DNA of 64,000 nt from Octopus sinensis. Taxonomy: Eukaryota. A program made the translations under genes and the position numbers. How positions within the stretch are numbered: the first letter of the stretch is position 1; every line of letters begins with the position of its first letter. Where the stretch lies: assembly GCF_006345805.1 (NCBI RefSeq), contig NC_043004.1, positions 24,614,001-24,678,000 on the forward strand. Direction: 5' to 3'. This document shows positions 1 through 64,000 of this stretch, piece after piece. The notes beneath the pieces were generated by a model. The model saw nothing but the letters and a program-made list of their open reading frames with translations, was not told the DNA's origin and did not search any database.

Positions 1-179
1 AGCAGGGTTAAATCGATTACATCGACCCCAGTATGCAACAGGTACTTGTTTTATCGACCCCGAAAGGATGAGAGACAAAGTCAACCTCGGCGGAATTTGA
101 ACTCAGAACGTAAAAGACGGACGAAATACCGCTAAGTTTTTTGCCTGGCGTGATAACGATTCTGCCAGCTCGCAGCCTT
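1..179 (-). mobile_element. tRNA-derived SINE, family A (Deu/Nin-like central domain)
   Basis: Head AAGGC.GCGAGCTGGCAGAATCGTTA (A box), GAGTTCAAATTC (B box), then GCCGAGGTyGACTTTG...CATCCTTTCGGGGGTCGATAAA. More than 15 related copies in the window. Confidence 0.85.
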
Positions 180-193
180 AAAGCGACAGAGTA

Positions 194-798
194 TTCTTTT
201 CTACTCTAGGCACAAGACCCGAATTTCGTTGGGAGGAGGCCAGTTGATTAGATCGACCCCAGTACGCAACTGTTACTTAATTTATTGACTCCGAAAGGAT
301 GAAAGACAAGGTCAACCTCGGTGGACTTTGTCTTTCATCTCAAACTCAGAACATAAAGACAGATAAAATACCTATTTCTTTACTTCCCACAAGGGGCTAA
401 ACACAGAGAGGACAAACAAGGACAGAAAAACGGATTAAGTTGATTATATCGATCCCGGTGCATAACTGGTACTTATTTAATCGACCCCGAATGGATAAAA
501 GGCAAAGTCGACCTCGGCGGAATTTGAACTCAGAACGTAGCGGCAGACGAAATACCTATTTGTTTACTACCCACAAGGGGCTAAACACAGAGAGGACAAA
601 CAAGGAGAAACAAATGGGTTAAGTCGATGATTATATCGACCCCAGTGCGTAACTGGTACTTATTTAATCGACCCCGAAAGGATGAAAGGCAAAGTCGACC
701 TCGGCGGCATTTGAACTCAGAACGCGGCGGCAGACGAAATACTTACTGCTAAGCATTTAGCCCGGCGTGCTAACGATTCTGAACAGCTCGTCGCCTTG
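194..798 (-). mobile_element. Composite family-A SINE trimer (one short-tail unit plus two long-tail units)
   Basis: Three B-box/core units with junctions at 372|373 and 556|557. Flanked by AAAGCGACAGAgTA (180-193) and AAAGCGACAGAtTA (799-812). Confidence 0.85.
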
Positions 799-1241
799 AA
801 AGCGACAGATTACTGAACGATGATTTATGCAACAAGATTATCGTGTGTTCGTTAGTTTCTACCTTTTGTTGCATACAATAAAGAAACCAACACTAATTTC
901 TTTTTTTTTTTTGTTCTTTTTGCCATGGTATGTAAGACTTCCATCTTAAATTTCACATGAATTATTGCTATCTAGATTACAAATTGTGTTGCAATTCTAT
1001 AATTTTGGACATACAGGATTATTCAATTTTTCTTTCTTTCTTTTCATGTTTTTATCAATATATAAACATACACCCTTATTTTTATTTATATACATATATC
1101 ACAAACTTTTTCTCTTTTTTACTCTCCCCCCCTCTCTCTCTCTCTCTCTCTTTCTCTCTCGCTCTTCTTTGTTTCTTTCTACACACATATACACACATGC
1201 ACATACATGTTCTCTACATATGCATATATACTCGTGGAAAT

Positions 1242-1349
<108 letters not shown>

Positions 1350-1469
1350 TCATATATACATATATAATATGAGGAATATTATTCCAAACTTACAGGGAAA
1401 AATTCAATTTAAAAATACTAAATCAAATTTCACAAAATATAATATATATATATATATAAATTTAAAAAA

Positions 1470-3873
1470 AAACATCTTTTATCAAATAGGAGCTTTCTTG
1501 ACTTCCTGTTCGTCTCCTTTAGCTCCTCTTTTGTCTCCTTCAGGACTCCAGCGCCATACCGAACTACTGCGATTGCGCGCGAGTTTTTTGCCGAAATTAT
1601 GTTTCTCGCATTCAGCTTTGAAGCCAATATTTTTCTCACTCGCCACAAGTACTCTCTTTTTGCCTTTTCCTTCATGTCGTGGTGTTTGATTCCACCTGCC
1701 TCAAGTATTTCCAAGTATTTATAGCTGGATTGAGGTTGAATTGCCTTCATCATTTCACCACTTGGCAAACATATGCCTTCTGTCCATTCTTTCCTCGTCT
1801 TATCACCATCATAGCACATTTTGAGAGTCCAAACTCAATCTTAATATCATTGTAGAAACTCCGCACAGACTGGTCTAGGCTGTCCAGTTCTGATACAGTT
1901 TTTGCGAATAGCTTTAGGTTGTCCTTGAATAGCAAGTATTTCAGTTTTCCCTCACCTTTTCCCAGATCATAACCCAACTTTGTTTTCTGTAGTATTTCAC
2001 TCAAGGGGATCATTCCCAGCACGAATATCAGTGGGGACGCACTTGATTTTCATCTATCCTAATACTTGCTTCCCTGCTGTCAATTCCGTTAGTATTTCAG
2101 GCTATTCCATATCAGGTTTCTCATATTTTCTGCTACTCCATAAATTTCTATTGTTCTTATTATCCAGGAGTGTAGTATCATATCGTATGCTTAGTGATAA
2201 TCAATCCATGCCATGCTCAGGTTTGCATGTCTTCTCTTGCAGATCCTGATAATTAGACTATCAATTAAGAGCTGATCCTTCGTTCCTCGGTTCATTTCTT
2301 TGGCTCCCTTTCTGTTCAATGGGTAGCAACCCAATTTTTACCAAGTATCTATACAGTTCACCAGCTAAAGCATCTAACATTAGTTTCCACATTAGCGGAA
2401 GGTATGTTATTGGTCTAAAGTTGGATGCAACATTTCCTTTGTCAGGATCCGTCCCTTTGTCATCCAACTGAGTACTGCGCCTTGATGCAAGCACTCATCT
2501 CGCTGTTGTGCTATCCTTTAATGGATCCCTTTCAGCTTCTTCATCCAATAACCTTGTACTGCATCCGGTCCTGGGCTCTTCCAATTTGGGGATTTTCTTA
2601 ACTGCTTTTTCATCATTTCTGTAGTTATCTTTATGTCTTCTTGGACTTCTTTATTTCTTAAGCTATCTTGGGTTTCATGGAGCCACCCCGCTTCATCATT
2701 ATGCTGTACAGGCTGGTTCCAGATCCCTCTCCAGAATATCTTGCGTTCCTCTGCATCTGGTATCATTGTTACGTGTATATGCCCATCTAGTTTCTGAAAC
2801 AGTTTCTTCTGATGTGCTTCAAACAATCTGTGTTGCCGGAAGTGTCTTTTTCTATTGTCATATCTTTGATTGTTACTACTCTTTGTTTCAATTCTTCTAT
2901 CACATCATAACCTTTATCGCTTATTCTATATGTTCTTTCCAGCATTATTCTTGTGCTTTCGTTCTGCAATTCCCTTCTTCTCAATCTATCCACTTGTCCT
3001 AAATATCTTTTTAACTTTGTGTTATGTCGCAATACTACACAGTGGCTGCGTGAGCTACGAAATCATCGTCGCCATTGTTATATCGCACTTCCGATGCCTC
3101 TACTACTCTTCTCTCTACTGACTCTAGTCTGTCGACCTCTAGACTTCTCCCTCTATATCTACGTATTGGGCTAGCCTACTTCATCGTCTGGGGGCTCCCA
3201 CACAACACTTTGTTTCTCACAAATTCGTCTACGCCAGAATAGTTCTTTACGTTCTGTTTGTTCTTTTCTTTTGCATCCAACGCTATCTGCAGTAACCATA
3301 ACTGCAGCCCAAATAATCTTGTTAGTTTCAGAAATATTTCTCGTCTGGAAAAGCCCAAGAACCGAATCTACCTCTTCTGTTTCAACTTTGAGTTTGCGTC
3401 GATCCATGTACCTCAGGTTGGGAGGGGATGCTTGATCGTGGCCATTTCTCATATATCGACACAGCGTCCTCACCTCTGTCTTGTTGATCATCATCGTATC
3501 CTTGTGATATAGCTCATCGTATTACTTCTGCTTCATTTGCTGAGAATGCATTTACATTTACACTTTGCTCTACGTCTTCACTGCCGCCTTTCGTTTTTCT
3601 GTTATCACTGGGCACGATAACTGTTGGTGAAGTATTACTTCTATCTTCTACTTTCCTTTTTATCTCTTCTCTATTTTCCATGTCTGTTAACCACCTTTTT
3701 GCTCTTATTCCTCTTGCCCGGTCGACTGACCGTTGTTCACTTGTTTCGAAGAGTTCTATCTCATTCCATTTTGCTTTCATTCGCTGTCGGAATCCCCTTC
3801 TGCTGGGTTCACTCCTGATCCCGCATTCAGTTACCGTTCGGTTTGCCTCCTTATCCCACTTCTTCTCTGCTTC
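1470..3873 (-). mobile_element. R4/Dong-clade non-LTR retrotransposon, degraded, N-terminus through RT domain
   Basis: Fragmented ORFs give RGFRQRMKAKW...SEQRSVDRARGIR (Dong-like N-terminus), KSPNWKSPGPDAVQGYW, NFRPITYLPLMWKL, LLFKDNLKLFAK (degenerate YxDD region), FGLSKCA and YKYLEILE. Many stops and frameshifts. The 5' end abuts (TAA)n. Confidence 0.88.
3020..3207. mobile_element. Short solo LTR inserted in the Dong element
   Basis: 188 bp with termini TGTTATGT...ACACAACA (TG..CA, 7/8 inverted) and an exact 5-bp duplication CTTTG at 3015-3019 and 3208-3212. It interrupts the LINE reading frame. Confidence 0.72.
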
Positions 3874-3898
3874 ATTATTATTATTATTATTATTATTA

Positions 3899-3977
<79 letters not shown>

Positions 3978-4055
3978 GCAGATGTAACAGAGTGACTCAA
4001 GGACCGAGTAGTACGTTACTACATAAATTATTTTTCCTGTTTGCATCACCAAACC

Positions 4056-4112
<57 letters not shown>

Positions 4113-4458
4113 TTGTACATATATATACATGTATATATATATATACATACATATATATATAAGTATATGTATATAAAACACACATATTTATATATACGTA
4201 TATATATATGTATAAATATATATGTGTGTGTGTGTGTGTAGTGGGGTTGTGTTTGTTAGCGACCACCGCTTGACAACCAATCTTGGCTTGTTTAGGTCCA
4301 TGTATCATAGCGGTTCGGTGAAATAGACGATGGAATAAATGCTAGGCTTAAAAAGGATAACTACTTTGATCGGTTTGTTCGACTAAATCCCTTCAAGGTT
4401 GTCCCTCAACACGGCCTCCGTCCAATGACTAAAGTAAGTAAAAGATAACACACACACA

Positions 4459-4664
<206 letters not shown>

Positions 4665-4879
4665 TGAATACATTTATGTATATGTGCAAATGTACGAAAC
4701 AGACACACAGATTCACAGACACATACTGCTTTATTCACACACACATGAGTACACCTTACTACACCGATAAGCCACTTGTTAATTTGATAGCAACGCAGGG
4801 AAACACTTAAACAGAAGAAAGAGAAAATATGCAATTAGTGTCAAACTAATAAATATAATTCATTAACATTTCACATTGC

Positions 4880-5960
4880 TTTAATCCAATGTCTCAGGGC
4901 GCTATATATAAATTCCCAGAGAATATCAAGTGACAAACAGTAAACGCCTCATTAAGTCTTGGGTGGTATACTTAATCTATCATTCGCTTTGACATACCCA
5001 CACAACACCCTGGGTGCTATTAGCAGAGTTCATTTCATTTCGTTTCAAACAGTCGGATCAGGTCTCTGGATTTAGGATATCTTTCTTACTTCCTCCTACC
5101 CATCACGGAAGCACTGTAAAGTGTCTGGGACACCACTTTTCCTGCTAACTAAAAGGTTCTTAAAATAATGGTAGGGTCCCTCCATATTGAGTCGCTACTT
5201 CTCTCGTATTGAAATGCCACAGCCTCCATACTACTGATATTTGATATCAAATCGCTGATGCGCTTTGTCGGTTATATAAGTCTCTACATTCTGACATTAA
5301 CCACAAAGCAGTGAAGTTATATGAAATGTTTATTGTTTGATGGGTTAGGGAGAAGAGGGTGGTGTAATATTATTGCAGGCATATAAGACAGGTGACCATG
5401 ATGAAGTTGATTGGGTGAAGTAGCCTAACATGGTATTTAGTAGGTACACAGATACAAATGTAGTACAGCCAGCTGTCTCTGAGAGCGAGTATGGCTTGGT
5501 AGTTTGTAACAGTTTATATACCAATGTAGTTGCGAATACAAGCAGTTGAAATGGGGTTTCTCCTAATGATCTCTGGAGTAACGTTACTCAACAGGATACA
5601 GGGTGTCAGAGACTATCTCCAGGTACAGCAGCTGGGAGTCAGGAAGTCTCTCCAGGTCCAGTAGGAAGGGTTCAGTGAATCTCTCCAGATTCAGTCACTA
5701 TTTCTTCGCATTGACAAGCCGTAGCTCCAGTAACTGTAGATATTTGATTGGGATATCACAGGGAAGAATCGCATGGCCGATTTTACAACCGGCAGGAGAT
5801 CCAGGAGTAAACCAAGATCGAGATGGTTGGCTTATATCCATAGTCTCAGCTGGCCACGTTTGGAAATCCAGCCAGAAAGTGTAATAGAACCCTAAAGAGT
5901 ATATGCCGGAGGAGTGGACGCCAAAAACCTGCCGGGTATAGCAGGCGGGAAAAAAGCATT
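4880..5960 (-). mobile_element. Possible very old CR1/L2-type LINE remnant
   Basis: Higher GC and faint endonuclease-region-like peptide traces on the minus strand. No intact motif. Confidence 0.3.
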
Positions 5961-6190
5961 GGGTGGATCGATATAGGTAATAAGAACTATTTCTTGTGAC
6001 ATTTAATATGGTTGCGATAAAAAGGGTGATAAGTTGACAGGCTCGATAAGGAAACTGACGAAATACGTTTTGGAATATTTTATCTTCATCACTTTACGTT
6101 TTGAGTTCAGATATTGACTTCGATCAGTTTTGCCGTCAATCTTTCCAGTTTCCATGAAATAGGCATCAGTTTTTGTTATTGTTGTTTAGC

Positions 6191-6421
6191 AAAGTAAAGT
6201 TACCTTCTCGAGTGATACCGACTCATAAGAGCCTGTTTCCCGGTTTCATGTCGTATGTATTCTCCACCTGGACGGGACGCCGATCCGTTGCAGGATTACA
6301 CATTACACAATGTGAAATGAAGTGTTTTGCTCAAGAACACAACGCGTCGCCCGGTCTGGGAATCGAAACTAAAATCTTACAATCATGAGTCTAACACCCT
6401 AACCACAAAGCCACGCACCTC
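6191..6421 (-). mobile_element. Third tRNA-derived CORE-like SINE family
   Basis: Minus strand AGGTGCGTGGCTTTGTGGTTAGGG...GTTTCGATTCCC...TGTGTTCTTGAGCAAAACACTT. A related diverged head occurs at ~28450-28760 (+). Confidence 0.6.
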
Positions 6422-7109
6422 CTATTGTTGCTTGGTTGTTGCTTAGTCACGAAAGAGCTCTGATCGAGCCTATATAATCAAAGATATTCTAACCATGACG
6501 ACCACATGGGTTTTTTTTACAGAAATAGTGTAGACCCAACTACGTTGTCCAATATATCTTTATCGAAGACGACAGATCTGGTGTGGCGGAGGTTCGAGCA
6601 TGCTGTGACTATTTTATTGGCCTTTATTAATACCAGTTATAGTTTGCTGTCACTTTAATCACTATACAACCTCCCTTATAAATGATTGGGCCTCGTATGC
6701 TTAAGACAAAGATTATCTTTTTGGAAGGAACAGTATTAACTGAATAAGTTGTTTTCATCTAGTTATATTCATTAGCGAATCACGTGGAATTTCCAGGGGT
6801 TTCCAGTACGTATAATTATGTTAATATATGTAGAGGAGTGACGGAGGAAATGACAGAACACCAGGGTATGCTATTAATATTAAAGTATTAAATTTCACCT
6901 TGTTACCCTCCATGCTGAAATCTTGTCAGGTTGATGAGTAAAATGAATATAATCAAGTACAATCCGTCTCACTGACAAACCTTTGGTCTCATAATGTCCA
7001 AGAAACACCGTAAAGAAAATATTGACGTATAGATATTTATTTCCCTCTATCATTTATCGACACTGAAGATTTCAGCTTTGTGTAGGAATATATGTATGTG
7101 TGTGCATTG

Positions 7110-7400
7110 GTTTTTACTTGTTTAACTCATGGAACTTCGCTCATGCTGGGGCACTGCCTTGAATGGTTTTAGTCGAACAAATCTGTCTCAATACCTATTT
7201 TGCTATACCCATTCCCAGTACTTACTTTATCGATATATTTTGCCGAACCACTAGGTTATGAGTACGTACACAACATGTATAGGCTTCTTTCAGTTTCTGT
7301 CTGACAAATTTCTCACAAGGCTTTGTTCGGCCCGGGATTATAGTAGACAACACTTCAGCAAGATGCCACACAGTGGAACTGAACCCAGAATCATGTGATT
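7110..7400 (-). mobile_element. Family-B SINE, diverged
   Basis: Recognisable tail, TTTGCCGAACC and GGAACTGAACCCAG segments. Further partial copies at ~4225-4445, 9650-9795, 50385-50480, 60821-60985 and 61510-61697. Confidence 0.7.
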
Positions 7401-7749
7401 AGGATATAACAATCAGTATTATGCACGACGAGTGAACCAAGGAATAGTCACTACAACAATAAAGTTATTATTTAATATCGTATCAGTTCAAATTCCATCG
7501 AGGTCGACTTTGCCTTTCATCTTTTTGTGGTCGATAAATTAAGTACCAGTTAAACACTGGGGTTGATGTAATCGACTAGTCCCCCTCCACCAAATTTCAG
7601 GCTTTGTACCTATAATAGCCAAGATTATTTAATATCGTAGTTATCTATTTTTTTCACTTACTTCAAGTCCTATGTAAGGTAACAATCAGCAGATAAGAAA
7701 TCAGCTGAGAAATATCACTTATACTGATGGCGATTTTTCGTAATAGCCC

Positions 7750-8335
7750 CATATAAACTTGTAGTTTGACTTTCCTTCAAGTCCAGATGATGAAATATAT
7801 AGTTAAACTTTCTCTATCTTAAACAGGAAATTCAAACATAACCGGACACTTCTTAGCACTAGTTAAGAAATACGTTCACTTCATTGTGAGAACTATACGT
7901 TTGTTTTAAAGAAATGATGTCAAGATCATATACTAAAATGATCGGTAGTATCATAATAGGTAATCTTAAACAAAGATTAGCTTAGATACTGTAAAGCAAA
8001 AATAATGCTACCGTTGATGCAAAGCCGTATGTTTCAAGAAAGTCGATCTTTTAGCAAGCTGTAAGCAAATAAAAAAACTCCTGCAATATTATGGATGAAG
8101 ACAGCTTTAAAATCCGTTTTCGAAACCATAAACCCAGTTTCAGGGACGGAGAAAAGAGGCACAAAACGGCCTTTAGTAGTCATGTACCACATTTAGAGGA
8201 AATTATGTTAACAATTTCAATATCAGCGCATCTATAGTTAAGTGCATTGTACCACACATGGGTTGAACCAAGCAATACAAACTGCGTACGGCTAAAAAGT
8301 ATATCTTAATAAAAATTACCGTCAGTCTGGATTCA
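7750..8335 (+). mobile_element. Penelope-like element fragment (GIY-YIG region), degraded
   Basis: EDSFKIRFRNHKPSFRDGEKRHKTAFSSHV at ~8097-8190 resembles the PLE motif FKxRxxNHKxSF. Upstream remnants include FLALVKK. Confidence 0.62.
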
Positions 8336-8346
8336 GTATGCACATA

Positions 8347-9644
8347 CAGGGTGGAGCAGAAAGAACAGACGTTTTCGAAATGGCTATTACTCAGCCCCAG
8401 GGGAGGGACATATGTCCGGCAGATACCATTCTGTCCTTGGTGTTTGAGCATTTTCTTTTTCAGGTAAAGCCATGATACTGTGGACGTTAGAGCATCGCCT
8501 GTTTACCTACGACACTTAAGTGAAGAATAACGAGTCTGTCACAGTAGTTCGGCATGAGTTTTGACGCCACTTCAACATTCACCGAAACCGGGCTGTTTCC
8601 ACTCGTAACACAATCTTACATTGGGTGAGTGAATGCACTTCGTACTCGAGGTACACTAATGAATAGGAGACCGGTGGTGGCGCCACGAACGGTACGGATC
8701 CGGAAAATGTGGAACGTATCAAAGCTAGTTTGATACGGAGTCCAAATCGCTCTGCTCTGAGGCATTCCACTGAACTTGGCCTCGATAATCAATCGGTAAG
8801 GCATATTTTGCATGAAGACCTGCATATCCATCCCAACAAATTGGTCATTGAGCAACAGTTGAAACCATGGGACTATACACAGCGGATTAACTTCGCACGT
8901 CAGGTGGAAGCAATTTTTTAGGCAAATGATAACCTCATTTTGTTAATGAGGGACGAAGCTCATTTTCTTCTCAATGGTATGGTGAATCAACAGAACTATC
9001 ATCATTGGACTTTCAAAAATCCGAGCGGACTGCACGAAAGACCACTACACAGCCCAAAAGTGGCTGTCAGGTGTACTGTTGGAAAAGCTACCGTCATTGG
9101 TCCTTACTTTTTTGAAGACAATAATGGAAACGTTGTTACTGTGAATTCTAAGCGTTACATCGAGATGATAAACCACGTCTTTGTGGTCTGAATTACGACG
9201 AAAAAAAAAAGGCCTATTCGACGTGTGTGGTTTCAACACGATAGGGCGACGGCCCACACAGCCACATCATCAATGGACGTTCTGCGCCCTCTCTTCGGTC
9301 CCCTGATTTGTCCATGTGTGATGATTATTTCTTGTGGGGAAACCTCAAGACACGTGTGTATGTGCATAAGCCCCGTACATTGGACGATTTGAAAGAAGAT
9401 ATTCGTGTGGAAGTCGCCCAAATCGGCAGAGCAATGCTGGAGAGAGTGGAGGCCAACTTCCAAGAACGCCTTCAGAAATGCATCAATGAAAACGGACACC
9501 ATATGATGCATGTTGTTTTCCACACTTGATTCTGACAAATGCTATTTCAATACAAACACATTGGTGTCAATAAAATTTGCTTGCAGCTAAAATTAATGAT
9601 TTTGTGAATTTTTCAAAAACGTCCGTCCTCTCTACTCCACCATG
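8347..9644 (+). mobile_element. Tc1/mariner-superfamily transposon (rosa/DD41D-like), near full length, inactive
   Basis: 34-bp TIRs CAGGGTGGAGCAGAAAGAACAGACGTTTTCGAAA (6 mismatches) with TA on both sides. Transposase remnants from ATG 8472: SPNRSALRHS, DEAHFLLNG.VNQQN, GPYFFED, WFQHD.ATAHT, DYFLWGNLKTRVY. Stops and frameshifts present. Confidence 0.92.
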
Positions 9645-11376
9645 TATTATACGGCTTGCTCCTATCAAATTTCACCCATAAGATATTGGTCAACCCAAGG
9701 TTTCAGGAGAAAACATCCACCCTTAGTGCCGTACAGTGGGATCGAACGTGTAATAACACCGTTTTGGAGTGAACTTCTTAACCACAGCACTGTCTGTATC
9801 CTTCCTTCGTTTTCTTTCCAGCTTTATTTTGCCTTGTTAAATTATAATTAATTACACCATTTGATGCCTATGTAATGGGAAACTTTCATGAATCTTAACT
9901 ACTCTCATTTGAAAACCACTATAGCAATTACGAAATTAATCAACGAAGCCATCAATAATCCTTACATATTTTATTCATAAAATCTACTTAGCTATCGAAA
10001 CTGTAACAGCGATTCAATATATTATAGCTTGCATACACATATACGCACGCACACAAAACGCAAACAGACACAAACACGCGCGAACACACACACGCGCATT
10101 CACATATGTACACTCACAGACAAACACGTTCACCAAAAACAGTTATATTTTGACGACTAGAACAGTAGTATGGAAGCACTACACAGCTATAGGAAGCATT
10201 CGTAGAGAGAAATATGTTATTATATTACAGAAAGACAAAACATAATAATTTGGCAGGCAGATGTGACTTTATTCATAAAATAGTCGACGGGGAAATGTGG
10301 CAAGTCAATTGGTTACTGAGAAAGAACTCAGAAATGAAGAAAGTCATGGCCTAAAGATTTAGGCCATGATGCTAATACTTTGCCGTTACACTTATGTTAA
10401 CGCAAGCGATTTCAGGAAGATCTGTATATGGATAAATATACGTCTGCAACACAGAATATTAGTCGATGTGACGAGGATGCTCCTAAACTGGCAGCCGATA
10501 TTTTAGGAGTAGCAGCCAAATCTTTGACAAAATAATACTATAACTGTGGTTGCAGGTACACCTAAACAGAAACAGAATGACTACAGTTTAAATTCCCTCT
10601 GTTATAGGCCTACTCCATCAAAGCTGATCTGAAGTCGTCAAAACATCAACAGTAACAACTCAGCATGCAATATGACAAGTGTATTTCAATGTCGAGAATT
10701 CGGTTTACGTCTTAATGGGACTAGAAAATTCTAGCTCTGTCAAACAAGACTTCCGACGACCTACAAATATAATAAGCTTTTCAACACATATCATTAAAGT
10801 AAGTTATTCTCACATAAACAACACAGCTTATGAGATGATACACGATAACCAACAACACATATCCACAGAAAGATAATTTGTAGCGGTAAAAATCCCTTCT
10901 AATTTAAGGTAGCCTGTTGGTCAAAAGCAAAGATTTTTAGTTCTTATAACTCTCCTGGTTGTTATCGAAAGCAGATTATACGGAAATGATTACAGACACT
11001 TTCAAAAGACGTTACTGCCAGTAGCTACAAATACTATCTACACATATTAATTGAAGGAACAGAGAACACGTCATTTTACTGTTCCAATTCGCTTTGAAAC
11101 TCACGAAGAATTGCGTTAAATGCCCTCTAATGACCTGAGTCATATTTGAAACAAACACTCCTAACTTCAGTGTATCAAAGAATTCCATCTTTTGTTTAAG
11201 TGAAAAGTTCTAGATATTAATGTAGTCACTTAGCAAGAGATCAAAAATATTATCTAATCGCTTTCATCCGAAGTGGTTCTTTTTGGACAGAATCCAGACA
11301 GCTGAAATTAAATGTCTATGGACACAAATTCACAACCATCATAACTAACAGTTGTCGTGGAGAAGTTGTTTCTTTA

Positions 11377-11917
11377 CTAGCACTATGACCCCACGTTGCC
11401 GAGTCTAGTGCTTGTTGTTCGTTGCCGGGTCACAGTAAAAATTTCTCTACAAATCAAGAGCTAAGTTTCTTATCACATTTCAGCCTGGGCCAGTTTTGTT
11501 GTTTATAAGCTAGTTGGAGGCTTTTTATGAGAGTAATTAATATTCATTGGACTTCGGTTTTCACACATGGAACGGCATAATCATGGAAAATTAGCGAGAC
11601 TGTGCACATGCCATTAGTCGGACAAAAAAACAAAGTGGCAGAAGAAAGCGAAAAACTCGAATTTGGCCGCAAAATAACTTATGGGCATTTGGTGATTCAT
11701 TCCATATCAATTGAAGTTTCACGTACTTAAAGTTTATCGATTTTTTCAATGGCTTTCTGTGGTGACTGGGTAAATGAAAAAATCTTCACAACCACCCTCA
11801 GACAGTTTTGAAAGCCCATAGAAAATGCGAGCCTTTTACATAAAAAACTGTGGATTTGTATAAAGGACACACAGACACACAGATACACAGACATTTTGCT
11901 GTTTATAGATATAGAGA
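11377..11917 (-). mobile_element. Non-autonomous Helitron
   Basis: The minus strand starts A|TCTCTATATCTATAAAC, has a TGTC/TG repeat block near the 5' end, and ends with a GC-rich subterminal hairpin region followed by CTAG|T. No TSD. Confidence 0.72.
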
Positions 11918-11959
11918 TGACCAGATATTCGGATTCGATAGTCTCCTTTACACAGTAAT

Positions 11960-12188
11960 ATCGGTTTCAAATCTTTGCACAAGGCCTGCAATATCGGGAG
12001 AGGGATAAGTCGATTACATCGACTCCTGTATTCAACTGGTACTTATTTAATCGACCCTGAAAGGATGAAAGGCAAAGTCGACTTCGGCGAAATTTGAACG
12101 TAGAACGTAGAGACAGACGAAATGAATTTTCGTGTGTACCTAAGCATTTAGCCCGGTGTGCTAACGAATCCGTCGGCTTGCCGCCTTT
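11960..12188 (-). mobile_element. Family-A SINE
   Basis: Full head, core and short tail match the other copies. Confidence 0.8.
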
Positions 12189-12737
12189 CTTTACACACTA
12201 ATATTCCAACCAGTTACACATTTGACCTACAATGCGTATATACACAATAACTCTTTCACGTGATGCATTGCAGGGACAGCCTCAGTCACTATATAATGTC
12301 TATTTGCTCACTCACTTTAAGTACGCGAAACTTCAATTGATATGGAATGAATCACCAAATGGTTCCTAATAAATATTAATTTTACAACATAAACTGAGTA
12401 CTCCCTGCATATATAATTTATTAGATAGAAATGCAGGCTGAATGTAACTTCGGAGTTTCGCTGGCAAATGCTTATCAGTCTGTTAGATGATCGTCTCTCA
12501 GCGAAATTCTGAATTTGCAATCACACTATATTTCTGTTTAACAACATATTTACACACTATTCATGTATCAAGGTCATTTGTTGTCTTTAATAATTGTATT
12601 AAGACACTAACTTTAAATATATGTGTTCTGTGAGTGCATATATATGTGTGTGTATGTGTGTGTACATATGTCAGCGTGCATATGAGTGTTTGTGTATGCA
12701 TTTTCTGTATGACGAATGCACGCATACACACACGCAT

Positions 12738-12769
<32 letters not shown>

Positions 12770-14863
12770 ACACACACATACACACACACACACACACATA
12801 CACACATGCACATAGAGAGGGTACAAAAGAGAGAAAGTACATTGGACTGAAACAAATATTGAATTTCTTGCTGTATGGATATAAATGGTCAGACAAGACC
12901 GGTTTATATTAGTATATCCATATTTTTCAATGATATAAACGACATAAAAACTGTGCCTGCCAGACAGTCATGAAAGATCATTGATACGAAATTGCTAACG
13001 ATTAATTAACTCTAGTGAATATATGCAGATAATGGTGTCCATTCCAAATATTCATTTACATTGTGGTCACATTTGTCTCATTTCAACGAACATCATTTTG
13101 TTCTCCTAAACATTAGAAACCTGAATAGTTTGTTATTATAGTAGTTCTCTGTGTAAAGAATTAGTATCTCAATCTAAATTGTAAAATTCATTTGATATTT
13201 TACTATATTTTATAGGTTGTTTTAGACTGTTTTATAGTCGCTGATGCGTTATTTTGAGCGTCTAATTGACTTATTTTTGGCAAAAAAAATCTAGATTCCT
13301 ATTGTCAGTGTTGAAAAATTAATGAAGGATTCGAGGAAAAAGCAACGGAAACAAAACAAAATCAGAAGAAAATTTATTTTCGTTTCTTCCAGCCGTATAT
13401 CATAGAATAAACGGCGCCAGAAATATTGTCCAGAAGGGAAATTGTGTTTAGACTAGAAACAGAAATAGAGCGTAAGAACTCTAGCTTAATATGAGCGTAA
13501 GAATTGTAGCTTAATACTGTACTATTTATATCGGCGTTGCATAGAACAGTGGTCAAATCCATTGAATGGATCTGGATGAAAGCTTTTGTTTTTTTAATTT
13601 TCTCGTTTATATATTTGTTTCATTAAATTTACTCAAACGTTTAAAGAATTCTATTCTAATACTACAATTTACTGTATTTGATATCAATGCCCAACGCTGC
13701 CCACCTAATCCTCATTTCTTGGATGGATGGATCCCAATTCATAAAGTTATTCATAGACTTGCTCTAGCCACTCTATCTTTTTTACTACTACTAAGAGCTG
13801 ACTAGACAATGCTGGTCTTCACTTAATCATTTCCGTCCTACATACATCTCCTCCTCACCCTTGTTGCACCCAATCTCCTAGGCCCTATACTAATCACTAA
13901 TCATTATCCACAGTCCTTCTATCCCTGTATGTCAGCTCTCAGGAATTCCCTCTATGCTCATGTTTTCCCCGGAGGTGTTGACTAACAAATGTCAAAAAAA
14001 TTTTAACTGCATCAATGTCAACCGTCTGGAGGGTTTGTATTGTCCATGGGCAAAACCTATCATCAAAGATGCTCTCATCCTGATATTCCATTTATTTTCA
14101 TAGTAGATGAATGCATTTCATATATTAAGATGCTAAATTATAATTTTGGAAGATTTGGCTGCTATTTCCATGCAAACTATTTCTTATTTCTAAGAGTTAA
14201 AGCCAACACAACTTCCATTCTACCTGTATGATTTTTTCTGGTTTTCTATTCAAAGATACAAAATTTTGTACATCCTTTTCTCATTCTTTGTTGGTGTTAA
14301 TTGGACAAATGTATAAATTGGAAAGTGGGTTTTTTTTTCCAAAAATATTTCTGTATTAGCAACAGCAGATATTGAAATATCTGCGCTGCACATTAATGAT
14401 TTATTTCGTCAGTGTATTTTCTTTAAGGTGAAGGTATATTTTTGGCTATATTTTTGGTTTTCGATATATGAATACACTTTATTAGTAGCTTGAAGCATCG
14501 AAACATTTTTCTCCATAACATAAAGTTATATATCACGGTTTAACAATTTTTTAAATTTTACCTTCTTCTGAATAACTTTTGCATATATTCTGTTAAAATA
14601 GGAAATAATAGCAAAAGCATTCTTAGCCGCCGCGACAAAGTGATGCATGTATGACTAATATAAACTAGGATAATGAAATCGCTATTAGGAATTCCTTTTC
14701 ATAAATTAAACACAGAATAATCATAAATATACGACAATACCTGCACATGATATTTCATAGAGAAACACACACGCACATACACTTGTATGTCTGTATTTAG
14801 TATATGTGTGTTTGTGTGTGTGTAGTTCTGCGTGCTTATGTATGTATTGATATATATATATAT

Positions 14864-14895
<32 letters not shown>

Positions 14896-15324
14896 ATATA
14901 TATATGTGTGGTGTGTGTGTGTGTGTGTGTGCGTGTGTGTTTGTTTATATATATATATATATATGCATATATATATATACGTTTATATATATATGTATGT
15001 GTGTGTATATATATAGGTTTAGTGATGCAAACAGTAGAACTCAAAACGTGCGTATATGTACTTTTATTAATATTTGGCAGAAGCAACAGAGTGGCTCAAG
15101 GGCCTTATCAAACCAGTGAGTCACTATTTTGAGTCGCTCTGTTGTTTCTGTTAAATATTAACAAATATATATATATACATATATATGTATATATACAAAT
15201 ATATGTATACAAATATACGTATATACATATATATACATATATATATATATATATACATATGTATATATATATATATAATATATAATAGATATATATATAT
15301 ATATTTATATATTTATATATATCC

Positions 15325-15880
15325 TTTATTCTTTTATTTATTTCAGTCATTTGACTGCGGCCATGTAGGAGCACTGCCTTTAGTCGAACAAATCGACCCC
15401 AGGACTTATATATATATATACATATGTATATATATATATATATATATAGATATATATATATATATTTATATATTTATATATATATCCTTTATTCTTTTAT
15501 TTATTTCAGTCATTTGACTGCGACCATGTAGGAGCACTGCCTTTAGTCGAACAAATCGACCCCAGGACTTATTCTTTGTAAGCCTAGTACTTATTCTATC
15601 GGTATCTTTTGTCGAAACGCTAGTTTACATGGATGTAAACACACCAACACTGGTTGTCAAGCGATGTTGTGGGGACAAAACAGACACACGCACGCACACA
15701 AATATATACATATATATACATATATATATATATATATACGACAGGCTTCCCTCAGTTTCCCTCTCACAAGGCTTTGGTCGGCCCGAGGCTATAGTTGAAG
15801 ACACTTGCCGAAGGTGCCACGCAGGAGGACTGAACTCGAAACCAAGTAGTTCGGAAAACTTCTTACAACACAGCCGCTCC
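15325..15880 (-). mobile_element. Family-B SINE with tandemly duplicated 3' end
   Basis: The tail segment is present twice (~15320-15409 and ~15483-15572). Confidence 0.82.
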
Positions 15881-16152
15881 TGTATGTATGTATGTATGTA
15901 TGTATGTATGTATGTATGTATGTATGTATGTATGTATGTATGTATGTATGTATGTATATTTTTGATAATATATACACTCACAGTTGTTAAATCGTAGCAA
16001 TATCTTAGATAATTTAGCCTGCAATTTGCCGGCTAAATTTCTCTCCCACTCCTCTCTCTCTTTCTCACTTTCTCTCTCCCTCTCTCTCTCACTCACTCTT
16101 TCTCTCCTTCTCTTTTTCTTTCCCTCTGCCTCTCTGTTTCTCTGTCTCGCTG

Positions 16153-16248
<96 letters not shown>

Positions 16249-16825
16249 TCTCAACAAAATAAAGAAGACAGGCAAAATATCAAAAACCAAGGAATGAGTT
16301 CCAGGCGAAAAGAGTCGGCGACTGGTGCAGTAGGTCTAGGAATTCAATGCGTATTGAAAGGAACTCAGCAAAGAATCTACCATGGAGCATGTTCTACACA
16401 ACAGAATCTACCGTGTTACGATTCTTCTTAAGAGAGGTATAAGATATTCTTGAATGATAGGAAGCATGTCTCCGGTGGTACTAGTGTGACTCTGTAGACA
16501 ATCATCATGGATATGGCAGTGGGTTTGCGAGAAAAGTTTACAGTTTCTGCCTGCTGTTGAATGGGAGTTTGAGAATATAAAATACGAACATACGCACACA
16601 TGCATACATATATACATATGTGGAAAGAAATACGATAGGGATGTTCGCCTTTGGCTAAAGAGGGTAGTAAATTCAATATTGTACAAATAGAAATGTCAAG
16701 CAGAAAGCATCAGATATTCATAATATTTGCATCACTTCACTGGAGTGATGTGTGCAGTTACGTGGAGTGTATGTGTGTTGTACACACACACACACACGCA
16801 GACAGACACACACACACATGTGCTC

Positions 16826-16870
<45 letters not shown>

Positions 16871-16875
16871 ATATA

Positions 16876-16906
<31 letters not shown>

Positions 16907-16938
16907 CATACATACATACATACACATACATACATACA

Positions 16939-16972
<34 letters not shown>

Positions 16973-19207
16973 CATACATATAGACAGATGCAGGTATGGC
17001 TGCATGGTAAAAAGCTTGCTTCTCAACAACATGGTTCTGGATTCAGTCCCACTGCGTGGTACTTAGGCAAGTGTCTTCTATATAGCCTCGTGCCGACCAA
17101 AGCCTGTCGTATATATATATATACATACACACATGTATATATGTGTGTGTGTGTGTGTGTGTGTGCATGTGTTTGACCTCCATCGCCGCTTGAAAACCGG
17201 TGTTGGTATGTTTACGTCCCCGTAACTTTGAGGCTTGGCAAAGGACGATAAAATAAGTACCGCGCTTAAAAAAATATGTCCTTCTCTAGATTTGTTCGAT
17301 TAAAACCCTTCAAGGCAGTGCCCCAGCATGGCCACAGTCAAATTTACTGAAAGAAATAAAAGATAAAAGATATATAACCCTCATATGTGTGTGTGTGCAA
17401 GTATCTATCTATATATCTGTCTATCGATACTTACACACACACACAAACAGACACACAAACATACACATATATCAAGAGAATGAGCAGTGGGGGAAGACTG
17501 AGTGTTGATATAAAAGCATTTTATTTTAGCCATTCGAAAGCAGGCAGAAACTGTAAACTTCGCTTATTTAATTATTTAGTGTCAGGACTGTCGTCTTATT
17601 TTCGCTGACACAGCGCGACAGCAACTGCTTTGAAATTTACTTGCTGTCTAGTTATATACTAGGTCTCAGAGTTTTAAATTTAGATATTAAAATGTTGTAC
17701 CTTTAGCAAAGTTTAAGAAATAAGCCACAAATAAATTTGCAATTTGAAATTTGAAACTTTGCTTTGAAAGGCATGTCGTTGGACGTATATCTCTTCTTTT
17801 ACTGAAACACTTATAAGGTAGAAAATATTGCTTTGCTGGACTCAGTGGCAGACTGCTGTTTGTAAAGATTAGATCTGTCAAAGAGAATTACTGCTTAAGT
17901 AAATGAAAGGAATTGATAACAACTGAAATCGTTAACTGTATGGTGTACTTGGATTGTTGAGTGTTTGATTTTTACTGTGAAACACCAACTACATTTATTG
18001 TCAATATTTCTTTCCAGACTACATACTATCACTCTCAATAATTGATTATTCCCAGGTTTCAGCTTTTGTTGGGAAAATACAACTTTAGTTATATTTACTA
18101 TGTCACGTAGTTAAACATAAATCTGTTGAGGTATTGCTGCGTCCAGTGAGAGTGTTTAAAAGATGAAGTTTGTTAGCTTCAGCGAATATACTTCAACAAA
18201 CAGAATGAAAATAAAGATTTCTATCCAAACTACATAACGCTAAGTGCAGATAATAATAAAAATATTTGCGTTGTGGAATTAAGGCCGCTTTATCTGTGAA
18301 GCAGACGTGTGTCTAGAGTAAACCGGGGGTTTGCTATATTCATTATTTGTATTTAATTATATTTTGATCAGATTTAAACAAGGTCTTTAAAATTCATTGT
18401 TAGAATTGATCTTTTACCGTCAGTCAGACGAAGGAGGTGGTACTGAATATTGATGGATTAACGATTTGATGATTTCTTTCTTAACCGCAAAGAAAAGCAC
18501 TACAGTATTTTCTCTATTATAAGCACAAGGCCTGACATATTTGTCGAGGGGGCTAGTCAATTACATCGACCCCAGTGCTCACTTGGTACGTATTTTGTCG
18601 ACCCTCATAGTTTGAAAGATAAAAATCAACCTCGGCTGAATTTGAACTTAGAACTAATAAGCAGAGAGACAAACACAGTAGCTCCTTTCTTACCGCATAA
18701 TAGTTTAAAAGGAACGTAACAATAACTTTATATTCTTTCTACTCTTAGCTCAAGGCTTATGAGACGTAACTTAATATATAAAAAAAAACATTTGTTCTAT
18801 TTCTCACAGCTCTTTCCGACAGAAAACAAAAAGCAATATCATAAAACAATCATTCATTTTCCATCATTTTCTTTGATGGGAAACACTTTCTTCGTTTCTA
18901 TCCGTTTATTTGTGGTTTCTTATATCACGAAGCCAGTTAATATACAAAACTAATTATACTGTATGAGAGATAGATTACAAGCATGGCGTAAGACAATTTG
19001 GAGAAAAGGATTTATACAAGAAACTTGTTTCATTGTATTACAAAGAGAGAGAGAGAGAGAGAGGGGGGAGAATGATGCGGGATATATTACAAGTGAGTGG
19101 AGAAACGAAAACAAGTGCCACTATCAACACATGTATAGGGAATTGCATATATTTTGAATAACAGTTTAACTCAGCTTTATATGACTTAAACGACCACGAA
19201 GCTTCAA

Positions 19208-19483
19208 GACAGACGGAGTTAAGTCAATCGATCCCAGTGTGTAACTGGTACTTATTTAATCGACCCCCGAAAGGATGAAAGGCAAAGTCGGCCTCGGCGG
19301 AATTTGAACTCAGCCATTACGTTCTGAGTTCAAATTCCGCCGAGGTCGACTTTGCCTTTCATCCTTTCGGGGTCGATCAAATAAGTACCAGTTACACACT
19401 GGGGTCGATGTAATCGACTTAATCCCTTTGTCTGTCCTTGTTTGTCCCTTCTATGTTTAGCCCCCTGTGGGCAATAAAGAAAT
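19208..19483. mobile_element. Head-to-head inverted pair of family-A SINE fragments
   Basis: Arms 19208-19313 (-) and 19324-19435 (+) are separated by 10 nt. The plus copy continues into the long tail. Confidence 0.85.
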
Positions 19484-19521
19484 ATATATATATAGAGAGA
19501 GAGAGGGGGAGAGAGAGGGCG

Positions 19522-19562
<41 letters not shown>

Positions 19563-19865
19563 CATATGAGATGGTGCTGATAAGTTCTTATCTTTAAGGT
19601 TATCACGAAAGATCTGGTTTGAGGCCCAACCTTACGAGTTCTTTCACAGAGCTTAGAAAAGCGGAAGGAGCGCGGCAATAAATGTATGAATCTATGAGGG
19701 GAATATGTTGAATATAAGCATAATTAACTGATCCTCCTGTATTTTCTTTACCCGAAGCCAGAAAATTGTGTGTGTGCGGGTGTACACTCACACACACACA
19801 TACTCACACATACATACATATATACATATGTGTCTGGGTGTGTGTGTGTCTGAGTGAGTGTTTGC

Positions 19866-20036
19866 GTCTGGTAACAGGACTCTGCACCATACCACACAAG
19901 TAGGAGAACCAGTCATGGCTGTCAAACAATTTCTGCGACCACATCACGCCTAACTTCTGGCCACCTAGCTCTCTAGACTGCAACCCCCTTGATTATTATG
20001 TGTGGGGCGCGGCTGAGTGACAGACCAACAAAACTT
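19866..20036 (+). mobile_element. Tc1/mariner (maT/DD37D-like) transposase catalytic fragment
   Basis: QDSAPYHTSRRT.SWLSNNFCDHITPNFWPPSSLDCNPLDYYVWG read by eye. Confidence 0.75.
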
Positions 20037-20457
20037 CTATATACTGTAGTGTTTCTTTCAATCTTTTGACTGTGGCTATGTTGGGGCGCTGCCTTGAAGG
20101 GTTTTAATCGAACAAATCGGCAGAAGGACATATTTTCTTAAGCCTGGTACTCATTTTATCGTACACTTTTGCCGAACCGCTAATGTTACGGGGACGTGAA
20201 CATACCAACACCGGTTTTCAAGCGGTGATGCAGGTCAAACACATACACAAACACACATGCACACACACACACACACACATACACACATGTATATACGTGT
20301 ATGTGTGTGTATATATATACATACATATATACGACAGGCTTTGGTCGGCACGAGGCTATAGTATAAGACACTTACCTAAGTGCCACGCAATGGGACTGAA
20401 CCCAGAACCATGTTGAAAAGCAAGCTTCTTACCACACAGCCACACCTGCACCTGTGC

Positions 20458-20497
<40 letters not shown>

Positions 20498-21517
20498 GAG
20501 CACATATACATGCGTGTGTGTGTCTGTCTGCGTGTGTGTGTGTGTGTGTACAACACACATACACTCCACGTAACTGCACACATCGCCATCACTCAAGTGA
20601 ACGGATGCAAATACTATAAATATCTGATGCTCTCGGCTTGACATTTCTATTTGTACAATATTGAATTTACTACCCTCTTTAGCCAAAGGCGAACATTCCT
20701 ATCGTATTTTGTATTCTCAAACTCCCATGATAATCTTACTTAAAAATACTTAAAATTCATTCCGACGTGGACATTTTATTGCTAGTATATTTTGCAATAT
20801 ATTTTAAGTTAAGCATCAGTTTTAAGAGAAGGCTATTTTCTTAAATCCTGACTGATTTTGTGCCTACGTATGGGCATGTATTCCTTTGGGTGTAATGGAG
20901 CATGTGAATAGACGCACGCATAATAGAACATTCGTAGTTTTTAGTAGTTTTTTTTCGCGCTAAATAGCTGCTTTGTAGCAAACTTTATAGCAGGCTACTT
21001 GAAATTTAATAATATACTTAACACTAGATTATTGTAGACAACATTTAACGAAAAGTGAAAACTTTACAAATGGAGTCTCACAACAGGGACTTTGAAAAAT
21101 GTTGTTAGCAAAATGTCGTTCTGTTAAACACACAGATTTCGTTCAAATTAACTTATTACCTTCTCTAATTCTCCACTTTTTTTAAAGTGAAATAAATCAT
21201 AATGTTGAAACGATAAACAAAAGAAACCTTGTATTCGTTAAACACAACGAAAGAAACTGTCTAATGAAGGCCTAAAATGGGTACAAACCAGGCCATCATA
21301 TACTTCCTTCTCGGAATTGAGTTCTTTCATCACGTACCATATTTTTTTCCGTCTATGTTAGTTTTCAGTAGTTTTATTTATCTACCGCCGTGTATAACGT
21401 TTTTCTTACTACAATGATATTCTTACTGCTTGCCATCTGCTGCCGTAATTCTTGTAGCAAGATGACAGGCAAACAGCCAAGCACTAATGCCAAGACAAAC
21501 TGTAATAGCATCGTTGA

Positions 21518-21573
<56 letters not shown>

Positions 21574-21606
21574 TATATATTATATATATATTATAGATTA
21601 TATTAT

Positions 21607-21644
<38 letters not shown>

Positions 21645-23133
21645 TGTATGTGTGCTTGTATATATGTATGCCCACACCTCCAACAAAATAACGACAATAT
21701 CTGCCTACACCTTAAGCAGTCTAATTATTGTGTCTGTAGTAAGCAGAATACCTTTGTCAATCACTTGATCCAGAATATATACACCAGATGTTCACTACAC
21801 CGTTCACGCTCATTGCTGTACACAGGCACACACGCACACACAAACATTTACATACATACATACATACATATATACATACGAGCATTCTTGCAAGAACTCT
21901 TATGTACATGTGTGTGTGCATGCGAACATACATGGAAATGGAAACACATTTAATGTGCGTGTAGGTGAGTATATGAGTGTTAATGTGTCATTGTTTTCTT
22001 TCTCACACATAGACACACGGACAACTATCAGTAGAAATACAATTCAATAATCATAAACAAACATACACTCTTATACACACACACACAAACACGTATACGC
22101 ACTGGTATTTACACAAATAAAACTGCTTTAGTATTTATATTGTACAATAGAAACTTAGGTGGTGAGACTAAATGGACACAAAGAAAGAGATTTGAAGTGT
22201 CTGTAGTGAAGCCACTTTGTGTATGACATACACATACACACACACACACTCACATATGTGATGTGTGTGTGTGTATGTATGTGTGTGTGTGTTTGTTCTC
22301 ACTATTGATTGTTGAATACAATCAAGTGCTATTGGTTATTTATATTTGAAACGCCCTCTTCATATATAACAGCTCCATAACACAATACGCCATTGCATGC
22401 TAGGCCTTGTACAATAGACAAGACCACGTGATTTCTCTCATAGTAATAACTAACTAATCTGACCTGGTTTGTGTCTTTTCCTCTCTTTCTCCCTTAGACA
22501 TTCATATGTGACATTAAAAAGAAAGGAAATCATTGAATATTACCATTTATATATTTTCGTCCATATTTTTCCTTCTGTTTGTCTACTTCGGGCTTTATGT
22601 ATGAGCATTTTACTTACACGTTTTATAAAAAATATGTGCCTTTTATAAGGATATATCTTTTTGTTAATATATATATGTGTGCATGAGAAAGCTTATGTAA
22701 CTTCAAATCTAGTTTAATTGGAATTCTGTCAAGGCTATCCTTTTAGATCAAGTCACTGATCCATCTCATATTTGTTGAGCAGTCATACAAGTCTTAATAT
22801 TTAGACCACCTAGACAACATCTGTGACAGTTGTACCACCAGAATGTTTTCAAGGATAAGAGAAAGCAAAGTAGTAGTATGTAACTTAAACAGAAATACAA
22901 GTGTGGGCACCTTATTTGTTGAGCTAAGGCTTTTTTCTTGAAAATGGTATTTTCAATAAGTCCTATATGGTATATAGGACTTATTGAAAATCCTTTTGGT
23001 AAATGGATTCTGGTCGGATGTGTATACATTTAGAGACTCAAAAAAAAAAAGCCTTACCACATCACTATCTATTTATGCAATTTGTCTGCAATTTGTTTAC
23101 AATATGTCTGCAATTTGAATAATAATATTGATA

Positions 23134-23189
<56 letters not shown>

Positions 23190-23190
<1 letters not shown>

Positions 23191-23650
23191 TCCTTTGCAC
23201 AGCTTCTAACGCTGGAGATGTACTACAGTGTCAGCTGTTCACTACCAGTGAACTAAGGTAACACCTCTTATTTTTCGAGCACCTTCCGGAGTATTCGAGC
23301 GGTTCCTAGCAGTGCTGTTTTCTGCAAGTGCTCTATCCTTATTGCAGCTCCTATTTGTTCCACGTACTTCTCGAGACTTTTGCTCACTGTTCCCGGGGCT
23401 CCGAGAATTATTGGTACCTTTTTCATCGATCACAACTGCTTAACTTCCCAAGCTAACCTGTCATATCTCTCGACTGTTCTTTCTTCCTTATTGCATACCT
23501 TGTTGTCAGCTGGGCATGCTATATCTATGATCCAGCATAGTTTGTTTTCTTTCTCAAGTAAGACTATGTCTGACTTCCTATTCTCTATCTCATGTTCGCA
23601 CTGAATCATGAAATCCCATAGAATCTTTGCATTTATATTTTCGAGGATGG
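23190..23650 (-). mobile_element. 5'-truncated R4/Dong LINE 3' end (restriction-like endonuclease domain)
   Basis: KILWDFMIQCEHEIENRKSDIVLL...IIDIACP...LQKTALLGTARILRKVL matches the RLE C-terminus of R4/Dong elements. The 3' end runs directly into (TAA)n at 23133-23189. Confidence 0.88.
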
Positions 23651-24464
23651 GCAACGATATCAATGTTATTATCATAGAACGTAACTGAGACAATGGATGA
23701 TAGTAGCGGGAAAGTATTGAACAAAATATTTTACATATCAACTCCAATTAGAGTTAAATTTGTCTTCGCCCCATTGGGTCAAATATATAATTAACAGTAA
23801 AATTATCGCATTAACTGCTTACACGCACCACATATTAACCAACTCGTAACGATATGTAAATTCACCAATACAGTATCACACAAATATATATTTTACACTG
23901 AAAATCTCTGACATAACACTAAAGACTCTATATTCACTGACACACAACTTCACACTCCAAATGGTGACTCATACACACAACTATACTGTCTTACACATAT
24001 ACTTCCCAACCACACTGTCTAATAAACGCACACGCAAAACACACACACACCACATTTTGTGTCTAATATATAGCCATCACACTACAATGTCTTTCTAACA
24101 CAACAATATAGAGATTCGTCAATACACAAACATCTCACTATGCACACAATGTGTGCTATGTGAGTCCCTTACACTATACCACACACACACATACACGCAC
24201 ACACAAGCACACACACAAATTCACAATACACAATATACCCAGCACATTCTCCAACCTACTATTATGTATACCACCGTACAATCTCACAGCTTTCAAAGCA
24301 ACAGAGTTACAGACAGTAGTATCCAACTTGTGAATATAATTACAACCATACGCATAACATCCTCCAATACACATTTCTTCACAGCTTATTGTCTTACACA
24401 CAACTATACACGAAACATATGCTCCAATACATACTTTTATTTATCATATTGTCGAACACATATA

Positions 24465-27400
24465 CGAGGGTCGGCTGAAGAATTCATAGGCTAAGATACT
24501 CTCATGGAATGTGGCCAAACGAGATTTAGCATTCAACACAGTCCCCATTGAGGTCCACACACATCTTCCATCGGTATTGCAGTACTTGGATCTCATTGGT
24601 GAAGAAGCTTTCATCTTATTAGTTAAAAACGTCATCATCACTGCGATATTGGTTACCAGCCAAGTGTTTTTTCACGTTGGGGAGCAGATGATGATAAGAT
24701 AGGGCCAAATCAAGTAAATAGGGATGGTAATCAACCAGTTCAAAGCCACAGTCACACACAACGGCCATTGAAACCAAGGAGCTGTGTGATGGAGCATTGT
24801 TCTGATGAAACAAGATCCCTTTCGTCAGTTTTCCTGACTGTTTGATTTTGACAGCCTTTCGTAACTGTCTCAGCAAGTTGGCATAGTACTCTCCATTGAT
24901 GATTTGGCCCCTACACAATTAACACAGTGCCTTTTGCATCCCAAAAAATTGAGGCAATCATATTCCCTGCCAATGAAGCGACCTTAGCTTTCTTTGATGC
25001 AGGTGAGAAGGGGTATTTTTCACTGCACAGTTTGTCTCTTTGTCTCTAGCTCAAAGTGATGAACCCAACACTTACACTGGCCTAGAAAACTTTCAAAGAA
25101 ACCAACTGGATCTGCCTCAAACAGTGTCAGATATTCCCATGATGTGATCATCCTGATGCACTTTTGAACAGATGTCAGAGGACGTTGCACTCACTGAGAA
25201 ATAACCTTCGTCATGCCAAATTTATTGCGCAGAATATCCTCAACTCTCTCACGGGATACGCTAAAAGCATTGACTATTTGATTTATAGTCGCCTGTCATC
25301 CATCAGTATGTGGTGAATACGATCAATATTTCCCTCTGTCATTTTCGAGATTCTTCGTTTTCCACCTAAATTCGGTTTCTCATTTTTCTACTGTTGGTAA
25401 AACTGGAGCATCGTCTCCTAATGCTGTGGTTCTCAACCTTTTCCCGGCCATCGCCCCCTAAAAGCTATTTTTGATGTAAGCTAATTGATAATCGCCCATC
25501 ACGAAATGATAACAAATATTAAATATAATGTAATTACGACTAATCAACACTAAAAAAAATTGTACATGTAAATGCAAAAGAAAAACGAATTAAAATAAAA
25601 CTTTATTCTAAATTTAAATGTAGAAAAGGACTAACTAGTGTGAGCCCTGAGATTGGTGATGTCACAATAAAAATTGAATGTCAGGCTCAATGCTACCCAA
25701 ACCGATACGAATACCTCCACGTGAAATAATGTCAGATCTGTTTCTTTCCTTCCGCAAAATGATTGACAGTACTAAATCCAGTTTCAACAAGATATCACGT
25801 CGGGAATCACAAAATAATTTTCGACATTTGTGACCACAAAATTGGATATAGTGATTTTACAGTGTCTGATTGCCAAAATAATGTATTGTTCGTCAGCATC
25901 GACACAAATTCTTCGGAAAATACGGTTATATATACTGTTAGATATAATTTTGTTTATTGTCTTTATAACAGTGTTCAACGACTGATTTAGAATAGGGTTT
26001 ATATATTTGGCCACGAGGTTATGCCTGTGTAGCACACAGTATATAACTAGAACTTGGTGGAACAACTTGTTTAAATGAGAGATAAATCCTCTGTGTCTTC
26101 CAACTATAGACGTTGCACCATGAGTAGCATATGAAACTAAATTTTCAAAATATAGAATTTATTTTTCTTCAAAAAACGTTTTCAGTGCAGAAAATATAGA
26201 AGCGCCCATTGTGTCAGTCTCCAACAGTTTTACAAATAATAAATCTTGGAATGCACAGTTTCTATCAAAATATCGTACATACCTCATTAAAAGGGCCTTA
26301 TTGTCAATAACTGTGCTTTCGTCAATTTGAATGGTAAAATTCGTTGTTTTTAATCTTTGAATTAGTACGTCTTCGATATGACCTGAAATTTCCTCAATTC
26401 TCCTACGGATAGAATCATTACTCAAAGGTAGAGTTTTAATGATAGATGAAGGATTTCGATTCATGACTTCTGTATGTGCACTAACTGTTTTTGCAATAAT
26501 TTCTGCAATTTTATTGGAAGCAATCAGTCCACCGTCATTAATTTTTGACTGTTTCTTAAATAATGATTTAACTGCACTCCAATTTTCAAAATCAGTTTTC
26601 AATCCCTCAAAATATTTGATAAGCTTACTGACTTTGGGTGGAGGTTCTTCTCATATGGTCAGAGAGTCGAGAGGGCTTCATGGCTTCATTGGACAAAGAT
26701 TGATGATACATGAGACAAAAATCTGCTTTGTATCTGTAGAGTTCTTGATAAAACCATATTGTAAGTGCTCATCGATATACTCTCGACACTTCTTTTTCGC
26801 AGAGCCTGCCATAAAAAGTGGGTGAGAACGAATGTAAATTAGTAAACACTAAACTGACTATTATATCTGCGTCCGACGGTTAAGAGAGAGAGCATCAAAT
26901 TCAGGCGAGTGCCGTGTATTCAATGAATCACGCAGCCCGGTGGCTAGTGTCATAGTAACAAGGGTAAGAATTTCAGTGATGAATGGGTCATTATAAATCG
27001 ATGAACTAAATCCTGGAGGATAACGGACTTATTGAGGTACATAGTTACTGTATTTGAATTAGGAAAAAAAGAGTTGGTTTTACGGCTTAACCACAGTTAT
27101 TGACAAGAACCCTTGTCGGGATGCACTGGATGCATGATTGCCTGTTGTAAGTACAGTCGTCTATCGAAAACTGCATTCATCGCCCCGCCACCAAATTTGA
27201 TTTTCGCCCCCAGTTGAGAACCACTGCCTTAATGTATCAACCATGTCAGCATAAATATCGTTGGTGGAACTAAACCTTTTTTCTGCAGGTACTTGATAAC
27301 ACAACGGTGCCAAATTCTGTCCATTTCCAAGAGAAGTCGCTATGAGTTACTTTTGAAGTCTTCTTTGGGCAGTCAGATATCAGTTTACCAGGAAAGAAAG

Positions 27401-27504
27401 AATGCAGTTATTAATAAGAAGCGTTGAAATTAATGCATGCAAGATTTCACAGCTCTAGCATCACTCCTTAATAGTTAGCCTATGAACCAGTCAGTCCACC
27501 CTGG
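24465..27504 (-). mobile_element. mariner (DD34D) transposon, degraded, interrupted by a hAT element
   Basis: TIRs CGAGGGTCGGCTGAAGAATTCATAGGCTA and TAGCCTATGAACCAGTCAGTCCACCCTGG. Start MDRIWHRCVIKYLQKKG at 27324. Motifs NGEYYANLL, FHQNNAPSH and HPYLLDLALS (degenerate YSPDLAPSD). About 1.23 kb after removing the insert. Confidence 0.9.
25424..27226 (-). mobile_element. hAT (Buster/Charlie, ZBED5/SCAND3-like) transposon, internally deleted
   Basis: TIRs CTGTGGTTCTCAAC and GTTGAGAACCACTG. 8-bp TSD TCCTAATG/CCTTAATG with central TA. Transposase remnant runs from MAGSAKKKCREY (26812) through LPLSNDSIRRRI, FTIQIDEST and YCVLHRHNLVAK to HQSQGSH* (25635). Confidence 0.92.
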
Positions 27505-28207
27505 TGTACACAATCTCTATCATGCAGTCTACAGCACATAGTTATGCACTCATCACATTCTCTACAACATAAACATCCTACATATTTCAACACAAATCCA
27601 AACGCCACGTTATCCTACACACACACATTTACACACACGGATATTTTCCAGTATATCACAATCTTTAATACACAACTACACACAAGGTCCAATGATTGAA
27701 AAGGTTAACATACAAAATATTCTTTTCTATAATTAAAAAATAATTTTATTTGGATTCCATTCCTTGGCCTTCACAGTTGTTCGTAATCGGAAAATCTGAA
27801 GACACGAGGAATAACTTCAACTATTATTCAAAAGTGAAGAATTTTTCCTTAGGCTCAGTTTTATAAAATAGTTCCAGTGTCCTCAAATAATAAGGGAATC
27901 TGTGAGTAATCTATAGAGCCCTCTAGCAGTTGATATTTCCATCCTCACAACTTCATTATCATTTTAAATGTTTTTCATATTGAGTGTCAAATTGATCAAA
28001 TCTCTGTTATTAACTCACAATACCATTTACAACTCCAACTGATACCCTGAATTTTTTCTCCATCCTCTTCCATTCCTTTCCTTTTCTTCTTTTTCTTCTT
28101 GTTTCCGTCATCAGCTTTTCTCCCCTTCTTTCTGCTCTTCGTCATCATCATCATCATCATCGTCCTTTATTCTATATGACTACTTTCGTCATATTACAAT
28201 ATTTTTT

Positions 28208-28428
28208 AAGATGGTGAGCTGGCAGAATCGTTAGCACGTCAGGCAGAATGCTTAGCGGCATTTCGTCCGTCTTCACGTTTTGAGTTTAAATTCTGAGTTG
28301 GTCGACTTTGCTTTTCATCCTTCGATAAAATTACCAGATCGATAAAATTACAAGTTGAGCACTGGGGTCGATTTAATCGACTTACACCCTCCCCAAAATG
28401 TCTGGCCTTGTACCAAAATCTGAAAACA
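28208..28428 (+). mobile_element. Family-A SINE
   Basis: AAGATGGTGAGCTGGCAGAATCGTTAGCACG head, core and CCTTGTACCAAAA tail. Confidence 0.8.
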
Positions 28429-29111
28429 ATATTACTATATTTTCACGTCGGACTCACAATTTTGATGTGGTGAGTCCGATTCCTGGGCTGGGCTGTGTTG
28501 TGCTCTTGATCAATACATTTTATTTCTCGTTGCTCCAGTTCATTCAGCTGTAGATATGAGTTACGACGTCACCGACGCCAAGCTGCATCGGCCTTTGCCT
28601 TTCCCTTGAATAACATCAGTGGCATGGAAAGGTGAAGCTGGTATGCACGGGCAACTGCTGGTCTTCCATAAACAAACTTGCTCGAACTTGTGCCTCGGGA
28701 GGAAGACTTTCTAGATGCAATCCCAAGGTCATTCATCACCGAGGGGAGTTTTTACCCTTTTATTAGTATCACTACTAACATTACTGTTGCTCCTGCTGCT
28801 GCTGCTGTTGCTACAGCACTACTATTCTTAATGGACAATCAGAGCAATGGGCTGATGTGGCGTTTATACCTTTCTGAAAGAATTAATTCCGGGCCTTAAA
28901 TGGAAGAGACTGCTGAGACTTGAACTCAAATCGCTTTTATATATATATATAAACGAATTTTTTGCGTAATGCGATAAAAACCAAGGGTGTGTAGATAGAA
29001 CGTTTATAGATATTCGCAAAATTACCGAACCTGGAACTTAACTATGGTCTGTCTATAGCACTTATTCAGCATTACCTGACATCTTTGGGTCTCAATGACA
29101 CCATTACTTCT

Positions 29112-29144
<33 letters not shown>

Positions 29145-29211
29145 ATGCATGTATGTACGTATGTATGTATGCATGTATATATATGTATACATATATATAC
29201 ATATATATATA

Positions 29212-29282
<71 letters not shown>

Positions 29283-29925
29283 ATGGAGAAATTGTACAAA
29301 ATGTATAAATGGATGATGAGGAGTAAAGCACCGGTACAGTTTCGATTACCTGTTGTTATCTGTAGATTTACTGCAGGAATTTCGTATTGGCAGTTGGGGT
29401 AACAGTATTAATTATATTGGAGACGGACTGTGTAATAGACTTTATCGAGTACAACACATGTTTCCACCTGTTCTGGGTCTCTTCATGTATATCAATAATG
29501 TCTTGCTAGAGATTTATTGAGTCAGCTTAAGTACCACTATATGACCATCGAATTCGTCAATGAATAAAATCAGAGAAAAATTATTGAAATACATTCAAAT
29601 ATGAACTCGGAAAGTATACATTATAGTTTAGAGAAAATGACGTAATCAGCTTTCGCTGTTGTAACTGTTAAGAGAAAGAAAAGGAAATAGAAGTTGAAAG
29701 GAAGATAATACTTGGACGAAAGCTTTTTTTGTGTTTGTGCTTAGACGCATATATATACATACACAGAGATATATATACGCACATATAACATACACGCTCA
29801 CACACGCACATTGTATTGGGCATATATGGGCATATATATACAATTTGATACACACGCATAGCACACGTAAGGACGAATATATATACATAGTATACGTATA
29901 GGAACTCGTATGCACAGGTGCACAC

Positions 29926-29980
<55 letters not shown>

Positions 29981-29983
<3 letters not shown>

Positions 29984-30204
29984 GTGCCAGCTCTGTCTGG
30001 CACCTGTGCGGGTGGCACGTAAAAAGCACCCACTACACTCACGGAGTGGTTGGCGTTAGGAAGGGCATCCAGCCGTAGAAACACTGCCAGATTTGACTGG
30101 GCCTGATGAAGCCTTCTGGCTTCACAGACCCCAGTAGAACCGTCCAACCCATGCTAGCATGGAAAACGGACGCTAAACGATGATGATGATGATGATGATG
30201 ATGA
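29981..30204 (+). mobile_element. 5'-truncated Ceph-domain-type SINE with (GAT)n tail
   Basis: GGTGGCACGTAAAAAGCACCCACTACACTC..GAGTGGTTGGCGTTAGGAAGGGCATCCAGCCGTAGAAAC followed by CCCATGCTAGCATGG and (GAT)n. Confidence 0.7.
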
Positions 30205-30599
30205 TATACGTACATTGCATAGATAACTATGTGCGTAGATACGTACGTAAAGCAAGCTACACACGTCCGTGCAAAGCTTGACACACACATCAATAATTTA
30301 ATACCAAACCTTTGTGACAGTGTTACCTTTGTTACCTACAATAATAAATGAGACATTCTGTCTGTCAACCAAGAATGTTGTTCATCCTGCTGCCTTACAA
30401 TGATTTCCGAATGTCCCAGTGATACAAAATTCTCCATTTGTGATAATTTGTGATATAAATCTGAGAAGGTAGGATATCAATAACTGTTCTATTATTAGTG
30501 CCCTCTTCAGTTTGGGGCTAAAGGCCCAATTAGCACTTGCGGAAGCTAGCTTAAAAGTCCACATGGAGTGCGGCTTTTAAGGTAGTACATGTATGTTTG

Positions 30600-30772
30600 T
30601 GTGTGTGTGTGTGTTTACAGGCTCAGGAGTGGCTTTGTGGTTGCTTACAAACCACATAGTTCTGAGTTGAGTCTCGCTGCGTGGCACCTTGAGTAAGTGT
30701 CTTATACTATAGCTTCGAGCCGACCATAGCCTTGTGAGCGGATTTGGCAGACGGAAACTGAAAGAAGCCCGT

Positions 30773-30827
<55 letters not shown>

Positions 30828-31100
30828 AAGTGAATGTGTGTGCGTGTGTGTGTGTATCTGTGTCTGTGTTTATCCCCCACCATCGCTTGACAACCGATGT
30901 TGGTGTGTTTACTTCCCCGTAACATAGAGGTCGGCAAAAGAGACCGAGAGAATTAATACTAGGCTTACAATGAATATGTCCTAGGGTCGATTTGTTCGAC
31001 TAAAAGGCGGTGTTCCAGCATGGCCGCAGTCAAGACTTAGATAAAAGAATAAAAGAATATATATATATATGTGTAAGTATGTAAGTATATATGTGTGTGC

Positions 31101-31170
<70 letters not shown>

Positions 31171-31198
31171 ATTATTATTGTAAATATTATTATTATTA

Positions 31199-31245
<47 letters not shown>

Positions 31246-31770
31246 CATTATTAAGGTAGCGAGCTGACAGAATCTTTAGTACGCCGGACAAAATGCTTAG
31301 CGGCATTTCGTCCGTCTTTATGTTCTGAGTTCAAATTCTGCCGAGGTCGACTTTGCCTTTCATTTTTTCGACGTCGATAAATTAAGTACCAGTTGAATAC
31401 CAGAGTCGATGTAATCGACTTATCCCTGCCCCAAATTTCAGGTCTTGTACGTACAGTAGAAAGGAGATTATTATTGTTATTATTGTTGTTGTTATTATTA
31501 TTATTATCATTATAATTATTATTATTATCATTATTATTATTATCATTATTATAATTACACACACGCATGTATATTACGTGTGTGTGTGGTGTGTGTGTGT
31601 GTTTACAGGCTCAGGAGTGGCTTTGTGGTTGCTTACAAACCACATAGTTCTGAGTTGAGTCTCGCTGCGTGGCACCTTGAGTAAGTGTCTTATACTATAG
31701 CTTCGAGCCGACCATAGCCTTGTGAGCGGATTTGGCAGACGGAAACTGAAAGAAGCCCGTTGTATATATA

Positions 31771-31824
<54 letters not shown>

Positions 31825-32097
31825 AAGTGAATGTGTGTGCGTGTGTGTGTGTATCTGTGTCTGTGTTTATCCCCCACCATCGCTTGACAACCGATGTTGG
31901 TGTGTTTACTTCCCCGTAACATAGAGGTCGGCAAAAGAGACCGAGAGAATTAATACTAGGCTTACAATGAATATGTCCTAGGGTCGATTTGTTCGACTAA
32001 AAGGCGGTGTTCCAGCATGGCCGCAGTCAAGACTTAGATAAAAGAATAAAAGAATATATATATATATGTGTAAGTATGTAAGTATATATGTGTGTGC

Positions 32098-32159
<62 letters not shown>

Positions 32160-32180
32160 TATTATTATTATTATTGTAAA

Positions 32181-32243
<63 letters not shown>

Positions 32244-32573
32244 CATTATTAAGGTAGCGAGCTGACAGAATCTTTAGTACGCCGGACAAAATGCTTAGCG
32301 GCATTTCGTCCGTCTTTATGTTCTGAGTTCAAATTCTGCCGAGGTCGACTTTGCCTTTCATTTTTTCGACGTCGATAAATTAAGTACCAGTTGAATACCA
32401 GAGTCGATGTAATCGACTTATCCCTGCCCCAAATTTCAGGTCTTGTACGTACAGTAGAAAGGAGATTATTATTGTTATTATTGTTGTTGTTATTATTATT
32501 ATTATCATTATAATTATTATTATTATCATTATTATTATTATCATTATTATAATTACACACACGCATGTATATT

Positions 32574-32600
<27 letters not shown>
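30600..32600 (+). repeat. Tandem duplication, two ~990-bp units (family-B SINE + (TTA)n + family-A SINE + (TTA)n)
   Basis: Period 988-998 bp. Non-microsatellite parts appear identical, and the ORF track gives identical peptides for 31251..31568 and 32249..32566. Confidence 0.95.
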
Positions 32601-32618
<18 letters not shown>

Positions 32619-32840
32619 AGACAGATGCAGTGTTACCCGATAATGGATCCATGTAACTATCATTATTCCAGACCACCAAGCCCCCAGAAACAGTTGTTGA
32701 ACTCGTAAAACTCTACCTATTTAACTCCTGATATCATTTATATTCTATAAGTCGGACTATTTTAGCTCTATACACATGTGCATTCTTTCTATTAAATGCA
32801 TTTAATCTTCTGTGGAAATCGACTCGCCTAACTTGCGTCT

Positions 32841-32892
<52 letters not shown>

Positions 32893-33031
32893 CAGTAAAA
32901 CAATTAAGATTCAAGTGAGTTCCAATGAATTTACATGAATGTGGTACTTAACTTAGATGCAACAGAAATCTTTATGGTATTAACCATAAAATAATGTGGG
33001 GTGATTATAAACAAGAAAAAAGCCTTTTTCT

Positions 33032-33114
<83 letters not shown>

Positions 33115-33183
33115 GTATATATATGCACCTATCTATGTATGTAACCGTACGTGCATACATTACATTCTCTCTCTCTCTCTCTG

Positions 33184-33226
<43 letters not shown>

Positions 33227-33542
33227 TCACACACAAACAGTCACACACACTCGCATACACCACACACACACATATTTATATGGTCCTTGCATACATTATA
33301 GATTAGTGGATAATTTTTGAATGAATATATTTTACTAATGCCTATGGGGGAAATGTGGGTTACTGTGCGATTTTCAGGAATCTCCACAAAAACAAGATGA
33401 CATTTATATAAATGACATCACAAATGTCACACAATTTTGGCAGATGACTTTAGATTTCAGAATGTCATCAACGGAGAATGTGACCAGAGACAGATCTAAC
33501 CTCATCTTTCCTTTGTGAACCAATGGCCAGATAATAATAATA

Positions 33543-33602
<60 letters not shown>

Positions 33603-34139
33603 GAGAGAGTATTGTAGTTCGCTTGAAGCATTGTGTATTGTTTGTAAAGAATAAAAAGTTTTGAATGGTACAACAATGCACTATAATACGAAAAAGGGAC
33701 AATATACCTGTTGTAATTTAGTTATCCATAGTCCGATGATATTTCGGAATACAGTTCCTTCTTCAGATATTCTTAGATGGAGTCGCTACTATAATCAGTT
33801 TTCCAACTCCTTTTGAGCGGGATGGGCTATTTGACCTGAAGGAAAATCTAACTGCGCCCCCACCTGCAAGGTGAACCGCTGTTTATCTTGATATAAGGTC
33901 ACCATGTCACGCACAAGAAGCACAAAATATATTTAGAACAATACAAAGATCTACATAACACGTGTTAACAACAAAAGAGTAATAATTGACAAGGAGATTA
34001 TTTCAACAAATATCTTAAATAAGTGGGAAACACCACCTAGGGGCGACCAAGGAACCCCAGACATCGAATCACCCAGTCACCAGAAGTACAATGGTTAGTA
34101 CTCAATTCTTCTCCGTACTTTTTCGGCTTACGAGTGCAT

Positions 34140-34700
34140 GCTGAGTCATTGTAGCCACGTTCGTTCATATTTTGACAGTATCTCCTTCGACACCCTCACC
34201 GGAATTCGAAAATGTCGAAGTGAGCTTTGCTGAAAAGAAAAGTGTCTGTATTCAGTCCCCTCATTCTCGACCACCAAACAACCTCTTCATATATATATGT
34301 GTGTGTGTATCCCCCTTCCACCATACCCAAACCAAGCTCTTCATTCCCTACTCCCAATCCCTCCGTCTGCGCAGGCTCTGCAATGCCACCCTGGTCTCGC
34401 GCCATTTCCACTTTACCGGTCATTCACTACAACACCTGTCTGTGTTCGGATTTTCTTTGCACAAGGGCCATCCGGACTTCCGATTTTGCCGTGAACAGGA
34501 ATTAATCTTCTCTCTTCGCTCCTTTGCCCCACATGGGCTCAACTCCCCTCTTCTCTTCATCTGACTTCCCTCCTCTCCTCTCTACATCTGACACCTACTT
34601 TGTCTCTTCACTTCTAATCACCTTGTGCCACTATTTCTTATTTATAATTCTACCTTACGGTGCTTTATTTCGCTGGAAAATAATACTATTTTATTGTAAT
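34140..34700 (+). mobile_element. Penelope-like element 3' fragment
   Basis: ORF 34172..34564 ends LVSRHFHFTGHSLQHLSVFG...REQELIFSLRSFAPHGLN, the typical C-terminus of PLE GIY-YIG endonucleases. Confidence 0.72.
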
Positions 34701-36185
34701 AATATTTATAATTTAAACATATATATATACTTCTAATATAAGGATAATTCTTTTATTTTTAATTTATCAGTGGCCAGCATATTAAAATACATTTTAAAGC
34801 GAAAATTATAAGCAATTATATATAAGGGCAACAGAAAAAAATTTAACCGCATATAATTTTTTTCACTACACGCTGTGTATTTATAGTAAAAATATTATAT
34901 GCGGTTAGACGAGCTAAGGTCTATTTTTAAGCATATTGGCATAGAAAACTTTTTTATTTTGCCCTTATTTATGATTGTTTATATATGTATATATATGTAA
35001 TTTTATTTAAGAGTTGTCGTACAGGTCAGCCCTAGGCTATTATAAGGAGTGCCACAGTAGTACCGAGCTCAACACTACTTGGTTGTGCACGGAATCTTTT
35101 AAACCAAACTGTTGGACATGAGGTCAGGTATGTTAGGACTAATTCCTGACAGAATCGTCAGCACGCCGGTCTAAATGCTTAGCGGCATTTCGTCCGTCTT
35201 TATATACCGCCGAGGATGACTTCATATTTCAGGAGTTGCTGAAATATATACCAGTTGAGCACTAGGGTCGATGTAATCGACTTACACCACGCCCCACAAA
35301 ATTGTGCCAAAATCAGAAACCGTTACCAATCCTTCATCGTAAGACAGTGAACTGGCCAACCGTTCGGGGTCGATAAAATAAGTACCATTTAAAACCGAGC
35401 TCGATGTAATCGACTTACCTCTTTCCCCAAAATCACTAGCCTTGTGCCAAAATTTGAAACCAATATGAGAAATAATTATTGGTCATATGTTGTGGCTGAC
35501 AGGAACGTTTGAGCCAGGCAACAAATGGTTTTTAGTTAAATTTCTTTACGTTCGGGGTTCAAATCAAGCCGACTTTACCTTGACAAAGCAATTGGCAAAA
35601 TATGCTACCAGTTATCCAAGAAAATTCATCTAACTTTAAGTACAACTAATCACCATACGCGGATTATGAGCTGTCGACAAATAAAATTTACAACACAGGT
35701 TCGATCTCTCGATCAATCAACTTCACTACATTTTCTTATTATATTTTCAATTAGTGACCACACCTTTTATAACTTTAATTTGTGATCCACAAACAGAATG
35801 ATTCTTCACACTGACTCCTAGCTACGGCACTTACCAATATTTTCCTCTGCAAGACAAGACCTGGTCTACACACAACAACATTAGCAACAACTTATCAAAG
35901 TGCATAAACTTTGTTAATTGGACCGACAAAATATTTAATCGTTAATGGACGTTTCGATTTTTCCCCTTTCTTCAAATATTACGCTGCATTTCTTTCATCT
36001 CAAATGGTGTTAAACAAACGTGTACGAGTTACGTAGCAACACTGTTTACTTCAACTTGAAAAGCTGTACAAACATGTCGTGGAGTATTATATATTCTAAA
36101 CTATCTACATACGTATCTGAGGCACTAGAACAAAATTTAGAATCGGTTTAGAGTGTAATTGATGTGTGAATATAAGCAATTAGCA

Positions 36186-36267
36186 GTCGTCGTGGTCGAG
36201 TGGTTAAAGCGATGGATTAGAAATCCATTGGGGTCTCCCCGCATATGTTCGAATCCTATCGACGACG
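36186..36267 (+). tRNA. tRNA-Ser(AGA), degenerate, probable pseudogene
   Basis: 82 nt. Perfect acceptor stem GTCGTCG/CGACGAC plus discriminator G, anticodon arm ATGGA-TTAGAAA-TCCAT, Ser-type variable arm GGGG-TCT-CCCC, T-loop TTCGAAT. There is one C-A mismatch in the D stem, one T-C mismatch in the T stem (ATATG/CCTAT), and no T-run terminator nearby. Confidence 0.85.
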
Positions 36268-36285
36268 TTGATTAATAACTTATGT

Positions 36286-36702
36286 AGGCGTAGGAGCCGC
36301 TGTGTGGCAAGTAGCTTGCTTACGAACCACATAGTGCTGGGTTCAGTCCCACTGCGTCGCACCTTGGGCAAGTGTCTTCTTCTATAGCCTCGGGCCAACC
36401 TAAGCTTTGTGAGTGGATTTGGTAGACGGAAACTGAAGGAAGGCCTTCGTATATATATATATATATATATGCGTGTGTGTGTATGTTTGTGTGTCTGTGT
36501 TTGTCACACACCCCCAACATCGCTTGACAACCGATGCTGGTGTGTTTACATCCCCGTAACTTAGCGGTTCGGCAAAAGAAACCGATAGAATAAGTACTAG
36601 GCTTACAAAGAATAAGTTCTGGGGTCGATTTGCTCGACTAAAAGCGGTTCTCCAGCACGGCTACAGTCAAATGACTGAAACAAGTAAAAGAGTAAAAGAG
36701 AG
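36286..36702 (+). mobile_element. tRNA-derived CORE-type SINE, family B (octopus OR-like), full length with internal microsatellite
   Basis: tRNA-like head with GGTTCAGTCCC B box, CORE motif ACCTTGGGCAAGTG, internal (TA)n(TG)n, and tail GACTGAAACAAG(TAAAAGAG)n. Confidence 0.88.
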
Positions 36703-37236
36703 TAATTATGCTTGTGAATATAATATAAGACACTGAACTAAATAATTGGCTATATTCTTCTCTCAACTGTTCTCAATGTTTAGCTGGGTTGTTTTTTGAA
36801 TCCTTATATGAAGAAAGGTAAATATCAACCTACGTAAGAACTGAACATAGAATGTTGAGGTATATTTTTCTGTTGTCTTTTTTTGTTTTGTTTTTTAGTC
36901 AGGAAGGAAGGCAGAGTTCATGACTGATAGTGGGGAAGGTATCTGAAAACAAAAGACCTATCCTTAATACTTGCAACAGAGTGCACTCAGCTAAAGACAT
37001 CCAAGGTGCCGGGTGGTGATGTTAAACTGGGTGGTAGATTAAGTCTATCACCCAAGTAGTCCATGACGGGATTTGAACCCAGAAAGCAAAGATACTGAAT
37101 AAATATCACAAGGCACTCGGTCCAGCATGCTTACAGCTCCGTCATTGATAGTTTTCTAGCGACCCCGAAAAGCTGAAAAGCAAAGTTAACTTCTTTAGAA
37201 TTAGTACTCAGAACGAAGGGATTCAGAACAAATACC

Positions 37237-37639
37237 TATTTCTTTACTACCCACAATGGTCTAAACACAGAGGGGACAAAGAAGGACAGACAAACTGATT
37301 AAGTCGATTATATCGACCCCAGTGCGTAACTGGTACTTAATTTATCGACCCCGAAAAGATGAAAGGCAAAGTCGACCTCAGCGGAATTTGAACTCAGAAC
37401 GCAGAGGCGGACGAAATACCTATTTCTTTACTACCCACAAGGGGCTAAACACAGAGGAGACAAACAAGGACAGACAGACGGATTAAGTCGATTATATCGA
37501 CCCCAGTGCGTAACTGGTACTTAATTTATCGACCCCGAAAGGATGAAAGGCAAAGTCGACCTCGGCGGAATTTGAACTCAGAACGTAACGTAACTAAGAA
37601 TTTCGCCCGGCGTGCTAACGTTTCTGCCAGCTCGCCGCC
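37237..37639 (-). mobile_element. Young long-tail family-A SINE dimer inserted in an older SINE
   Basis: Two units with a junction at 37420|37421. TSD TCAGAACAAaTACC (37223-37236) / TCAGAACAAgTACC (37640-37653). The diverged host SINE continues on both sides. Confidence 0.85.
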
Positions 37640-37681
37640 TCAGAACAAGTACCGAGTGCCATTTTATCCGACGTTCTAACC

Positions 37682-37944
37682 CAGTGGTTCTCAACCAGTG
37701 GCCACATGGCCCTTGGGTGGCGGGGTCCAATAAAAGAGTTTGCTTTTAAAATTTATGTACAATGAATTGTTTCTATTTCAACAATACACAAAATATTCTT
37801 ACATTTTTATACAATTCCTAATGATATTTAATTATAAAAATATAATTGGACATTTTAAACATTGAATGGGTATGAGGGAAGGTCTAGTAAAGTAGAATGG
37901 GAATCAAAAGAGTCCATAGGCAAAAAAACGGTTGAGAAACACTG
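37682..37944. mobile_element. hAT/Buster MITE
   Basis: 263 bp with TIRs CAGTGGTTCTCAACC / GGTTGAGAAACACTG and 8-bp TSD TTCTAACC / CTCTAACC. No ORF. Confidence 0.88.
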
Positions 37945-38699
37945 CTCTAACCACTGTCAACTTTCCACCCTTATAACACGACCTCTCACACATCATACAT
38001 TACAGTTCTTAATCGTATTCACTATATCTGGTGATTTTACATGAATACTAAAACTTCCAGAAAACCGTTCCGAGGCGTAGTGTTAGTTATGTCAATCAGG
38101 TATTTCCCTAAACCTTCAAGCGACCTCTATATTATTTAACATTCAATAGGCGTCCGTTCTCAAAATATATTTCTGTGGTATCAGTTTCCTACTGTCTTAT
38201 TTTATTTTGTCGCCTTTCCTTGGTTGTGTTTTCAGAATTATTGTGAGATATTTAATTACATAAGAAATACCAAAAGCAAGAAAATACATTCATTATATCC
38301 TTTACAATGTCATTGCATGAAATCAATTCTTAAACTTTATTTAGAAGAATGAATACAAATATCTGTGACTTTTGAAAATTAACGTCATTTTAAGCGGCCT
38401 CTCACAGCGTGTTATTCAGGAAACGTTATTTTGATTGGTGGAACATATATCGTATGGATATGTTCTTACAAAGCTGTCATTTGCACGTCATGGTGGTAAA
38501 TGCTGCATGTTTTGTTGCAGACACCCTGATTTATTAGGGCATCGGACAGAATGTATAAGAAACTCTGTCTACCGGCATAGAAACCTGAAAGGTGATTAGA
38601 GAGTGAGGTGGAGAGAGACAAAACAGACAGAGACAGACAGACAAAGACAGACAGACAAAGACAGACAAACGGACTGACTGTTAGACTGACAGACAGACA

Positions 38700-38810
<111 letters not shown>

Positions 38811-38879
38811 TCAGACAGATGTATAGACAGACAGACAGATAGATAGATTAGATAGATAGACAGACAGTCAGACAGATGT

Positions 38880-39042
<163 letters not shown>

Positions 39043-39044
39043 TG

Positions 39045-40895
39045 TTTCTTTATTAGCCACACAGGGCTGCACACAGACAGGACAAATTACAAGGTAGAGC
39101 TTTTCTTTTGGTTTTCGATCAAAAGGGATCGTAAAAGGAAAGAAAGAGGACAAAAAAAGGGGGGATAAAAAAGAAAAAAAATCGATCAATAGGGATCGTT
39201 ATCACAGAAATGTCAATATAAGGTGTAAAGGGGAGGACAGGTGAGATTTACCCGTGGAAAGAAAAGCCTACGGAAAAGACCACGGTAACCTCGGTCAATG
39301 AAGTCACATGTTATATTTTTTTACAAATAAGCAAGTCTCTGTATTAATTTTTACGGTTCATAGGATCATAGTCAAGGTGGCTTCGTCATTCATACGTGCC
39401 ATCCTTGCTACATTCACCCATCTTTTTTTAAAACATTCACTAGACAACACTTGCCTCTCTACTCTCACTTTCCTCTTCAAGTGATACTTGAAGAAGTTGA
39501 TGAGAGATTGACCAGAGAGGAAAGTGTTTGTCTCTAATCCTTTCAGGCGCGTCCACCAGATACATTCTTTCGCCATAGCCACAAGTATGATAAAAATAGC
39601 TCTTCCTTCCCGTTTGAAGGAAGGAGGCGTGACGATATTAACGATAGACTCGGCTGATAAGCCGACACGTCCCACATGTGACAGCAGTGGTTCGACATAA
39701 GCCCACAGGTCGGAGGTTGTTGGACACTGCACGATTGCGTGCAGAACGGTTTCGTCGCTCTGCCCGCATCTCGGGCAGGTCGGCCCCGTATTTCTCGAGC
39801 CATGCCTATAGAGCTTATCCCGAACGGGTAGCGCTTCTCGGTAGCACTGCTAGGCCAGGGATCTCTGGAAGTTGTCCATAGGTCCCGGCCCGAAAGTCGT
39901 TTCAAACAGGCGGGTCAGGTATTCCTCGTCGACGCCCAGGTTTGCTCCAAGATCCCCTCCACTAATCCCCTATAGAATGCTTTGGTTGTGTTGAAGTCAC
40001 TCAAGGTCGACCCGGGACGGCAGAGTTGCTTGAAAGCAACGCGACACTCGTGGTGCCATTCGCCCTTCCTCGGCCTCTTTTTGATCCACGACAGCAGTTC
40101 GGTCATGGAGACGAGCTGCGGGAACGCGTGCCTCACAAACGGCGACCACACCTGTTCACCGTTGTCTACATAGAGCCGGAGATGTCGCAGTCTCAACGCG
40201 TGTCTGCGCATCATCAACCACGGCATGCCCACCCCTCTTTTTAACGGGTGTTGACAGCAAATGGATCGCCTGACCATCGGGACGCATCCTTTCCACAAGA
40301 AGCGGAAGAGAATGCGTTCTAGTTTGGTGATGGTAGGGTCGGGACAAGGTACGACGGTCAAGCGGTAGTAGATGATGGACGCGATGTACGTGTTCGCCAC
40401 CTCCGCCCGACCTTTTAGGGACAGTTTCCTCTCGGCCCAATGCTGGGCGAGAGTGACCACCCTAGTCATTATCTCGTTCCAGTTCTTCTCCATTTGGAGG
40501 TCCAGTCCGAACCAGACCCCGAGCAACTCAACCGGGCCGTCCGTCCAGCGTCCCACGACGGAGGTACTGGTGGGCGGCATGGGCTTGCTTCTCCAGGTGC
40601 CGAGCCGCAAGCCCACTGACTTTTCCTGATTGATTTTTGCTCCTGTCACCGCTTCGTAGTCTTTCAGTGTCTCGCCGACCAGCTCGATGTGCTCGTGGCT
40701 TGAAACTATGACGGTGACGTCGTCCGCGTATGCAGACACGCTCGTCTCGCATCCCAATTCTCGCGGGATGCCCCTCAGAGTCGCCAGCTTCCGCAGTAGT
40801 GGCTCGAGAGTCAATACGTATAGAAGCGCTGAGAGGGGGCATCCCTGACGGACCGAACGTGCAATGCCGAAAGGTCTCGATAGATGTCCATTTAC
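39045..40895 (-). mobile_element. 5'-truncated Tx1-like (L1 clade) LINE, young
   Basis: SVRQGCPLSALLYVLTLEPLL, SAYADDVTV, GAKINQEKS, LSLKGRAEV and a C-terminal CPRC...HAIVQC zinc finger. One frameshift near 39950 and one TGG>TAG stop. ORF ends at 39358, followed by a ~310-nt 3' UTR ending AATAAAGAAA next to (TATC)n. GC-rich relative to flanks; possible 5-bp TSD ATATG. Confidence 0.93.
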
Positions 40896-42182
40896 ATATG
40901 ACGGTGGACGATTGTTGGAACTCGCCTAGTGATATTCCTGAGGTCCACCACTCAAGAGTATTCATCCAAACGCATATTCATCGGAAGTTAGACAAAAACG
41001 ATGATATAATTTGTTTGTGGAGTTTTACTAGTTTTTCAGTAGAATTTTAAGAAAACATTCTGGTTTTGAAGAAAAAATGATTTCTAATTATGGTTGTATG
41101 TTATACTGTGTTCTTCATAAGCTGCTTCATGGAAAGAAAAAAAAACAATGAAATTCTATGGATTTTAAGTATCTTAAAAGCTTGACGGAATGGTAATAAA
41201 TGAATGTCATTTTCGGATTTTTTTAGTCAAAAACATTTAGTTCAGGTCCAAAGTTTCAGACAGTGGAGAAAGTTTTTGTTTTGTTTACCTATATAATTCA
41301 TATATTTGTAGAGATTTACATAATAAATACAGCATGATGACATGATACCACCAAGTTCACTGTAAAACAGGGTAGAGTAGGACATAAGATAGATATGTGT
41401 ATACCTGTGTGGCGAATGGACTTATGGATATGTTGAATCACTTTAAACCACATACATTGACACACACTTGAACCAACAACCTCTGTATATCTATTCCGAA
41501 ATCGAAGAATTTACTGATTCGTTGACTTGTGTCAGATTTGTCCGCTCTCGTTTTGGGTAGCTCTTCTCTGAGCACCATCTATGAAATCACATAACCAGCA
41601 CCGTAAATATGTCGTGTATTTCAGTTCAATTTTATAATTAATACTGTCAAAAATCGCATAAAACATACACATTACTTAGCATTATTTTATAAATTCAGTT
41701 TTAAAACTACGAATAAAAACATCTCGTGGTTGTCTGCCTCAACAAAAACCTTATTTAAAGATCTAAAATTTAGTTAAATTAGTAATCCACGGGGAGAAGA
41801 GAATTGCTGTTTTGGAGCAAGTCCTTCTATCAATTTTGATACCACGAGATAATCTCTTACAGTTTAGTTATACTCCAAGCAAGATAATTCTGAATTTCAA
41901 ATTTGATTTCCCGTTGAAATTAGTATTACAATTTCACAAAGCATCCCTGGCAAAACTAACATCAACAACTAGCTCCCTATCATCCCTCAAAATATCCACA
42001 AAATCTGCACTACTGCTAACAACAACATAACCATTAATGTTAACGCACGGTCACAAATTTTGTAGTCAAGAGTAGGGCCGTTTACATCGAACCCCGAATG
42101 TGTGACTGGTATAAGACTGTAATGGAAACTGCAACATGGTGCGAACTGATTAAAGGCAGAATCGACTTCGGCAGGAAATGTA

Positions 42183-42703
42183 CCGTAAATCCTCGAGTAT
42201 AGTCCGCATTTTTTCCCAAAAATTTAAAGGTCAAAATCCCTTGTGCGTACTATATACGAGGTTAAAAATGAAAATTATTTTCTAAGCAATGTCCGAGTCT
42301 CTAATAGTTGTCCAGAAATGTTTATTCAGACACAGTTTGTGATGTCCGGCGCGAAAATACCTTAAGCTAAGCCTGAAAGCAATGAAGTCATAAAAGAATC
42401 ATCCATAACTTGCAGTAAGCAACATTTATTAAATGTAATTACTGTTATTACGGTTATTTCTTTATTTTCTGCAAACAAAATGCACAAAAAAGCTACATGT
42501 TTGCATTATGTTATATATACAATAATAATAAAGGACGTTACTGTATAAAATTTTACAAACCAAGGACGTTATATAGACCTTCTTGACTCAAGTTAGAGAA
42601 GGGGTGCGTATTATACACAAGGTTTAGGTTATTCAGAGGTACAGCCTCCTAAAACTCCCCTGCGTATTATACTCAAGGGCGGACTATACTCGAGGATTTA
42701 CGA
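42183..42703. mobile_element. Tc1/mariner-superfamily MITE (Tc2/pogo-like CCGTA ends)
   Basis: 25-bp TIR CCGTAAATCCTCGAGTATAGTCCGC (1 mismatch), TA on both sides, and subterminal repeats TGCGTAyTATAywCrAGG (3 copies). Confidence 0.85.
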
Positions 42704-43377
42704 TATTCAGAACACACAGTTATTTCTCTCATATATACCAGCCTATATAAACCAATCCTATTCCATAGATTTGAACATGCCACCATACCTCATTTCCCTC
42801 AGTTTGTTTTTCTTTTTCTATTGTTTTTGTTAATCTATGTATGAGGATTTTGCAAGATACAGATATCCTAACACAATACTGCACATCAAATATATAGCCA
42901 AGAACTGTTATTTGTTCGTAAGTTCGAATAAGCGCGTACACATGCGGCGGTGATCATATTCCAGACTACACATAACTTTGATAAAATATAAAAGATATTT
43001 ATTTAAAGCAAGGGACAATGTGGGTATTATCACGGTTATGCTTTCCCGGGGAATAAATCAACACACTCGAGCCTAGAAATGAATCAGGGTCCCTGTCTCG
43101 TCCCAAAGCATGTTTACCTCTAACACCTTACCATTCGCTCTATTCAGATTAGACAATTATTGTTCATTCTTCAAATGAATTATTAGATAATTTTGTAGAA
43201 TTCAGGTAATACTATGTCTACTGACGTAAAGTAATAGATGCATCAAATAGTGTTCAGATGGTCTTACTGCCTAATGATTATTGGGTGTAGGTGGTTCATC
43301 AATCGAACAGGTACATGTATAATAGAATAAAAATATAAGCAGGCATACAAAACTGGAGTCAGGTTATGCATATATAA

Positions 43378-43408
<31 letters not shown>

Positions 43409-44204
43409 TGTATGTATGTATGTATGTATGTATGTATAGCGAGAAATAGGGTTATTAACAGTTACAAACAGAAATTCTGTCTAGCTTAATAACATTAATA
43501 GAAAAATAAAATATAACGTCTTGTGCTATTTGGTTATGTCCCTTTAAATTCGAACTTCGAATCCCGCCATTGTCTACTTTGATTTTTTTTTTTTTTGGAG
43601 GAGGTGGATTTTTACTATCATTTTATTGTTCATAAATTAAGAACCATCCACGTCCAAAGTTCATTCAAACCAACCATACTCCTTTCCTATAGTACATGAC
43701 CTCGAATCAGTGAAACGTGCACATTCAGTCACAAAGACGGGAAAAATTACAGCAATGTAGGTGTCTATGACTGTTACCATTATTTTATCCTAAGACTTGT
43801 AAAAAAAAACATCCAATAATAAATATTATATGTGAAGGTTGCCAAACAGCAACCAATGGTTAGGTAGAAAAGCAAAATAGTAGAGCACCCTTGCTCACAG
43901 ATATAGTAGAGACTTTGAAATAATGAACAGAAAACTTGTGAACCAGTACAGAACTTCACACACACACATTCTGTCTTTTAGTAGAATCTTCCTAAAAATA
44001 AATTGCAGCAAGTAAGTTAAAACTTAAAAGTTCTATTGTCAAATACATACAACATCGAACTCCGAGTACAAATTCTCTCATCTTAAGCTCATAGAGGTAA
44101 TTAATAGTGTTGCATTTATTATAGAACAGAGAAGAAAGATAACAACAAAAAAAGCTCATCACGAAAGATACAACTATGCCATGCTCCAAAAGTAAACAGC
44201 TTAC

Positions 44205-44964
44205 CTGCTATATCTGTACTGATTCCTTTTAATAAAACATCCTTTATATTTAATCCACCATTCTCGAGAATGTGAAAATGATATGATATATTTTCCTTCG
44301 TTAACTGGAAAGCAAGAGCTGATACAGTGAAAAAGCAAAACCTAAACGTAATGGTATCCAATCCGTTGCTGTTGTAAAGAACGTAAACTTTTCTCCAGTT
44401 GTAATAACGAAATATACTGAGTAGTGAATCGCTCAGACCATTGAAAGTAATTCCAACTCGAGTGAGACTTCCAAACTCAGTTTTATCTTGGAAATCATGA
44501 GCCATACCTCCCGGACTAATCACTGGTATATTCCAATAGAAAGAATAGCGACTGACTGGAGCCAGAGCATATTCACAAACAGGGCCGAAGAATATATCGA
44601 CTTCATTGTTCATATAGAATTTAAAAGCAGCCAGTGGGGGTTGTGTCGCATCGCATGTGACCCCATGGTAGTTCACCTTGATACGAATTGACCTTAAATT
44701 ACCTGAGTGCATGACTTTTTCTATCGCTAAATCGATAGCTGGAGAAATTCGATCTATAGAAAACATCAAACTATTATTTGTTGATACCAACACAGCGATT
44801 CGAACTTCTGTAACATTTAAATCTACCGTGTCATTATGCGTAGCGCTATTATCACGTTTCCCGAACCTGTGGCGACGCGGCTCCGTTTGAAAAGGTTCCG
44901 TAAAATATAAGTAAGTTTGTAACGTCAGGTAGATAAAAATCCAGGTGTGTTTCTCCTTCTCCAT
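44205..44964 (-). CDS. First coding exon of a natriuretic peptide receptor / receptor guanylyl cyclase-like protein (ANF-receptor ligand-binding ectodomain, N-terminal 253 aa)
   Basis: ORF 44119..44964 encodes a hydrophobic N-terminus followed by IAVL...SIDRISPAIDLAIE, TCD, FFGPVCEYALAPVSRYSFYWNIPVISPG, LTRVG and YNWRKV, all typical of NPR/rGC ectodomains. Similarity stops at a canonical donor GCAG|GTAAGC after 44205 (760 nt, phase 1). This exon alone cannot distinguish a cyclase (NPR1/2-like) from a clearance receptor (NPR3-like). Confidence 0.92.
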
Positions 44965-45139
44965 CTCATTAATCCGAACAATTACTAGACTAAGTCCAGC
45001 AACAAATGTTTTGTCTTGTTATGCTTATATAGCTTTATATTATTCATCTCTTTATATTTTTCATCCTCTTTCTTTCTCTAGACATCAAATAAACTTGGAT
45101 AATTCAGTGAGTCAGTGTACTGTTGTAATAATGTATAAG

Positions 45140-45149
45140 TTGATGATGT

Positions 45150-45191
<42 letters not shown>

Positions 45192-45471
45192 CTACAAAAA
45201 TTATAATGATAATGATGAAGGTAGTACAGGTCTTGTGTTTTGGCTATTACGGGCAATATATGTACTTCTGAATTTCATAGTGATGATGATAACGATGACG
45301 ACAATGGGGATTATGGTAATAATGATGATGATGATGATGATGATGATGATAACGATGATGCTGTGATTATACTTAGCATTATTCCCTGTTATTGTCACTG
45401 TTGTTTTTCTTATAACTACTTCTTGTCGAAACTTATTTAATCACTCCTCCCTCCAATTCACTCTCTTCCTT

Positions 45472-45532
<61 letters not shown>

Positions 45533-45894
45533 GATATATATATATATATATAATATATATATATATCTTTCCCGCTTTCTCTCTTTCACTTACCACATTT
45601 TTCTCTCTCTCCTATCCTTCCCTCTCTGTCTCTCCCTATCTCTTCTCTCTTGTTTCCTACCCACACGCTTACAAGTACAACTTCCTCTTTTTATGTCCAC
45701 AAAGTCGCACACAAACACACACATACAGATGCACAGACACACAAACATAGACACACAAACACAGTCATGCGCGCGAATACTCACGTACTTTCACAATTAC
45801 AACAAACACACATACACATACACGCACCTGCAAATCCACATTTCTTTTCGAACAACTTCGTTATTTCACTCTCTCTTACTATATACACTTCTTC

Positions 45895-45928
<34 letters not shown>

Positions 45929-46079
45929 TTCTCTCTCTTACACACACACACGCACGCAGGCACATACACACACACACTTGCTTTTTCTATCTTTCTATCT
46001 CTTTTCTCTCATTCATATAATTTCCAACCACTTCACACATTGTCATTCGTTTTCGCGCCTCCTCTATCGGTCAGTGTAT

Positions 46080-46124
<45 letters not shown>

Positions 46125-46515
46125 AACGCACACACACGCACACACACACACAAAACACACACACAAACACACACACACACACACACACACACAAAACACA
46201 CACACAAACACACACACACGCACACACACACACAAAACACACACACAAACACACACACACACGCATGCACTCACACACACATACACACGCGCACATACAC
46301 TCAAACTCCCACATACACATAGAGGAACGTGAACATATATATATATGTATACATATATCTGTGTACATATATCAACACGCATATATAAGTGTGTGTATAT
46401 ATATATACATTCATATACACATTCAATAATATACAATACACATATTTACACACAAACATGCATTATGTACACACACATAAACACATACATTACATACACA
46501 CACGCATACACACAT
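45140..46515. repeat. Microsatellite cluster upstream of the receptor start codon: (ATG)n, (CT)n, (AT)n, long (CA)n
   Basis: Read directly; the (CA)-rich tract 46081-46300 is ~220 bp. Confidence 0.95.
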
Positions 46516-46517
46516 AT

Positions 46518-46945
46518 TACTCTTTACTCTTTTACTCTTTTACTTGTTTCAGTCATTTGACTGCGGCCATGCTGGAGCACCGCCTTTAGTCGAGCAACTC
46601 GACCCCGGGACTTATTCTTTGTAAGCCCAGTACTTATTCTATCGGTCTCTTTTGCCGAACCGCTAAGTGACGGGGACATAAACACACCAGCATCGGTTGT
46701 CAAGCAATGCTAGGGGGGACAAACACAGACACACAAACACACATGCGCACACATATATATATATATATATATACATATATACGACGAGCTTCTTTCAGTT
46801 TCCGTCTACCAAATCCACTCACAAGGCTTTGGTTGGCCCGAGGCTATAGTAGAAGACACTTGTCCAAGGTGCCACGAAGTGGGACTGAACCCGGAACCAT
46901 GTGGTTGGTAAGCAAGCTACTTACCACACAGCCACTCCTGCGCCT
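46518..46945 (-). mobile_element. Family-B SINE, full length
   Basis: Near-identical to the 36286 and 63440 copies. Confidence 0.88.
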
Positions 46946-47265
46946 ATATATATATATATATATTTTTACATTACAGTAACGCTTCTTCAGGTGTACAAAC
47001 ACATGTAGATATTCACTACTTCACTACGTCACTTCATCCCCCTTTCATCACTCATCTCACCTTCCACTCTATTTTCTTGTAACATGTTTACCTGTCGTTT
47101 AGTTTCTTACATCTAATGATATACTTCCATATAAAACTGAATGGAATCTCTACCTCTCATTCTCTTTCTTTCCCTCTCCATATCTCTAGTTCTTTCTCTC
47201 TCTCCATCCCCTACCTACCTAACTACCTACATACCTACCTACCTATCTCTCAGTCTGTCTACCTA

Positions 47266-47313
<48 letters not shown>

Positions 47314-47530
47314 ACTATCTATCTATCTATTTCTATCACACCCTCAGACTTTAATGTGTGCGGGCCTGTATGTTTGTCTATAAATATGTATGTGTGCATG
47401 TATGTATGTATGTATGTATGTATGTATGTATGTATGTATGTATGTATGTATGTATGTATACATGTATGTAGATAGATAGATAGATAGATGGATGGATGGA
47501 TGGATGGATGGATGGATGGATGGATGGATG

Positions 47531-47592
<62 letters not shown>

Positions 47593-47597
47593 CAGAC

Positions 47598-47753
<156 letters not shown>

Positions 47754-47953
47754 TTAGTAGAAATTACAGATTGACTCAAGGTACGAGAGTTTCGAGCGTT
47801 GACACTTATCAAACTCACGAAACTCTGGGATCTTGAGTCATTCTGTTTTTTTGATCGGATCTGTTGATCAGATCAAGTGGAACCCTTGTCGTCGTAACCG
47901 ACGGAGTGCCACGACGACATATATATATACATATATACATATATATATAATAT

Positions 47954-48016
<63 letters not shown>

Positions 48017-48371
48017 ATGTGTGTATGTATATTTATATATATACGTATAAATAATGTGTGTATGTATATTTATATATATACATATAAATATATTATATAT
48101 ATACATATATATATATATATATTCATACATATATTTATATATATATATACATACATACATAAATATACGTGTATATAAGCATAGATGCATATATGTTTAT
48201 ATATATGAATACATATATATATGTGTTTGTGTGTGTGTGTGTGTGTTTGTGTAAATATATATATGTGTATGTGTGTGTGTATGTATGTGAGCCAACCAAA
48301 TCCTTCTGGGTGAATTTGACAAACGGAGACTGAAAGAAGTCCGACGTATTTGTGTGTGTGTGTGTCTGTGT

Positions 48372-48640
48372 GTGTCTGTGTGGCGGTTGTCTACTCTTCG
48401 GGTAGAGTCGGACAACCTCCTGTACTTACACCTTAGATCCATCATGGCATCTGATATGGCTTTTTAAACTAGACATCTTATTGAAAAGACACCCATATAG
48501 ATTGCATATCTGGTCTGAACCACCAAGAGCTACAGTTAAGCTCTAATCTTTGTGTGTCTTAAGATGTCTTTTGAGGCCCCCGTTAGAGGAGGGATACACG
48601 GCACGTTAGTTGAGGCATACACCTTACGATATACACAGCA
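48372..48640 (-). mobile_element. Probable RTE-type LINE 3' tip inserted in the (TG)n of a CORE-SINE
   Basis: The minus strand reads KRHLKTH...CNLYGCLFNKMSSLKSHIRCH (terminal zinc fingers). It separates the two halves of a SINE (48285-48350 and 48670-48850). Confidence 0.45.
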
Positions 48641-48935
48641 CGGAAAGGTTTGCACATATATTCATGTGTGTGTCTTTGTGTCTTTGTCCCCCGCACCATC
48701 ACTTGGCAACCGATGCTGGTGTGTTTACGCCCCTCTTAACTAAGAGACCGATAGAATAAGTACTAAACTTACAAAGAATAAACCCTGGGGTCGATTTGTT
48801 AGACCAAAATCCTTTAAGGCATGACCGCTGTCAAATGACTGAAACAAGTAGAATATACATATATATATATACGCGCGTGCGCATAAACATACTCTCTCAC
48901 ACACAAACACACACACATACATATATATGTATATG

Positions 48936-49024
<89 letters not shown>

Positions 49025-49095
49025 GGATGGATAGATAGATAGATAGATACATACATACATACATACATACATACATACATACATACATACATACA

Positions 49096-49126
<31 letters not shown>

Positions 49127-49660
49127 GTATGTGTCTGTGCATTTAAGTGTTAGGTATGTTCCTAGTTGTTAGCCGATGAAGCTCGTTCAGAGCCTCAGGC
49201 TACCTGACGTCATCCACGCTATTTGCACAATTGTCGCTGGATCTACCTCAGGAATTCCTCAGTGTTCGTTGAGTATATAACAAATGGTAGAGACGTCTCC
49301 ATCATTTGTTACATATACGAGTGCGTGTGTATGTGTGTGTGCGTGTATGCGTGTACGTGCCTGTGTGTATGTATGTATATTTGTGCATATATATGTATAC
49401 ATATATATATATTGCATGTATCACGTACTCGCGTTGTATTTTCTTGCCTTTTTTCTCCATTTTTTATATTAATTATACACACACACACATACATATATAT
49501 ATTTATATATATATATATATATATCGTATCGTATACACATATATATATATACACGATACAAACCTTTCATATACACATATATACATATATATATATTCAT
49601 ATATTACTCTATCTCACTCTTTTTCATTATCGAGGTATCTTTCTGTCAACCTATATTCCT

Positions 49661-49748
<88 letters not shown>

Positions 49749-50579
49749 ATATTATATATATATATATACATATCTACCTATCTATCTATCAATCAATCTA
49801 TCTATCTTTCTCATTTCCTCTTTATTTCTCCCTCACTCTTTCTCTCTCCTGCTTCTATCTCTTTCAATGTATATTTTGCTAGCAAACTATCTACTTAACT
49901 AAATATCTATCTACCTATCTTTTATATATTTATTTATGTATGTATCTACATGCATTTAGCGCTTGAGTCCATATGTGCTTCTGAATGCAGTTTTCATTTC
50001 TGTAGATCTTTGAGAGAAAGTTATGGTTGTCGATTTCTTGATCAGATAATTAGAATATTTATTTACATTTAATCTAATAAACAAAAAACAATCATCGTTG
50101 TTATTGTTGGTTTTCTTATTGTTGTTGCTGTTGTTGTTGTTGATATAGCTCATTGATCAAAGGTATTCCCTGTCTGGTCATCTTTTCGTATTGCACTGAC
50201 CAAACTGCCATTGCCTTTCAGAAGCCGGGACAATGCGATTTGAGAAATCTTTGTCTGCTATTTCTAGCAGATCAAACGACCATATACAGATACTGTCATT
50301 AGATATAACCATGGTGTCAACAAGATGTATCGAGTTGTGTGTGTAAGATGTGTTGGGAAAACATTTAAATATAATGAAATGCAAGACGGCGTGGCTGTGT
50401 AGTAAGAAGTTTGCTTCCCGTCCACATGGTCTTAGGTTCAGTCCCACTGCGTGATACTTCTACTATAGCCTCAGGCCATTCAAAGCTTTTTCTTTTCTTT
50501 TTTTCTACCCCCTGACAAAGGATTGAATCCGAAACGTTGGATATTCCACTCCTCATGGTAAGTTCACTGTATCCCTTTC

Positions 50580-50623
<44 letters not shown>

Positions 50624-50712
50624 TTATATATGTATATACATACATACATACATCTACATACATATGTATATACATACATACATACATCTACATACATATG
50701 CATATATACATA

Positions 50713-50783
<71 letters not shown>

Positions 50784-50785
<2 letters not shown>

Positions 50786-51812
50786 AGCAAAACGTCCCCC
50801 GTCCAATGGACGGTGCTGAGTTGTCAAACATTTAAACCAAATTTTCTGAAAACAACTTGTCCCACCGTTCCATAGGCCTCCCCTTTGAGAAACACTGATT
50901 TAACCTAATTTTGAGACACCAGCAAAAGAAGAAATAAAAATAGACTTTTTTCTATTCCAAAGAAAAATGATTTTATTCACGCAAATATGCAACCGAAGAG
51001 TTTAAAGTGCCAGTAATGATAAGGCTGTTGACTGGGAGAACACAAACATCGTTTAAACAGTAAGCTTGGCAGGAAAGAAACGTGCCTTTAAGCAGTACAA
51101 AAACAACAAAAAATGGAAGGTGCAGTTATGTACAGGCTGACGGAAAAAAAGCAGGACAGAAACGATGCATGCAAACGGGTTAGCTGGAGGTAAATCTTGA
51201 TGGAAAAGCATGATGAATTTATGAGAACGTACCTGGGACAATAATAAGTTTATCCGATAAAACATGTAGGAAATCAACTTGGGGCGAGTTTTGATGAAAA
51301 GCAACAACCTAGGGAACTAAGTAATTAATTTTAAGCTAACTTACTTTACGGGATGTTCAAGGGCATGGAAAAGCCAGTGGAGCGCAGCCTTTAGCATGCC
51401 TTTATTCCAATAAAATTTTTGGTTTTGTTAAACGAAATTAAGGAAAAAAAAAACTTCTCGAGAAACCAAATAGTCTTCCATTCCTTCATTCCAAGTTTGA
51501 AGAAAATATCTCTTTTGCATCTTTGTTTTTTTGGGCCTCTTAAATATACTGCATTTGCGCAAACTGCACATGCGTTTTTCTCGCGAACGCGTAGTATCGA
51601 TCGCAACAGCTGATGTACTTGCGCGTACAACTGCACGTGCCAACGGCTTTATCGATTCGAATCGATTTTTGTAATTTTTTCAAGACTTATACACACCCAG
51701 ATACCGTCGGTATCTACATATCAAATTTGAGCGCAATCGGATGGAGGATGCCCGAGATCCTAGAAGACACAAACACACAGACAAACAGAACGGATTTTAT
51801 AATATATATACA
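50784..51812 (-). mobile_element. Non-autonomous Helitron-like element
   Basis: Subterminal hairpin CCGTCCA-A-TGGACGG (50799-50813) lies 11 nt from a CTTG|T end. The opposite end has the same ACACAGACA...TTTATA architecture as the 11377 element. Confidence 0.6.
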
Positions 51813-51817
51813 TATAT

Positions 51818-52384
51818 CCTCATCAAAATACTGCTTAGATGATCAGGTCATCTCTCACGTATAAGTGATATCTGAATTCCGAAGTAACTTCTCTTTGACC
51901 AATTCCCAACAGGAAAGTTAGCTGGAAGGCCACTCTTGCGCTTCAAAGACAGACCAAAAGACAATCTGAAACTATGCAATGTTCTCTTTTCTTCCTAAGA
52001 AAATAAAGCATCAGAACGCAGGACCTTGTGTCAGCCCTGCTTCTCTTCAGTTCAAAATTTTGAGTGAAATTGACTCCAACACCGGGACCAACTTCGTGCA
52101 AGTATGAAGGTACGCTGGCAAAAACACTGCTCTTCTAAATGGAAACCTCACTTGTCAAAGTGATATCGTGGCTCGAAGCAAAGCAGGCCTAGCCGTCTAC
52201 ACACGAATACACATAGTAAATGATTCACAAGTACTCAAGCAAACTGAGCCCTCAACTTGTTCCATTTGACAAAGGATTTGCAAGGCACCAGCAGGCCTCA
52301 AGAAACATATTTGTCTCCATAGAACATGATCAATATTTTATTTTACTGAACTGTCATTTGTCGTTCACGACAAGAGAATCCATC

Positions 52385-52386
<2 letters not shown>
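51818..52386 (+). mobile_element. RTE-clade LINE 3' fragment, degraded
   Basis: Manual translation gives SGHLSRI..IPK.LLF.Q.PTGK..GRPLLRFKD..KDNLK, then two degenerate C2H2-like motifs (SKAGLAVYTRIH; RICKAPAGLKKHICLH) and a short CAT tail. Confidence 0.72.
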
Positions 52387-52630
<244 letters not shown>

Positions 52631-53115
52631 GAAGAAGACAATATCATCTTAGCAACATTATAGGTCTCTAGGCAAATGAATGCCTTAAGACCTATAGTGT
52701 TTATTTATTGACACCAATGCACAGCCTAGATAGATCAGAATTGAGTCCCTAGATTTTTGAGTCCCCAGAGCAAGTGCCCAATTTGCCTCAAGACGGCATT
52801 GGAAGAAGAACCATTCTCTGCAAAGCGTATCACAGAAACGCCCATCTGTCAACCACTAATATAAACATTTTTCTCCATCTCTCCGTTTGTCTACTACCTT
52901 CCTGCTGTAGTAATTTCATGTCTGAATTTCATGGAAATGCTGACAGGTCATTTAATTACTTGAACCATTATACTTTCACTGTTTCTGTATATCTGTAACT
53001 TGATACTTCGTTTTTGTAATACGGTTTGCAAGATACTTTATGTGAACTCGTGTGTTGAAACAAATTTTGTTGTGTCTGGAGAGAGTCATTATGCCAATAT
53101 TATTAACACACGCAG

Positions 53116-53337
53116 AAGGCGGTGAGCTACCAGAAACCTTAGCACGCCGGGTGAAATGCTTAGCGGTATTTCGTCTGACTTTACGTTCTGAGTTCAAATT
53201 GCACGGAGGTCGACTTTGCCTTTCATCCTTTCGGGGTCGGTAAATTAAGTACCAATTGCGTACTGGGGTCGATATAATCGACTGGCCCCTTCCCCCAAAG
53301 ATTTTGGGCCTTGTTCCTAGAGTAGAAAAGAAGATTA
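53116..53337 (+). mobile_element. Family-A SINE, full length, short tail
   Basis: AAGGCGGTGAGCT...GAGTTCAAATT...CCTAGAGTAGAAAAG. Confidence 0.85.
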
Positions 53338-53395
53338 TTAACACACGCTCTGGTTCAATTCCGCTCCTTAACTATTACTTATTTGGTTAAATATC

Positions 53396-54359
53396 GGATC
53401 TGTTCAGTTTGGCTCACAGATTTTTTTAATTAATTTTTTTAACTAAATAGTTTGAAACTTCGTATACTGGTGGAATGTTTCAGGCAGAACATGGTTTACT
53501 TTCAATATATTTGACAAAATTTGGTTTTTTAGAAGTTATTTCGTGTTAAAGTTGTCGTATTTGGGCAATTTCAACCAATCAACGACGTGTGTTCGGTTGA
53601 AGAAAGCCACTGCTGTTTGCGATAGCAATCGAAGAGGAACAACTTCCGGGTCATCTCTACTAACTGTCACCACTCTGTTCTATTTTATTTATTGTTTACT
53701 GCCAGTGTTGTATATTACACGCTTTTTTTCTTTTTCTTGTTCTCGCGTCGGAGGAACCTGTAGACATCGAAGAATCAACACCAAGAAGGAAGAAATATTA
53801 TTTACATATATTTATTCGTTTGTCCGACATCGGTGTTTTATCCACACATAAAGCGCACCAGTGTTTAAAAGACCTGTAGAGCAGGTATACGTAGTTTCAA
53901 AATACCTTATTTTACAACTATGCGATGTATTGTTATTGTCATGATTTTATCTTACTATAATCAACAAGAAACACATTTCGTCAATATGAAACTCATTATT
54001 AGATTAAAAATAACATTATCAAAACATGATGGTTAAACAAAACAAATAGCAGCTTTTACACAGGAAAATACGGTAATTGTAGTGGCTCGCTGGTTGCTAA
54101 TCAATAGTGTAGAAGGGATGGAAAGAGTAAGGAATGCCAGGTGCTAACTAGAAATGAAGAAAAGATAACGGTGACATCATCCTCGCACAACATACGAATA
54201 GAACAGAGTGGTGACATTTAGTAGCGATGACCCGGGAGTTGTTCCTCTTCGTGAGAGAATCATGTTCTGCCAGAGACATTCCACCAGTATACGAAGTTTC
54301 AAACTGTTTAGTTAAAAAAAAAATAATTAAAAAAACTGTGAACCAAACTGAACAGATCC
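53396..54359. mobile_element. Non-autonomous DNA transposon with long TIRs (Merlin-like)
   Basis: ~85-bp TIRs starting GGATCTGTTCAGTTTGG and a perfect 8-bp TSD TAAATATC (53388-53395, 54360-54367). A second internal inverted pair lies at ~53631-53684 / ~54197-54251. Superfamily is inferred from the GG..CC ends and 8-bp TSD. Confidence 0.85.
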
Positions 54360-54625
54360 TAAATATCCAACTAACTAATCGATTGTTTGTTTAATTTGGT
54401 TAAATAGTGAGTCATTTGTTTTGTTTTTGTTTGCCAAAACTTCGTTGCTACTTGTTATCTTTATAGATACTTTTTTGATAGCATTTCATAAAAAAAAAAA
54501 GCTTATCAATATATTGAACTTATTTCATGAAGCTTCAGCCAAACAAAATACACAGCGGAGAAGGCAGAGAGAGTACGTGCAAATACAATCTGATGTTTTC
54601 ACTTTCGTTAATATTGTATAATACT

Positions 54626-54970
54626 AAGGTGGCGATCTGGCAGAATCGTTAGCCGCTACGTTCTGGGTTCAAATTCCGCCGAGGTCGATGTTGCCTTTCA
54701 TCCTTTCGGGGGTCGATAAATTAAGTACCAGTTAAGTACTGGGGTCGATGTCATTGACTTGCCCCTTCCCCAAAAATTTCAGGCCTTGTGCCTAGTGTAG
54801 AAAAAATTTCGTCTGTTTTTACGTTCTGAGTTCAAATTCCGCCGAGGTCGACTTTGCCTTTCATCCTTTCGGGGTCGATATATTAAGTAACAGTTGCATA
54901 CTGGATCAATCTAATTGACTGGCCCCTTCCCCCAAAATTTCAGGCCTTGTGCCTAGAGTAGAAAAGAATA
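54626..54970 (+). mobile_element. Family-A SINE dimer, short tails
   Basis: The second unit starts at ATTTCGTCTG (~54806). Flanked by AATATTGTAtAATA / AATATTGTAgAATA. Confidence 0.82.
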
Positions 54971-55934
54971 TTGTAGAATATTGTTAAATTATTATCCGAT
55001 GGTCATTTCGACATATTAATTTAGTTATACACGAATTGAATGTGTAGGATTTAATTCAAATTCCCGTTTTCAACCTGAACAAAGAAGAGTTACAATTTCA
55101 TCATAAATGCATTTATATACTTTACTAAACTAGGAAACAAACTGGTTGTGCTTTGTGGGTTCAAATTTAGACCACTGAAATGGGCGATTGCATCAGCTAA
55201 AAATGCTAAGTATTATTGCATAATAGAGCTGATTTTTCGAGAGTTGATGCTCAGTTTATGTCTTCTAAGTAATTATATAATGGTATTTTCATTTTTCCAA
55301 AATTTTCACAGAACCTATCTTCTAGAAAGCCACTACATCTTACAATAGAGAACAAGATTGCACTATTCCGAATCTAACAATTTGCAATGTTTCAATTCTT
55401 GTTTGTTTAATGTTTTTGTTAATGCTTTTATTCGTGCAATTGTTAACACAGCATGCTTCAAGCTTACAGTCGTTTCCACAAAATGACTCTTACAACGATA
55501 TTTTAGTAACAGACGTTGTTGCTGTTGTTGTTGTTGTTGCTTGCCAGTGTCTATATTATTCATATATGAGAATGTAAATGCCCGTTTTTATATATAATTG
55601 TATGTAATATTGTGTGTCAAAATTGCATCTGTGTGTATGTATACGTGCGTTAATACGTGCGTACGTGTGAAAAATTAATTCATTCAAGCTGTTACTATTA
55701 TTGACCTCTTTCCCAGGTCAAAACTTACTACGCTTATTTCTTAGGTCAGAATGAACTTCAGTGTCATAGCTTCCTTACATTGTCATTTGTGTGTGAATTT
55801 AATCCTGCTGTGAAATTTCACTGAGAGAATAACTATATATAGGTGTTTTTCCTCCATTTTACTCTTGATGTACCTTGAAATACATTCTATAATTCAAGAA
55901 AATCCCACATAAAATTGATTATATATTATATATA

Positions 55935-55991
<57 letters not shown>

Positions 55992-56117
55992 GTGTGTGTG
56001 TGTGTGTGTGTGGTGTGTGTGTGCGCACATAAATTTGTAAACATATCCGAAGGCTGTCAGTTAAGAAGAGCGACACACATAGATACTTTTTGATAATAAC
56101 TATAATTATATTATATA

Positions 56118-56174
<57 letters not shown>

Positions 56175-56176
<2 letters not shown>

Positions 56177-56389
56177 CGGGAAGCTTTATGAAAATAAACA
56201 AAAGACGAAGGCAGGTGGAATATAAACAAACAATTGTATTAGTATGGCGCTCAGGAATATAAATAAAACACGTCTTTTACGTTTCGAGCCTACGCTCTTC
56301 AACAGAAAAATACACAGAAAAGAAACACAGAAAGAAACAAGGAGAGAAAAAAATGCGTGCAGAAGCTAGCGAATCAACATGGCGATCTG

Positions 56390-56390
<1 letters not shown>
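56175..56390 (-). mobile_element. Penelope-like terminal repeat remnant with minimal hammerhead-like motif, embedded in (AT)n
   Basis: Minus strand 56273-56310 reads TTTTT-CTGTTGA-A-GAGC(GTAG)GCTC-GAAAC-GTA-AAAGA. The segment is flanked on both sides by (AT)n. Confidence 0.55.
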
Positions 56391-56456
<66 letters not shown>

Positions 56457-56998
56457 CTTTTTCATGAAATCGAATTAGATTAAATAAATGCAAGAAAAAT
56501 TTACCTCTGGAAAAGTCGATATGTTAAATACAACAGATATCAAATAGAAAGATTTAGAAATTTCGTCTTAAATAAGATCTTGTTTAGACTAAAATTCCTA
56601 ACGATTCGTTACGATTGCCCAAAGCAATACGCCGTGCATATATAATATAATTCCAAATGAAGAATTAAAGACAAAAATTACTCAAATGCGTTTATTTCTC
56701 GCTATACAGGAATATTGAATCCTTAGTCAGCTATCGCGGAACTCTATAGTACCGGGGATACCTTGTTGATAAATGCTGTGTGTGCGTGCGTGCGTGCGTG
56801 TGCGTGTGTGCGTGTGCGTGTGTGTGTGTGTGTAGTCAGAATTTTGGATAATTATTTATTTAGCACTTTAATCTCTTTTTGAGAGAATCATCATGACTGA
56901 TATATTTACAGAAAATTCATCCCTTTTATATAACTAGTTGAAAAAACCTGAGGTTGAATTGGAAAGAGAATGTTCTTCGTTATTTTGAATCTACATGT

Positions 56999-57048
<50 letters not shown>

Positions 57049-57431
57049 TGCATGTGTGCGCGTGCTTTGTGTGTATAATATTTTGAATTAAAATTGTGCT
57101 CTCGCGTGTGTGTGTGCATGTGTATGTTCGAAAATTAATACAATCCAGCTACCACTAGTATTCATCTCATTTCCAATTCATAAATAAGTACAAATGTTAT
57201 ACATACTTTTCCTTCATTTATATTTAGCTACATGTTCAGCAGATTTCAATCAGGTGTAAATCTATGGAACATGCACACACACACAAACATACGCAAACGC
57301 GCGCGCACTATTACACTATTACTCTACCCATGCTTTTGCCACCTGAAACCTGTCTGAGTTGCAATTTGATGTTATATTCTAAGCACGTGAACAACTCAAC
57401 TTCTGTCCACATAACATATTGAATATTCTCT

Positions 57432-58014
57432 CTCTCTTTCTTTTACTCTTTTACTTGTTTCAGTCATTTGACTGCGGCCATGCTGGAGCACCGCCTTTAG
57501 TCGAGGAAATCGACCCTGGGACTTATTCTTTTTAAGCCCAGTACTTATTCTATCGGTCTCTTTTGCCGAACCGCTAGGTTACGGGGACGTAAACACACCA
57601 GTATCGGTTGTCAAGCAATGCTAGGGGGACAAACACACACACACACATACACACATATATATATATATATATATATGTGGTGTGTGTGTGTGTGTATGTG
57701 TGTGGTGTGTGTGTGTTGTCCCCCTAGCATTGCTTGACAACCGATACTGGTGTGTTTACGTCCCCGTAACCTAGCGGTTCGGCAAAAGAGACCGATAGAA
57801 TAAGTACTGGGCTTAAAAAGAATAAGTCCCAGTATATATATATACACATACGACAGGCTTCTTTCAGTTTCCATCTACCAAATCCACTCACAAAGCATTG
57901 GTCGGCCCGAGACTATAGCAGAAGACACTTGCCCAAGATGCAACGCAGTGGGACTGAACCCGGAACCATGTGGCTGGTTAGCAAGCTACTTACCACACAG
58001 CCACTCCTACGCCT
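57432..58014 (-). mobile_element. Family-B SINE with internal inverted duplication
   Basis: Standard copy plus an exact inverted 117-bp segment (57516-57632 versus 57716-57832). Confidence 0.88.
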
Positions 58015-58675
58015 ATTCTGTTTATAACATATTGAAATATTTAACCTCTCTCCTCTTTTCGATGAAATGTTTCGATATAATACTTTATTCAATGTACAGC
58101 GCAGTGTTCTATATTCTATGTCATTTATTATTTCTCTTTCTAAAGTCTATCTTAAAATTTTACGCAAGAATATCTTATACATTTAGTTTCAAAAAAGTGG
58201 AGGACTGAAAGAACTAGTATGGCAGCAGATAAGATGCCTTTTGGTATTCAGTAACGTCCCTTTATGTATAAAATTCAAATCACGCTAGAATTTGCTCTAC
58301 GCTTCGTATTCCCCGGCTTGATGAAATAAGAACTAGTTAATAGCGATGTCCATTTAATCGATGGTACACATTCCTCCAAACTGTACTTTACACACATCGT
58401 TGGTATCAAACAAGTGTGAAATGTTAAAATCTAATATTGCTCCCCCTACACATCTACAAATAATATGATTGATTTACGTAACTGCAACATAGAAACAACA
58501 GAGAGAATACGAAAGAGCACATGAGAGGCGTCACTTTTTCCATTGCGTCAAGTCGCTTCACTTGCAGCAGATGTCATTATTGCTGCAAGATCAGGAGCAG
58601 GCTATGTAGACCATCAGTGAGCCTTCAAGAGACGATTATTGAACATTAACATTCAAAGGGAAGCCGAAGAAGTAA

Positions 58676-58693
58676 CATACATACATACATACA

Positions 58694-58727
<34 letters not shown>

Positions 58728-58781
58728 CGCACATACATACATACATACATACGCACATACATACATACATACATACATACA

Positions 58782-58812
<31 letters not shown>

Positions 58813-59440
58813 GCACATACATACGCACATACATACATACGCACATACATACATACATACATACATACATACATACGCACATACATACATACATACATAC
58901 ATACACATACATACATACGCACATACATACATATATACGCACATACATACATACGCACATACATACATATGCACATACATACATACTACATACATACATA
59001 CAACATACATACATACATACATACATACATATGCACATACATACGCACATACATACATACGCACATACATACATATACATACATACATACATACATACGC
59101 ACATACATACATACATACATACATACACATACATACATACATACACATACATACATACATACATACATACATACATACATACGCACATACATACATACAT
59201 ACGCACATACATACATACGCACATACATACATATGCACATACATACATACATACATACATACATACATACATACATACATACGCACATACATACATACAT
59301 ACATACATACGCACATACATACATACGCACATACATACATACATACATACGCACATACATACATACGCACATACGCACATACATACGCACATATATACAT
59401 ACATACATACATACATACATACATACATACATACATACAT
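58676..59440 (+). repeat. Long complex (ACAT)n microsatellite with ACGC / ATGC variant units
   Basis: ~760 bp read directly. Confidence 0.97.
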
Positions 59441-62043
59441 AAGTACTACGTACACCTACATACACACACACACATGCACATATATATGTACACATATAGA
59501 GAGAGAGAGGGGGAGAGAGAGATACATATATAAGAGTAAAAGTGAAGATGTGACATTCATGCCAGTCATCTTGACATGATTAACGAAACTGAAAAGAAAT
59601 AGTCTCCAGTTGGTATAGAAATCGGTAAGCCGATCCTATAAGTAGAATGCTTAGTCCTTATTCAATTGTTGCGTTTATAATATAACTTAGTATAGCATTA
59701 GAAGACCAGTAAGTTAGTGTGAGTGGAACAGTAGCGAGTCAGACTAATCATTTTGTAATATTTACTACCAAACATTTACGCTCAAATTCCGCTTCTAGTA
59801 AGGGTGATGGGTCCTTTAAACCCCAATGTAGTCGTAGGAACGGTGTTGTGACATACGGCGTGCTTTGGCTATTTTAAACCTAGAAGCCTATACTTCTCCA
59901 GGCTAGAACACAGTCGATTTCTCCCAGACAGAAAGAGAAGGGGAGAATGTAAACAGAAAAGTAAGCAATCGACCCTAAGACCTCACCACAATTGAATTAA
60001 AAGTGCAGAAAGCCAGAATGAATACTACAAGATACTCTACCGGAGGCCTTGACGACTCGGCCAAATCTCCGCCTTGTATCTGATACAATTTAAATGTATA
60101 TCCATACAGAGTCGTTGGATAAAATAGAGTGTACCAATTCAATCAACTTTCCCCCTCTCTAGAATATACATAGCAATGTACAATAGAAATCAATATATTA
60201 CAATAAAAGATGTCTGAATATAATCTAACCTATTTTATCAGCATGTGAGAAATATAACTTGAAATATCTAACATTGGTCACAGCGTTATGTATTAGCGGG
60301 AAATAAATAAAACCGGCTCTAGATAAATGCATCGCCGTCGCTTTACTTAATTTTCATTAACCGGGTTAAAAATTGGATCGTATTTCATTACCGAGTTCTT
60401 GAGTTGGCAACACACCTAATGTGTCAATTGAATAAAACAGCGTGACATGCACATAACAAGCTTCTATATTAGGATAGTATTTGTGGAAGATTTTAGTAAA
60501 ATTTCAGGCAGATCGTAAGACAGCATAAAACAGCATTTCCACGGCTTGCAATATTTCAAATAGAATACCACTGGGATCCATCCTCTTCACCCCACCCTTT
60601 TTAAAACAATATTAGCACTGATTTTCCAGACTCCCACAAAACATAGAGGCAGGCTTCATACACATGTGACATCACACTTTCATACTCTTACCAATCTAAG
60701 ACATTTCGCCATTTTAATCGTATATATAAGTCACGCAAAATCCCAGCTGCGCAACAACAGATTCAAGTAACAATTACGAAATCTACCGTTTGCCTTCTTT
60801 TCAGTATATAACATCAACTAAGCGCAGCCGTGGTTGTGTGGAAAGAAGTTTGCCTCCAAACCACATGGTTCTGGGTTCAGTCCCACAGTGTAGTACGTTG
60901 GGCGACTGTCTTCTACAATGGCCTCGGACCAACAAAAGTCTTGCGAGTGGATTTTGTAGACTGAAACTGAAAGAAGCGTGTCGTGTATATATATATATAT
61001 ATATAATACTACTACTACTACTAATATAGGATGAAGTTTTTTTACAGAAAAATTTTCATCAAAAAAGTGGCAGCATATTAAAATACCTTTAATGGTTAAA
61101 ATTATAAACAACTTATAAACAACGGCAAAAGAAAATGATTTCTATGCTAATATGCTGATAACAGACTTTTAAATCGTCAATTTCCACATATTATATACCC
61201 ACTACAGAAATACGTTGTGCTGAAATCGAGGAAAGCCAGCCAATATAATTTTTTTAAAAGTTCGTTATTTCTATATTGAATCAATTTCGGAATTAGTCTC
61301 ATAGATTTTTTTTCCTCTTCAGTAGAAAATACGAATAGAAATAAATGAAATACTTACATGAGCCCATGGGAAAAAAAGAAGCTGCTTGGTGGCTCAGGTC
61401 AATGAACTCTGTACCTGATACAGTATTTGGGACGAGAGCGCGAACAATTCTTTCCGCCACGCCGTATAAACCAAGTGTCCTTAACATTTCTACCACACGT
61501 AAATAGTTGCAGGCATGGCTGTGTAGGTATGTTTCGTACCCGTAAGATATCCGTTTGACAAAAGAGACCGATGGGATAAATATCAGGCTTGCAAAATAAG
61601 TACTGGGGTCGATTTGCACGACTAAATCTTCTAGGCAGTGCCCCAGCATGGCCATAGTACAATGACGTTAACAAGTAAGAGAGAAAAGATAAAAGATATG
61701 AAAGGATATGCCTTTGTTGTTGCTATTGTTACTTGCTCACAATTCACCAATTCCTTGTGCATAACAACTGTGAGGTCTTTATAACAACTGTGCATAGCAA
61801 CTGTGAGGTCATCTCTTTGTTTTGACTGGTGAAGTAGTGAGATGTTCGTTGGCGAACATTTCTAGTAATTAGCTACTGCTGATAATGTTTTTTCTGTCGC
61901 CCTATTGAGTTGATCTTAACTTGCTGAAGTAGAGGTACCTGTAACATGGTCAGAGGGTGTAACCAACATACTCGTGTTGGCTTGCAACAGGGTGTCAACC
62001 TGTTAAAATATCCCCTGACTTACCAAAGTGGTAGAGGTGGGTG

Positions 62044-62092
<49 letters not shown>

Positions 62093-62300
62093 TGTGTTTT
62101 TATGCGTGTATCTATATAATATTTCCTTGTCTTTTCTTTCTCCGACTCCTTGAAAGCCATTCAAATCTACTGGTCGTCTTTTATTTCATTCACTCTGTCA
62201 GTTGCCTCTTCTTTCATTTAACATTTATTATTTCTTTTCCCCTCTTTCTCTCTCTCTCTCTCTCTCTCGCATTCCCTCTCCCTCTTACAGATTGTTCATG

Positions 62301-62360
<60 letters not shown>

Positions 62361-62361
62361 G

Positions 62362-62508
<147 letters not shown>

Positions 62509-63439
62509 CGCAACTTTTTATTAAAACTTGAGAGCTTGTCCTAAGATTTGAGTTTCTTGACACTGCGATCTGCAGACGAAGTTGTGGGTGTGCCTGTGCG
62601 TGGGCACGTATGCTTGTATAAATACACACACACATACATAAGGAGAGAAATTGAATGAAGGAAATAGAGAAAGAGGAAGTTATGGATAAAATGAAAGAAA
62701 TGAAATGCGAACGGAGAGGAGGACGAGAGTGAAAATAAGTGAGACTGATAAACAGAGACGCTGAGCAAAATACCGTTCACTGCAAACCTATAAAAAAAAT
62801 TCCGTAATCTTAATTGAATTAAAAGACAGAGGATTACTATGACAACTATTTAAAGAATATAACAATTTAATATCCTAAAACCAATTCGTCAGAAACACAG
62901 TGACGAACAATGGTGTCAACTTGGAATATTGACAGGGTTAAAGAATATAGAGACATCCACAAGTGAAGTGGACGGAAATAAGACAACTTGGTTTCGGAAA
63001 ATTCTATAGAATACTTTCATACTTCTGTTGTTGCAGTTGTTTTTGTTGCTCCTGCTGTTGCTTCTGCTGCTGTTGCTGTTCCTGTTGTTGTTGTTGCAAC
63101 TGTTGTTCTTGCTCTTGTTGGCGTTTTATTCAATTACTACAAGTGATTGGAAGTACCGATGCTATGGATTTTTATTTTTCAAACAACGTTTGGTTGTCAG
63201 AATCGGTAAAACGTCGTTCAAAACACATTATTGGATATAAATATGTAAAAAATGTTTATGGGTTCAAATCACGCCTATTTTCAGACTTTCATTCTTCTGG
63301 TAGGTATAAAATAAAAACTTAAAGTGCTTGTGTAGAGGGTCAAATCCTGCACAATTGATGGGAGTAGTCTCTCTTGATTTCGTTACAAATTCTAGAGAAA
63401 TAGTGTTGACTAGTAATGATTTGGATTTAGGAAACTCCA

Positions 63440-63901
63440 TTACTCTTTTACTCTTTTACTTGTTTCAGTCATTTGACTGCGGCCATGCTGGAGCACCGCC
63501 TTTAGTCGAGCAAATCGACCCCAGGACTTATTCTTTGTAAGCCTAGTACTTATTCTATCGGTCTCTTTTGCCGAACTGCTAAGTTACGGAGACGTAAACA
63601 CACCAGCATCGGTTGTCAAGCGATGTTGGTGGGGGAACAGCACACAAACCCAACACACACACACACCACACATATCATATTATATATATATATATATATA
63701 TAATAATATATATATATATATATATATATAGATATATAATATCTACGACGGGTTTCTTTCAGTTTCCGTCTACCAAATCCACTCACAAGCTTAGGTCGGC
63801 CCGGGGCTATAGTAGAAGACACTTTCCCAAAGTACCACGCAGTGGAACTGAACCCGGAACCATGTGGTTGGTAAGCAAGCTACTTACCACACAGTCACTC
63901 C
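63440..63901 (-). mobile_element. Family-B SINE, full length
   Basis: Same head, core, internal microsatellite and tail. Confidence 0.88.
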
Positions 63902-64000
63902 AGTAGTATGAAAATTTAGTCTTCTTGAAAAGAGATGTTGGTGACTCCCGTAATATGTGCAGCTTCTCAGAGATATAAACGCTCAATTATGTGTTCAAGG

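Follow-up and report, generated by a model that had tools for sequence, protein, structure and literature searches.

Why do copies of a long-tailed SINE repeatedly end at the same nucleotide inside other copies of that SINE? The question arises from the window analyzed here, a stretch of 64,000 nucleotides of the Octopus sinensis genome (NC_043004.1, positions 24,614,001 to 24,678,000). An earlier note on this DNA had proposed that the SINE is driven by a Tx1-type LINE, that it targets its own family, and that the junctions stem from insertion rather than from slippage of tandem copies. We compared the junctions in the window with those in the rest of the genome and asked what selects the site.

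Anatomy of the junctions

The SINE lies on the minus strand and consists of a head of ~49 nt and a 184-nt unit with GGTATTT at its start and GAAATA at its end, the whole element measuring ~233 bp. It is short, dispersed, present in high copy number and flanked by TSDs (median 15 bp), all traits of SINE2-type elements. The head carries motifs that we take, by eye against the box consensus, to be A-box- and B-box-like, and the junction site is located between these promoter boxes. ARAGORN made no call on the SINE heads, and Rfam returned no match at E<=5 for the one intact copy tried; judged by its box-like head motifs, the SINE may be of the tRNA type. An exact search of the window for AAATACC|TATTT returned four matches, at 372|373, 556|557, 37236|37237 and 37420|37421, together with one unrelated match containing a mismatch. 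The count made in the earlier note, with four of five long-tail units adjoining this junction, is thus reproduced, and the fifth unit ends otherwise. The parts are:

191..372, minus strand: older short-tail SINE body, starting from GGTATTT
373..556, minus strand: head-less long-tail unit of the left-edge array
557..796, minus strand: long-tail SINE head and unit, first member of the left-edge array
19317..19484, plus strand: fifth long-tail unit, 5'-truncated, followed by TATATA and so off-site
37157..37236, minus strand: old host SINE body, resuming at the site, 78% identical to the young copy over 59 nt
37223..37236: 3' copy of the 14-bp TSD, TCAGAACAAATACC, beginning GGTAT on the SINE strand
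37237..37420, minus strand: second long-tail unit, head-less, 184 bp, GGTATTT ... GAAATA
37421..37639, minus strand: young long-tail SINE, head and first unit, the head without a GGTATTT site of its own
37640..37653: 5' copy of the 14-bp TSD, TCAGAACAAGTACC, one mismatch to the 3' copy
37654..37681, minus strand: old host head remnant, read by eye, interrupted by a MITE and matched by an orthologous-looking contig from a second organism
39043..40925, minus strand: LINE-A, a 5'-truncated L1/Tx1-like LINE with a tail related to that of the SINE, followed by (CTAT)n

The TSD copies at 37223-37236 and 37640-37653 agree at 13 of 14 positions and enclose a head-unit-unit dimer (37237-37639). With host sequence present on both sides, the host at 37237 is indeed an older, diverged SINE, as had been claimed. 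This junction (37236|37237) is the only one of the four in the window to have an inner TSD. The left-edge array (191-796) contains a single head, two long units and an older short-tail body, and its 11-bp outer repeat (180-190 and 799-809) extends from the head to the short tail. Flank contigs from the second organism fit an empty site, which we regard as a hint: in two of three runs (three studies), a contig of 331-333 nt matches the window up to 37643 and continues with ~140 nt unlike the young head, leaving 37622-37641 uncovered, and in the third run 37622-37641 is covered and the 331-333-nt contig is absent from the listing. The MITE in the old host head (37682-37944) is a high-copy element, presumably hAT-like; its inverted ends are of the CAGTG type, and the two copies of the 8-bp repeat that flanks it agree at 7 of 8 positions.

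Generic repeat finding in the window was swamped by microsatellites, and several other features were noted individually. An exon-like ORF with an ANF_receptor domain (44119-45018, minus strand) is likely part of a guanylate cyclase of the natriuretic peptide receptor type, and the SINE arrays downstream of it may be intronic. ARAGORN calls a tRNA-Ser at 36186-36267, beside a different abundant repeat (36281-36700); this call is probably the head of another SINE family. A perfect inverted repeat of 117 nt with an 83-nt spacer is found at 57516-57632 and 57716-57832. The minus-strand segments 1430-3996 and 25784-26650 are presumably remnants of RTE/Dong-like LINEs and of a pair of transposase-like ORFs, all of them decayed.

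Occupancy of the site across the genome

In the 2.72-Gb genome, the exact long tail is found 80,468 times and the tail followed by GGTATTT 33,391 times, with no match to a reversed control. The repeated junction is thus a non-random feature of about 40-41% of long tails genome-wide, a share that is approximate because the exact-tail pattern extends 4 nt farther in the 5' direction than the pattern that includes GGTATTT. We assembled a junction-unbiased sample from 30 loci of 3 kb and 53 of 10 kb (the first listed C1 tail matches), 7 neighboring 10-kb stretches and the window; a 10-Mb portion of one chromosome contributes most of it, and arrays enter the count several times. Its 138 tails end at the SINE site in 51 cases, at a second head site (C|AGAAAC) in 4, at one other SINE position in 1 and in non-SINE DNA in 82. 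Among the 51 site junctions, 36 are array-internal and followed by a long unit, 13 are terminal without an inner TSD, and 2 are terminal with one. A TSD could be assigned to 45 of the 82 tails in non-SINE DNA; 45 of the 47 TSD-flanked insertions in this sample are hence located outside SINEs and 2 in the SINE site. Target-specific elements have nearly all their copies at one position, and the 82 tails in non-SINE DNA set the SINE apart from them.

At short-type copies with a well-conserved site, a long tail lies upstream 2,271 times and an intact head 826 times; since the two flanks differ in age, these counts show heavy occupancy and give no precise fraction. The second, weaker stacking site C|AGAAAC maps to SINE head position 16, in the A-box region (L018, L029, L095, L185, L223, L266), and is used by long SINEs with a GCAA tail and by short-tail SINEs.

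The site is the best match to a degenerate insertion motif

We next considered full heads nested 3-25 nt behind a given 9-mer. There are 213 such cases genome-wide behind GCGGTATTT, compared with 39 behind a B-box 9-mer and 7 behind an antisense near-motif, yet in 664 kb these two controls are 3.5 and 2.4 times commoner than GCGGTATTT (109 and 73 versus 31 occurrences). Thirty of the 213 loci were viewed; all have a long tail, and they correspond to 25 distinct sites, which we classified by eye into 10 sense SINE hosts with the body resuming after the tail, 7 sites in unique DNA, 2 in antisense SINEs and 6 head duplications. As 15 of the 25 fall into the latter three classes, the enrichment in true SINE hosts is below what the number 213 implies, but it remains several-fold per copy. 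The TSDs of the 10 sense hosts are mostly host-specific. Retroposition has a genuine hot spot at this junction, with independent, TSD-flanked insertions into diverged hosts.

The preference for this position can be read from insertions elsewhere. In 88 TSD-flanked insertions into non-SINE DNA, the TSD begins directly after GAAATA, position -1 is C/T in 62 (G in 5), +2 is a purine in 83, +3 is T in 67, and +4 is A in 74. The insertion motif of the SINE is thus degenerate, Y|DRTAT. A matrix made from these 88 TSDs ranks the C|GGTATT site first among positions on both strands of the SINE, with 40% of the weight, followed by the antisense near-site with 23%. Intact head sites hold 0.7% of the motif weight in the sampled DNA, or 2.1% for G-type targets, yet they received 2 visibly nested copies among the 47 TSD-flanked insertions, and 15 of the 100 junctions that are terminal. 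The motif accounts for the position, and the excess together with the sense bias suggests an added effect of homology. The SINE is a loose targeter, and the site is the best Y|DRTAT match that it contains. The proposal that the SINE targets its own family therefore stands in so far as independent TSD-flanked insertions occur at this base in diverged hosts, but not as near-exclusive use, with 45 of 47 TSD-flanked insertions outside SINEs.

A second LINE lineage occupies the site strictly

LINE-A, the LINE found in the window, is young and abundant; it has APE, RT and zf-RVT domains, and its endonuclease matches human L1 EN structures. We considered it as a partner for the site and rejected it: none of 30 copies is located there, all continuing into TATCT-like sequence and most into (CTAT)n. 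A pattern joining a LINE-A-like tail to the site gave 199 matches, and the 30 that were viewed comprise 28 SINE tail variants, 2 short tail stubs and no LINE. LINE-A is thus probably not the partner.

A second L1/Tx1-like lineage, LINE-B, is joined to the SINE site and has a near-identical tail. Thirty loci were viewed of 339 tail-pattern matches, and all 21 LINE tails among them are at the site, with C as the first base in 13 and G in 8, one of them after a short extra piece. The full-length copies (3 of 3) are found between a host head and a host body, with the same first target base on both sides, and their front carries ~16 nt of SINE-like site sequence. LINE-B thus behaves as a target-specific non-LTR element, by its 21 tails as well as by its 3 full-length copies. 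Its ORF2 is open over 1134 amino acids and is 56% identical to that of LINE-A (48% in the endonuclease). Pfam domains PF03372, PF00078 and PF13966 are present in both lineages, and zf-CCHC in LINE-B ORF1; the arrangement of an ORF2 with APE endonuclease, RT and zf-RVT downstream of an ORF1 is that of L1/Tx1-group LINEs. A protein search for a clade name returned 18 relatives, none of them named Tx1, and our use of the Tx1 label for LINE-A and LINE-B is an assumption based on their habit.

The tails of LINE-B and of the SINE are identical at 29 of the last 40 nt without gaps and share a similar predicted terminal hairpin. Based on this resemblance and on the common site, LINE-B or a sister lineage is likely to supply the enzyme of the SINE. 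Two observations speak against a simple pairing: at the site, G is the first base of 46 of 49 SINE junctions, whereas C is frequent in this position in LINE-B, and the GCAA SINE tail, which is closest to that of LINE-B, rarely occurs on G-type targets (1 of 21). The idea of a Tx1-driven SINE is hence supported in so far as an L1/Tx1-like LINE has a common tail and site, but this LINE is not the one present in the window.

Array growth and re-copying

Adjacent long units have 90 of 440 rare variants (20%) in common over their whole length, compared with 2-5% after shuffling, and long-on-short pairs have 32 of 525, near background. Adjacent long units are equal in age (29 versus 21, p=0.28). In 19 of 42 long-long arrays a TSD is found at the end of the last long unit, and these arrays were therefore copied as one unit or grew inside such a unit. 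Multimers have thus also been re-copied whole or duplicated locally, as can be seen in part, and this swells the junction count to ~40% of tails. Most junctions show a single head without an inner TSD, and many lie inside re-copied or duplicated multimers. Duplication thus contributes, but the young-on-old chimeras and the host-specific TSDs distinguish the arrays from a pure SINE-derived satellite formed by local duplication only. The preference of the earlier note for insertion over slippage is borne out for the TSD-flanked insertions, the diverged hosts and the young-on-old arrangement, but it does not extend to the many junctions inside such multimers.

Three other kinds of duplication were observed. 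Head-only tandem arrays with units of 65-105 bp and at most 6 copies form a second kind of SINE-derived repeat (L043-L049 (G000 C1), also C4, C6 and C7). At 19207-19484 of the window, a 5'-truncated SINE unit is duplicated head-to-head in inverted orientation, with a similar case in L002; the window copy may be a fold-back or twin-priming product. The segments ~30580-31420 and 31570-32420 of the window are a near-identical duplication of ~1 kb with identical short-tail SINE copies at 31259 and 32257, either a recent tandem duplication or an assembly artefact.

Young units sit on old SINE bodies

Twenty-four chimeras consist of a head, a long unit and a short body, and in 21 of them the 3' body is older than the 5' unit, with 3 showing the reverse. 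Median divergence is 9.5% for the 3' bodies and 3.7% for the 5' units, and solo short and solo long SINEs have 9.9% (n=51) and 3.7% (n=86), respectively. A second set, derived from 70 pattern-selected junctions of 2,271 matches, contains 47 chimeras and has few loci in common with the first; here, the 3' body is older in 37 of 46 and younger in 3 of 46. Nearest-neighbor divergence is 11% among chimera 3' bodies and 10% among random short SINEs, and since the bodies are no closer to one another than random copies are, they are not descended from a small set of masters. Chimera heads, at 3.2% divergence, are young, and a variant that is present in 0 of 51 solo short SINEs occurs in 6 of 23 of them.

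No nested head with an inner TSD was found at 47 readable junctions of the pattern-selected set, and an outer TSD reaching from the head to the short tail is present in 23 of 32 chimeras, about half of these TSDs being perfect. Pooled mismatches in outer TSDs amount to 26/417 in chimeras (6.2%), compared with 19/633 in solo long (3.0%, p=0.013) and 30/396 in solo short SINEs (7.6%, p=0.49). Counts of perfect TSDs fail to discriminate (17 of 32 chimeras versus 31 of 46 young SINEs, p=0.24), and some chimeras may thus be re-copied read-through RNAs rather than in-place head swaps. Taken together, the chimera data lean toward in-place insertion with replacement of the host head, the alternative being re-copied read-through RNAs from many source loci. 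Head-single chimeras were also searched for TSDs concealed in their first 20 nt, which revealed no rule (7 of 68 rare variants in common), with one clear case in L023. In L245-L270, short-tail SINEs with older bodies carry young long-type heads without a long unit; head conversion, collapsed chimeras or an effect of pattern selection are possible explanations.

Target preference follows SINE lineage

SINE targets fall into G, T and A classes that track the SINE lineage (p=1e-5). GCAA tails are found on 14 A, 6 T and 1 G targets, and 13 of 19 GTAA tails on G targets. Among GTAG monomers, one head lineage uses T-type targets in 10 of 12 cases (TA-type), and the others divide into 8 G, 4 T and 2 A of 14. 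Either an inherited 3' read-through or different partner LINEs, also acting at different times, could give rise to such lineage-linked classes. The age difference between the classes is not significant (p=0.34). For RNA-templated bases we examined TSD asymmetry: relative to the class tag, the 3' TSD copy is the closer one in 12 cases and the more distant one in 7 (p=0.36), and the excess of mismatches at TSD positions 1-5 (42/450 versus 32/810) is biased by anchoring on later positions. Pol III terminates at a run of four Ts, and as the majority SINE unit has no such run, Pol III read-through is plausible. For R2Ol, the account in PMC6530143 describes target sequence at the RNA 3' end that anneals to the target and raises insertion; the pairing and joining steps of the model below are patterned on it.

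A model for insertion and its alternatives

The mechanism that we favor, with some reserve, is one in which this putative tRNA-type SINE with an L1/Tx1-type tail uses the enzyme of the LINE found at the same base, in which joining occurs in register, and in which arrays grow by one head-less unit each time. Insertion would begin with a nick biased to Y|DRTAT-like sites, a motif that we observe and that a putative LINE enzyme would read; C|GGTATT in the head is the best such site in the SINE. We infer that transcripts of copies at the site read into GGTATTTCGTC... and pair with the nicked strand, which would favor the sense-strand site. Owing to its homology with the host head, the new cDNA would usually anneal in register by its 5' end and replace that head, yielding the arrangement of head, unit and old body without an inner TSD that is found in the chimeras. 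Less often, joining out of register would produce a nested head flanked by a TSD, the arrangement found in the window. Whole re-copying or local duplication of the multimers, seen in part in the arrays, would complete the process. Going further, the system might be a closed loop, a reading that we put forward tentatively: the SINE would be a landing site for its partner LINE and for itself, lineages would inherit their target class via the few bases that their master reads through at its 3' end, and hits would overwrite old, decayed promoters with young ones. The hundreds of thousands of dead SINE copies would then act as docking sites that can be re-activated, a part of this joint reading that is no less speculative.

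The position of the junction may require no more than an enzyme. If one or more Tx1-like endonucleases nick their own motifs, the best of which in the SINE lies in the head, head-single arrays could arise later by read-through re-copying or recombination, without RNA pairing. Several observations agree with this: the motif by itself selects the position and reaches outside the TSD to the preference for C/T at -1 (62 of 88, G in 5), beyond what RNA pairing explains; GCGGTATTT is also used in unique DNA (7 of 25 sites); at least two LINE lineages have different strict targets; and the templating test is not significant. However, the antisense site has more than half of the motif weight of the sense site, yet 7 nested heads against 213, and intact head sites with 0.7-2.1% of the motif weight receive 15 of 100 terminal junctions. 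Moreover, with the same tail subtype, one head lineage is TA-type (10 of 12) and the rest are mostly G-type (8 of 14). Endonuclease preference as the sole cause thus appears rather unlikely to us.

The variants common to adjacent long units (90/440, shuffled 2-5%) and their equal age, the TSD at the last long unit of 19 of 42 arrays and the 36 of 51 site junctions that are array-internal in the unbiased sample would all be expected if one or a few multimeric master copies had spread by tandem slippage or unequal crossing-over, the site being no target. Such masters cannot yield young units on old, mutually unrelated short-tail bodies (shared rare variants 32/525), nor host-specific TSDs in diverged hosts, nor 21 of 21 LINE-B tails at the base. 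They account for part of the junction count and not for its origin; a single multimeric master, the case that could have undone the original proposal, is refuted as the sole cause, and we consider this explanation highly improbable. Little credence can also be given to a chimera formed before integration, with a reverse transcriptase that starts on a short- or long-tail RNA, stops at the base and switches to a long-tail RNA, resuming at its 3' end. Such template switching would agree with the lack of nested heads with an inner TSD at 47 junctions and with the outer TSDs of 23 of 32 chimeras, about half of them perfect. No cause was found for a stop at this base, though, DNA-level insertion at the same base is evident from the nested TSDs and from LINE-B, and the outer TSD mismatches of the chimeras are nearer to those of old SINEs.

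The octopus elements offer a natural example of what seems to be one machinery with two behaviors: the LINE is confined to its site (21 of 21), and the SINE inserts loosely, into three target classes that go with its lineages. Control of target choice by enzyme or by RNA in APE-type LINEs thus becomes directly testable, and the presence of intact LINE-B copies makes assays feasible. Should the head swap prove real, it would let young SINEs rejuvenate old loci with no new insertion sites added, and it would distort the dating of SINEs and the calling of subfamilies in octopus genomes.

Relation to known elements

SINEs account for ~12% of the DNA in octopus genomes, and the 2026 repeat annotation of Octopus vulgaris describes active L1-Tx1 families and many unclassified SINEs; nesting of SINEs is not mentioned in the examined text of that annotation (PMC13282606). 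In the main text of the openly accessible literature, we found no account of the present SINE system.

The closest parallel is found in crocodilians, where SINEU and Tx1-Mar are described as having a common preferred site in an abundant repeat, with a SINE preference ranging from strict (90%) to weak (13-23%), and with tandem copies (Kojima 2015, PMC4494074). As in the octopus, a SINE and a LINE lineage thus meet at one site in an abundant repeat and form tandem copies. In the crocodilian case, however, the target is a third element, Mariner-N4_AMi, and a TSD separates the tandem copies, whereas here the target is the head of the SINE itself, and the junctions are mostly seamless with one head. 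The same paper lists APE-type LINEs with strict repeat targets, namely Tx1L in Tx1D, Keno in U2, and Kibi and Koshi in microsatellites (PMC4494074). LINE-A resembles Kibi and Koshi and LINE-B resembles Tx1L, a likeness of habit. Unlike in these elements, the target of LINE-B is a SINE with a LINE-B-like tail, such that target and passenger would be one family.

The self-insertion hot spot at position 133 of Alu is likewise reported to be confined to a single nucleotide, sense-biased and located in the element's own family (Levy, Schwartz and Ast, PMC2836564). In Alu, the site borders an A-rich linker and the partner L1 lacks site specificity; the octopus site lies between the promoter boxes, is occupied by a strict LINE and is found at the end of ~40% of tails. 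R2, as described for R2Ol (PMC6530143), differs in its restriction-like endonuclease and its rDNA target, and pairing has been shown there, whereas for the octopus SINE we infer it. Head-to-tail arrays of SINE parts are also described for the SINE-derived satellites of squamates (PMC10702118) and the tandem SINEs of blood clams (PMC11481361); in those accounts they are ascribed mainly to unequal recombination, whereas the octopus arrays have a fixed insertion site, TSDs and a co-targeting LINE as their seed. Each part of the octopus system thus has a precedent, and what is new is the proposed loop that unites target, passenger and tail donor, together with the probable seamless replacement of the head.
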